Counted from the first letter of the stretch, positions 1 through 64,000 are shown. The stretch is DNA of 64,000 nucleotides from Zancudomyces culisetae HAW-14-8 (GCA_052426225.1 JBNJNM010000021.1:3038001-3102000), one strand, 5' to 3'. Program-made: numbers and translations. Notes: a model not told the origin generated them from the sequence alone.

Positions 1-146
1 GCACCAAAAGGGATAAACGAACTTTGGGACCGCGTACAAGACTAGTGGATTATAATATCATGTGACGAGAGTATGTCGCTAATCAGTAGTATGCCAACAA
101 GCATTAAACTGTATTGAAAGCCAGGGGTGGATTTACCAATTATTAG
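1..146 (+). pseudogene. Tc1-family transposase C-terminal fragment with premature stop (TAG 43-45) and a frameshift near 105-110
   Basis: Manual translation; the motif SMP...VLKARGGFTNY* is split over two frames. Confidence 0.8.
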
Positions 147-385
147 TATAATTACGTTTATATATTTTTTTATTTTAGCAAAATAATTGTTCAAATAAAA
201 TATTATTACAAAAGTATAACTACAGTTGATTGGCTGGTTCAAGTATTCTAAAATTTTGATAGGTAATTCATGGTATATTAATGTATAATAAATGTAATTT
301 TTTTAGTGATACGATATAATATTCGTGAGATATACTAATTTTTGAATGAACATCAAAAACATTTGAACAATTTTTTGAGTCACTG
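1..385 (+). mobile_element. Right end of a decayed Tc1/mariner DNA transposon (transposase C-terminus plus right TIR)
   Basis: 1-146 reads APKGINELWDRVQD*WIIISCDESMSLISSMPTSIK, then after a frameshift TVLKARGGFTNY*. This is the typical Tc1 DDE transposase C-terminus (W..I....LI.SMP.R...V..A.GG.T.Y). 361-385 ends in ...TTTTTTGAGTCACTG followed by TA (386-387), i.e. a CAGTG-initiated TIR plus TA target site. Confidence 0.8.
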
Positions 386-1079
386 TATGTATTCTGTATT
401 TATTATACTGTCATATAAAAAGAAATGTCTTTTAATATTATAATAATAATAAAACCACGTTCACCAAAGATTTACTAACTATTACGTGTTGGTTCTAAAT
501 AGTATTATTGTAAAAAGTTAATCGGTTTAAAAGTGTTATACTCGCAATTTTAAAATGTAGGTTAATAAATGTGAATGAATATTTTGGAAAATAATTTTTA
601 TTCTGAATAATAAGGTGTTAAGAAAAACTTTGACTATAAAACTTAAGCCTTATATATAAAACTAACTATACAAAATAATTATAACTTTAATATATAAAAA
701 TAACTATACTATATAGAAATTTAACATAATAAACCTAGAACTAAATAAACTAATATACTCCGGACTACTAGAGTATTCGAGGTGAGTTTTATTAATTGAA
801 TTAATATCTAAATTTCTATATAAGCCTTAATATATCCACAATATGACAATACCAATAATTTAATATTTCTTTTCTAAATTAACTGTGTGTTGATTAGCTA
901 ATACCATAATTATTGTGTATAATCTCGGTATCTAATAGTCAATCTATATTAATAGCTTTAGTTAAATAAGTTTTATTTCAAACTTAGTTGATAAATGTTA
1001 GGAATTGTTTTAAAATAAATTATATAAATTCATGTTTATTATAATTCTCCTTGACCAAATCAAGTAGGTTACAAAATGA

Positions 1080-1221
1080 AATTGTAACCATATACAAATT
1101 AATTAAATGTAACTAAGTACAAATTACTATAATGTAACTAAGTACAAATTACTATAATGTAACTAAGTACAAATTAATTAAATTTAACTAAGTACAAATT
1201 ATTAAATTAATCTAACCAAGT
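1080..1221. repeat. 25-bp minisatellite, ~5.5 copies (consensus AATGTAACTAAGTACAAATTACTAT)
   Basis: TAACTAAGTACAAATTA recurs at 25-bp spacing, with degenerate edge copies. Confidence 0.85.
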
Positions 1222-1388
1222 CAAGTAAAAAATGAATTTCGCGATGAAATTTGTTATAATAATATTCACAGACCATTTTAGGAAATAAGAAACCTAGAAA
1301 GAATTCCGAAACTAATAATTCAAAGAATCGTCAGAATAACATGAATGACGCAATCATTGACACACTAAACTCGCGGTAGTTAATCACA

Positions 1389-1509
1389 TGTCAGGAAACT
1401 AATTTATTTAAGTTGGGAAACTTAATGTTCCCAAGTTAGGATTCAAAGGTTATTAAATATGATTAAAAATAAATATTAAAACTTATGGGTAAATAATGCG
1501 ATTCTGACA
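1389..1509 (-). repeat. 3' LTR (121 bp)
   Basis: Identical to 6874-6994; TG...CA ends with a 6-bp terminal inverted repeat. Confidence 0.97.
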
Positions 1510-1512
1510 TTA

Positions 1513-1522
1513 TCCCCCCTTC
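1513..1522 (-). other. Polypurine tract (GAAGGGGGGA)
   Basis: Purine run on the minus strand 3 nt upstream of the 3' LTR. Confidence 0.9.
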
Positions 1523-1568
1523 AAAGAATATTTTAAATATATAAAAATAATATCTTGGACAAAAATGT

Positions 1569-1835
1569 GAGCTTATAGTCGAGTGGCTAAGGCGTCGAAC
1601 TTGTATTCTGCAGGACCCTGGTTCGATCCTTCGCTGTAAGACCGTAATTGGGAAGTAATTAGCTGTAGAGTGGATGTGATGTTTCACGGGGCCAATGTGC
1701 GCGATAACGTCCTTCGGGACTAGTACCGGACCGTTTCACCTCTCCGATAACTCCTTCGGGATCTCGAGCAGTTAATTCGAATCACGTGATCGTGTGGCCC
1801 AAGACGTTAGCGCCCTCCTAAGTTCATTATTTTTT
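1569..1835 (+). ncRNA. Putative Pol III-transcribed, tRNA-derived structured ncRNA encoded antisense inside the retrotransposon 3' region
   Basis: TATATAAA at 1538-1545 (about -31). A box TAGTCGAGTGG 1576-1586 and B box GGTTCGATCC 1620-1629 at tRNA spacing. T6 runs at 1830-1835 and 1837-1842. 5'/3' terminal stem (1569-1596 with 1803-1825). Two C(UUCG)G hairpins (1709-1720, 1752-1761). GC-richer island inside very AT-rich flanks. Confidence 0.7.
1576..1629 (+). promoter_or_regulatory. Internal RNA polymerase III type-2 promoter (A box 1576-1586, B box 1620-1629)
   Basis: Matches TRGYNNANNGG and GGTTCRANYC. The distance from T8 (1576) to T54 (1622) is 46 nt, as in tRNAs. Confidence 0.75.
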
Positions 1836-1842
1836 ATTTTTT
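1830..1842 (+). terminator. Pol III terminator (two T6 runs)
   Basis: First run of 5 or more T downstream of the A/B boxes; it falls 4 nt after the terminal stem closes. Confidence 0.6.
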
Positions 1843-1949
1843 CTTTTATAATTTTTTATGCTTTTTAGTTGTTTTTAGGTTGTTTTTATAGTTTTTTTGA
1901 TAAGTATTTAGGTATAATATTGGTTAAATAATAAAATATAATGTTGCTC

Positions 1950-4900
1950 TTATGGTTTGTTGTGATATGTCTTATAGTATTTTTTCAATAGTTGTGGCGC
2001 GTTTATGTTTTCAATCGGCTCCCAGCTTCTTTCACTTATGTCAAAGCCTTTCCAATCAACTAAGTAATATTTTTTACCCCGTACAAGCTTAGAATCCAAA
2101 ATAGCCTTAACTTCATATTCTTTATTTCCATTTACAATTAGAGGTGGTGGCAGACTGTTTATTAATCTGCGGTTACTGCTGGGTTCGATATACGGTTCCA
2201 ATAACGAGACATGAAAAGTGTTATGGATTTTCATTGATGGCGGGAGGTCTAAACGGACAGAAACAGGATTGATGATTTTTGAAATAGTGAATGGGCCTAG
2301 AAGTCTATGGTCAAGCTTTTTAGAAGGCCTTTGAGTTTTGATATTTTGGCTGGATAGCCAAACCTTGTCACCTAGTTTATACTTTGGATGTTCAGATCGG
2401 TTTACATCAGCATACTTTTTATATTCCTGAGATTTCTTGTTAAGTATGGAAGTGAGGGCTGATTGAAGTTCTTTGAGTTGTTTTATCCTATCAGAAGCGC
2501 TGGGAACTTGAACATTTTTAGTGATTTGAGGATCAAATCTTGGATGGTAACCATATAGAGCAAAGAAAGGAGAAGTATTAGTGCTGGAGTGGAGAGTGTT
2601 GTTATAAGCAAATTCGGCAATTGGGAGCAGTTCAAACCAATTATCTTGCTGATAGTTGATGAAACAGCGTAGATACTGTTCCAATGTTTGATTCACCCGC
2701 TCCGTTTGACCGTCTGTCTCTGGATGGAAGGCTGTAGACATTCTAGTATCAACTTTGAGCAGTTTGAATAGTGAACTCCAAAATTTGGACGAGAATTGGG
2801 TTCCACGGTCAGAGATTATGGCGTCTGGTAGTCCATGAAGCTTGAATACGTGGGTAAAGAAGGCGGAGGCAGTTTCTTCTGAGGATGGCAGCTTCTTAAG
2901 CGGGACGAAATGGCTCATTTTAGTGAACCTGTCTACAACTACCATAATAGTAGTGTGCTTGTTGGATGGAGGAAGATCAGTTATGAAATCCATGGTAATA
3001 GATTTCCATGGGCCTGAAGGAGCGGGTAGCGGAAGTAGTTTACCGTAAACTTTGTGTCTTCTGTCCTTTGATCTATTGCATGTATCACAGGTTTGAACAA
3101 ACTCTTTAATAAATTTGCGCATTCCTGGAAACCAAAAGTCTCGTTCCACGAGCTCCAATGTCTTCTTAGCACCAAAATGGCCGGCTGGGCCACTGTCATG
3201 TCTAGAACTTACGACTTGCGGCTTCATTTTGTCGGGGACGACAACACGGTTTCCAAGCATTACAATCCCATCTTCAACTTCTACTGGCTCGTTAGACTTA
3301 TGGCTGCTCTGGTATCTTGCGGCATCCAATAATCCTTGTAGATGGGCTTTGCTGGATTTGGCGATTTCTTGAGCAAAATCACTGTCCACTATGCTGATAA
3401 TGTCTATGAAGTGGTCTTCGCCTATGATGTTGTTGTTGGCGACCTTATCAGGTGTGTGATTGGGCAAACGAGAAAGAGCGTCAGGTTTGCCTCCTTGAGA
3501 TCCAGGCCTGTAGGTTATGATGAAGCTGAATCTACTGAGATCAAGAGACCACCTTGCGTGTCTTCTGTTGAGTGACTTCAGATTTTTAAAGGTCTCCAGA
3601 TTCTTATGGTCAGTAAGAATCTTGAACGGGATGGAGGAGCCTTCCAGATGATGTCGCCATTCTTTGAGAGCCTTGATGATTGCCAAAAGTTCCTTGTCAT
3701 AGATATTATAGTTGGATTCGGCAGTGTTGAGTTTGTAAGAGTAGTAGGCACAAGGACGGAGATCACCGTTTTCATCTTCTTGGGACAGAGCAGCCCCAAT
3801 GGCGTAGTCTGAGGCGTCAGTTTCCAGAATAAACTGTTTTCCTGGGTCAGGGTATCTGAGAACGGGGGAAGTGGTGAGATCCTGGATAAGAGTATTAAAG
3901 GCTTCACCTGCCTCCTTACTCCAAACGAACGGTGTATCCTTTTTCAGAAGTCTTGTGATTGGCAGGGCTTTCAGCGAGAAGTATGGGATAAACTTTCGGT
4001 AGTAATTGGCAAAACCGAGAAACTTCTGGACCTCCTTGACATTGGTGGGTGGTAGCCATTCCTTTACACACTTGACTTTAGCAGGATCGGTGGCTATTCC
4101 ATCTGAAGACACAACATGGCCTAGAAATTCAACTTCCCTGATATGGAAGTGACATTTTTCGGCGTTACAGTACAGACCATTTTCAAGCAGCTTTTTCAGA
4201 ACAGATTTCACGTGAGAGATGTGAGTGTCAGTGTCATTGGAAAATATCAAGATGTCGTCAAGGTATGCAATTGCATAGAGATCCAATACATCTCGTAACA
4301 CATCATTGATAAAGTGCTGAAAGGTGGCAGGAGCATTTGTCAAGCCAAATGGCATGACCTGGTACTCAAAGTGGCCATATCTGCACCTAAATGCAGTTTT
4401 CCACTCGTCACCTTCCTTGATCCGCACCAAGTTGTAGGCACCTTTGAGATCCAATTTTGTAAAGACCTTGGCTGTACGCAGCCGATCGAACGCCTCATCA
4501 ATCCTAGGTAATGGGTACCTATTCTTGATGGTAGCTTCGTTCAATCGGCGGTAGTCAACACAAAGGCGCAAGTCTCCAGACTTCTTCTTTACAAACATGA
4601 TTGGTGCACCGGCAGGGGAAACAGAGCGTCTGATGAAGCCATTGGTGAGGTTTTCACGAATGTAGCCTCTTAGAGACTCTAACTCTACTTCAGATAGCGG
4701 GTATATTGGCCCCCAGTATGGGGTGTAACCCTCTTTGGTGTTGACAGGACAGTCATAACGGCGGTGAGGAGGAAGTGAAACGGCAGACTTGGGATTGAAC
4801 ACCTCCTTGAATTCAGAGTATATTACTGGAAGTTGCGGAAATTCTTCCAAGTACTCTAGCGGGGACTCAGAAACGGCAAAAGTTACAGGATCTGGATCCA

Positions 4901-5905
4901 AGGAATATTCTGGCTCGGGGGTGGTGACTGGGGTATTTTTATGAAATGGCCGGGATCTGACGACTGGTTCTCTTGGCTCAATTTTCTTCAGGATTGCTTT
5001 GGGAAGTTCAGGTCTGAGTGGTACTTTTGAAACAGGGGTTACTGGACGACGGGGCTCAGGAATTTGCTTGATAACATGGTTATCTACTGGATTCTCAATA
5101 TCTGCGGGTTTGGGCAAGCTTTGGGTTTCAGGTTCTGGAGTGACTGATTGGACTGGTGCAGGAACAGGAACAGGAACAGGAAGAATCTCTTCAATTCTGG
5201 CGTATGGATTTGACGGAGCTGGGCTGGGGAGATCAGGAGACGGAGGCGGTGAAAATCTTTGATTTTCAGTGTTTGAATTGTCCAACTTGACTGATTCGAG
5301 CAACTTGGCACTGTGTGGAAGCAGGGTAGTTGATAATCTATTCAACACCCTTTGGAGGATGGTTGAGTTTGTGGACGTATTCTGACTGGTATTTTGTTCT
5401 ACTGGATCTGGATCTGGTTCATCAGGTGACTTGAACACGGCCTGGATGGAGTGGGTATCAACACAATTTGTACTGCAAAAGTCAGAGTCAAAGTGGATCT
5501 GGAGGTCTGGCCAAGTTATACTAGGATTGTGTTTGCGTAACCAGGGTAATCCAAAAATAATGTCAGCGTGATTGGTTGGAATCGGGATAAGGTCTAGGTG
5601 TTCAGAGTGGTTAGGACCGGACTTGATATGGGCATTATCAACCTTGACATTTATGCCCCCTGGGTATATCTGGTGACCATCAACACTTTCTAGGACGATG
5701 GTTTTTTCAGCTTCTTTGGTTGGGAGGTTTAGTTTTTCTAATAAATCTTGACGAATAAAGTTGGATGAAGCACCGGAGTCCACTAATGCAACAAGTTCGT
5801 ATAGATTATTTAAAACAACTTTAATATGAAATTTATTACTAGAAATATTAGAATTATTTGCTACGCTCAGGAGTAACTCCCGGACTACATCTGAGCACTG
5901 TCTTT
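1950..5905 (-). CDS. pol: Pol polyprotein (aspartic protease, RT, RNase H, integrase, chromodomain), expressed by -1 frameshift from gag
   Basis: ALVDSGAS (PR), YLDD (RT), ETDASDYAIG (RNase H), H-x6-H...CDTC plus MDF/SDRG/GQTE (IN), GPF motif, EYEVKAILDS...YLVDWKGF...WEP (chromodomain). The frame stays open upstream of 5783 through the gag stop. Confidence 0.95.
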
Positions 5906-6838
5906 TGGCACCCCAGGTATAGGGGGTCTTGGCCTGCGGAGCGGACAGTTACGGAGAATGTGGTTCGGCTGACCACAGTATAGACAAAGATTATTGGCTA
6001 ATCTTCTCTGGCGTTCGGCTGTATCTAGCGGTGCTCTTGGACGGGAGGTGACGGCATCAACGTCCATTGGTTCAGGAGCCTGGTGATCTGGGACAGGCAT
6101 GGCTGGACGGGGGAAAACCGGTGGAGCCGGAGTACTCCAGTTGCGGAATGGGACGCTTCTCTTGGGCAGGTAGGCACTGCGGGCATTGATTCTGTTCTCA
6201 AGCTCAATCACCTGATCAATGAGCTGATCCAAGGTGTTTGGTAGCGGTTCAGTGGCAAGGCGCTGGACAAGGCTAGTATCCAATCCGATGTAAAACAGGT
6301 GGATTTTGGCTGGCTCGTTGAATCCACTGAGAGAGGCAAGGTTTCTGAACTCGGTTGCAAATTCCAGGACGGAACGCTGGGACTGGCGGCAACTATGAAG
6401 CTGGATGATAGCTCGGGCTTGGTGGCCAGGGTCTGAGAATCTCTTTTGAAATTCATTCTCAAACCCTTTGAAGTCGGAGAGCAACGGTGATTGGGTATCG
6501 ATAAGGTTATCGAACCACAGGGCAGCATGACCGGCAAGGTGAGAACTGATGAACCATATCTTGTTATGGTCACTCTGGAACACGTCTGGTCTGGCCCAGA
6601 ACTGGCGCTTGATCTCGGCGGTGAAGGCTCGGAACCTTCCTGATTCTCCTGAGTATTTCTGGATTTCTGGTATTCTGATACCATCAATCCTTGGCTGCGG
6701 ATTTGGTGCAGGCAAATTCTGCAACTGACTGGGGACTTGGGCGGGTGTCTGGGCTTGAGCCTGGGCTTGAGCTTGACTTTCTTGCAAAGCTTGTTGCATA
6801 GCTAATTTTGCGATCTCATCTAATTGGTGGACCATCAT
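5885..6838 (-). CDS. gag: Gag (capsid plus CCHC zinc knuckle)
   Basis: Retrotrans_gag-like core (AALWF...F..RF...Q...SV.EF..EF), EPMDVD motif and CLYCGQPNHILRNC knuckle. First ATG at 6838 (the track starts at TTG 6853). Confidence 0.93.
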   Translation of the reverse strand: MMVHQLDEIAKLAMQQALQESQAQAQAQAQTPAQVPSQLQNLPAPNPQPRIDGIRIPEIQKYSGESGRFRAFTAEIKRQFWARPDVFQSDHNKIWFISSHLAGHAALWFDNLIDTQSPLLSDFKGFENEFQKRFSDPGHQARAIIQLHSCRQSQRSVLEFATEFRNLASLSGFNEPAKIHLFYIGLDTSLVQRLATEPLPNTLDQLIDQVIELENRINARSAYLPKRSVPFRNWSTPAPPVFPRPAMPVPDHQAPEPMDVDAVTSRPRAPLDTAERQRRLANNLCLYCGQPNHILRNCPLRRPRPPIPGVPKDSAQM

Positions 6839-6860
6839 TAACTCTTCAACCAATAATTAG

Positions 6861-6871
6861 AAGTTTCCCAA
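6861..6871 (-). other. Primer-binding site TTGGGAAACTT (self-priming type)
   Basis: Begins 2 nt inside the 5' LTR boundary and is perfectly complementary to AAGTTTCCCAA within the LTR (6898-6908). Confidence 0.8.
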
Positions 6872-6873
6872 AA

Positions 6874-6994
6874 TGTCAGGAAACTAATTTATTTAAGTTG
6901 GGAAACTTAATGTTCCCAAGTTAGGATTCAAAGGTTATTAAATATGATTAAAAATAAATATTAAAACTTATGGGTAAATAATGCGATTCTGACA
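6874..6994 (-). repeat. 5' LTR (121 bp)
   Basis: Identical to 1389-1509. Confidence 0.97.
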
Positions 6995-8581
6995 TCACAT
7001 CAGTTACTCATAAGTTTAATAGTCAAATTTATAGTTTGATAGCAACTTTACTTAAGAAAATTTTATATGGAAAAAATCTCTGGAGTAAAAGTATAAAAAC
7101 CCTTTCGAAATCCATCGAAAGAGAACTTCAGAGAAAAATATCTTATTCACTATTGAATACCATATTTTTCTAAATAATTAATAGTAATAAATAATTTAAT
7201 CTTAAAATATTCAAGTCTTAACAATAAAGGACTACACATCTTTTTCTTGGTCAATTAAGTTTGTCAATCTCGTTTATCAACTATAAAGATGTATTTAGTT
7301 TTTAATTTTATTTCTGTGTGTATAATATATATATTTTTAATAAGTTTTTTTAATTTACAGTCGTTAATTACTTGTCAACATTTTTGAGTATAGTATTGAA
7401 ATCTAACTGAGTGGCAATACTTTACATATTTTGACTTACCTCTGTTTCATTTTACTTTATTATTTTATATTAATATTAGCTATACTTATAGTAAGGATAG
7501 ATGTTATTTAATAGCGGTATTATAGAGTTTTGTAAACGTTCTTAATCTAGATTATCATGAAAACACAAGTTTATTAGTATTAAAAGTTTAAAAGGTAAAT
7601 TATAAATTGTCAAAACCAATAAACCAAACACAGGGTGCAAAATTCTTAACTCAACCACATTTGCAGAGCGACTAACGACTGGGTTTTGGTGCTTGAGTGA
7701 ATTTTTTACTAACATTACTAACTTCACAAGTACTGTGATTTTGTGACTTACAAATTGAAACTTGAATATATGTGCTAAATCAACCTTTTCTTAAAATAAA
7801 TACATGGTATTCCTGTCTTTCGCATCTTCAACTCGACTGATTTTTCATCAGTTTTTACTTACTATTTACTTTTTTTGTCTACAAGCTATCGATTTAAATT
7901 TTTAGTATCCATTATTAAATTGAATTTAACACAAGCAGTTGTTAATTATGGATAACCATATATATTGTGATTATAATACGCTTTTAATTTGCGGTATTCA
8001 GAATTAAATTTAATTATATTTACAACAGGATTAAACAAAGTTTGTTGTGCCAAAGAATATGTAAAGTGACTTGCCATGCATAACTTGCTGGTCATCACAA
8101 TAAATCTCTTGGTCAATCCCGCCCTACTACCTTTTAGTATTTTGGTATTCCATATATGCGAAGCCGTTTTATTTGTTTTCTGGAAATCGGTGCCCTTGAA
8201 ATATATTAACACACAAGGTTGGTGAAGGGTTCAAATATGATCAATGTATTTCCTTAAGTGAGGGTCAATATGAATAATTTAATATATCATTGTGAGATTT
8301 TTATATTATTGGAAAAAAGAATAAACTATAAAAGAGAAACAATCTGGACACCTTAATATAAATATTTTACTTCTACCACCTGATTTTCATGAAAGTAGGG
8401 TATAAATATTTTAACAACAGGGCTATGATGCTAATCCTATATTATTAACATCGTTTTACAAAAACATGTCTATTATCAACCCATTTTACTTTTAGAAAAG
8501 TATACAAAACAACCACTTCATTTGAAATTACAAGAAAACTAATATTTTCCCTCTTTAAACTCACAACACAAACAAGAATAG

Positions 8582-9022
8582 AAAAGGGGGAAAAATATTA
8601 AAAATGATATTAGTAATCTTCAGCAATTGGTAATTAGCTCAACCTTTGTACAAAATGTATCGGATAATAATGTACATAATCAAGATTTGCAAGAATTAAA
8701 TAAAAATAATATCTCATAATCAAGCTTCAATGATATGTACGACGAAGACAAACCCAGACGAAAGAGAAAAGTTAGAAACATGAAAATTAAACTATTTTGA
8801 GACTGGGGTTTCTCAATCCAAAAAGACACCCTTTTTGTTAAACCAAGCAAGTATTATACCCTATCTAGGTTTACATCTGTACGAACGGGTGACGTGCGAG
8901 ACAACAAAGGTGCCGTGATGTTTTACACAACGGCTAATTATACAGATATATGTTATGTAGAGCTTAGAGGTATAAATAGCCAAGTTTGTAATGTTTATGA
9001 ACATTTTGATCCAACCTTGTAA
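8582..9022 (+). pseudogene. Disrupted ORF with Asn-rich linker and C-terminal beta/gamma-crystallin-like domain
   Basis: One frame with internal TAA (8717) and TGA (8798): ...MKIKLF*DWGFSIQKDTLFVKPSKYYTLSRFTSVRTGDVRDNKGAVMFYTTANYTDICYVEL..., which resembles the Greek-key pattern KI.LF.D..F...SVR...G...FY...NY. Confidence 0.45.
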
Positions 9023-9729
9023 CATCTTACTCTTAGCTTAGTTCATGCTTTTAATTTTTAACTAGAATAAATAGAAATCTTTAGTTGATTATATAGCTAT
9101 TTAGTTATTAGATAAATATATAGTATAATTCAGTCAAATGTTCAATTGTCTGTTAAAAATCACATAATCTAGTACCGGTTTGACGCTGGTTGTGTACATT
9201 AGAATCTATCATTTGACTGAGTTAATTATACGCCAGTGAACATTGAACTATCAGATTATTTTTCTGCTTTTTACTTTATTATTATTCTAAAGTCATCTTT
9301 AAGCACATTTTTGTTTTTATTATGTTTTTGTTTTTGTTTTTGTTTTTGATGTTGATTTGGGTTTAAAATATATTTGTTAAGGGTGTAATTTCGTTTATAT
9401 TATCAATAAATTAACATATATTGAAGCTTTGCTCATAGTCTAAGTCGGATGGAACAGATTTTGCATATGGGTAGTCCATTTTTACTTTTTTCGATCTAGT
9501 TTCCGAATCGACCATTTTTATAGCATTTTTGTAGTTTTTATAGTTACTATTGGATTAACGATGTACTAATTAAATCATACCAAAGTATCGTCTTGTCAGT
9601 TAATTAACAAAATATATTATCAGAATATAACAGAAAATATTTAATTAAAATTGAATTATACAAAAATATATCAACATTATAGGTAGGGAGGTCGCGAAAC
9701 CAACTCCTAGCTAAGAAACGGCATAATTA

Positions 9730-11233
9730 TTACATCGCATTTATTGAACCATCAAAATTTATTTTGTACAATTTATCCCTCCAGCTTGCTGTGTTTCCAG
9801 AAATCCCAATAATCCAGACAGGTAGAGCCGATAACTCTCGTATAAAGTACGAAAGAATTAGCTGCATCGATAGTTTTGGAATCCCTCCTTCTGTTTGTTT
9901 ACGTTGTCTAAGAAACAACATAAAATCGCTTATAAACCATAATAGGAAATGCCAAATCAAAAACTGAGCCTTAGGAACCCCATACAAGCTATTTAAGGCT
10001 AGTGATGTCAACACTCCAACGACTACGCTTTCAGTAAATGGTTCTAATAATACAGCACCCGGAACGGTACATACTCTCACCCTAACCCAACGAATCCTTC
10101 GTTTGAAATATGATGAAAGAGACATACCCTTGACCGAAGTTAAAGCCAAGTTGTAGGTCATTCTGTGGGCTAATCCATCTCTCCACAATTTTTGTCCAAT
10201 CATGTTATCCTCTGCAATGTACTTTCCAAATGCAGCTATTCCACCGAACTTCTCTAGACTCGAGATTCGATAAAAATTCGATTTTCCGGTTAAACACGAG
10301 TCAAGTTTGAGAGAGTTTATTGCCAAATACATACGAGCATGCGTGGAGTTTAAAAAAGCAGTTTCAATGGCTCCTCCAATAGTGTTAGCGTCAACTGCCC
10401 ATATCAAATGGTGTACTACTCCAACGCTGCTATCATTTTCAAATATTTCTACAGCATTTTCCAAGGCATTCAAGTCACTCCTTGCGTTACTGTCACAAAC
10501 CCAAACCATATCGTATTTTGCGACGTCGAAAGCTGCTTTCATGTTGCTTACTTTGGGGTTCTCAAACATTTTTTCTCCGGCTATCAATTTAGTAAATTTT
10601 GTTTGAATGAGTTTTTTTCTATGAACTGCTCAACGCATCCACTCGCAAAGCTGAGGGGGCTGAACGAACAAGATAAACGATAATAGTGAATAAAATATAC
10701 CTATAACCACTCTCCAATCTGCATTTGGATATCCCTGTTCCAGTTTCTTTATTATGTCCCATGGGATGTCCTCTTTTCTCTCTGCTGCCAATATAATCTC
10801 TTTTTGTTGATATGTCTGATCAAAACTACACATTAAATTCTCGAGCAAACCTTCTTCCATTCCACATATAGGTCTTACGATAGTTACACCATCTATAATA
10901 CATTCCTTTCGTTTTCTTAGCCTATCAAAATCCATCTGCTTTGCATACCTCTTCCGTCTAAATGTAACAAATTGCACAATTTCTTTTAATTACAAAATAA
11001 AGTTTGAAATAAGCTTTAAATAAACACCTTTTCTTATCAAGTACATGCCAACATTTTAGTAAATGACATCCGGTGAGTAGAATTACTGTACAATCTTGAG
11101 TAAATTAATAATTATCTTACATGGAGAGATGCCCCAATATATGAAAAATCATACACACAAGCCAATCGCCGATAATTGCATATTGTAGTGCCAGTAGCCC
11201 CACTGCAAGGTTTCCCTCAAAGCCCATAGTCAT
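9730..11233 (-). CDS. HSX11: Ceramide glucosyltransferase (glucosylceramide synthase, GT21), 3 exons (11233-11121, 10957-10701, 10580-9730)
   Basis: N-terminal TM; VTIVRPICG, NPKVSNM, VCDSN, IAEDN and RRIRW motifs; GT-AG introns keep frame. Confidence 0.93.
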
Positions 11234-13212
11234 TTTTTTCCCATTTACTAAGCTAGCAGAAGTTTAAATCCCTCTTGCTTTTATTTTTTTTATTTCTGTT
11301 TTGTAAAAAAGTTTATAAGAACACGAAAACTGGCATTAGAATTATGACGTTAAATATATCTATAATGTGACTTTAGCTGAAAAGATCTGACCCTCTAGTT
11401 ACCTTAATTTTTTTTTTTCTTTTTTCTTTTTGTTTGGCAAGAGATAAATAATTGAGTTTTTTTATTCCAATAAAAATTGGGCAACTATTTCTTTGACCCA
11501 AATTTATTAGTAATTACTGGAGGGTATTCGGCGAATTATGTACCACCATAAAACTATTTTTTAGGCGATGTCTGAATACCCACAGCGTGTGTATTTGTAT
11601 ACTAATGTAGTAATTAGTACAAATTACGTTTAAATGAGTATTTAACCAGCCAAGCATTTTTGAAGGATGGGGATTTTTATTTGTGTTTATTATTAAAGTA
11701 TTTTTTCCCAATAAACACTAGATAAATATTGGAAATAAATAACCAAACCAGAATTAGGATTCGAAACCATAGGTTTTATTTGTACTTCATTGTGAATTTG
11801 GAGCGGAGTAACATGACAAAGTAAATGGTGATTAGGGAATACTCTCACTGGACAATAATTTACTGAAATGTTCACAGCAAATCTGGTGTTTCCGGGTTTC
11901 GCACTCTTTTTCTTTTTGGAAAGAGGTGGCACTGTAAAATTATGCTTTGAGAACCCACACCTAACGCTATAAAGCAGTCATATTCAAGAAACACAAGTCC
12001 ACTATAGCAAATGTTTGTCGTACCTGAACTAGAGTATTTGAAATCCAGATATGCACAGTATATTTTTGGCGCTGGATTACCCAAGCCAGTGTCCGTTGTA
12101 AAAATTGACTTAATAAATTACTTTTATGAATGATAGGCAATTATTCAATAGATTAAAATAGTAATGAACCCTGGCCCTAGTAAACTCGAGTTCATTTTAA
12201 GAGAGATTAAAAACCGTATTTCAATGGCTTTTCACCTTTTAATTATGTGCCCCAGATTAAAATTCAGTGCAAATAGATTCGTGCTTCATTAAAATAGACT
12301 TTTACATCAAAATATTTACAAAGTTAGTAAATGGCATCTCATCTGATGTATATTTGTGTAAAAAGTTAATAAACATCGTAATGGATCCAACAGACAAGGG
12401 CGGTGTACATTGGAGATCAGTATCGAGACTCTACGGATTTCGTATATGGCCCCATTAACTGGTTGAACCTATAACAATATCATTCTCCTCTGTAGAGTGA
12501 ACACTGTATACTTTAATACTTTGTATCCTGTCAAAACTCACCATTTTAACTAAACCTCGATATTCAGCCTGGAGCGAGGAAGATAGAAAGGCACATATTA
12601 AAATCATAAGTATTACAAAGCTACTCAGCATTTCATTGCTTAAATGTAGGCAAATGAGTGGGGATGAGCATGTAAAAACATACCATAGATACTAAACTGA
12701 TCTTGCACTGAGATCAAAACTCGACTGGATTACCAATAATTGCAATTTCTTGTGTACTCCAGCTTGTATTGTTTTTTTTTGCAGTCCTTTAAATGTTTTT
12801 ATCCAGACTATTTCAGATTTTGTGTAATATCCTTTTCAGTCCATACTTACTTAAAAACGGTGGAAAAAACAAACAAAAATACGATGGCTATTGGCCAAGT
12901 CTGTTTACAGAAAATAATCTAATATTTCCCTTTAGCAAGAGTTTAAACATCAAGTTAGAAAAGAAAAAGAGTTCTGATTTAAAAAGCGAAATGTGCTAAT
13001 CTGGATTCTTAAAGTAGAAAAAAAGGATACTGCATAGCCGAATATTCACAAATATTATTTTCTATAACTGCCGCTTATACATTTGTGCATGTTCAGATAC
13101 AGGATATTCAAGCTAGACAATATTAATCAAATAAGGTTTTAACGATTGATATATAAAATATCAGAAGCAAAAACAGTGTTTATAAATAGTTTTCTAGCCC
13201 AATGTTATAAAA

Positions 13213-16105
13213 ATGGCAGCGCAAATGGATCAGGTCGAGATGGCTACAGGTATACTTGCTTTCATTAATTATTTCAGAATTGCCATTATTATATATTTAA
13301 TTTAGAGCTTTACTCAGAAATTAGATATATATAGTTCGACTAGCTCTAAAAACGTCAATTCTTGATGATTTATAGTAATAGATGAAAACTCTAAACCAGA
13401 GGTAAACGTTACAGATATTGATGCAAAAACACAAAATACAAGCACATCGAAAAGCGAGGGACAAAAATACAAGGCAATTTCAGTGAAAGGAAAAAGGATA
13501 ATATTTGTCGAGAAAAGCTTAGAGTTATACTCGCACCCATGTACCATATCAGGTAACAACGAATCATTGATGTCGTCATATGAGTAAAACAACATATTAA
13601 TTTGTAATTCGCAATACAACTAGGCTTATATAAGTTTCACACTTTTGTAAAGACAAAGCTAAAGCAGAATGACGAATGTGTGGCGAATACTGGAGATGAG
13701 AAAGAAAAGCAAGGGATAAGCCTGAGAGATTGTGATATGGCACTAGTATGTAACTTGGTTCAGGATTCAAGGCTAACTTTAGACGAGTTGTGTGCAAAAA
13801 TCACTAAGCATTTATTTCCAAGAGGATTGTTTTACAACGAGGAGGGGAAAATGAGTGAAGGTATGTTTTGATTTTAAAAAGCACAAAAACAAAAGCACTA
13901 TTTACTGGAAGCCGTGATGTTGAATAGCCACCTTTGACTGATTTTGTTTAATCAAACATTTATTGTAATCCCTGATCGCGAAATAGTAAAAGTTGAGATG
14001 GATAATATTAAAGAAAATATACTGAAAGTTGCCGAGCGAATAAACTATGGCATCGAGGATAATTTGGATTCAGAAGCTGATGGAACAGCACCTCATGAAT
14101 TTGTGGTATGGCTAATTGGCGAATATACATTATAGATTTTAGTATTAAAGTACCATGTAAGGAGTATTTGACAATATTTATTGATACACTGAATTATAGA
14201 ACCCAGACATTTGGAGATGGGAGGTAAAGGACCTGGGAATGTTTTCCAAGGATATACAACACGATCTATTAGAGCGAAGAAAGAAAAGGAATCAGGTAAA
14301 TAAAATGCTATTACTCTTCCGTACTCTAAGAATCTTACTTGATATAATTGACAAGGTAAATCGGACGAATTACACGTAATAATATATACATACATTTAAT
14401 ATCTTGATTTTAGGCTAAGGAGGATTGTAGATTGTTAGTAGGAAGAAGTGAGGTAAAGCAACAGCGTGTGGATGGAGAAACGTTGGAGATTCAGGAGAAA
14501 AAATCAAGCGAGCTAGAAAAAACAGAAGAGAGGATGGATGATGCTATTGAGCAGAGTATTGAACAGAGCATTGAGCACGATTCAACTGGTCAAGGGAAGC
14601 GGCAGACACTTTTGAACGTGTTTTTTGGTAGCCGAGCACTAAAAGGCAATAGAGGGGGTGAAGTAACACTTGGAAAACCAGTGGAGCGGTTTAGAGACTT
14701 TTTTATCAAACCGAATGTTGTTATGGGAAATGGTTCTAAGTTTTTATCGGAAGAAAAAAAGAAACAAATAGTAAATAGAATGGATTTGGAGTTGAACCAG
14801 CCGACTGAGCTGACCAACGAGCAAATAATATATGAGCTCAAACAAATTGGACGACTTGCAAGGCAAAGAATCCGCCAAACCCTGCAGGAAAACTATAGGC
14901 AAAGGGTCGACGAGATGGAACTGGGCCAGGAACTGGGACCCGTAGCTATTGGGGATATCAAAATATTGGGAGACACTGGTTCGGCCCGGCCCTTCTATAT
15001 GGGTCCATGGGACAAAAGCGCTAAAGTTGTTAATGGGCGAAGACCGTTTGTAAAAGAGACAAGCGGCGAGGTAGATTATGATGTTGATAGTTCGGTTGAG
15101 TGGGAAATGAACGCGGCTCTGGAGGATGCTGAAGGCGAAGACTTGGTCAGTGAAGAAGGTAGCGAAGAGGAGGAGGAGGAGGAAGAAGAAGGGGGGGATA
15201 ATGACAACAGTGAGACTGAGGAGATGGATGGATGGTTAGTCGATGAGAATGTAGTTGTAAGGGAGGCTGAAAACAACACGAGCGACTCTGACGAAGACGA
15301 CTCTGATTTTGATATCAACAAACCTATAGTTCCAGAAGAGTTGAGTGATGTTGAAAGCGGTTACGGTAGTGATTTCGATATGGATATTGACCAAAATGAA
15401 GAAACGATTGACGAAAAACTTATACGCGATCTCAAACAAGCCAAAACCTTCCGCAATGACGGTAGCGACAAGTATGTGATTAAGCCAAGAAGGAAGCATC
15501 CCAAAACAGTACCTGTAACCAGAAAGAAGCTTGTTCACCTAACCACAACAGTCATTGGGCCCGTATTTGACAATTCTAACGACTTTCTTAATGATTTTGC
15601 TGTTGTTCAATTTCCAAAATTCAGACCAGCTGCACCACAAAAAGTTCCTGATGTTCCTGTAAATACCACTAACCCTGTTCCTGTGAAGAAAGAGCCACCG
15701 CCAAAATTCGAGTTCAATAAAAATGCCAAAAGGAGGATTTCTGCGATTGTTAGCGGGAGTGACTTGAGTTTAAAAATTCTAGTAGAAAAAATTAAACAGG
15801 CGTATCCAATGGCATCAAAAATACAGATTCAGGCGTATATCCAATCCAATTACCAGAAATTCAAAAAGAATGCTAGCAATAAGCCGAGGTGGCATAATTC
15901 AAAGATCTATAATCAAGCTTCCGCCAAACAAAACAGTAGTATTGGAGAAAATGATAGCAACAAAAAAAGAAAATCCAGCGCTTTATTGGACGATTCGGGG
16001 CCACGAAATACAGTTCCAATCATCCCTATTTGCGTGAAAAAGGACAATGGTGGTGAAAACAAGAACACAAAGAGCTCCCTGTATAGTTATTTTTCCAAGT
16101 CCTGA
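13213..16105 (+). CDS. RLF2: Chromatin assembly factor 1 large subunit (Cac1/Rlf2/CHAF1A), multi-exon
   Basis: RPFYMG.W.K...GRRPF.K...DYDVDSSVEWE...EGEDL, acidic ED tract, DGWLVDE and a C-terminal winged-helix-like region. Upstream exons start at ATG 13213. Confidence 0.85.
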
Positions 16106-17009
16106 TCCTGATAATGGCAATGGTAAGAGGATGTGATTTGATGGTTTAATATGGCTTTATTTGCAGTTTCTTGCTCCACCCCTCATACCATTCCATCACA
16201 TATCACATATCATTCTACTCTGCCACATTACACCACACCACACCACACCACACCCTACCATACTCTCCCTTTATTTTTTTAAAAAAAGAAATTATGTTAA
16301 CATTTAATATATTTTCAACTGTATTTTTATGTACATCTAATGTTCATTTAGAATACACACAGGCAATAAACTCAAAAGATACAAAAGCATTTTAGCATTT
16401 AGAGGCTGAACATTTATTTACTAGATCTGTCATAATAGTTCTAGTAGAGTTTAGAGAATAATGTTTTAAAGCGAATCAAAGTGATGGAGTCAAATGAAGT
16501 TATTATGGTGCTTTATCGCACAACATTCACTAGTTAAGTATTCGTAATTCTCCGTCAATTAATACCGTTTGCAGATTTTAGAGGGCTGAAAAACACATGA
16601 CAATTATATAATACTTGTGTGTGACGTTTATTCCTTTTTTTATAATAATAACACTATTCGTGTATATGTTTACTTGATTCTTGCTAATTATCGAACCATC
16701 AAGTTGTGAGAGTTACAGGTAATAAAAATAAAATAAAATAAACAAATTTTCAACAAACCCAGCTAGGAATCATAAAAACGGATAAGTATATTAATCCGCT
16801 TTTTACAAACTCTAAGATTTTAAAGATCTTATCCATTTAATCCTAGCTTTTGATTCTGAACAGTAATCGAGCCCTAGGAATTGATTCTGTTGGAGTGAAA
16901 TTAGCAACCACACTTGGTAGACTCCAGCGTTTAAATAAAGAATAAAGGACTAGTTAAAGGTAAAGGAGGGTAAAAAAGGAAAACTAAACAAAGGGTAAAA
17001 ATAACCAAA

Positions 17010-19154
17010 ATGAGTCAAACACCTGCCACGTATTCCGATAAAGTCTTTCACACACAGGCGCTAATACTATTGATTAGTGTGATTGTGTATTTTATGTTTT
17101 TCTACGCGAAAAAATCAAAACCAGATGCTCATCGACTATTGATCAAGGAACAGTCAGAAGTATCGATGGCTGGAAGCAATGAAAACGAAACGATGGTGTA
17201 TCGCTCCAGACTTACAGGAATGCGGTCGCCTCTACTGTTGAGTTTGGATGAAAGAATATTTACTCTAAAAGACGTGCTGTACCAGAAATTGTGGAAGGTC
17301 GTGGACAAATCTGAATTGCATTTCATCAAATCAACAGGTATTGAGAGACTACGAAAAGATAACAGAAACAATTCAATTTCTCTCGAGAAGTTTATGGAAC
17401 GAGCAAGGAACTTTGGAGCGGGTTTGCGGAAAGAATTGGAAGGAGGGAAAACAGAAAAGGAGAAGGAGAAGGATGAAAAAAATAAAAGAATAGTTGTTGC
17501 AATCCTGTTGGAGCCAAGAATTGAATGGGTAATATCATATGTTGGCAGTATTGAGGAAAACATTATACTCGTACCATTACAACAAACGGATAATATCGAA
17601 CGAATCAATCAAGTGTTGAAAAACAGTGGAGCAAGTGCAGTTATTACAAACGAAAAATGGGCAGAAAAGCTTAAAAAGGGGTCTAAGAACATCAAAAGGA
17701 TAGTAGTTACTTCAAAAGGCGACAAGAAACAAGATGGAGGAGCGCTTTTATTTGAAAAGATTGAAGAGAAAGGAGCGAATGTGAAGGAAAAGGGAAGAGA
17801 AGTTGACCCACAGGACGTATCATACATCCTTTACAACAAAGACGGAACCGATGGAACAAGCATAACGCATAGCAATGCGGTATCCGTGTTCTGTTCGTAT
17901 ATAACAATGATTCCAAATGAAAAAGCAGTAACTGAGAAGGACAGGATTATGATAGTGGAGAGTATGGCAGATGCTACAGCCATCAACCTGATCAATGTGG
18001 CACTGTATATAGGTTGTGGGCTCATCTTGGTGGATTCGGATGATGGTGAAAAGCTGATTTCACAAATGGAAGAGCTCAAACCGACCATAGCCTATTTTCC
18101 ACAAGCAATCATAAGGGACTTGTCCAGTTTGATGGAGAGTTTCATCGAACAGCTTCCCAGAATGGAGTTGTTTGCGTTTAAAAGAGGTATGAACTTTGTT
18201 CGAAGCTGTATCAAAGACGGATATATTCCTGGATTTTCCTTTTGGGATTTATGCTTTTTTATGCACTATCGTATCCTAATTGGGGGGAAACTGAGGCTAG
18301 TTTATACTGTTGGAAACGGACAAAGCGAAGTTGTCAAAAAAATTATAGAAATATTTGGCTGTCAGGTCTTTAGCACAGACGGACCCAACACTTGTTGTGG
18401 TGCTGTTGCTTGTGGTCTCTACGGAGATTACCAACAGCATAAATACCCAAGTGTTGGCCCTCCTCTTCCATGTTGCGAGATCAAACTGGTTGACTACCCC
18501 CCTCACTTTGCAACATCGGATTCTCCCAATCCTCAAGGTTTGTTGGTAGTTCGTGGCGCCAACGTTTCTCAGTTTAAATGGAACTCCTCATATGCACTTG
18601 ACTCATCAATGGAATATCAGCCTGATTTTTCTATTTCAGAAACGGAAGGCTGGGTTCAAACAAATTTGTTGGCGAGCTTTCAGCCAAACAGAACGTTAAC
18701 CGTGTTAGGGTCTACAGATTCATTGTCTTATGATTTTATTCCAGTTACTCAAAACAATGGCAAAACTATGGTTTCCTTGTCTTTGCTTGAAGGTATATGC
18801 TTCCAAACAAAATTGATTTCAGATATAATTTTGTCATATAACCCAACCACCAACTCTGTAAAAGCAACTATCTACCCGCGCTCTTATGCTTTGTTACAAC
18901 TGTCAAAGAACGCAAAAAAGCCATTTAGTTTTGCCCAGGTTTCCGAAAATGCCTTTTGTAAAACAATTGTTTATAACGAGTTGTGGCGAGTGTTAATCTC
19001 TAATGGGATTGATTATTTTGATTTCAAACTTTCCGGTGACTCTACTAAACAATCAGAAAGTCGCATTCCCTTTAATGTTGTGTTGACTAATGAGCGATTT
19101 ACTAGATCAAGTGGTCATTATAGTCCAGATGGTTCTCCAAATAGACTAATTTAA
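17010..19154 (+). CDS. Membrane-anchored long-chain acyl-CoA synthetase-like (AMP-binding fold) protein with degenerate catalytic motifs
   Basis: N-terminal TM; LKPT, LIGGKLRLVYT, VGPPLPCCEIKLVD and GLLVVRGANV match ACSL, but the P-loop, YG.TE and TGD motifs are degenerate. Confidence 0.8.
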   Translation: MSQTPATYSDKVFHTQALILLISVIVYFMFFYAKKSKPDAHRLLIKEQSEVSMAGSNENETMVYRSRLTGMRSPLLLSLDERIFTLKDVLYQKLWKVVDKSELHFIKSTGIERLRKDNRNNSISLEKFMERARNFGAGLRKELEGGKTEKEKEKDEKNKRIVVAILLEPRIEWVISYVGSIEENIILVPLQQTDNIERINQVLKNSGASAVITNEKWAEKLKKGSKNIKRIVVTSKGDKKQDGGALLFEKIEEKGANVKEKGREVDPQDVSYILYNKDGTDGTSITHSNAVSVFCSYITMIPNEKAVTEKDRIMIVESMADATAINLINVALYIGCGLILVDSDDGEKLISQMEELKPTIAYFPQAIIRDLSSLMESFIEQLPRMELFAFKRGMNFVRSCIKDGYIPGFSFWDLCFFMHYRILIGGKLRLVYTVGNGQSEVVKKIIEIFGCQVFSTDGPNTCCGAVACGLYGDYQQHKYPSVGPPLPCCEIKLVDYPPHFATSDSPNPQGLLVVRGANVSQFKWNSSYALDSSMEYQPDFSISETEGWVQTNLLASFQPNRTLTVLGSTDSLSYDFIPVTQNNGKTMVSLSLLEGICFQTKLISDIILSYNPTTNSVKATIYPRSYALLQLSKNAKKPFSFAQVSENAFCKTIVYNELWRVLISNGIDYFDFKLSGDSTKQSESRIPFNVVLTNERFTRSSGHYSPDGSPNRLI

Positions 19155-20285
19155 ATAATGATAGTTCTTTTTCCTCCATGTGTTGCCTCTCATGTCCATT
19201 TTTATTGTTACAAAGGTCGGATATTTCCCTTTTACTTTCTCTACTTACATTCCTTTTTTTCATACTTTAACTGCTCTTTTGTCATTTTTCATAGACATTT
19301 TTAAAATATTAAATCATATGCCTTTGGAAATAAGCAAATACATAAATTATTTTAAAAGATGCTTTAACAATCTTGTCTATTGAGATAATGTTTTATTTGC
19401 TTGGCCGGACTTTACCGTAAGCACTAACAATGTTTAAATAACAATATTAGAACATATAGCGCGTATGAACAATTCAAAATTTAATATATGTAAAATAAAA
19501 GACCCAAAGTTCTAGTGCTTTTGGTTCTATTATTTGCATTTCCGCTTTAAAACCATTGTTTGAACTAAAAAATCTAAAAATCTAATGCAAAAAATATAAG
19601 GTTAAAAAAAAAACAGTCCTTGGAAAAAAATATTACAATTGTTGTTTACAACACACCACCCACTCATGATAAGAGTTTCGCCCGATGGTCTTTGGGAAGA
19701 TGGGGATTCCAATTAAAAAATTTTCCCGATGTATTGTTACTGGTTGATAAGTTTACGAGTTTAGAACATCATTCATCATCATCACTAAATAAATTACAAT
19801 CCAAAAAAACTCCTGAACTCGGCAAAAAAAAACAACACTTTTTTGAGGGAAAAAAGCAAGAGACCAGGTATAAACAAAGTTATTGCACTGGGCCTTTATC
19901 GGTGTATATTTAGGAACTATATTTCTTTAAAAAAAAACATTATTAACTAGAGTAAATATATAATAAGCCTGGAAACACCAACTAGCATACTGCTCTGCAA
20001 ATTGATCTAAGTTGGTTTAGTATTTAATCGATCTTTATTTCGTAGGAGGTACGCAATAACACAGTGTGTTCAAAAAAACGCGAATCCCATTTATGAGTTA
20101 GTACAATCGCTGAAAGTGCAATAATATAATCCCCAGGGATAATTCAACCATAAATACAGCCAACGCTCGAAAAAAATAAGCGAAGAAAATAGCAGGAATA
20201 CGAGCAAGGAAATTCGAGGCAGAATAAACGTATAGAAGGTATTCTTCCTTGACCAGCTAGAGTTGTTGAATCTATAAAAGCTAGA

Positions 20286-22053
20286 ATGGTAGACTTTGGG
20301 AATCTATCTCATTTTTGCGAACACCTTTTTCAGGGAAAGTACAGGTAAGACTTTTGTTTGTTCTTTTATATTCTAGTAGTATTAATTATGAATTCTGAGT
20401 TTACTATGTCATTACAAACCTATACCCACAGAAAAAAAACAGATATTAAACTCTGGAAAAAAAAAAATTAGGTCGATTGTTAGATTTTTTGTGCGAGAGT
20501 ACCTGCTACTGTTACTGATATTGCTACTGATTCTTTGGAGTTTTAGCTTAAAAGAAATTTACAGCGTTTGGGGCACAGGCGAAGGCACAAAAGCTCCAAT
20601 ATTATTAACTACGAGACTTCTTTTTTTGGTGATTGTAATTATCCGAGTGTTAATAGCAGTGGTAAAACAAAATATAAGAAAAAGATGCATTCCATACAGC
20701 AGCAAAAAAAAACGTATTAGCGTTATCGATGTGGAATGGGAATTAAAAAACTCAACTAGCGAGAGTATCGTAGAGAGTTTAGGGAAAGAAGTGTATATAG
20801 ATAAGAAGGGAGATGGTTCGGTAGTTTTAGGGGGCACCTACTATTCTGAGTACTTTCTTTGCCCAGATAAGGTGTTTAACGTGTCAAGCGGGCATTTACA
20901 AGCGGGACCGTCGTACTACTATATTCTTATGCACGGCCAAGGACTAATGAATCAGTACGAACGTTTGTTTACGTACTATGTGTCAAATGTAGATTTGGCA
21001 GAAAGTATAAACTCGTGTTATTCATATATAAACCAGTTTGTAGTACATACTCTAGAACACACAGGGAGTAAAGATCGTGTAGGTGGGATAGTGCTACGCA
21101 ATACTCGGGGCTTTATCGACTCAATAATTTGCATGTTGGTGCAAATACGATATTTTGGAGTTAAAACTACAGGAATTCGCGCGATGTACAATTCAGTAAT
21201 GACTATAGCTTCTTTGCCCATAGAGAAAAATTTTTTCAGGTCTCTTTACCAGGTTTTGTATCTTGTCGGTATTATCGGAGACAATTACATTCCTAAGTAT
21301 CTAGAGGCGGAAATTCATAGGCGATTGTACATTCCAGATAGGCGAAAACCATACGATATTATCCAGTTTATTGTAGAAAACACAGGACTTTTTGACTTGG
21401 GAAGGATAAGGGTCATATCGTACATTCTCGTTATGATCCTAAGGATTGCCGTAGGTGTGACGGCTAGGCGTTTTAACGTTGTCTTTGTAACTATTGCCTC
21501 GATTCCGTACATTTATAATGAGCTACTCTTAGAACAAATCTCTATTGTCAAGAAATTTGGTCCAAAACTAAAATTCGAACACCTTAGCGAAATGAAGGTT
21601 TTAGACAGCGTAATACTCGAGTCACTTAGGCTTAATGTTTCAAGTACGATGTTTCCACGCTATACTAAATCCGAATACATTTCTTCGAGTGGAACTTGCA
21701 TTCCAAAAGATGTATATGTAGGCATCAATGTCATTACTCATAACAAAAACCCAAAGATATTTGGAAAAAATGCAAGTTTTTTTGATCACAAAAGGTTTTT
21801 GAAAGACAACTGTAGCTTTGGTGATGTATCAACCAAAAATCTTAACTGGGGTGTTGGTCCTAGAATGTGTTTGGCTAAAGATTACGCCGTTGCTATATGC
21901 AAAATGCTTTTTGCCATACTAATCCGAAACTATAAATTTTCCACTATGACGAAACCAATCGACATAAATGCACCGTTTCCAAGAAATCTGAAGACCCGAT
22001 CACCCTTGGTCTACTTCACTCCACATCCTCCTAATACATTTCCTTCTTCTTAA
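20286..22053 (+). CDS. Cytochrome P450 (divergent), 2 exons (20286-20344, 20472-22053)
   Basis: ExxR (ESLR), meander FDHKRF and heme motif WGVGPRMCLA. An upstream ATG exon splices in frame into the track ORF. Confidence 0.88.
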
Positions 22054-22565
22054 TCTATTTATTATGATTTATCTTTTAGCATTAGACTGGTGTGCCGCAA
22101 ACTAGGTGTATCATTTTTATTACTGTCTTTTATAATTTTCAAATTTGTAAACTTGTTTTAAAATCATAGATTTTAGTTACTTTCATATGCTTTTTGATTT
22201 CAAATACCAATTTGCGTAAATATGCGGGAAACTTGACTTCCTTTTCTGCAATTTTATTTCCCACCACTGTATCCTGTTAATTCATTTTCGACCCAATAAA
22301 ATAATAGATGTTTGTAATAGTGATAAATTGACCATTAATCCAATAGCTTTGCTTAAAACCAAACTGATGCCACAAAAAGCAAAAATGTAAAATTAAACTT
22401 GCTTTGTTGGAATCATTTAAACACTGAATCTTGGATATCTAAACTCAATCATAAATAACTAAAAAAAACCACAACCAACATACTAAAAAAGCGACAAGGT
22501 TCCTCCTACATCTTGGAGATAAAATTACCAAAATTCAGCCAACAAAGATAAACAGTATATTCAAA

Positions 22566-23828
22566 ATGCTCCAGGTGAAAATAGCTCCTTCCTTGCTCTC
22601 GGGCGATTTTGGAAAGCTGGCACAAGAATGCGAGAGAATGTTGACCTGTGGTGCGGATTACCTACACATGGGTATGTATTAGACTAATTAGAATATCATT
22701 TATTACTTTGGTCCTATTTCTTGTTTTTTGTTTTATTGTGATACTCTTTACTTTGGCTTTATAAGCGTATATGAATTAAAAACTTTGTCTTGTAACAAAT
22801 GTAGATGTTATGGATGGGTAAGTCTATTTTTCATATATAAATGAATGATTCTGTACTCAACTGTTTTACTACTGTGAAGAACGATGAGTATAAAGTCATT
22901 TTGTAATCGAATAGAAATTTTGTACCAAATCTGACTATCGGAGCTCCAGTCATTAAATCTGTGAGACCACACACTAAAGGTTTCTTGGATTGCCACTTGA
23001 TGGTTTCCAATCCTGAACAGGTATTTTACTTTTTGTGAATACTCATTGATTTATGTACATTTATCTAGATATTTATATATATACATGTGCATTTTTATCA
23101 AAAACATACCGGAAATTTAGTCAAACAACAAATCAGTACCAATTAATCTTGAAATTTATCCCCTGTTTAAAATCACGGGTTCACGAAACATAATCTTGCT
23201 AAATTCCCAAAAAATAATATTACTGGAATATAGTGGGTAAAGGATTTCCAAAAGGCAGGGGCAGATCAGTATGGATTTCACATTGAAGCAACAAGTAAGT
23301 GAGGAAATGCGATGGCAGGGGAGGAAGGAAGTGTCTTTAGCTTTACTTCCTTTTATCCTCCCATTATTGATACCATTTATTTTGTATTTTAACATTGGAA
23401 CATCTGCAAAACTCTTGTCTTATTCTTGAATAGAGGATGCAGGGGCATTGATAGATGTAATACATGCGCATAATATGAGAGCTAGTATAACCGTAAAGCC
23501 AAAGACAGACATAGAGACGATCTTCCCATATTGTGACAAAGTAGATCAGGTTTTGATAATGACGGTTGAACCAGGGTTTGGTGGACAATCTTTTATGCCA
23601 GATATGATACCCAAAATTTGGAGCCTGAGAAAAAGATTTCCCAAACTCGACATTCAAGTTGATGGAGGAATTGGACCAGACAACATCACTCAAGTTTCCG
23701 AAGCTGGTGCCAACGTGTTTGTCGCAGGAAGTTCAATCTTCAATGCTGCCTCTCCTAAGGATGCCATTTCCGAAATGAGAAGGTTGGCTGAGGCTGGATT
23801 GGCAAAAAAAAAGTGGCTAAACAACTAA
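22566..23828 (+). CDS. RPE1: Ribulose-phosphate 3-epimerase, multi-exon with a 13-nt micro-exon
   Basis: IAPSLLS.DF, LHMDVMDGNFVPNLT, DCHLMV, LIMTVEPGFGGQSF, IQVDGGI, VAGS motifs. Confidence 0.95.
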
Positions 23829-24239
23829 TCCGCCATTTTTGGGTCTAGTGAATTTTTGTCTACTCCTTTAACATTCACTTTTTTTTACGTGATTTATTGA
23901 ACCCCACTATTTTTCTCTTTTGAACTTTTCTTAATGGTATAAAGTAAATTAAACCTCCTCCACGTACTCAAATCACCTCCCCCCCCTCCCCACTGCACCC
24001 ATTCATCGTTGACAATGGTTATAGTTTCACTTTGTGAGGTATAAGCTCTAGAAAAGAGTGAAAAACACGTTTATTACCCTGCATAGCTAGTAAAAAATAG
24101 AATTTATCGCAGTATCCAAAGAGAAGACTGCTAATAACACATAATCCCCGTAATCGCTACTTTGCGCAAGACCAAAAAGAGCTGAAAGAAAGTAGAAAAC
24201 AAATATATGAGTACGATAGTTAAAGCCTGTTCTACAGAG

Positions 24240-25298
24240 TTACAGACTGAGGGCGTTATCCTAGTGATTACATCAATATTTTTTTTAGCGGAAAGAAAGT
24301 AGTGGAATCAAGCTGCTAATGCTTTATTGTGGATATAAATTATGCCTATCTAAAGCAAATATTACCTTAATAGCCTTCTGAGTGCTATGTAAAAACTCAT
24401 CGACGCTTTTCCAGCAGTTTAAGGGGGTATCTTGGTTATTTTTGTAACATTCGATAACCTTTTCTCTCGCTACATTCAATTCGGCCACTATACTTGAGTT
24501 GTTCCTAGTAGAAAAAAAAACAGATAGTGTTAGAACGATTGAAATGTTCAAATATATCTGCATCAATACTAATTTCAGCACCAACAACACTATTAGAATG
24601 ATGCCTGTAAGCAAACTTCAGCTGATATAGGAAAAATACAATTCACTCAATTACAACTCATAAAATATACGCCTTAATAAGAAAAGTACCTCTGAGAAGC
24701 TGCGATTTTTTCCTCCAGTTGTTTAATCTCTTCATTCAAGCTGGCGGTGCTCAAGAGACGCTCTCTAAGTTTATCCACCTTGCTTTGTTTATCTGTAAGA
24801 TGCAGCGATAGCGCTTTATCTACATTCTTTTGAATCTCTTGTTCATCCATGTTTGGTTTTTCTGCTTTAACGGAAACCTCCATTGGCTTTTGTGACACTA
24901 CTTCGGCTACATTTGGCTATTTAATTGCATTAATGCATTTTATTAATGTCTGCTGATGGGTATTTTTAGAAAAATCTTCATCTTTTCAACTATATACGTT
25001 TTCTCAACCGCATTAAGAATGTGGATTTGTTTATTTGCATTTCTAAAAAAGGGAAATGGAAATTAAAAATAAAAAAATACCTCTCTACTGTATACTCTGC
25101 TTAATACATCTCCTGAAACCTAATCACAATATTATTGTACCATCTGTTTATTGTTCAGAATTAAATGGCGACAGACGCCAATACAATAGCATTACTAAAG
25201 GCTAGTACTACGCCTGATTATCATTTTTGTAAACTCTTTACCTTGATGGAAACATTGTCATCATAAACAACCTCCCCTTTCGAACTCTGAGCGCCCAT
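24240..25298 (-). CDS. MIC19: MICOS subunit Mic19 (CHCHD3-like), multi-exon
   Basis: MGAQSSK myristoylation start, coiled-coil, and C-terminal VIECYKNNQDTPLNCWKSVDEF (Cx10C, DUF1690-like). Confidence 0.8.
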
Positions 25299-25849
25299 GG
25301 TAAAATTCTATTTTTGCTATTGAATCTTGGTTATTTTCTTGTTGCCTCTACGATTGCGCTAAATAAATTTAAAGCAGGTATTCTCATATAATAAACTCAC
25401 CTTGTTAACCAAACGAATGTGTGCCTATCTATAGTTTCAACAGTTTAGAAGCAAAATGCAAATAGTGGATTTCCTCTGAATTTGAAATATTCCCGCTTTT
25501 TTGCCACTGAACAAGATAATTTCATCCAAAATCCTGCGATAAACATTGGAGCTTCATCTTTCAAACTTCATACTTGCTACTAGATAAAAGCTAAATCTCG
25601 CCAAATTATTAACTGAATTGTTTTGCCGCATTTTTTTTATCAGCAAAATGGGCTATATTTTTACCTGATTGCCAATTGGATAGTGCATTATGGATCAAAA
25701 AAAATTTTTTTTTTACATTTTTTTTTTAAAAATTGAAAGCACACATATATCATACGGTTTGCGAATAGTAAAATAGTAAGAAAAATAGGGCTATTCATAT
25801 TCTGTAATACCTTTGACCTCAACAAAATCAATTGCCTGCGATATCAAAC

Positions 25850-27165
<1,316 letters not shown>

Positions 27166-27819
27166 TAAATTAAACTTTTTTGTTTCGCCTGATTCTACTG
27201 GTGCCTAGTGTATCTACCTATTTTTCTGTTTTATTTTTTTGAACAGACGAGCACGTCAGTGAATATACAGAATATAACCCACTTTTGACCGCTTTCTTTT
27301 TTACCTATTCCATTGTTAAAATGGTGTTAGACCAGTGTTTATATAGCATTATTAGGACCCATTTGCATATTACTATTCACTCCCAGGGAGAATGTTTCAT
27401 AACTTTGCACCTTTGAAATCTAGTGAAGTCTAGCAACCCTCATCTTTATGTATAGGATGGGACTGTCTTGAAAAAAAATATTTTTTTCTCAATGAGAGTG
27501 TAGATAGAATGATTGATGCTCATCAATTGGCTATTCAAAATAATTTGCAATCCATCAACTACCAAACCAGCCATTAACCTTTTTTTCACAACACAATCTT
27601 GAAAGATCAGGTATCCTCTTCCCTGTTTTCCAAACAACTATAAATCAAACCAAGCCTTGTGTATTTAAAGCGAAGCGGATATTTGAGCGTTTTATTTTTT
27701 TGTCTTCATAATTTGTCGTCAAAAAAGGTCTTTATACTATCAAAAATATTTAGTGATAACACCAAACGATTACAAGCAAATAAATTGTTTAGACGAAACG
27801 AAACAAAACGATACGAAAA

Positions 27820-29698
27820 ATGATGCTAGGTTCTTTTCGACAATTAAACAAGGCTTCGCTTGCCAAAAATATAACAGAGAGATTTAGAATAATCACAAAC
27901 AACACCTGCATGATTAGGAAATATGTGAGCTCAGGCTTGCTTGATCTAAAGGAACCAGAGGGCCCCAAAATGGTAACAGATTATCCTGGACCACTCAGTA
28001 TTAAAGCCTCCGAGGAATTAAAGAAGTATCAGCTTGTCCGTACCAATTCACTAGCTATAGGTGCGTCTAGTGTTTATATTATTTTAATATTTTTTATTAT
28101 TACTTTGCTTTTCTTGCCATATCCCACTATATTGACTTGAAACTTTTAGATTATTCAAAGTCAGTTGGAAATTATCTAATCGATGTCGACGGAAATACTG
28201 TAAGTGAATAACTACATTTATATAACCATTTATAATTTTATATACGTGTTTGATGCTAGATACAATTAAATAAGCATGTCATATTGTCGTTTAAAAAAAC
28301 TTCAACGCGTGCTAATGGTACAGGACAAATAATCAAATATGAAATAGATGCTGGACTTGTACATGCAAGGATCATCCATTCCACTGGGCTATAATCATCC
28401 AGAGTTGCTAAAGGCATCCCAATCCGAAGATACGCTCATTGCACTTACAAATACTCCAACATTGGATATTACATTATCCAAAGACTGGTGCAAAAAACTA
28501 GAGAACACATATTTAACAGTGGGGCCAAAGGGAATGGGCAATGTATTCACATGTAAGTCTTGATTTCGACGTTTTTTTTTCAACCATTGTGTTAATTGTC
28601 ATGTCGCCTACTAGAAGCCAAGTTTCCTTCAAACCAATGGATATATATAAAAATATACACATCTTTATGTTTATAGCGGCAACTGGGGTAGATCCTAATG
28701 AAGTAGCACTTAGGGCAACAATACTCGTACACGAGAAATCTCGTAGGTTCAAATCTTCTAACCTCGAGACGGAAAATGCGGTTGGGAGCAAGGCACAACG
28801 AAATTCAAAAGTCTCATTTATATCATTCAAAAGCGAAGTTTCTGGTGGAAACGCTTCCTCTACAAAGGCGGATGATATAGTACCCCTACAAAAAGAAAAT
28901 GACTCGGCAACCTTATGCTCTTTCGTGCCTTTTCCAGAGCTCAAATACCCTTTGGACAATTATGAGACTGAAAATAAAAATGAGGAAAAGTTATGCTTGA
29001 GTAGGGTTGAAAAGATGATTGAGGGGCAATTTTCCCCTGTAGCTGCTCTTGTTGTGGAACCCATTTTTTGTGAAGGTGGTGATAAGCACGCCAGCAATGA
29101 CTTTTTTAGGGAGCTTAGACGCATTACAAAAGAACATGGTGTCTTCTTAATCGTTGATGAAACACAGACAGGAGTTGGTACTACTGGAACTTTTTGGGCT
29201 CACGAAAAATGGGGCCTTGAAAGCCCACCTGATATTGTGACTTTTTCTAGTAAAATGCAATCTTCTGGGTTTTACTTTACTGATGAGCTGAAAATCGCCC
29301 AGTCTCACGAAATTTTGAATAAATGGAGTGCTGAACCGATAAAACTAGCACATTCTAAGGCAGTAGTAGATACCATCCAACGAGACGATCTTTTGCAACA
29401 AAACATGAGGACGGGTAGGTATCTCATGTCACATCTTAGGCCTCTTTCTGTTCGTTATCACAGAGTCATCAGAAACCTCAGGGGTAGTGGTACTTTTATT
29501 TCGTTTGATTGTCCCACCCGCGAAATTCAGCAAAGAGTTCTGTTTTTGCTCCGTAGTAACGGGATCATGATTGACGGCAGTGGTACTTCAACTATCAGGT
29601 TTAGACCTAGCCTGACTTTTGCGAATAAACATGTAAACGAATTTCTGCCGAAATTCGAACTCGTGCTAGGCGCAATCTACGATGAATACTGGCCATGA
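27820..29698 (+). CDS. Mitochondrial 4-aminobutyrate aminotransferase (GABA-T)-like protein, class III PLP fold, probably inactive
   Basis: PGP.S, KSVGNYLIDVDGN, PLGYNHP, VEPI..EGGD.HAS, VDETQTG.G.TG.FWAHE.W, RG.GTFI.FD, IRFRPSL. The PLP Lys position is Ser. Confidence 0.88.
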
Positions 29699-29897
29699 GT
29701 TTATTATAGAGGAGGGGGAAGAATTAACTTTACAATAGAATGACAAACGCTAGCTGTTCTTTTTATGACTTTAAAGATATGTGCTACTAATTTTACCTGG
29801 TATTTTTCTCTTTTTTTAATCTGAAATATTAAGTATTAAATGAAATAAAAAAAACATTAAAAATAGGAATAGCGTAAATGTTAGGAGTTCCCAATAC

Positions 29898-31049
29898 CTA
29901 AAAAAAATCAATATTTTCTATCTCTACACCAAACATATCGCCAAAAGCTGTTGCAACGCTAACATGCTTTCCGCTGGGTGTGGGCACTTCCTTTTCGTCC
30001 AATAAATCCTCTACAGCAAATACAATATCATCGAAAAACTCTCTGTAGGCATAAGGTGATTTTTCAATAACCTCTTTCCACATCTCAGCCAAATGGCGCG
30101 CAGCCTTACATGTACTTCCTACACACCCAAACCTACCCAATACAACAGATTTGTGTCCCTGTGCCCGGGCTATATTCAATATGACCTCCATCTTTCGCAT
30201 ATAATTTCGAGCGGTTTCATCAGCGATTCGCATTTCCCTTCTACCATAATGGTTAACATCATTTATCTGGATATTCGAATAGGGTGATACGTTAATAAAA
30301 TTTAAATACAATGGTTCCTCCATAAACATATAACCTTCATTTTCTGATTTTCTGAACACAGCCACATCAGGTGAATATATACCGCCGAATTCAGGAATCG
30401 GATATGACCAGGCTCTGTTGGCATCAAATGAATACGGATCATCCAGATTATTCCATAGCCAGCTTCTCCTGCATATCTCTTCTTCCTGGTTTCCAGTACC
30501 CTTTTTGTATCCTCCCCCTGGCATTGTCTTTGATGCAAACACTAAAACTGCTGGTGTTTTTGCGTGGTTTGGATGTAATTCTATTAATTTTTGCGCGACT
30601 GTAACACAATCAGCGTCTACTACTCTTACCATAGCCTTTCCTTCAGTCCAGTTTCTGCTTCTATTATTTCGAAACTCTGAAACAAACTGCTCGTCATGGG
30701 GATAGAATGTTGTTTTTGTTACGCTTCTCTTCAACCTGTTTATGTCAAGCCGCACCTCTTGGGTTGTTGGTAAACTATACTGTAGCCTTAATGTTGCTAT
30801 AACGGTTCCCATCTGCACTATTGACCGCAACGCTCGTTGTAACTTCATGTTTTTTTTTGAGTCTTCATAAACTTTGAGCCATGACTCATCTTCAAAAATG
30901 TAATTTAACGCTAGCTCTAGTTGCACTTTTTCTGAAAACAGTGCTTCCTTTAATTCCTTACAAGTAAAGGAATTGTATGCTCTACCAGATACTAAACTTT
31001 TTTCCAGTCCGTATATCCCCTTCTCTGCTTTTTTCTTTGCCTTTAGCAT
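29898..31049 (-). CDS. Bacterial-type poly(ADP-ribose) glycohydrolase (TIGR02452/DUF2263 macrodomain); start uncertain
   Basis: AVLVFAS..MPGGG...G...QEEEICRRS, IYSPDVAVFR and VVLG.FGC motifs. Confidence 0.85.
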   Translation of the reverse strand: MLKAKKKAEKGIYGLEKSLVSGRAYNSFTCKELKEALFSEKVQLELALNYIFEDESWLKVYEDSKKNMKLQRALRSIVQMGTVIATLRLQYSLPTTQEVRLDINRLKRSVTKTTFYPHDEQFVSEFRNNRSRNWTEGKAMVRVVDADCVTVAQKLIELHPNHAKTPAVLVFASKTMPGGGYKKGTGNQEEEICRRSWLWNNLDDPYSFDANRAWSYPIPEFGGIYSPDVAVFRKSENEGYMFMEEPLYLNFINVSPYSNIQINDVNHYGRREMRIADETARNYMRKMEVILNIARAQGHKSVVLGRFGCVGSTCKAARHLAEMWKEVIEKSPYAYREFFDDIVFAVEDLLDEKEVPTPSGKHVSVATAFGDMFGVEIENIDFF

Positions 31050-33375
31050 TGTGCACACTTTTTCTACCTAATAACTTGATTTCCTATTTTCTCGCTTATT
31101 CCGCTTTTCCACTTTCTAGGCTTTGCTGTCAATGGCCTGTATACACGTTAAAGCTAATACGCAAGTACAGTGTTTAGTAAATTATAATAGTATTCAGTAT
31201 AGACGATAAACATTTCTTTGAAATGTACACACAATCGTAGCTATAATAACTGATACTAGATGGGTTTATATATCTGTATGAAACTACTATCTTTTGTATT
31301 TTTATTGTACTAAACTCATCATGAATATTCGAAATAGTTTATATAGTTTATTTTTTTAAATAAAAAAAAAGTAACATCGAAAACAAGCGAAAAGTTTTCC
31401 GTTAATAGCACATTTAAGAATAAATCTAGTATAATGGCAGTAGTAAAGCTAATGACAGAAGCAGTAGTGATATAACTTTAGGCACATCTGTAATAACTAT
31501 AATCATAGGGTACTGAATTACATTTTCGATGCAAGAAGTATACTCTACATGACAATTCGCCTGATTAATTAAAGTCAGTTAGGTATACCCTATTGTGTGT
31601 TCCATGGCTCCAAAAATTAATAGCGAAAGTCTCGCATATTGCAGAGGCTTTACTTGAAGCAAGGGTTTCATCTGTTTTACTTTTACCAGGCTCTTTCTTG
31701 TGTATCGCAACTTTTATAATGTGCTGGTTAGGCTAATGGGCAAACTTCTTTATTTTTGATGTTTGATATGTGTAGTAATTGTGTTTATAATTTATATAAC
31801 AAAATACGCTTGAAGTTAATATTCCCAAATTTAATTATACTGATATTTTCACAAAAACCACTTGTGAATATACAAACACATCTGGTTTGAATGAACAAAG
31901 ATATAGATGTGCTGCTATGTGTATTGCTACCCTATTCATAAGATAATACCAGACATTGTGAACCATGACATGGAAATAGCCTTTTGGTTTTAAAAACACA
32001 TAATTTGCAGTTCAACAAGCGAATTCGTATATCAATAAAAAATACATTTTTTTTTCACCTCATTCTAATTAGTTTGTCTTTCTTTTTATTTTTATTTTTT
32101 GAACTTAGAATGATGAGCTTGGTAGACATCAAGTTAAATGCTTGTTTTTTTTTTCCCGAGTATACACATTATTTTTTTCACTGGCTTTCCAAGTATACAC
32201 TGTTACTAATTTTAAACACTATCAAAATAGTGATTAACTTTTTCTTAGCACTAGGTTGTTTTAAAAGTCTAAATTTTGTGTAAGTTTTGGGCGGGGGGGG
32301 GGGGGGTTTCTTCTTTGAAAAAAAAAAGAAAAGTAGGGGCTTCATAATCCCATATAGAAAGAACTGGTCATTTACAACCTTTGTAGTAAATACTATTGAT
32401 TACACAAAAGAGTATATCCTTTCATATTAAATTAAAAAATGCTAATGGTATGTTCAAATCCCTTTTTAAAAGGCTTATCGCGAATCTAGAAAATTTCCGA
32501 GGTTTTATGGTTTAGGTGACAATATTTTATGCGTAACGCGCAATGGGTAATGGGTAATGGGTGAAGAACAGCCAGAGTATCTATCCAGTTAAACACTTTT
32601 TAAACCAACTTCTATTCAAAAAAGAACAGACACAAAAGTTTTTCAGATACTAAGATGGCAAAGATACAAAAAGCATCCCACTAAATACAAACAACCACAA
32701 ATTATAGGTCATATCTATAGTATATCAACATCAAAACCTACTTTGAACGCTATTTCGTTTAGTTTATTCTATGACACTCATTCTACTTGTCATTCCTCAC
32801 CCCAATTCAGAACCCAAACGAAATATTCTTAGGAAAATTATCATTACAAATATATGAACGTAGACTGGCATTAAAAGATGTGAGATGCAAAGCTCCAAAC
32901 AGAATTACACAACTATAAAAACCCTACTGTGTTTTTTTTTCGTTTTGTTAGCTTTGTTATTATGTAGCAGGGAAAGCCCGCAATGATGCAGTATTATAAG
33001 AATAATGGCATGTAGAGATTTCACATGAATGAGCTCTAACTTTATTTGAAGTTGTGACAAAACCACGGCCTGCCAACAAAAATTTTTTTCCAGAGTTTTA
33101 GCCAATAGTTGATACGTGATCAAATCTAAAAAATAACAAAAGTATGATTGCTTAGCAAATAAGGGGCAAATTCGCATTCGATTTGCTGGTGGATTTATGA
33201 GATCAGTGAGCAAACGCAAAGGCCTAAACTTTATTGTAAAAAGTTATAAAATGCGAGAGTATTTTCCACTGTTGCTTTGAAAGCTCCACGAAATACAAAA
33301 TTAAAAGATAATAACAAGGATTTAATCCTCGCTGTAATTCAAGAAAATAGAGGATAAAGCTAATTGATCGAAATC

Positions 33376-35755
33376 ATGGCAGAAAATTCTCAAACCAATG
33401 CCGAGCGACCTGACCAAGCTCAGGACGACAGCCAAAAAAAATACAGGTCGATTGTTATAAATGCTGTGATTATAATGCTAATCACGCAGGTTCCAAGTAA
33501 GTAGGATTTTGTTCGGTTTTTACTAGGTAAATAAAAATATTTGGTAATATGATTTATTTTTTTTACGAAAACGTCCGATTCTAGTGTTGATCAAGAATTT
33601 CTACCAAGCACAAACAGCTGATGAAGCACAAAATGTCGACATCTTCGATGATACAGGCAATAAACAGGGGCAGGAAGCCGGCTTTAACGACATTCAAACG
33701 GAAGAACCTGTAGGAGATGGGATAGAATCGACGCCGAAAAATTATCAGAATATTTGGAAAGATGGCGATCAATTTGAGGCTTTTATGTATGTCAATCAGG
33801 AATCTGAGCTGTCAAAAGCAGCATATAATGGGAATAATGATATTGTACAACCATGCTGGGAGATACACGGACTTCAATACGGAAATGAGTTTAGCCACAA
33901 AAAATCGATGCAAATCCCAATTAATGAGGTAAGCATACTTGTAAATTATTGGTGCGAAATGATTTCATGTGGAGAATACTTCATATCATTTTTACTATGT
34001 TTCTGTACCAAGTTCTTTGGCATGTATAATAAAATATCCTCCATTACCATAACAATATATTATATTTTTTCCTGGAATAGAGAACCGATTTGAACAAACC
34101 GTTTTATGCTCATTTCATGATCAAACGCAAAGGAACAAAAGATTCAGAAAGTGGGAAAACAGCTGATAAATACAGCACCGCTGTACTTTCTCAAGGTAAG
34201 TGTTCGTTTCTCGTAAAGAATAGCACTGGCGCTCAGCCATCTTTAACCACTTTCCTTGTAATAGCATTTATTGTTCAAGGTAAAGCATGGTATTTTAGTA
34301 TTATGACTCGGACAATATAAACACACCTGTCTTAATATATTAGAACTCACAACATTTCTCAGATATAAAACACCGAAAATAAAGAAAAAATTGATGGGAT
34401 CAAACGAGGAACTCAAGGAAAAAAAAGACAACCTGACTGAAGGCGAGTTATATCCGTATTGGTATCCCAACATCACCATAGCAGTTGTTAACAGTGCTGA
34501 GGTTAAGTTTAAGTACCACGGTGAAAGCGAATCAGTACGACAGTGGATGAAAATTGAGGAAGATTTTAAAGAAACTGAAGACGGAGATAGTGGAGGATAC
34601 TATCCAATCATTTTCTTTAATGATTTTTGGAAGCTTTCGGAAGAAATGTATATGTTGAATAGTACAATAAAAAACCTAGAACTAAGTGTGACATTTGATT
34701 CAATGTCGGCTGTAAAGTTCTTGATCTACGTTTCTCTGATAAAAAGTCAACCCAAGGTGGTAAGTACAGAAGATTTGACCCTGCTGGATGGAATAGAAAT
34801 GCTCAAAAAGACACTACTAACTAACAGTCCGATAATTCTTATCCTCACGGTCGTGGTAACGGCTTTTCATTCATTGTTTGACTTTTTAGCCTTTAAAAAC
34901 GATGTTCAGTTTTGGCGAAAGAAGAAGGACGCAATTGGTGTTAGTACTCGTACAATGGCACTAAATATAGTTTTTCAGGTGATTATTCTCGCATACTTGT
35001 TCGAAAATGAGAAAGAAACATCCTATGTGATTATTTTGAGCAATGCTGTGGGAATATTTATAGAAGTGTGGAAATTATATAGCTCACTAAACATACAACT
35101 ACACGAAAAAACCATTGAGCAAGTTAAGGAACAAATAGAAAAAAGGATTGAACAGCGCAAACAGCGCAGAGAGCAAAAAAAAGCGAACCCAAAAGAGAAA
35201 ATCGAGACTGCTGTACAACCCGAGTGTTCGCCATTGGTAGGTAAAGATAAATATATCATCTTTGAAACGGAATACAGATATATCACAATAAAAAGCACCG
35301 AAGGGATGACTCAATTGGAATCAGATACGCTGAAATACGATCAAATGGCATTCAAATACCTATCCAGAGTGGCCTACCCGGCACTTTTCTCGTACGCAAT
35401 ATATTCACTGTACACCAAGGAGTTCAGATCTTGGTACAGTTTTATTCTCAGCGTTCTTGTTGGATTTGTGTACACATTTGGATTTATTTCGATGACACCT
35501 CAATTATTTATCAACTACAAGCTAAAATCAGTAGCCCACATGCCCTGGAGAACATTTGTATACAAAGCTTTGAACACTTTTATTGACGATCTGTTTGCAT
35601 TCATAATGCCAATGCCCATCCTGCATAGAATAGCTACACTAAGAGATGACGTCGTATTTCTAGCTTACCTCTATCAAAGATGGATCTACGGCGTTGATAC
35701 CTCAAGACCAAACGAGTTTGGACAAGTAGAAGAAGGCAAAGAAAAGGAAGAGTAG
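33376..35755 (+). CDS. CLPTM1: CLPTM1/CLPTM1L-family membrane protein (lipid scramblase), 4 exons
   Basis: YYPIIFFNDFW, FDFLAFKNDVQFW, GFISMTPQLFINYKLKSVAHMPW, YKALNTFIDDLFAF, YLYQRWIY..D..R.NEFG. Confidence 0.95.
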
Positions 35756-36746
35756 TATTATCAATATTGCCGTTAGTATTTGCTGAACTTTATGTTATTT
35801 ACCGTTCAATTGGGATTTATTTATTCACCCTAAGTATCATGAAGATAGTATCATAGAGAATATTATACTTTTTTTTTTACCACTGAACAAAAACCAGTGG
35901 TATATTTTGCTTAGTTATTCAGACTATCATTGTTTTTGATATTTATTTTGCCATTTTTTAACATTATTAACCTGGTATAATAAATTTTGCGGTCGAATAA
36001 TAATGAAAGTATTAAAATATGGAATTCCGTGAAAAGCATAAAGAACTTTGCAACAGTTGTACAATTCTGATACTAAATATTTGCACATAGAAGTATTTTA
36101 AAAAATAGCGCTGCTTGTTCTTTAACTCACTCGAATGTCAGTTTTTTCTTCTTTTATTTATAATAGCGTAAGCATAGAAGACCAGTTTTAAAAAAAAAAA
36201 CCAACAAGAGCAACGCTGAAAACAAAAGTATATCAAAATAAGGCTGGCGGAATAACAAACATCAGTACTGTACCAAATCTGCTGAAGCAAAACTCTCGAG
36301 AATGAGCATAGTGACAATTCACTATCACCACCACCCAAAAAAGAGGTATGATTGTGTAAAAAACTTGTTCAGACTTTTTTTATAGTAAATGTGTGAGGGA
36401 GGAAGGTGTTGAGCTTTTAGTAGTCTAAGTCAAATATGCCAGAGCAGTTTAATTTTAGATACATACGATTGTTAATCAAATACATGTCTAAAACTGCGTA
36501 TGTGTAGGTTATACAATTCGGTTATGCAGTATTTAATAGGAGTTATTGCTCTGGGCTATGGCATTTCATCTGGTATATAAGCGATACCCACTTCTCGCTC
36601 TGTGGTAAATTCACATTGAAAAATTTCCAATAAGAATAGGGCAATATTTTTATTGATTAATACCCCGTTGATTTGTTGTTTTTAACTTTAATAATTTGTC
36701 TAACCAAATATCTTTATGAGTAGCAACTTTTACTACAACTGAGAAC

Positions 36747-37148
36747 ATGTTTGTCTTCATAAGTTTGAGCCCACAAGCAATATTGATATTCCTATGTGCA
36801 GCCCTTACCATTTCGGGGCAACGGGGGGATGGTAATTCCAACAGGAGACCTGGTAGTAACAATAATAGTGGTGATAACGAAAATAGTGGTGGGAGCACAC
36901 CTGGTGGAAGAGGAAACATCAGCTTTAGTGATTTTGCGATTACTGCTGGAGGCGGTTCAATTGTGGCCATTGTTATTGATCCAAGAATATTCCCACGTTG
37001 TATGACCAGTACAAGATATTGTAGTATAAGAGATCCGCGTGCATACTATGCATGTGAACGCGGTTACTTTGTTAGAAGAAGATGCCGTAGTGGTAGAATC
37101 TGTGCGTATAGGAATGGACAACAACTTTGTTCAAGATCAAGATCATAA
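36747..37148 (+). CDS. Small secreted protein: signal peptide, Gly/Asn linker, Arg-rich 6-Cys CBM19-like domain
   Basis: Hydrophobic N-terminus; C-x6-C-x10-C-x2-G-x6-C-x2-G-x2-C-x8-C pattern; TATATAA at 36574-36580. Confidence 0.7.
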   Translation: MFVFISLSPQAILIFLCAALTISGQRGDGNSNRRPGSNNNSGDNENSGGSTPGGRGNISFSDFAITAGGGSIVAIVIDPRIFPRCMTSTRYCSIRDPRAYYACERGYFVRRRCRSGRICAYRNGQQLCSRSRS

Positions 37149-39547
37149 TTCGACTTCTCGATTTGGTCTTCCATAATATTTTGTGGCTATGAGTTTTATA
37201 ATCATGACTTTTTTTGGTATAGTGCTTTTTATGCGACATTTTTTGGCCTGGTGGCCTTGGTTTGTAGTGTTCACTGGGTTGATATCAACCGTTGATATAT
37301 ATTTTGATTTTTTGCGATCAATAAAGGACACTTGAATCTAAACAAAGTAAAAAAGACTGACTTTGCTGGTTACAGAATGTTCCAGATGTCAAAAAATAAA
37401 TGAAACTGTGTGTTGGGCGCATGGACTGTTCATAAACAGGTTATATCTGTATAATGTATTGTTTTTATAACACTTTGATTCTTAAAGAAGCGCATGTGTA
37501 TATATGAGAGTGTGAGAAATATATTTGAAAAATAACCAGGACAAAACAAGTAGTTTATTGCATGTTGGTGAACGTATTTTTTTTTGGATACTTCCAGTAG
37601 CTGAGAGTAAAAACCATAGTTAATATGTTTTAGAATTTATTTTGCCTAGATAAAGGTATAGAACTCATAAAGCGAAGCTTTATTTATAAATAGTATAATT
37701 ATGCCTATTTGCTAATAGCACTATTGCTATTTCTGACTGTTCTATTTTGAGAGAATATGGTTATTAAACAATCAAGTCTACACAAAAACGTCTCCAAAAG
37801 ATATAATAAAAAGCATTAAAAATTTTTAATTGTGTTTTTGTATTATACTTAAATAGGACAATAAACAAAAATAGCAGCAATATTAGTACAAAGTAAACAA
37901 TAAAGCTATTCATTTCTTTGTTCGCAATATATATTCCTGTGATAGTTTTTCAATCATCACATTTTTGAATCCACTCTACTTTTCTACAACAAGCTCGTTT
38001 TTGAGCAAAAGAAAATGGGATTTGGAGAAATAAAGTGACTACAAGAATTTTTTTTGCTGAAAACTTGTCACAATAAGAGGCAGAATGAATTTATGTTTGG
38101 CTTCAAGGACAACTCGTCATGTCACTACTTTCATTAAAGTTGTAGGTGGGGCAATCCAATATTTTAAAACTAAGTGTGTTTGTAGAGCTCGATGCAGCAA
38201 ATTTATGTCATTTTTTTATTTTCAAGAGAAAAGTGGTCACATTTTTAGTGCATCTCTGTTTTAGCACTGGGGTGAGTGGATGTACTTTAGAAACAAAAAA
38301 AAAGATCGCTAAAGCAATTTAAAACCTGGAAACCAATCCCGAGTTGATTGGCGTATTTACTTCGAAATCCACATGTGTTGCAAATAGTATTCTGAATTAT
38401 GTGTGGTGTTTTGAACTATCATAATGAGAAAAGCTGTTTGTTATCGGAGTGATTGGGAATATAAGTAAAAGAAAAAGCACACCTGTGGGCTCTTAATCGA
38501 TGTTTTGTTTGTCAAACAGATAATATGTATCACTGACCATTTAATATCAGAATGTGTTCAACAGAACGCACTTGCCCTCTAAAAAAATTCACCAAAAACA
38601 AGTTTGTGCACCTACACATTCACCACATGTTAAAATAGCTATAGACACAAGTTATGTTATGTCTTCTCAATGGGTTTGTTGCAGTTTCGTCTCGAATTCC
38701 AATACTATAATTATTGACTAGTTTACAGGACCCTACAAATAAAACACACAGTCAAAAAAAACTAGAAGAGGGTGGTGAAGAATCATATGAAAAAAGGGTT
38801 AACTTTGCAGGACCTATTTCTTGACTCAGATTGGTACCAATGTCAGGATACAAAGTTTTTTCAATATCTGCTTGTACAGCTACACCTCTTTTTATTCTTT
38901 CAGACCTCGCATCGTCTAGTTACAAATCATAAAGTGTAATGGATATCTCGCCCATAATCGGTGCTGTTTAATTTCGCTTTTTAATCTTTACCGTCTTTTT
39001 GCTTTGTTCCCAGAGCGAGTTTACAACTCTCCTAGATATTACATGTGCATCAAGAAATTGCTAACTTGTTACGTAAAATTCATTATACTAAAAATAAACT
39101 GTTTCGTTTTGTTCTATTTTTTTTTATTTCCCAGTATTACAGCTTTGTGTTTACTGCCTTTCCATTGGCCTTTCCTCAATCGATATTACGTTAAAATTAT
39201 TAAGCAAGGAGCAGCGAAAAATATAAACCACGAAAACCCATGAGTATTATGTACTATTTTAATTGATTAAAATTCACAGGCTGATAAAAAAATAAATCAA
39301 AAATACTCTTACAATACTAGGAAAACTTTTTTTTGTTGGCTGTTAATAATTGAAGCAAGCAAAAAGGGTTAGATATTTTAAAATTGGATTTAGCGGAAGA
39401 TTCTTGTACTATATTATTATTTCATTCATTAAACCATCCAGTGTTCAAACAAGGATATCGGATTCCGAAATCATAATAAGATTTTAAGAGGAAGCAGCAT
39501 ACTATACAAAGGAGTAAAGCTAAATAGGATATGAAAACATATAAAGG

Positions 39548-41704
39548 ATGGCATTAAATTTTAACGGGCTAGAATTTGAAGGCGTTCCAACAGAAGATGA
39601 AGAAGAAGCTTTGGTAGACGATGTAAATTCGGAATCCTCATTACTAGATGAGGAAGTAGATTATGATAGTGTATATGCACTTTTTGATTTTTTGGCGATG
39701 GTGGAAGGGCAGGTAACAGTAAATCATGGGGAAAAGCTAACGCTACTGGATGATTCGAACTCATACTGGTGGCTGGTGCAAGTGCTTAGGAACAATCAAA
39801 TAGGATACATACCCGCAGATAACGTAGAAACACCATATGAAAAATTAGCGAGAATAAATAGACACAAAAACATGAAATTAACGCAAGTCGATCCTGAGCA
39901 TTTGTTGAATAGAAGCAATACCAACAATAGTAAAGAAAAGAATGGATATACTAAAAAGTCAAAAAGAGGCGTAACTTTTCATTCGGATTTAATAACTGAG
40001 GAATTCGAGACTTACTATATGGAGGATTCGGACTCGGAGTACGAGCTTTATGACGATGTAGACGAGGATGAAGAGGAAGATGAGGATGAAGAAGCCAGGG
40101 ATGACTCTGATGATGAGTACTATCATAATGGAGAATACATGGAAGACGATGAAAGCGGGGAACATGTATCCATGGAAGAGGAGGGGGATGAAAATTCAGT
40201 AGATAAAGATGAACAAGAAGAAGGTGACGAGGGATGGGGCGGAGAGGGAGGGAGAGGAAGAGCAAGAAGAAGAAGAGGGAGAGAGGGAGAGGGAAGGATA
40301 AATATAAAAGAGGATGAGCAAGAACAATTAAAAGGGTACACTGTAATAGTGGGCTTTGCGGATGATAACAATAATGACACACCAAAACACACTGAGATGC
40401 GGATAATGAAAGAGTGGAAATTTTCCAGGGTTATAGAACAAGGGATTGACGAATTACAGTTAGAAAAGTCAAATGATGAATTACAATACCAATTGTACTT
40501 ATATGTAGCAAAAAAAGATCATATACAGCTTATCAGTGGCGAAGATACAGTTGAAGAACGGCTCCGAACGTTGGTTAAGCAGTTAGGAGAAGAAGATTTG
40601 ATACCAGCTGGGGGCAAAGTTAGTGCAGATGTTTTGCAGCTACTGCTTAGACAGACAGATACAGATACAATACTAGATGATATAGTCGAAGATGAATTAC
40701 TGGAAGATAGGAGGGAGGATGTGATAGGACAAAAAAGTGAGTCAAAAGAAGTGACAAGAGCAGAAGACGTTGGAGAAAGAAAAAGTAGTGAAGAAAATGA
40801 ATCGGAACTTGAAATAAATAAAAAAGAATATATACCACCAGCGAAATCATCGCCTCAACTTCAACTTCAAAAATCACAGAGAGCAAACGGAACCCCTGAG
40901 CAAAGTGATGAAAAAGGACACGCTACAGTGCGGCAGATAGAGCAAATGGTAAATGAACCTGATAGTTTAGTAGATCGAAAAATAAAAATTAGCAATCGAA
41001 ATAGCACCAGTCCAATTATACTCTCACCTCGCCCTCGGCAGCAACAGCAGCATCAACTGCAGGAACGACAACTATCAATGGAGCCCAGAACTAACGGCGT
41101 GAGCACACGTACTTCCATCGAAAATGTCTACCACAATAGACAACAATACTCGCAACAAGCACCTCAAGCTCAAAAGACAGCAGCCAGAAACAGAATTTCA
41201 ATCCAAGTAGCGCCAACAAACTACGCTTCTAACAACAACTACAGCAAAGGCGAGCATGAATATGATCACGAAAATGGAATCGGTGGACCAAGATCTGCCA
41301 TTGGTGTTGTCCAGATGGGCAGATCAAGTTCATCGACTTTTACTGACGAGTTTCCACAAAGTAGCCACAAGAACTATTCTGAATTGCCCCTAGATAGTTG
41401 GTTAACTATGTTGCGCGGATGGTTGGATTCAGACTCCTCTGTTCAAGTGGAACAGTCGTACTACTCGTTAGCAAAGGAATACGGCCTACTCGACTCATCT
41501 TCTCAAATTCACAACGACTCCAACAACACTCTAATCGCCGACACCTTTGACATATCTAAAGCAATGAAATCTTTGCCCCAGGCCCACTCCAATACTTCGG
41601 GGGTATTAGAGTCTATCTTTGAGGATAGTAGAAAACTGACTTTGCGTCTAGAATCTTTAGAATCTGACTTGGACTCCGCTGCTCGGCTCCTTGTTAACTT
41701 GTAA
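39548..41704 (+). CDS. SH3-domain polarity protein, Tea4/Bud14 family (PP1 adaptor)
   Basis: VYALFDFLAMVEGQ...LLDDSNSYWWLV...GYIPADNVETPYEKLARIN is characteristic of Tea4/Bud14; RVxF-like KRGVTF. Confidence 0.88.
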   Translation: MALNFNGLEFEGVPTEDEEEALVDDVNSESSLLDEEVDYDSVYALFDFLAMVEGQVTVNHGEKLTLLDDSNSYWWLVQVLRNNQIGYIPADNVETPYEKLARINRHKNMKLTQVDPEHLLNRSNTNNSKEKNGYTKKSKRGVTFHSDLITEEFETYYMEDSDSEYELYDDVDEDEEEDEDEEARDDSDDEYYHNGEYMEDDESGEHVSMEEEGDENSVDKDEQEEGDEGWGGEGGRGRARRRRGREGEGRINIKEDEQEQLKGYTVIVGFADDNNNDTPKHTEMRIMKEWKFSRVIEQGIDELQLEKSNDELQYQLYLYVAKKDHIQLISGEDTVEERLRTLVKQLGEEDLIPAGGKVSADVLQLLLRQTDTDTILDDIVEDELLEDRREDVIGQKSESKEVTRAEDVGERKSSEENESELEINKKEYIPPAKSSPQLQLQKSQRANGTPEQSDEKGHATVRQIEQMVNEPDSLVDRKIKISNRNSTSPIILSPRPRQQQQHQLQERQLSMEPRTNGVSTRTSIENVYHNRQQYSQQAPQAQKTAARNRISIQVAPTNYASNNNYSKGEHEYDHENGIGGPRSAIGVVQMGRSSSSTFTDEFPQSSHKNYSELPLDSWLTMLRGWLDSDSSVQVEQSYYSLAKEYGLLDSSSQIHNDSNNTLIADTFDISKAMKSLPQAHSNTSGVLESIFEDSRKLTLRLESLESDLDSAARLLVNL

Positions 41705-41836
41705 CTTGTAACTTTTTTGATTTAGCTATAATTTTGAGTGAACTCTGTTTATTCTTGAAAAGAAAATTATGATAATAACAACACTTCCGCTAAAGTTATT
41801 GTTACTTTTACTACTAAAAAAAAAAAGTCATCCTGC

Positions 41837-42610
41837 TTATTTGCTCATTGCCTTTTCGTAAGTTTCAGAGATCTTTTTCCAGTTGACTATTTTCCAAATA
41901 TTCTGGTAAAAGTCCAACTTAACATTGTTGTAGTCCACGTAGTAGGCGTGTTCCCAGGCGTCAATTCCGAACAATGCTTCATAGTTTCCTGCTGCGCCCA
42001 CTGTATCTTGGTTGGCTGTGGTCATCACACCCAGGGATTTATTGTTATAGTCAAACACTAGCCATCCCCAACCAGAACCCATCAATCCCATGCTCTTACC
42101 AACAAGTAATTTTTTCAAATTGTCGATACCCCCAAAATCTCTACTTATTTGTTTGCTCAAACTTGCGCTGATCTCATTCCCCTCATCTCCTCCTCCGTTC
42201 TTTGTGGGCTTTATTGTGTCCCACATCAGACTGTGGTTGATGTGACCACCAGCGTTGAACCCCACAATCCTTTGTAGCTCTGCCAACTTTTTATCATTTG
42301 CCAGTATTTCGTTCCTCAAACTTTCCAGCTTGTTCTTATCACCTGAAACTCCCTCTTGCTTACCTGTCAATGCTGCTGAGCTATCCAATAGGGTCTTCAT
42401 TTGCTCAATCGAATTGTTCAAATTAGTTACATATGCTCTGTGGTGCTTGTCATGATGAAGCATCATCAGCTTTTTTGACAAGACAGGCTCCAACTCATCA
42501 TACCCATAAGCGAGCTCGGGCAAAGTATGCTTAAATCTAGCACCGCCAAATCTCACTCCGATCTTAGCTCCGTTGTTTACCAGAGTTCTCAAAGCACTTT
42601 TTCCAATCAT
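41837..42610 (-). CDS. SOD2: Mitochondrial Mn superoxide dismutase
   Basis: Presequence; KHTLPEL.YGY..LEP, HHDKHH.AYV, FNAGGHINHS, GSGWGWL, DAWEHAYY. Confidence 0.95.
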   Translation of the reverse strand: MIGKSALRTLVNNGAKIGVRFGGARFKHTLPELAYGYDELEPVLSKKLMMLHHDKHHRAYVTNLNNSIEQMKTLLDSSAALTGKQEGVSGDKNKLESLRNEILANDKKLAELQRIVGFNAGGHINHSLMWDTIKPTKNGGGDEGNEISASLSKQISRDFGGIDNLKKLLVGKSMGLMGSGWGWLVFDYNNKSLGVMTTANQDTVGAAGNYEALFGIDAWEHAYYVDYNNVKLDFYQNIWKIVNWKKISETYEKAMSK

Positions 42611-43410
42611 TTTAGTCTTCAAATTTACGTTTTAGTATTTGCACTATTCTTATTTCGTTGGTTATTGTGATTCTTTATTTGAAAAAGAATAAAAGATTAA
42701 TAAAAAAAGTTTTTATTGCTTTTGTACCAGAAACCATTTGTATTTATATGGGCATCAGTATTTTTGAAACCGATTCGTCAGCTTGGAGAAATGAAGCATT
42801 AATCTAACTGGATATTGCATCAACCCCCCATTCCCCCCATTACTCGTCTCCATTACCCTCCTTCCCCCTCTTTGTCTCTCACCCACCCCCCTCGTGTTTT
42901 TTAATTCCTGTGGTTTTGTAAACAAATCAGATGCACATACCAGATTGCAGCTAGATTATTCGATATACGAGTATTAGTGCATATGATAAACAGATATCGG
43001 TGTTTTAATTGGATTCCCGACATTTTCGTTTTTTAGCTTACTAATCCCGACCTAGTAGCAATTGTACCAATTAAGCTAGCGGAAGACCGGGTTGTTAGGC
43101 TGAAATAATTTTGAATTTAACTATTTGGAGCTGAGTGCTGAAAACAGTGCTGATAAAATCTAACTGAAATGGCTTGAAACATTTTCCAGCCCTTTTTATA
43201 TCACTGACATTTGTCCGAGAATATCAAATCAGATAAAACAGTGACAATATTGTAGCTTTATTTGTGAAATATGCTAGCACACACTTTTTTTTTAAACTAG
43301 AGGCTACTACTATTATTAAAACAAATGGTAAAGCAAACGGTAAATGCATACTGTTAAGGGGAGCTGCGAGTACTGTGTGGAATGTGGCTTAACCAAAAAG
43401 TATTCTACTC

Positions 43411-44589
43411 TTAAACAGTAAAAAAAAATGCTAAAACCAAGGCATCGATCGCAAAGTACTTAAGCTTACACGTTACTACACCACCACCACCCTCTAAAGT
43501 ATGAGTTCCATATCTTGTAGCGCTGCTACTTAACTTTTTTTTACATGACCATTGCCTTCTTGAAGTCTTGTCAATTCTTTTTTTTGTATCCGCACAATCG
43601 AGTTTACTGGTTGAGCTCTCAATGGTCATTGCACCATTAACTCTTTGGAGGCTAGGAAGCTCAATATTCTCAAAGCCACCAACAGCCAAAAATTTTCCGC
43701 CTATAATCTCGAGTTTTGGGAATGCATTTGTATCTATCTGCACGAATAAGCGATTAAATTGAATTAGCAGGTTACGACTGATCTTGGATAGCTCTGGAAA
43801 GGATACATATGTAAGATTATCATTTTCTGTAATTATAAAATCCATTCCAACGCTCTCCAGCTTTAATATTTCGACACGTGTAGAGTATGCTCCCAATATG
43901 GTTATAGACTTTCCTATTTTTCTCAGTGCCGGCAGATTGAGGTCCAAAAATGATCCAAATATCGCAGATCCACCCACCAAAGTCAATTTATTAAACTTTG
44001 CTTCTAAATCCGCGTGGTTATTATTAAGTGATAACTCCCCTTCAATGGATTCCAGGCCGCCAAAGCTAACTTTGGCTAAATCCATATTGTCACTAATGTT
44101 TAAGGTTTTGATCTTTTTTATACGAGAGTTTTCTATCTTTGGAATAGATGTTTGAATGATTTTTATCTCAGAGATATCAGTGATTTCTTCAAGAATTATT
44201 TGGCTTAAGTTTGGGTTATTTTTAATTGAAATGGTCTTTACACTGGATAAATTTAACAACGATACAGCTATTAGCTCTATGTTATCCCTGAGTTCTAGTG
44301 TCTCTGATACTGACTTTAATTCTTTGATGTCTATATTTTTTAATCCAAAGTTTTCAGCCACTTTAAAACTTCCATTCAACACTGTTAGTCTTCCAAAGTC
44401 CAGACTTTCTGCCTTTGTGTCCTTAATTACGATATCACCATAGTAGATTGGACATCTTCCTACCACATCCGCGTCCTCTTGTGTTTTGACTTCTATGTTT
44501 TCCGCACACTCTCCTAGCACATTATTCAGTACACAACCCACCAACATTAGCGCTTTTGTTGCTATTCGAACTACCCTTTTCAACAACAT
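43411..44589 (-). CDS. Ecm33/Sps2/Pst1-like receptor L-domain cell-surface protein (GPI-type C-terminus)
   Basis: Signal peptide, repeated L..L..I.G.L.I..N..L units, FPKLEIIGG, LP.LQRVNG...IES...LDC and a hydrophobic C-terminus. Confidence 0.88.
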   Translation of the reverse strand: MLLKRVVRIATKALMLVGCVLNNVLGECAENIEVKTQEDADVVGRCPIYYGDIVIKDTKAESLDFGRLTVLNGSFKVAENFGLKNIDIKELKSVSETLELRDNIELIAVSLLNLSSVKTISIKNNPNLSQIILEEITDISEIKIIQTSIPKIENSRIKKIKTLNISDNMDLAKVSFGGLESIEGELSLNNNHADLEAKFNKLTLVGGSAIFGSFLDLNLPALRKIGKSITILGAYSTRVEILKLESVGMDFIITENDNLTYVSFPELSKISRNLLIQFNRLFVQIDTNAFPKLEIIGGKFLAVGGFENIELPSLQRVNGAMTIESSTSKLDCADTKKRIDKTSRRQWSCKKKLSSSATRYGTHTLEGGGGVVTCKLKYFAIDALVLAFFFTV

Positions 44590-45763
44590 GCTGGCTTCTT
44601 TGGAATCAAAATAGATAGAATTTTTGTTTAGTTTTAGTCTAGTCTCTAGTTTATTAGAAATAATTTAGCCGATGTTACATGTTTAAATAATTAAGTATAT
44701 ATATTTATATTTATAAAATGTGTTCAAGCAAACGCATCTTTTTTTTCCACACATGCATAGTATCAAAGAAAAAAGTATATGCACTACCTCTAAAAGGTGT
44801 TTAACTTTTTTTTTTGCTAGCTATGATAATGTTTTTTTATCTTTAACATTGGTCAAAAACGAGAAAATAGGTGAAATTATCAATATCATCAGGTATGAAT
44901 GTAGCTCCACCTATATTTTGCAGCTAATAATTATAAAACAAAAGCATTTAATAAATGAAATCAACAGTTAGTGCAGAAATATAACCCCGTTCCAGCTATT
45001 GTTGACTTTCTAGTAAACAATTATTTGATTTTCTGGTTCAATCATGAACTTGGTCCTCTAAATTTTTGAGCAGTAAATGGCAAAGTTTCGATTAGAATCG
45101 TTCAGCTCTAGCGTAAAAGAAAAGAACAAATACTGAATACTGCTGTGTTGGTGCTAAAGCTCATAATTGTGAAAATTTGAGAAAGTTAGAGGGTGAGAGG
45201 GTGAAAGAGTTGAAGGGATTCTTTATTGAAAAGTTACTTTACAAGTTTAATTGATTATTCAAACATGTACGTATTAATTTTTTTTAAAAAGATAGCCACA
45301 ACATTGGTAATGAAAAAGTTTAAGACCACAGTGCATAACCAGACAAGAATTGTGTGTACTTGTTTGATACTTCGCTAAGCCCAGGCTCGGATTTGCAAAA
45401 CTATGCTTTTTTATCACATAAAGTGTCATTATATCAATAGCATATAACAAAAAGAGGACATATTCATCACATTTTTCCACAATGTTTGCTTTCAAGGCCT
45501 AGCATAACTTTTCTCAGAACATTGTTCACATGCCAAAACAACCCAACCTGTAAAGCGGTTTGGAAAACCATGATTAATAAGGATAAAACCGAAAATGGAA
45601 AATCTCTCATCACTGGCGGCTTTTGTATCAAAAAAAAAAGAAAACCCTGCATTTGGATATAAATTCGAGCTTTTTCAAAAAGAAATTAAAAGAAAAGCAA
45701 AAAATGAAGCAAAGGGCTTTAAATATACGTAAATATGTTTAATAACAAAGTGTAATAGTGAAA

Positions 45764-47265
45764 TTATTGAGAAACATCTGGGTATAAGTCAAATCTTCGT
45801 TGGTTGTAAATAGGAATCCCGCTTCGTATTTCCTGAATATCGTTGGTATCTAACACAGGTTAATAGTACAGTTTGTTAGGTAAACACTTATGAAAGTTAT
45901 GATATGGACATTTTAAATGTAAAATAGTATCGATAATGGTACCTATTTCAGCATAAACAATTGATTCTTCAGCACCAGCTTTGGCAATAACTTCGCCCTT
46001 TGGGTTAACCATAGTTGAATGGCCCCACGCATGGTACGTTGCCTCCAAGTTTCGTGCAGGTGAACACCCTCCAACAAAAATCATATTATCAGTTGCCCGT
46101 GCTCTAAGCAAGAGTTCCCAATGCATTGGTCCTGTTGTTAAATTAAAAGCTCCTGGGTATATCATCGCCAAACAACCTAAAATATCATTTCAAGGTTAGT
46201 TCAAACCTGTTAAATTCGGGAAAAAAAAACAACTAGTTGAGATATTAACTCTATACAACCAAAAAGTATACATCGAAACAAGGAAAACAACTATCTAGAA
46301 ATTATATATGTTTACCCTTTCTGGCTGCGATCATAGCAAGTTCAGGAAATCTCATATCGTAGCAGATACCCACACCAATCTTACCCCATGCTGTAACCAG
46401 ATTCATTAAATAAATTTTTCGTTAATATCATTAAAACTTGAAACGTTGATACATCATATAAAAATTAAACGTATTTACGTGACTCAAAGCTTGTTAGCTC
46501 GTTTCCTGGGCTTAGAACTTCGCTCTCAATAAATCTGATTTTATTTGGTATATCAATGTCAAATAAATGTATTTTTCTGTGCTTAGCTATCATCTTCCCC
46601 TCATCATTCCAAACTGTGCACGTGTTATATAGCTTCCCAGTACCCTCCTCACACTCGGGTATGGATCCTAGTGTAAAATAAAAGTAAATATGAGGTTCGA
46701 TTGTTTTAAGTATAAGGTGTACGCTAACAGGTATCATCATAATCTTGAAAGCGATATACTCCATCTACTAATTAAAAAGGTTACCTCCTATTAAATAGAC
46801 ACCTGCATCCTATATACGACGAAAAAGTTGCTGTTTAGAAAATTTAATAAGCTGAGGTAAAGTTCTTGTAGGTAGAAATATATAACAGAGTAATACCTTG
46901 GCCATGTCAGAAAGTGCCTTCGTGCTTTCTTGGAGGTTATCCGGATTTATCGGCTCGGAATATTCCTGGAAATATTGAGTTCCATATGGTGAATTGAAAC
47001 ATTCCTACTCGTTATATCTATATTGTTAACCTCGCCCTCCCAAAATATATGAGCTAGTGATATAAACACACTATAAACTATAAACTATAAACAATATATC
47101 AAACACGTAACCATATATATGTATATATTGCACTCTTACCGGTAGAACTACAAGCTTAGCGCCCTCCTGGCCTGCCTTCATAACTAGACTGCGCGCATTT
47201 GCAAGATTTGTAGCCTTTTTTGCGCCCGAGCAGAGCTGCACCAAAGCAATCTTAAATTTGCTCAT
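45764..47265 (-). CDS. NIT3: Omega-amidase (nitrilase family Nit3/NIT2), multi-exon
   Basis: [58 protein letters not shown]. Confidence 0.93.
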
Positions 47266-48039
47266 TTTACCTAATTCTTCAAAAATAAATAGACTAGTTA
47301 AAGTTGTGTATTTGGTAGCTATTATAGCTCTTGTTTGAACACTCTTGTTAAAAATTAAAGATTAAAGATTAAATGAAAGCCAGAAGTTTATTTGGTGCAA
47401 TTATATAGTAGATGGCACTAGTAGACAATTTAGTCATTAGTTGAAACCAGCAATTGATCAAATTTGAAAATTATTCCTTTACTTTCCAGCTTTATGTTAG
47501 CATAGCTCTCCCACCACTTCCCCCCCCCTTTTTTTCCACTAAAGCCAACAAAGATCTCAGCAAATCACTAATAGAGTAAAACTGAAATAAGCAGTAAATT
47601 ATGAAACAAACCAAAGTCCAAGCAATTAAAAAAAAGATATCTTCAGGCGCCTGAGCGCATTAGGTATGTGATGAATCTTGATTAAATACTTGGCTGTACA
47701 CCAAAGATGATAAAAAGATATCATGCTAGACACTAGAGGTTGGTTATGCTTGTAAAAAAAATTACATTAATACTTCGTGGCATTGCCATTCGTATACCTT
47801 TGCCCCTAATGTGGTTAAATGTACTTTTTAACGTAAATAAGCAAAGTGTCAAAGTTACATCAGGTTTGCGCTATTTACTACTAAATAATTATTGGCCACA
47901 AAAAAAATTACAATGAAATATCAATTAGTGTAGTTGTTAAAGCATAGCAAGTCTTGCAGCTTTAATTATAGTATAAAGACCTTTTATTCTAATTGATAAT
48001 TAACAATATTTGAAAATTCAATTTTAAATATTAACAAAA

Positions 48040-48740
48040 ATGTCGAAAAACTTCAAGATGATAGGGGAGGAGGTGTGGAAAAATAAAGTGGAACGGGTCA
48101 ATCTAGAGTTTTTTATATTTACATATGGAGCTTTTGTGGTTCAACTCATTCAAGATTATGAAGATTACGAGCAAGTTAACAAACAATTGGAGAAGATGGG
48201 ATACAACATTGGCACACGAATAATAGATGATTTTTTGGCTAGAACAAATCTGACGAAATGTGTGGATTTTAAGGAAACAATGAATGTGATCTGTAGCGTT
48301 GGCTTTAAAATGTATATGAACTGCGTACCGCAATTAACAAACTTTTCTACAGATAATAAGAGCTGTAGTATAGTACTGGACGAAAATCCTTTAAACGAAT
48401 ATGTCGAATTAACCCAGGAAGCACTCAATGGCGGATTATGGTACTCTAATGTAATAATAGGCGTGTTGAAAGGGGCGCTTGAGATGGTAGGTTGACAATT
48501 TTTCCTTCTTTAAAAAAATGTGACCAATTGAGTAACGGGTATTAACCGTTATTATATCCGAAACACTGTATTTATAAATATTCAGAGTAAAATTGAGTTA
48601 GGAGAAATCAAACTAAATAGATACAAATGCAGATCGAGGCAGAATTCATCACTGATGTATTGCGAGGTGATGAAACAACTGAAATCAAAGTGACTTTGGT
48701 GAGGATGATAGATGAAGAGGTCCCACCCAGCGAAGGATAG
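48040..48740 (+). CDS. BET3: TRAPP complex subunit Bet3 (2 exons)
   Basis: TYG..V.QL..DYED...VNKQLEKMGYNIG.R.IDDFLA, LWYSN...GVLKGALEM; second exon DVLRGD..TEI...EVPP.EG*. Confidence 0.96.
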
Positions 48741-48884
48741 TGTTGTAGAATTTGTAAAGAAATATTCTCTTTATTACTATTAAGATATGAAAAAACCAGC
48801 ACGATTATGTACATGAGCGTTTTGTATTTTCATAAAACGAATAAAGTATTTAACCAAAATTGCAAAATCAGAATCAAAATCAAA

Positions 48885-50380
48885 CTAAGCTGCTAGCTCC
48901 ACAGCAACTTTAAAAGCGCCGATTAGTGCAGAAAGCTGGGTTCTCTCAGAGGCGCCGTTCCCAAGCTTGTATTCAATATCTGACATTTTATCGATAATGA
49001 AAATACGGGTTTGATCAGGAAAGTCGATAGCATTGACAAACTCAAGTAAACTGGTTATAATATCTTGAAGTGCCAAACCGTGGTTGTTTTTGATTTTGGA
49101 AATATAATCTAGGGCAACTGAATATTCATCGTTTAGCATAGAATCCAGAATATTTTGTACATCCTCTGGCCGTGGTTGTCCAGTACAGTTGTATACAGCA
49201 TCCTTATCTATCACATCATACGCAGAGTGACAACCTTGAAGGATATTGAGCACCCGACGCATATCACCCCCACCAAGCTTCAAAACTGCCTCCAGACCGC
49301 CATCACCAAGTCGTATTCCTTCGTTTTGTATCACAAATCCTACTCGACCCTTTATTTGCTCGGAGCTCAGAGGTGAAAATCTGAACTTGGTGCACCTGGA
49401 CTGTATAGCGGGTATTATTTTTGTTGCATAGTTGCATATTATGCAAAATCTAACATTTCGTGTGTATTTCTCCATAACTCTTCTAAGGGCCGCCTGCGCC
49501 GCCTGTGTCATCGAATCCGCTTCATCGAGTATTATCAACTTAAATCCCAGCCTATTTGTTCACTAGCCGATTAAATCTCTATCTACTCATACCATTATTT
49601 TTTTACTGAAAGGAATATCTTACCCAAATACGTTTTGTGTACTAGCAAAGTTTTTAATCTGTTCGCGTACTACATCGATTCCTCTATCATCTGAAGCATT
49701 AAGCTATTTTGTTGGTCCATTGGTGCGCTTTAATCAGTTAAAAAGGATACTCACATAAGCAATTCTGAACACCTTCTTTAATAAAACAATTATGGTCCAC
49801 GACCAACGTAAAAGACAACTTACCTCTTGTACCATACTTTTTGCTTGTTTTCCATATAGCTGCTTGGCTAAGGCAAGAATTGTACTTGTCTTTCCTGTAC
49901 CCGGAGGTCCATAGAACAATAAATGCGGAAGATTCTTTTTTTCGATATATTTTTGAACTATTTACCATTAATATTATTATTCTCAGTATTCTCAGTAATC
50001 ATTCTAGATCATTGATGGATACAGTTAGCAAAAAAAGATAAAACACGCAGAAGGTTTATACGCGATTCTTACTTGTCTCAATGATATACGTTTGTGAGAC
50101 TAGATCATCTAATTTTTCTGGTCTATACTTTTCTATCCTAAATGTAGTTATTATAGATCGCTTAAATGCTATTAATTTTGTCGCAACAAAATATTATAAA
50201 TAATTTCTTGAATCGAAGCCATCAAAACAACAAATTCCTGCTGCTGTACGCTATTCAAGCGCAGCTATAAATATTTTTTAGCAAAGCGTACCACATAAGC
50301 CTTTCATCGTCAATCTTAGCTTTAGTACCCGCTCGATTCGCCTTGTCTGTATTCGAGTTAAAATCGCTTTCTACTTCCAT
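48885..50380 (-). CDS. RFC3: Replication factor C small subunit (yeast Rfc3/human RFC5), multi-exon
   Basis: [69 protein letters not shown]. Confidence 0.93.
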
Positions 50381-52459
50381 GTTTTTCCGCGTTCGTTAGC
50401 ACTTTTATCTGAAACTAGTAGTATCACGCTGTGCAATGATATTTTTTTAAAAAACTATAGTTTTAAAACTATAACCAAAAAGAACAGTATATTAAAATAA
50501 ATAGCCAAACGTAAACAAATCTACCCAATTTTGATGCAATTTGAAGTTATTCTTCAAACTTTGGTAATACCTATTGATTTAGGACAATAATATTGGCCGA
50601 TTTCCGCTAAATTATAAAAATACTAAAAAAAAAGTGTTGAATTTTTGAGTAATAGTAAATAATAGCAGACATCTTACTAGGGAGCAACGCAGCGTAATGG
50701 TTATCAATGGTATACTTGGAAATCGATGAGATCTAAGTGACAGCTCCTGAGGTTAGAGATATGTGATTCTATGTATATTTTAACCTGTGATGCTGGCTAC
50801 CTGCTCTTTCAGTATTTCATTTATCCACTCCAAAATAACCTCATTTAGTGTTAGAATCACTCATGTGTGCATTTGATGGCCTTTGTTTAATTTTTGTTGC
50901 TTGCTGAACGACCTTAGAAACGCATCATAAGCATTCCTACAAATAAACCCTTTTTTTGAGGCGGCACTGTTTATGAGTGGATGTACATCTGGTTTTGTGT
51001 CAGACCCAACCGAATTGAAATACCTGTAAACATGGGGTTTGAAGCAAAGTACAGGTAAACAGGTAATTATTTATGCCAGGGAGAAGATTTTTTAAAGTGA
51101 TCAAAACCGCTTAGGAAAAAATAAAAGCAAAGTGCCAATGCTATTTGCTCCTATTATTTTTTATTTTGTTTTGAGATCATTTAGCTAGATTAGAGAAGTC
51201 GTTATATTTGATTGGTTATCCATAAAGAAAACATGGACGAATATCAAAAGGGATGATACCCTGAAGAAGGGATGCAAATAGATGAGACATACTCGAAATC
51301 AAGTTCGAAAGTGGACTGGGGCTGGAAAGCAGGTTGGATTTGAATCAATAGGTGGTTTGGGCAGAGTTTTGCGGAAATTAGTGGGGGAAATTTTTTAATG
51401 TTGTTGAACTCTTGTCTTTCACATAATATCCTCCAGAGTTCAAGTATCGCTTTAATAGATGCATGGATTTGGGATAATATGAATTTTTTTCTCGTTCTAG
51501 GTTATTACCACTAGAAAAAGATTGCAAAACGAATAGCATTGTTTGGAAAAAACGTATAAGCTGTCTACATGAAATACCGTGTACACTTAGTACATAACCA
51601 GGCAAACATTGGGCATATAATATCAACGAACAGTACTTTGTATGTGCGATTAGCTATTTCTCTATATTTTCTTTAAAAAAAGAACTCATAAAAGGCTAAC
51701 TAACTACGCATTGGAACATTTTAGAAATGGTGCTTGAAACAATACTGAAAATGTAATTTTTACATCATAATTATCTTAATGCAACCCTTAATTTTAATTC
51801 AAACGCAAACGTAACACTATTTGTTTATTTTTCGCTTGTTCTTATTTTAAGAGCTCAAAATAATGTTAAACAAGCTACTTACAAACATTGATTATAAAAA
51901 CATGAAAGTTAATTCAACAATAAATTTTTTTTCCATAACAATTCTGGCAAATAGACTGGAACGGTTTTGTAAGATGAGAATTTTTCGTAAGCAAGATAGT
52001 CACCGATTTAAACTCAGAAATTTACTAACACCATAAACTAAACAAATAAACTTTTCCAAGCAATGAACTTAATTTTATAAACTTATCCAAATAGTTACAA
52101 ATGTGATAGTAGGCTGATCCCTAATAGGAAAATGATAAATTTATTCGTTACTAGAAAATTATGAAAATAAAACCGCCAAATACAAACCATCGAATACCAA
52201 ATACTAAACACCAAATAACAAAGCCTAGAGTTAAATACCGAGTGCTAATAGCCTCCTTCCAAAGTATAAATACGTTGAGAAATGAAAAGATAACGTGAAT
52301 ACTTTTTTGTTTTGTTAAATTTAAGCATTTAAAAAAATAATACTAAAATCTCCTGGTGGATTTAGCAGCTCAGACTATATCTCATTCTCCATTTGCTAAG
52401 AGCGAGTAAAGCTTAATGTTTATCTAAGAAAAAAAGACATACAGTACTTATTTCTCAAC

Positions 52460-53963
52460 ATGGGTCTTCTTGGGTCGATAGAGGTATTCGAAAAAGAGAA
52501 CAAAAATGCAAAAAGATCTCAATCAACTATTATGGAGGATTCGCCAGCGCATAAACGGACAAAGCCTACTCTAGATCTTGATGAAAAAAGCGCAGGCAGG
52601 GACCACTGTAAACTATTTGTGTCTAGTCTCAAGGAAATAGCTCCTAAAGGGTAACTGGCGATTTTTCACCACCAACTTCATAATCTGCTTTATGAAAATT
52701 GTCTTTTTTAAAATAAAATATAAATATGAATTCTAATCAATACTAGAATCGAGGAGAAAGCATATTGCCTCGTCCAAACTCCAAAGGTGGGAAGAAAAAA
52801 TCTGTATCCCTACACGCCTACTGGTGAGTGCAGTAGTATGTTGCTATCAGATACAAACGGTAAAGGTGACAGCGCAAAAGCTATCGAGTCACCATTTGAC
52901 TCTTTTTGGACCAAAGGCGAAAGTTCCTTAAAAAGTAGAGATAGTTTTGGTTCACCTCTCTTGCTAGCAAAACGGTTGGTCGAAAACAGGCGGAAACTAG
53001 ATTCCTGTAGTGAGGTACTTTATATCAATATTATTAAACATATTACATTTTCGTGCTTTTATACCACATATACTTTGAGAATAAGTTTTTATATTAATAA
53101 AAGCTGCTATTTATGCCATATTGTTACAGAAGTACAGCGATCCTTTCTTGAAAAGCAAAGACTCTCCGTGGAAAACTCAAGAACAAAGCAAAGACGATAA
53201 CATGTGTGTGAATATAAACAAATATGAAAATAATGAGCAAAGGAAAAGAAACAAGAGCAATAGTCTTATTCTTTTGAATACAGAAGCTAAAACTCGAGAT
53301 ATTTTCCAAACAGACATTCTGCAGCATAGTATTGACTATAAACTTCCTCATTATCAAATTTCTACTGATTCTATGAAGCGTATCAACAAAGACACAATGT
53401 CCCACTTATTATCCGGTCAATATGACGATTCCTACAGTAAATACATTATAGTGGACTGCAGATTTCCTTATGAATATAAAGGGGGGCATATCAAGGGTGC
53501 ATTAAATCTTCCCACCATTGAGGCACTCGAAAACTTTTTTTTCAAAGATCCTATACTTGATGATGGAATAGCTGTAATTCTACATTGCGAACATTCTGAA
53601 ATCAGGGCGCCCTCTCTAGCCTCGCACATTAGGAAAAGAGATAGAGAACTCAATATTGGTAACTACCCAAATCTGTATTACCCAGAACTTTATATATTGG
53701 AAGGCGGGTACAGCGGCTTTTATGGTAGCTTCAAAGAGCAATGTCAGCCCCAGAACTATGTACCAATGAGTGACCACAAACATTTGGCTGCCTGTAAACT
53801 ACACATTAATGGATTTGAGCGTCAATTTAAACGATCAAAATCCACCTACAACTCCAACCTGAGCAGTGCGCTGACAAGCCCTGTGTTGGGTGCGTCTAAA
53901 CTTACAAGATCTAAGAGTATTATGCCAAGTGATCTTTTTAATGCCCTGTTACCCAGACGGTAG
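52460..53963 (+). CDS. cdc25: Cdc25/Mih1 M-phase inducer phosphatase (3 exons)
   Basis: IVDCRFPYEYKGGHIKGA, HCEHSEIRAP catalytic loop, R..DR..N...YP.L.YPELYILEGGY..F, C.PQNYVPM. Confidence 0.92.
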
Positions 53964-54479
53964 CGAGCACGACATAGACCCATTCAGATTGTTTTAAGGC
54001 AAAAGATTATGTGCATACACTTTGCATCCCTTCTTTTTTATGTAGCTTTACGTTTTTTTAGAGCATGTTATGTTATGAGGTCCTGTCATTATAGATCCAA
54101 CATTTGGGAATACTGTACTGTACTATATTTAAAATATAAAATGATACCACCAACTCTTCCAACCAAAACAAGTTGTATTCTTCTCTCCATTTATCTCCCC
54201 TTATTATCCTTTTCTGTGTCTATTTCCAGGTGGGAGCGGATAGAATTCCGTAAAAAAAACTTTGTACCACTTATTAAAGTTTACCGCAAGCAAATGAAGC
54301 CAAAATAATTTAGTCAAAAGCTAGGTTTACAATTCAGCACTATTGGCAACGGGTTAGGGGGTGGGATGTACTTAACAACCTGTGTAGCTTTGAATATATA
54401 TATTTATGACTAGTGAACACAGAAACAAACAGGGTAGTAAAACAAAGACAAACCAAAAAACAGCTACATTGAGAGGCTA

Positions 54480-55505
54480 TTATACTTTTGCTGGTTCTTC
54501 GGCCTTTGGTGGCTCTTCAACCTTAGCTGGTTCTTCAACCTTTGCCGGTTCCTCTACCTTTGTTGGTTCCTCTACCTTTACTGGTTCTTCTACCTTTACT
54601 GGTTCTTCAACCTTAGCTGGTTCTTCAACCTTTACTGGTTCTTCTACCTTTGCTGGTTCTTCTACTTTTACTGGCTCTTCAGCGTTCACTGGTTCTTCAA
54701 CCTTTGACGTTTCCTCGGCCTTTACTGCCCCTTCAGCGTTCACTGGTTCTTCTGCCTTTGCTGGTTCTTCAACCTGATCCTTGGTCTCTTGAACCATTTC
54801 ACATCCAAGAAGCTCAACAATACGCTTTTCCATCTTTGCTGGGTCAGTAATTGAGCTACATCTTTCAACTACATTTCCTTCCTTGTCTACCAGGAATTTC
54901 TCGAAATTCCATTTTATCCTCTTCATTCCTAAGAATCCAGTCTTTTGCGACTTCAAGTAGGTATAAACCGGATTCTCATTCTTACCATTTACATCGCTAT
55001 TTTGGTATTGATATATACAAATCTGTCAAAAAAAAACGTATAAGAGGAAGGGATAAAGGAGGTATACGATCAAAGATTAAGTGTAATATCAACGAGTCTC
55101 CTCATAATCCTTACCTTTTTTCCATAACAGGAAAAGTGACTCCATAGTTTTTCGAGCAAAAAGTGTATATATCTAAGTGGTAAATCATTTAAATAGGTAA
55201 ACATATGCAATAAAATACAATATATGTGCTTTAGATAACATAGTATTTATTATAATGCTATTCAAACCTTCGCTAGAGCCAGGCTCTTGTGATAAAAACT
55301 GATTGCTTGGAAAGCCAATAATCTCCAGACCCTTGGAGTTGTATTTCTGGTAGAGCTGCTCCAACGACTTGTATTGCGGTGTAAATCCACACTTGGATGC
55401 CACATTCACAATAAGCACAACCTTTCCTTTAAGTTGTGAAAACGGGAAGTCCTGACTCTTCAAGTCCTTGGAAACAAATGAATAGAACTGTGATTCAGCG
55501 CTCAT
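54480..55505 (-). CDS. GPX: Cys-type glutathione/thioredoxin peroxidase with repetitive C-terminal tail (3 exons)
   Basis: [43 protein letters not shown]. Confidence 0.95.
54483..54773 (-). repeat. 18-bp coding tandem repeat, 16 copies, encoding (V/A)EEP(A/V)K
   Basis: 291 nt = 16 x 18 + 3; visible as GGTTCTTC units on the plus strand. Confidence 0.95.
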
Positions 55506-57135
55506 GATTGCTTGTGTTATTACTTTGAATTAAGTTTTACTATCAGTGGTGTATACTACTTTTAAAGTTTTTTAAAAAATCAAACTTAAGCAGAAAAAAT
55601 ATAAAGTGAAGTTTGTAATATGAACTGTAAGGTTGTTTACATTAAATTGAAATATGTGGTATATATTATTCTTTTTGTTCTCGCAAAAAAAAAATTTTAA
55701 TTTTTTTTAATTGAGCAAAAAATCACATTGAAAAACTAAAAATATTCAGCACAATTAATTACTTTCTTTTCATTTAGACGGAGAATAAACTAATTAAGAA
55801 CAATGCAAATAAATACGCATGAAAATCAATTATCTTATGTATAAGAATTGGGTTCGTTCCAATGGAAAATAGCGTCGTCATATACTTACAGTACAAGTGC
55901 TAATTTGGGCTTCCTGCTGGGAGGTACGGCAAATAAAAAATACACGTAAACATCTGCGGTTTGATTCGACAATATGGGATTCTTTGTTTATGTTAATAAA
56001 CAGTTTAAGTTTGCTGTTGGCTATTTGAGCGGTTTGTTAGGTATTGTTCATTTTTATCGCATTACATAAAAAACCTCTAGTTTATTTCATTCGCAACAAT
56101 TCCCCGGGCAAAAACAACATTTACTACATATTCAATTTGCATTATCTAAGAATTAACAAGCTCTGGTGTTATACGAGGTTCTTTTTTTCTGCTTTTTTTC
56201 CTGATTCATACTGAATTATATAAATCCATACTATATTTAAACATAAATGCAGTGAATCTATAAAAGTAATATATCGGATGTATTTATAAATAATTAACAT
56301 AACGTGTGATATAGCATATGATTAAAATCGTAACGCAATAAAGAATCAGGAAAATATCACATCAGCTGTTCAAAAGCAAATAAATTTTAGAAATTCTATA
56401 AACGTGAATTTTGCTAATCACAATCAAATATATATCGAATTGTCAATCGAATTCCTGTTAAAAGTTATCAAAAAGCCATTTAAATAAAAGGAGTGGATGG
56501 TAAATGGCGTAAAAAGTTGTAGTGTTCTTATGTTCAAGAATACTTGTGCAGATTTTTAAATGTATTTACTGACAGCAGGCAACAAATCCGATATCCATTA
56601 GCTTGTTATTAAAGGAGTGCATCCTTTTTTTGTCGGATTTTATATCAGCTGATCCATTTAATTGCATAATAGCTTCAATTCCTCAAGAATAGTGCACCCA
56701 CACTTACAATCACACCCATCTCTTATGCCCTATTTTCCAATATAAGAGGCTAATTTATTACACATGGTCGCAGTAGAATCTGCTATTGCACCAATTTAGA
56801 AGAGGGAAACAGTGTGATTAACTGTTTAATCTACTATTGGATTTTGTTACACTATATTTTCATATGCTTTTAATATAAAAAAATGATAATTATCAAAACA
56901 TAAAAGAAATCCGATGGTTGAAATAAAAATAAAAATAAAAATCTTTTAAAAAACTGCCAAGTAAGCACAATATCACAGTCAATACTTCAAAATGAGTACA
57001 TTGTAAAGGTTTGTTCATATAGAGAGGTTTAAGGGAAAACATCAATTTGATTGCTAACGTAACAAGACCACTGAGAAATATCTGTACACAACTGCCGAAG
57101 AAAACGCACTGGTACTGCATCTTCGATGAAAAACT

Positions 57136-57672
57136 TTACCATAACTGGACCGCGAGGAATGTTGTGAAGAAGAGTAGTACATACACCCTAAATAAATCAG
57201 GATAGGTTTGGATAGACCTATTGGCAACAGTTACTACGACCTGATTTGTTGTTACATTTGTTAGAGTGCCATTTAAATTTGTGTTACTACATGAGGGAAG
57301 ATTGTTGCCGTAGTAGACACAGTACTGTCCGGCGGCACAGTTTGTTATGGTCGACACGCCATTTCTACATGTAAATACAGAGCTGATGCTATTACAGTAG
57401 TCGTATCTACTGCAACCTGGTGATAGCTGGGGTTGGTTTGTTGTTTGTGCACCGTTTGACACATGGTTGTTATCTGATCTTGCCTCACAAGCAACTCTTC
57501 TACGGCGTGAACTACAATATAGCCCTTGTGGACATTGGATTGTCGCAAATGCCCCGTTTTGGCAGACCGCCATTGATGTATCACTGACACAATAATCAGG
57601 TGAGCTACATCCTTGGGAAAAGACTGCGGAAACAAGGAGCGTACATGCTGCTATTAGTCTATACATTATCAT
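57136..57672 (-). CDS. Secreted/GPI-anchored protein with two 6-Cys CBM19-like domains
   Basis: Signal peptide; two C-x5-C-x8-C-x-NG-x6-C-x2-G-x-YC-x8/9-C modules; Thr/Asn-rich stalk; hydrophobic C-terminus. Confidence 0.75.
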   Translation of the reverse strand: MIMYRLIAACTLLVSAVFSQGCSSPDYCVSDTSMAVCQNGAFATIQCPQGLYCSSRRRRVACEARSDNNHVSNGAQTTNQPQLSPGCSRYDYCNSISSVFTCRNGVSTITNCAAGQYCVYYGNNLPSCSNTNLNGTLTNVTTNQVVVTVANRSIQTYPDLFRVYVLLFFTTFLAVQLW

Positions 57673-59079
57673 TTTTTTATATTGGGGTTAATCGTTAGTA
57701 AAAGAGTCAAAAGGGAAAGTTGGGTATTGATTTTTTGGGATAAGCTCTGAACCACCTGATGGCTAGTAGAGGAGTGTGGTTTCTGCGAGGGTTATTATTG
57801 CTAGTTTTGTAATTTAAAACGTTTCCATCACAAAGAAGTTGGTATTTTCAAAGCATTTATACCATTTCGTATACGAAGAATTTAATAGTTTTTTACTCTA
57901 CAAGTTTCCGCAGACTTTTTGAAAAGAGTATATTCCACTAAGCTTAAATAATAACAGTAACAACTCCGAAACACCACCATTGACCACAATAAATGTGGCT
58001 TTTTTGCAAGCCTTATTCATATGTTACTTATTGTTATCAAAGAGCTCAATATTTCAGATATTATTTTTTTGTAACTATTTGTATGAATACTTGTTGTTAA
58101 AGTTGTCATGCTATACACAAATAGGTTCAACTAACTAGTGAGTGGTATTTTATGTTTGAGTTCTGCATAAGCCTTTAGGTGTTAATTGTTTACAGATTGA
58201 AAAAGAATTGAATAAACGAAATTAATGGCAGTAAATATGTCCAAATGAGATAGATTCGTATATGTATTTGTGGGCATTGAGCTTTTGTTATGTTTTTTAG
58301 GGATTTCATTACAACCAAATAATTATTTGCAAAAAAAAGAAATGAAAAAGCGGAAATCCTCAAGAAATATCATTGTTTTTGTTTTTGCTTTCGTTTAACT
58401 ACGCTCAGTTTATTCTTTAGCTACAGGCTGAATATTCACTATCCACCCATTGTTTTCGTAGATTTATAAATGTGTAAATCATTATTTGGTTGTATATCAA
58501 TTGTCTAGATATGTCATTCAAAATTGTTTAAGGGTACTATTGAGGCTATGCACTAATAAAAAAAACACCTTTTCCTCCTCCAGACAAGCCACATGATAAA
58601 GATGAATGTAAATGTCGCCGATTATCTGAAAGAAAAAGCTTGGTAATATACCAACATAGTTACTTCAGCTTTGAAATGATGAATCCAGCTCTAAGTTTGT
58701 TATGGGTTCGGTCATTGTAAAATAAACGCTGAGTCATCTATGCGTTGTACTAAACATCTCACCCAAAAAAAGTAGAATGGTTCATGGAAACAACTCGATT
58801 TTATTATACACGGAAAGTAATGAAAAAAGAATAAAAAAGAGGCGAAATAAAGGTGAAAAAAGAGAACGGGATAGTTTCACAGCTATATTCTAAGTCTAAT
58901 CGGCTCTATGAAGTGTGAAGTGCATTCGTTGCAAGACCCTTGTATCTTATATGGAGGTCATACAATAAAAGTTAGATCCATATGCGTGCCGTCACCATTC
59001 ACAAAAAAAGTTTGTGTGAAAAAAAAATCAAAAAGGAGATAAAAGAAACAAATGTATTCAAGATAGTTTTAATACAATA

Positions 59080-59738
59080 CTAGTCAGTACTGGCACATCC
59101 TCGGCATCCGCAGTGTACACATTCTACAACTCTTCCCTCTTCTAATTTATTCTTTGGTACTCTGCATATGCAGGTTGTGCCAAAGTTTGTATCTCGCGGC
59201 TGAATGCATCGTAAGCAACACAGCTTTTCAAAACCGGGCTATTTGAATACATTAACATATGTTATTAAAGGCTAAATATGAGTCGCTAGAAGATAAATGG
59301 ACTATTTAAATGATAATAAAACCATCAGGATCTGCAAAAGCCAAAATTAGCATACCTTTTTCCATTTTGCAATCAGTCCTGCATCTGCAAACTTCTTCTT
59401 CACACAATAATCAAAGAGAGCCTTTGTTATTGCCTCGCGCTTATAATACAAGTCGTAAATGTACCTGGATCTTTGGTGATGAATTCTCATGATTGGCCAC
59501 ACTGATTCAACCCTCCGTTTGCCCTCATGTGGCTGATTTTCGGCTATATTGTGTGTAATTCAAGCTATATTAGTTCTCTGGCTAATCCCCATCTAACACA
59601 ACGCCATACTACTTCTATATAAAAAACAAACTAGAATTTACCTTCTCTCATTTTTTTATCGAATTCACGCAATGTGGGTTCTATTTGTTCCCAACCTTCA
59701 GGGGGGCTTCTTGCTCTTACAGTTTTCACCTTTGGCAT
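59080..59738 (-). CDS. BUD31: Bud31/G10 spliceosomal protein, 3 exons (59738-59642, 59543-59356, 59238-59080); absent from the ORF track
   Basis: Manual splice gives MPKVKT...[12 protein letters not shown]...[24 protein letters not shown]...[20 protein letters not shown]...CICRVP...[14 protein letters not shown]. Confidence 0.95.
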
Positions 59739-60620
59739 GTTTTAATGTCTTTTTTCGCTATATTTTACACTGCTAATCTAAATTGGTTCGGCTTTTAGGC
59801 TTTTTTTTATATTGTAAAAAATAATTTTTATATATTTCAAATTTCAAAGTAAGCTGGTGAAAAAATAATTTATTATAGGTAAAGGTAGAAAAAAAATTGC
59901 GAGTGACGATGTAATGGTACAAGTCTAAAAAAAGTAATAATACTATAAAATATAGCCATTAGGTCATGTCTGTCATGGAAAAACTAAAAATATTTATCAT
60001 GATAGTTGATAGAACAAAGCACACCAGTACAAATACAAAAATGGTTTAAACTGGGTGTATATACTAACATTCACTTGTCAATTTTTCTAATTTTTTATCT
60101 TTTTCTCACCCCCCTCACAACTGAGCATGACTTGGAGGTTTGGTTGGTTATAACAATTATATTTAGTACATTGAGCTCGTTGCCATTTAATTAAATGTAT
60201 TTTTAGGATACATTTCAAAAATGCATCTATAGAAATACTCTTGTTAATAATGAGCCCGCTAAACTAGTTTACAGGTGTGTTATTGAGTGATCGTTAATGT
60301 CATAATCAATCGGCTTCGATCACTGATTATACCGATCTGAAGTCGATTTTCGCTGTATTAATATTACTATAACTCCTTATAATCGGAGAAGAAAAGATAA
60401 AAGTATGATGCTGAACCCATCAGACTAAAAAATTAAAAAAAGAGATATAATCCGTACTTAGTTATTTTATCAATAGCATCGGTATTAATTGCTTACTGAA
60501 TTAAGGCTGATTATAATTTTTGATAATTACAATCATTCACAAGGTAATAGGTGCATTTTATTACAAGATGGAAGAATTACACAGGTGATATATTAGCGTA
60601 CAGCGCCAAAAAAAATACAG

Positions 60621-61974
60621 CTAACGTCTCCAGGTAATGCGGACATGGTCAGTTCGGTACCTTTGAGTAATCCAACTATCTTTGATCTCTGTCACAGAGC
60701 CGTTAGCATATGCCAAGGCGCCGGCATGAGCAATCATTATCCCGTTATCTATGCAAAATCGCTCGTCTGTGGCAAACAGCTTACCACCTCGCTCGCTTGC
60801 CATAGTTCCCATCATCTCATGTAGTCGTAAATTACATCCAACTCCACCAACAACCAATACTTCGTTGCTACCAACATGTGCCATTGCTCGCTCTGTTATC
60901 TCAACTAACATTGCAAACAGTGTTTCCTGTAAAGAAAAACATAGATCTTCTGCGCTATACTTTCCTTCTTTAAATAACTTTTCCACTGTTGTTAGAATAC
61001 CCGAAAATGATACATCCATTCCCTTGACTGTATAAGGAAGTTCTGCCAGCTTGGAACCCAGCTTTGCACATTGCTCGATATTGTAGCCTGGGCTTGGGTC
61101 GTTACTAAGCATAATTATTCTTGCAAACCTGTCCAGACAATTTCCTATCGCTATATCCAACGTCTCACCAAAAATCCTATACCTGTGAATATATTAATTT
61201 TAAACGAAATGACGCGTGTGGTTCATTAATGCTAACAATCTTATGTCGTAGCTATGTTCACAAAACTTACTTCTTCTCTGAATAAGCAATCACCTGAGTA
61301 TTTCCACCACTTACATATAAAACAACAGGATTATTTGCCCCTGTTATTGCTCTACCCATCTCTATATCTATATATATTATTTCATTGTGAACACCAAAAG
61401 TTTTGCCAAGAACAACAGAAAAAATAAAAATAGATATCGACAAATACACTTACGTCCTATACAGTGATTAACCGCTACCAAAGGAACTTTCCAAAGTTGC
61501 GCGAGAGTTCGGGCTACCACAGCCACACTGACTAATGGAGCTGCCATTCCTGGTCCTATTGATATGTGGCTACTATAAATAACATTGCTTATCCTTTTCA
61601 CTCCTTCCACCCCCATTGAGTTTTTGATAGAAGATACAGTATTTTTAGAATCACTTATATCAAATCTACAAACCTTTGGTGTAACAGACAGCGTTAATAT
61701 CAGCGGCGGTTAGTTTAGCTTCCTCAATCGCCATCGTTGTCAATCTTACTATCCAATTTCGATGGTGAGCAGCTGTGTCTTTTGGTAAAAACCCCTGACC
61801 AGCCGGTGGATTATAAGTGTCTCTAACGTTGGAAAGAACAATCACTTCATTTGGGCTAACTTCGTTTTCCTTAGTAATATCGAAATCTTGTTTTTCTGCA
61901 TATCGGTGCTCCACTATCCCCACACCAAGCTTATTTGCAGATCCTTCGAACCCTATTGTGATTATCTTTTTCAT
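60621..61974 (-). CDS. KAE1: tRNA N6-threonylcarbamoyltransferase Kae1/OSGEP (4 exons)
   Basis: [70 protein letters not shown]. Confidence 0.96.
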
Positions 61975-63593
61975 TTTTCTTTTCTGACACCTTTTGGGAT
62001 AGTTGTAAATAAGCCTAATCAATTTCCTGGCTCTTTGGTAGCTTGTTATTTTATTTTTTTTAAGGATATGAGCACAAGAAATGTACGTTACATGCTTAAT
62101 CAACTTCAAATTGGCGTTCTTCGTTAATCCGCTTCTCATTGGGCTAACACCATTCTCCAACAATTAATAACCAAAAATCCTTATGAACAGAAAAAAATTT
62201 TTTTTTGCAATTGATCTTATAGATGATATACTACCACTAGCCGGCCAACACAAAACTAAAGAATGAAGTTGCTGTTTTAGTCTATACATGAATGTATTTT
62301 TAGAGGGGTTACCAGAAAATCGAGTTCTATCTGAGTTAATTGTAATCATATCCTCAGTATCATACCAACTAACTTTACGTGTTGCTGCACTGTATTTACA
62401 TTAAAAAAAATAGCGTTTTGGTTATATAAACAGGGTAATCTGGCTATAAAAAAAAAGACTGAGAGGGGGGGGGGGATAAAAAGCGAGACAATTACGTATA
62501 TGATCCCTTCTCATAATACTATTTATAGATTAGCATATGTAATGCGGGTGCCATGCGTCAACCCATTGTATGAATATAAAGGGAGCCTGGCTACAATATC
62601 TTCTTTTACGTGTATATTAGTTACACACCAGCAACAATAAATACACTCCACCAAAACATTGTATGTAACACATAAGCGAACAACAAATATAGCTACAAAC
62701 ATTGATAAGTGGTCTGTGTTGATCCTTCCTTCTCCTTCCCCTCTACCTCTAGTTCTCTGTTAAAAAGAAGAATCCATATCGTTGGATATATATTTGTCGT
62801 GGACAAGCTCTCGAACATTTAACAAGCATCAGAACTTTGAACCATTGCTTTTTGACATATGTATCTCAAATGCCTGTCACAAAAAATTAGGGTTATGGAA
62901 GAGTATGTGCTTTTCGGGCTCATGGTTTTCTGACCCAGAAATATGGCGGGAGCCATAATAAAAAATACCGTTAAACAATTGGTGGAGCCTGGTTGTAATT
63001 TTGTTTGGTAGTGACGAATGAAGCAGCGAAGAAATAAAAAAGTTTGGTATGATGCCCAATCAAATAAAAAACTGAGTTAAAGTAGCATTATGCATTACCT
63101 AAAGCAAAATCTGTTTAAAGCTCAACTACTAATTCCTTAGGAGGGTGTCGGTTTTGACTAGAGATGAGTTATTTCTCTGAATTTGGAAGCGGCAGCTGCA
63201 TTGGGTTTTGTTTAAACTTTCATTTTTGGTTTGTATTATGCGTTTACACTTAATTTTTACTTTTTTATATTATTATTTAAGTTTCAGTTTTAGTTTTATC
63301 CTCTTGCAAACGGAAACTTTATTTGTAAGATGTAAACAAAGGATGCAAGAGATTTATCTACATAGTATTCCTTTGGGCCTTGAGAGCCGATAAAAAAATT
63401 TTTTTTTGTCTATAAATGAGCGTATTGTTTTAAATTTTTGCATTTCAATTTGGTTGTTATTTTTCATGCTGTTAATTTTTTAAATGATAATTCTAAAAAG
63501 CTCACCAAAAAACAATTAGTGAATAAATATTAGGTATTAAATATTAAATATTAAATGTAAAAATTAAATAATCGAAAATAGCAAGTAGAAATT

Positions 63594-63635
63594 AGAAAAT
63601 AGAAAATAGAAAATAGAAAATAGAAAATAGAAAAA
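63594..63635. repeat. (AGAAAAT)n heptamer microsatellite, ~6 copies
   Basis: Seen directly. Confidence 0.7.
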
Positions 63636-63971
63636 AAGTAAACCTGTGCACAATTCAATTTTCAAGCCTGAAATTTTGTTTAATTCTTGGGTCGATATTA
63701 TTTTAAAGGTTTTTTTTATTACACATTTATATGGCACACTTCAATATAATAAATATATAGGCCAGATTAACTATAAACGAATTGAGATTTTAGGTAAGAG
63801 GAAATTCCAGAGACATTTATTTATAATTAGTATCTAGGTGACTGTTCTAAAAATTAATTAAGGAATGAAAATTTGGAGTCACAATTGGAACGACTACATT
63901 AAAAACCATCTACTATTAAAAAACTATTTTAGACTAAGAATAAAAAGAACGAGGATAATCGGAAATTAGAT

Positions 63972-64000
63972 ATGCAGGCAATAAAGTGTGTAGTTGTAGG
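63972..64000 (+). CDS. RAC1: Start of a Rac1-type Rho GTPase (truncated by window end)
   Basis: ATG at 63972 reads MQAIKCVVVG, the invariant Rac N-terminus. Confidence 0.8.

Follow-up and report, generated by a model that had tools for sequence, protein, structure and literature searches.

Why does a fungal retrotransposon carry, between its PPT and the stop codon of pol, an island of about 260 nt whose features read on the strand opposite gag/pol? We addressed this question in a window of Zancudomyces culisetae HAW-14-8 (the whole 64,000-nt stretch of DNA analysed here), which starts inside a 5.6-kb Ty3/gypsy LTR retrotransposon encoded on the minus strand. An earlier note on this sequence had described an AT-rich 3' region with a GC-richer, antisense island, and the composition bears this out, with a GC content of 51% in the island vs 24-28% in its flanks. 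The element that hosts the island is laid out as follows.

1384-1388, with a second copy at 6995-6999: target-site duplication TCACA (5 bp), read directly
1389-1509, minus strand: 3' LTR, 121 bp, TGTCAG...CTGACA, a 100% repeat with 6873-6995
1511-1521, minus strand: PPT, AAGGGGGGATA on the element strand, with sister families arranged alike
1950-5783, minus strand: pol (protease, RT, RNase H, integrase, SH3, chromodomain), with its stop at 1950
5885-6853, minus strand: gag
6861-6871, minus strand: 11-mer TTGGGAAACTT at the PBS position, complementary to AAGTTTCCCAA
6874-6994, minus strand: 5' LTR, 121 bp, from the repeat match and direct reading

The PR-RT-RH-IN order, the C-terminal chromodomain, the LTRs, the PPT and the target-site duplication (TSD) are all present and define the element as a chromovirus. 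Both gag and pol are intact, and the element is autonomous. At its PBS position a tRNA primer site is absent; the 11-mer found there matches the element's own LTR instead, being complementary over 11 nt to AAGTTTCCCAA, which sits inside the 5' LTR at 6908-6898. This fits a self-priming (Tf1-type) element. The chromovirus is nested in another repeat (flanks 994-1388 and 6995-7231), and these flanks join without a break in L008 and L019 (87-97% identity), which provide an empty-site control for the insertion. Chromovirus copies were found in varied, often repeat-like DNA. The window also contains fungal host genes, among them one for an acyl-CoA ligase whose best named relatives are from Harpellales (36% identity). 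Differences among the chromovirus copies (window 1389-3328, L002-L019) were strand-asymmetric, with 124 G>A vs 45 C>T changes on the window plus strand, which on the coding strand of the element amounts to an excess of C>T.

Read on the plus strand, the island and its immediate borders resemble a Pol III unit with a tRNA-like head, a body and a T-rich end:

1538-1545, plus strand: TATATAAA, a TATA-like motif 24-31 nt upstream of the head, of doubtful significance
1562-1565, plus strand: AAAA, the likely Pol III start region, also the 4-bp target duplicated by two independent LTR-element insertions
1569-1596, plus strand: 5' strand of the terminal stem, acceptor-like GAGCUUA and its extensions (pair probabilities 0.5-0.99)
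1569-1644, plus strand: decayed tRNA-like head, from alignment to the genome's tRNAs
1576-1586, plus strand: A box TAGTCGAGTGG, from direct reading and a motif search
1620-1629, plus strand: B box GGTTCGATCC, 44 nt past the start of the A box, the canonical tRNA spacing
1645-1802, plus strand: GC-rich body, with an internal duplication and blocks common to sister families
1803-1826, plus strand: 3' strand of the terminal stem, UAAGUUC at 1819-1825 followed by the unpaired A1826
1830-1842, plus strand: T6-A-T6, a Pol III terminator-like run, with T6 at 1830-1835

The TATA-like motif, the A box, the B box and the T6 run had all been pointed out in the earlier note, and each lies where it was described. 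The B box GGTTCGATCC has its sole match within the 64 kb here, and the pattern AGTGG-N25-45-GGTTCGANNC matched once in the 64-kb window vs 0.00 expected (100 shuffles). The distance between the boxes falls within the 30-60 nt that define a type-2 Pol III unit. No run of four or more Ts interrupts the unit, the first after 1569 being the T6 at 1830-1835, but this is weak evidence, given an estimated chance of about 1/3 at 51% GC. Aligned to the genome's tRNAs, a set holding no class II nuclear tRNAs, the head scored z=4.9, above every shuffled head; its best nuclear match was tRNA-Arg(TCG), tied with several others, and no single parent tRNA was clearly best. The body contains a duplicated arrangement, GTTTCAC...CGATAAC-stem-UUCG, at ~1681-1720 and 1733-1762, and its blocks common to sister families are GTAATTGGGAAGT and TGGCCCAAGACG.

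Several simpler identities for the island were rejected. Its head keeps an intact D arm, and the acceptor pairs at 5/7 positions locally, the anticodon arm at 4/5 and the T arm at 3/5; with these weakened T and anticodon stems, no ARAGORN call, and no tRNA match in Rfam at E<=10, a functional tRNA gene was discarded, as had been anticipated from the sequence. More broadly, no Rfam family matched the window or 17 related loci at gathering or E-value thresholds. A protein-coding island was discarded as well, with stop codons in all six frames. We also set aside the TATA-like motif as evidence: it lies in AT-rich DNA, it is missing at this place from the intact sister copy L103, and its apparent counterpart in L102 is part of an inserted LTR. 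Real tRNA genes in this genome often have an LTR 7 nt upstream and thus cannot depend on a TATA box. Similarly, the alanine-identity feature G3:U70 exists as a pair here but is replaced by C3-G70 in the sister family L099, and is therefore not a kept feature.

The genome contains 19-20 copies of the island, all inside the same chromovirus and at the same position, and these copies are 97-100% identical over 1.9 kb. Searches of the genome with the head only and the body only (E<=10) recovered chromovirus copies alone and no free island, and no host tRNA closely matching the head was returned by a genome search at E<=10, which yielded element copies only. A tRNA-derived SINE was rejected on these grounds, as dispersed copies with their own target-site duplications were not found in the genome searches. 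The suggestion that the cassette belongs to the element and is not a SINE thus holds: every copy contains it, and no other place in the genome does. One chromovirus copy (L020, contig C21, ~1310823) is truncated at island position 1662 and has no head, making it a possible natural control.

Insertions of other LTR elements mark a single point just upstream of the unit. Two of the 19 head-bearing copies are interrupted, both at the same four bases (1562-1565). At L007/L098, an element designated B is inserted so that it ends 7 nt before G1569, with the TSD AAAA and both junctions read, and another copy of element B, 99.5% identical, stops 7 nt short of a real tRNA-Lys gene (L021). At L013, a solo 422-bp LTR, designated C, lies 8 nt before G1569 with the TSD AAAA; LTR C also occurs 9 nt upstream of a real tRNA-Ala gene (L055, L056). 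The same arrangement recurs in a sister family of 57% identity, where L102 carries a solo 486-bp LTR, designated E, 7 nt before its tRNA-like head (TSD AAAG), and L103 is the intact counterpart of this insertion site. LTR E is also present in a tRNA-Ala stack (L053, L054). From coordinates alone, four of the nine 3' ends of the 57% family break at the same site, and three further interrupted copies of this family were located by coordinates. The three inserted elements are mutually unrelated in sequence, B and C encode gypsy-type integrases, and all three insertions are co-directional with the unit, as those of B and C are at real tRNA genes.

No other insertions were found in this chromovirus family across 19 x 1.9 kb, and the chance of two random hits in one given 10-nt window is ~3e-5. 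Among ~30 real tRNA genes examined, at least 18 have a repeat that ends 3-14 nt upstream. The duplicated AAAA and AAAG were supplied by an A-rich stretch just upstream, which is common to tRNA genes and units. In yeasts, Tj1 inserts 5-11 bp ahead of mature tRNA 5' ends in a single orientation (PMC4600332), and Ty3 targets tRNA genes via TFIIIB (PMC5006619). Since an internal promoter is the chief feature common to varied tRNA genes and the units, and taking the targeting mechanism of B, C and E by analogy from such yeast elements, we infer that Pol III factors assemble on the units and would occupy them in cells, in the plus orientation. Together with the motifs, these insertions, which treat the unit as a tRNA gene, uphold the earlier proposal of a tRNA-headed Pol III-type unit opposite gag/pol.

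Additional features of these insertions and of the tRNA genes were observed. At L007/L098 (contig C13, ~324311-335171), element B spans ~10.9 kb between its junctions, far exceeding a simple gypsy element, and therefore probably holds nested insertions. Those 3' ends of LTR C (L051-L077) that abut neither their own interior nor a tRNA-type target are followed 2-8 nt on by the start of the next LTR (TGTCG... or TGTTG...); such series are ordered stacks, formed as elements inserted again and again at a single spot ahead of tRNA genes. Many of the tRNA genes also form tight pairs (L021-L050), with tRNA-Thr(AGT) and tRNA-Thr(TGT) 4-5 nt apart and the tRNA-Ala-tRNA-Lys and tRNA-Glu-tRNA-Met pairs 1-2 nt apart. 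These pairs are probably dicistronic.

To measure selection, we compared 17 colinear copies and counted differences only if they were common to at least two copies, and thus arose in replicating lineages:

Island, 1558-1826: shared polymorphisms at 2/269 sites
Pol third codon positions: shared polymorphisms at 38/459 sites (p=2e-6 vs island)
Adjoining AT-rich UTR: shared polymorphisms at 9/123 sites (p=7e-4 vs island)
Pol first and second codon positions: shared polymorphisms at 9/917 sites

The rate in the island equals that of the first and second codon positions of pol, and the body alone shows 2/181. Base composition is not the cause, as G/C and A/T sites agree. Within 1473-1828, positions 1706 and 1791 are the only shared polymorphisms, and the unit is under purifying selection (1473-1828). 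Site 1829, two bases ahead of the T-run, is hypervariable, which sets an edge of constraint at 1828/1829; constraint thus stops where the predicted RNA stops. On the other side, it extends without a break over the spacer and the PPT to the inner LTR. The boundary on that side is therefore uninformative and, as the constrained stretch reaches the PPT and the LTR, some of it could have a role in reverse transcription on the element strand.

The pairing of the unit's two ends gives a view of its predicted product. The outer pairings read GAGCTTA 1569-1575/TAAGTTC 1819-1825, GAG/CTC, GCTAA/TTAGC and CGTC/GACG, and the inner stem GGGCCA 1689-1694/TGGCCC 1795-1800 is likewise present in the sequence; every stem pairing reported before was thus found in place. 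Of the two C(UUCG)G hairpins described with them, both loops are present (1713-1716 and 1755-1758), the first on a 4-bp stem, but the second stem has only 3 bp. The best partner of the 5' 30 nt of the unit among 800 windows is its extreme 3' end, at -21.7 kcal/mol. This end-to-end pairing beats shuffles (p=0.016) and is weaker on the opposite, element strand (-15.4). The whole-molecule MFE, in contrast, is no better than that of shuffles on the plus (z=-0.30) or minus (z=-0.09) strand. The likeness to a VA-RNA panhandle therefore holds in part: the end-closing stem and the architectural resemblance stand, but the overall folding energy is ordinary and there is no Rfam relation. Within the family, whose compared copies are 97-100% identical, covariation had too few changes to draw on (22 segregating sites, mostly singletons), and the few changes inside stems are mostly wobble-compatible transitions, which offer little proof.

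More divergent families were more informative on this point. The genome harbors many chromovirus families; in most of those at 50-56% identity, the PPT follows the pol stop directly and there is no unit. In nearer families the 3' UTR is long and contains a GC-richer island, a B box in antisense and, towards pol, long T-runs:

L099, 62% identity: antisense B box GGTTCAAAGC
L102/L103, 57% identity (integrase-chromodomain region): antisense B box GGTTCGAATCC
L104, 56% identity: antisense B boxes AGTTCGAGTC and GGTTCGATTCC

The distance from the inferred start to the B box is 50-52 nt in three families, and the heads of the sister units scored z=3-4.6 against the genome's tRNAs. Short blocks are common to our unit, L099 and L103 (TAAGGCGTCG, GTAATTGGGAAGT and TGGCC..ACG), and these three units are probably homologous, judging from the shared blocks and from a MAFFT alignment that is reliable in the 3' block only. 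Two further copies of the L099 family, 87% identical, were located by coordinates. In the end stem of L099, UUCCGGU at the inferred start pairs perfectly with ACCGGAA, followed by an A and a U-run; this is the same geometry as GAGCUUA/UAAGUUC here, with all seven pairs different, and the L099 3' end is the best partner in its region (p=0.015). The terminal stem proposed at the outset is thus backed both by the pairing of the ends in our unit and by its being kept through changes at all 7 pairs in L099. Pairing analysis did not support an end stem in L103 or L104. The latter, present in six near-identical copies, has a second, perfect T-arm hairpin (CCGAGGTTCGATTCCTCGG) ~60 nt after its tRNA-like head and a T25 run, a layout that recalls the genome's tight tRNA gene pairs.

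Searching public protein data returned no relative above 56% identity. Of seven metagenomic relatives, two that are 81% identical to each other show an antisense B box 165-172 nt beyond the pol stop and, after it, a run of T4-5; no such box is present in the remaining five. Among relatives of this latter kind we observed in its stead, at the corresponding position downstream of pol, a called sense ORF of 116-140 aa with no Pfam match (L081 6521-6871, L092 5578-6000, L096 5491-5907). Only a subset of related chromoviruses, then, has a unit, and across families the B box is the best-kept motif, being found in our unit, L099, L103, L104 (two), L088 and L090.

We consider it likely, with these lines of evidence in hand, that the island is a gene-like Pol III unit carried and kept by this chromovirus lineage, antisense to gag/pol. 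The promoter part of the unit is well supported, if indirectly. In the mechanism that we propose, TFIIIC would bind the A and B boxes of the decayed tRNA-like head (1569-1644), and TFIIIB would be positioned just upstream of the head. Transcription would start in the A-run at ~1560-1566 and stop in the T-run at 1830-1842, giving an RNA of ~260-270 nt whose first seven mature bases would pair with the seven bases ahead of the unpaired A and the U-tail, as an acceptor-like closing stem. The body is conserved, constraint stops where the predicted RNA stops, and the end stem co-varies; from these we infer that this RNA is made, and it may serve the element. Our best guess is that a stable RNA may act on the perfectly complementary 3' end of the element, tuning its expression or copy number. 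The functions put forward in the earlier note, as an RNAi decoy, a copy-number regulator or a Gag-binding factor, are likewise guesses. More speculatively, bound TFIIIC and TFIIIB may keep the provirus unsilenced in heterochromatin targeted by the chromodomain. A broader picture, which we put forward tentatively and at somewhat less than even confidence, is that a clade of autonomous chromoviruses encodes its own tRNA-headed Pol III RNA gene, antisense in the 3' UTR and selected across families, with each copy acting as a portable tRNA-like beacon that recruits tRNA-targeting retrotransposons.

The main rivals to this reading are a boundary that acts through DNA only and a cis signal on the element strand, and both explain less. 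The first would have the B box, and perhaps TFIIIB, bound as in a tDNA or an ETC-type boundary, shielding the chromovirus from silencing and leaving any RNA a by-product. It draws on the B box being the best-kept motif across families, on an element that has a chromodomain and sits in varied, often repeat-like DNA, and on the targeted insertions, which report factor occupancy and not RNA. We regard it as unlikely, since such a boundary needs neither a conserved 180-nt body (2/181 shared polymorphisms), nor an edge of constraint just ahead of the T-run, nor a closing stem kept through seven compensating changes. An RNA or DNA signal acting in cis on the element strand near the PPT, in plus-strand priming, packaging, export or 3'-end formation, would make the tRNA look a relic of tRNA or SINE capture. 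The unbroken constraint across inner LTR, PPT, spacer and island is in keeping with this, as are a similar folding potential on both strands and a genomic RNA that includes the island anyway. However, the motifs kept across families are those of an antisense Pol III promoter (a B box 50-52 nt from the start, and a T-run), the element strand forms the end stem less strongly (-15.4 vs -21.7), the unit serves as a tRNA-gene-like target in the plus orientation, and more distant chromoviruses do with a PPT directly after the pol stop; we find this explanation decidedly improbable.

Two further explanations concern the origin of the tRNA likeness. An inert passenger, that is, a tRNA pseudogene or SINE that landed once in the 3' UTR of an ancestor and has hitch-hiked since, would account for a head-body-T-run layout that is the layout of a tRNA-derived SINE, and TRIMp3 elements are themselves thought to stem from a SINE insertion (PMC10886601). 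The selection signature on the island, the promoter motifs still present in families as distant as 56% pol identity and the lack of free copies in the genome make this highly improbable. Nor is the island likely to be a second primer-binding site for a tRNA. Ty3 has such a second, 3' site near U3, and its counterpart here would be a piece of genomic RNA able to pair with both the D and the T arm of a primer tRNA; the head, read antisense, is indeed complementary to a tRNA-like sequence. Yet the 11-mer at the PBS position is complementary to the element's own LTR and not to a tRNA 3' end, no host tRNA closely matches the head (genome search, E<=10), and the body, the T-run and the insertions would all go unexplained, leaving this the least probable of the explanations weighed. 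The antisense Pol III unit is thus the reading that we compare with known systems below.

The nearest described systems are the TRIMp3 elements, followed by viral Pol III RNAs. TRIMp3 elements (Cassandra, Helenus and Ajax) are LTR retrotransposons whose Pol III promoter stems from 5S or tRNA, and the tRNA-derived Helenus occurs in fungi (PMC10886601). They share with our element the presence, in an LTR retroelement, of a decayed small-RNA gene that keeps Pol III promoter motifs. However, TRIMp3 elements are short and non-autonomous, with a sense-oriented promoter inside the LTR that is thought to drive transcription of the element itself. Our carrier, by contrast, is a full 5.6-kb autonomous chromovirus, and the unit is internal (1558-1842) and antisense; the T-run that closes the unit prevents it from producing the template RNA of the element. 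In having a head like that of a tRNA, with both promoter boxes, then an unrelated body and a T-rich end, the unit also recalls tRNA-derived SINEs, but it spreads only as cargo of the chromovirus. The resemblance to adenovirus VA and EBV EBER RNAs lies in a short RNA (a predicted one here) that is driven by internal A and B boxes and whose 5' and 3' ends pair. Among viral Pol III RNAs, the MHV68 TMERs are closest in layout, having a non-functional tRNA-like head followed by hairpins (PMC4838037, PMC6926008), although those hairpins are pre-miRNA-sized and the UUCG stems here have 3-4 bp. Unlike VA, EBER and TMER RNAs, the unit has a fungal host and a retrotransposon carrier, and shows no sequence or Rfam relation to them.

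Regarding its role as an insertion target, the unit recalls the sites used by Ty3, Tj1 and the Dictyostelium elements DGLT-A and TRE5, as B, C and E lie 7-9 nt before tRNA genes in one orientation (PMC4600332, PMC5006619). Unlike the beacons of Ty3 and Tj1, the beacon here is carried by another mobile element, so that one retrotransposon creates landing sites for others. A parallel with chromatin boundaries can also be drawn. The gypsy Su(Hw) insulator is a chromatin boundary borne by a mobile element, and TFIIIC-bound B boxes and tDNAs are known barriers. Another boundary borne by a mobile element is the B2 SINE (PMC8136502). By analogy with these, the chromovirus may represent a transposable element with a protein-binding module that could insulate it; unlike plain barriers, its conserved body and end stem point to an RNA product too.

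In the literature, whose coverage here is incomplete, we came across no autonomous LTR retrotransposon described as having an internal Pol III unit in antisense. Known Pol III promoters of retroelements drive the element's own short template (SINEs, Cassandra, Helenus), and the others are found in DNA viruses (VA, EBER, TMER). If our reading is true, these elements would be the first LTR retrotransposons with an accessory non-coding RNA gene, adding an accessory-RNA layer to retrotransposon biology, and the 300-bp unit in a small fungal genome would offer a simple test system. The nested insertions are a natural experiment that marks probable tRNA-gene-like Pol III complexes without ChIP, and they show a direct interaction of two retrotransposon guilds, heterochromatin seekers and tRNA-gene seekers. 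One mobile element would, if this holds, reshape where others land.
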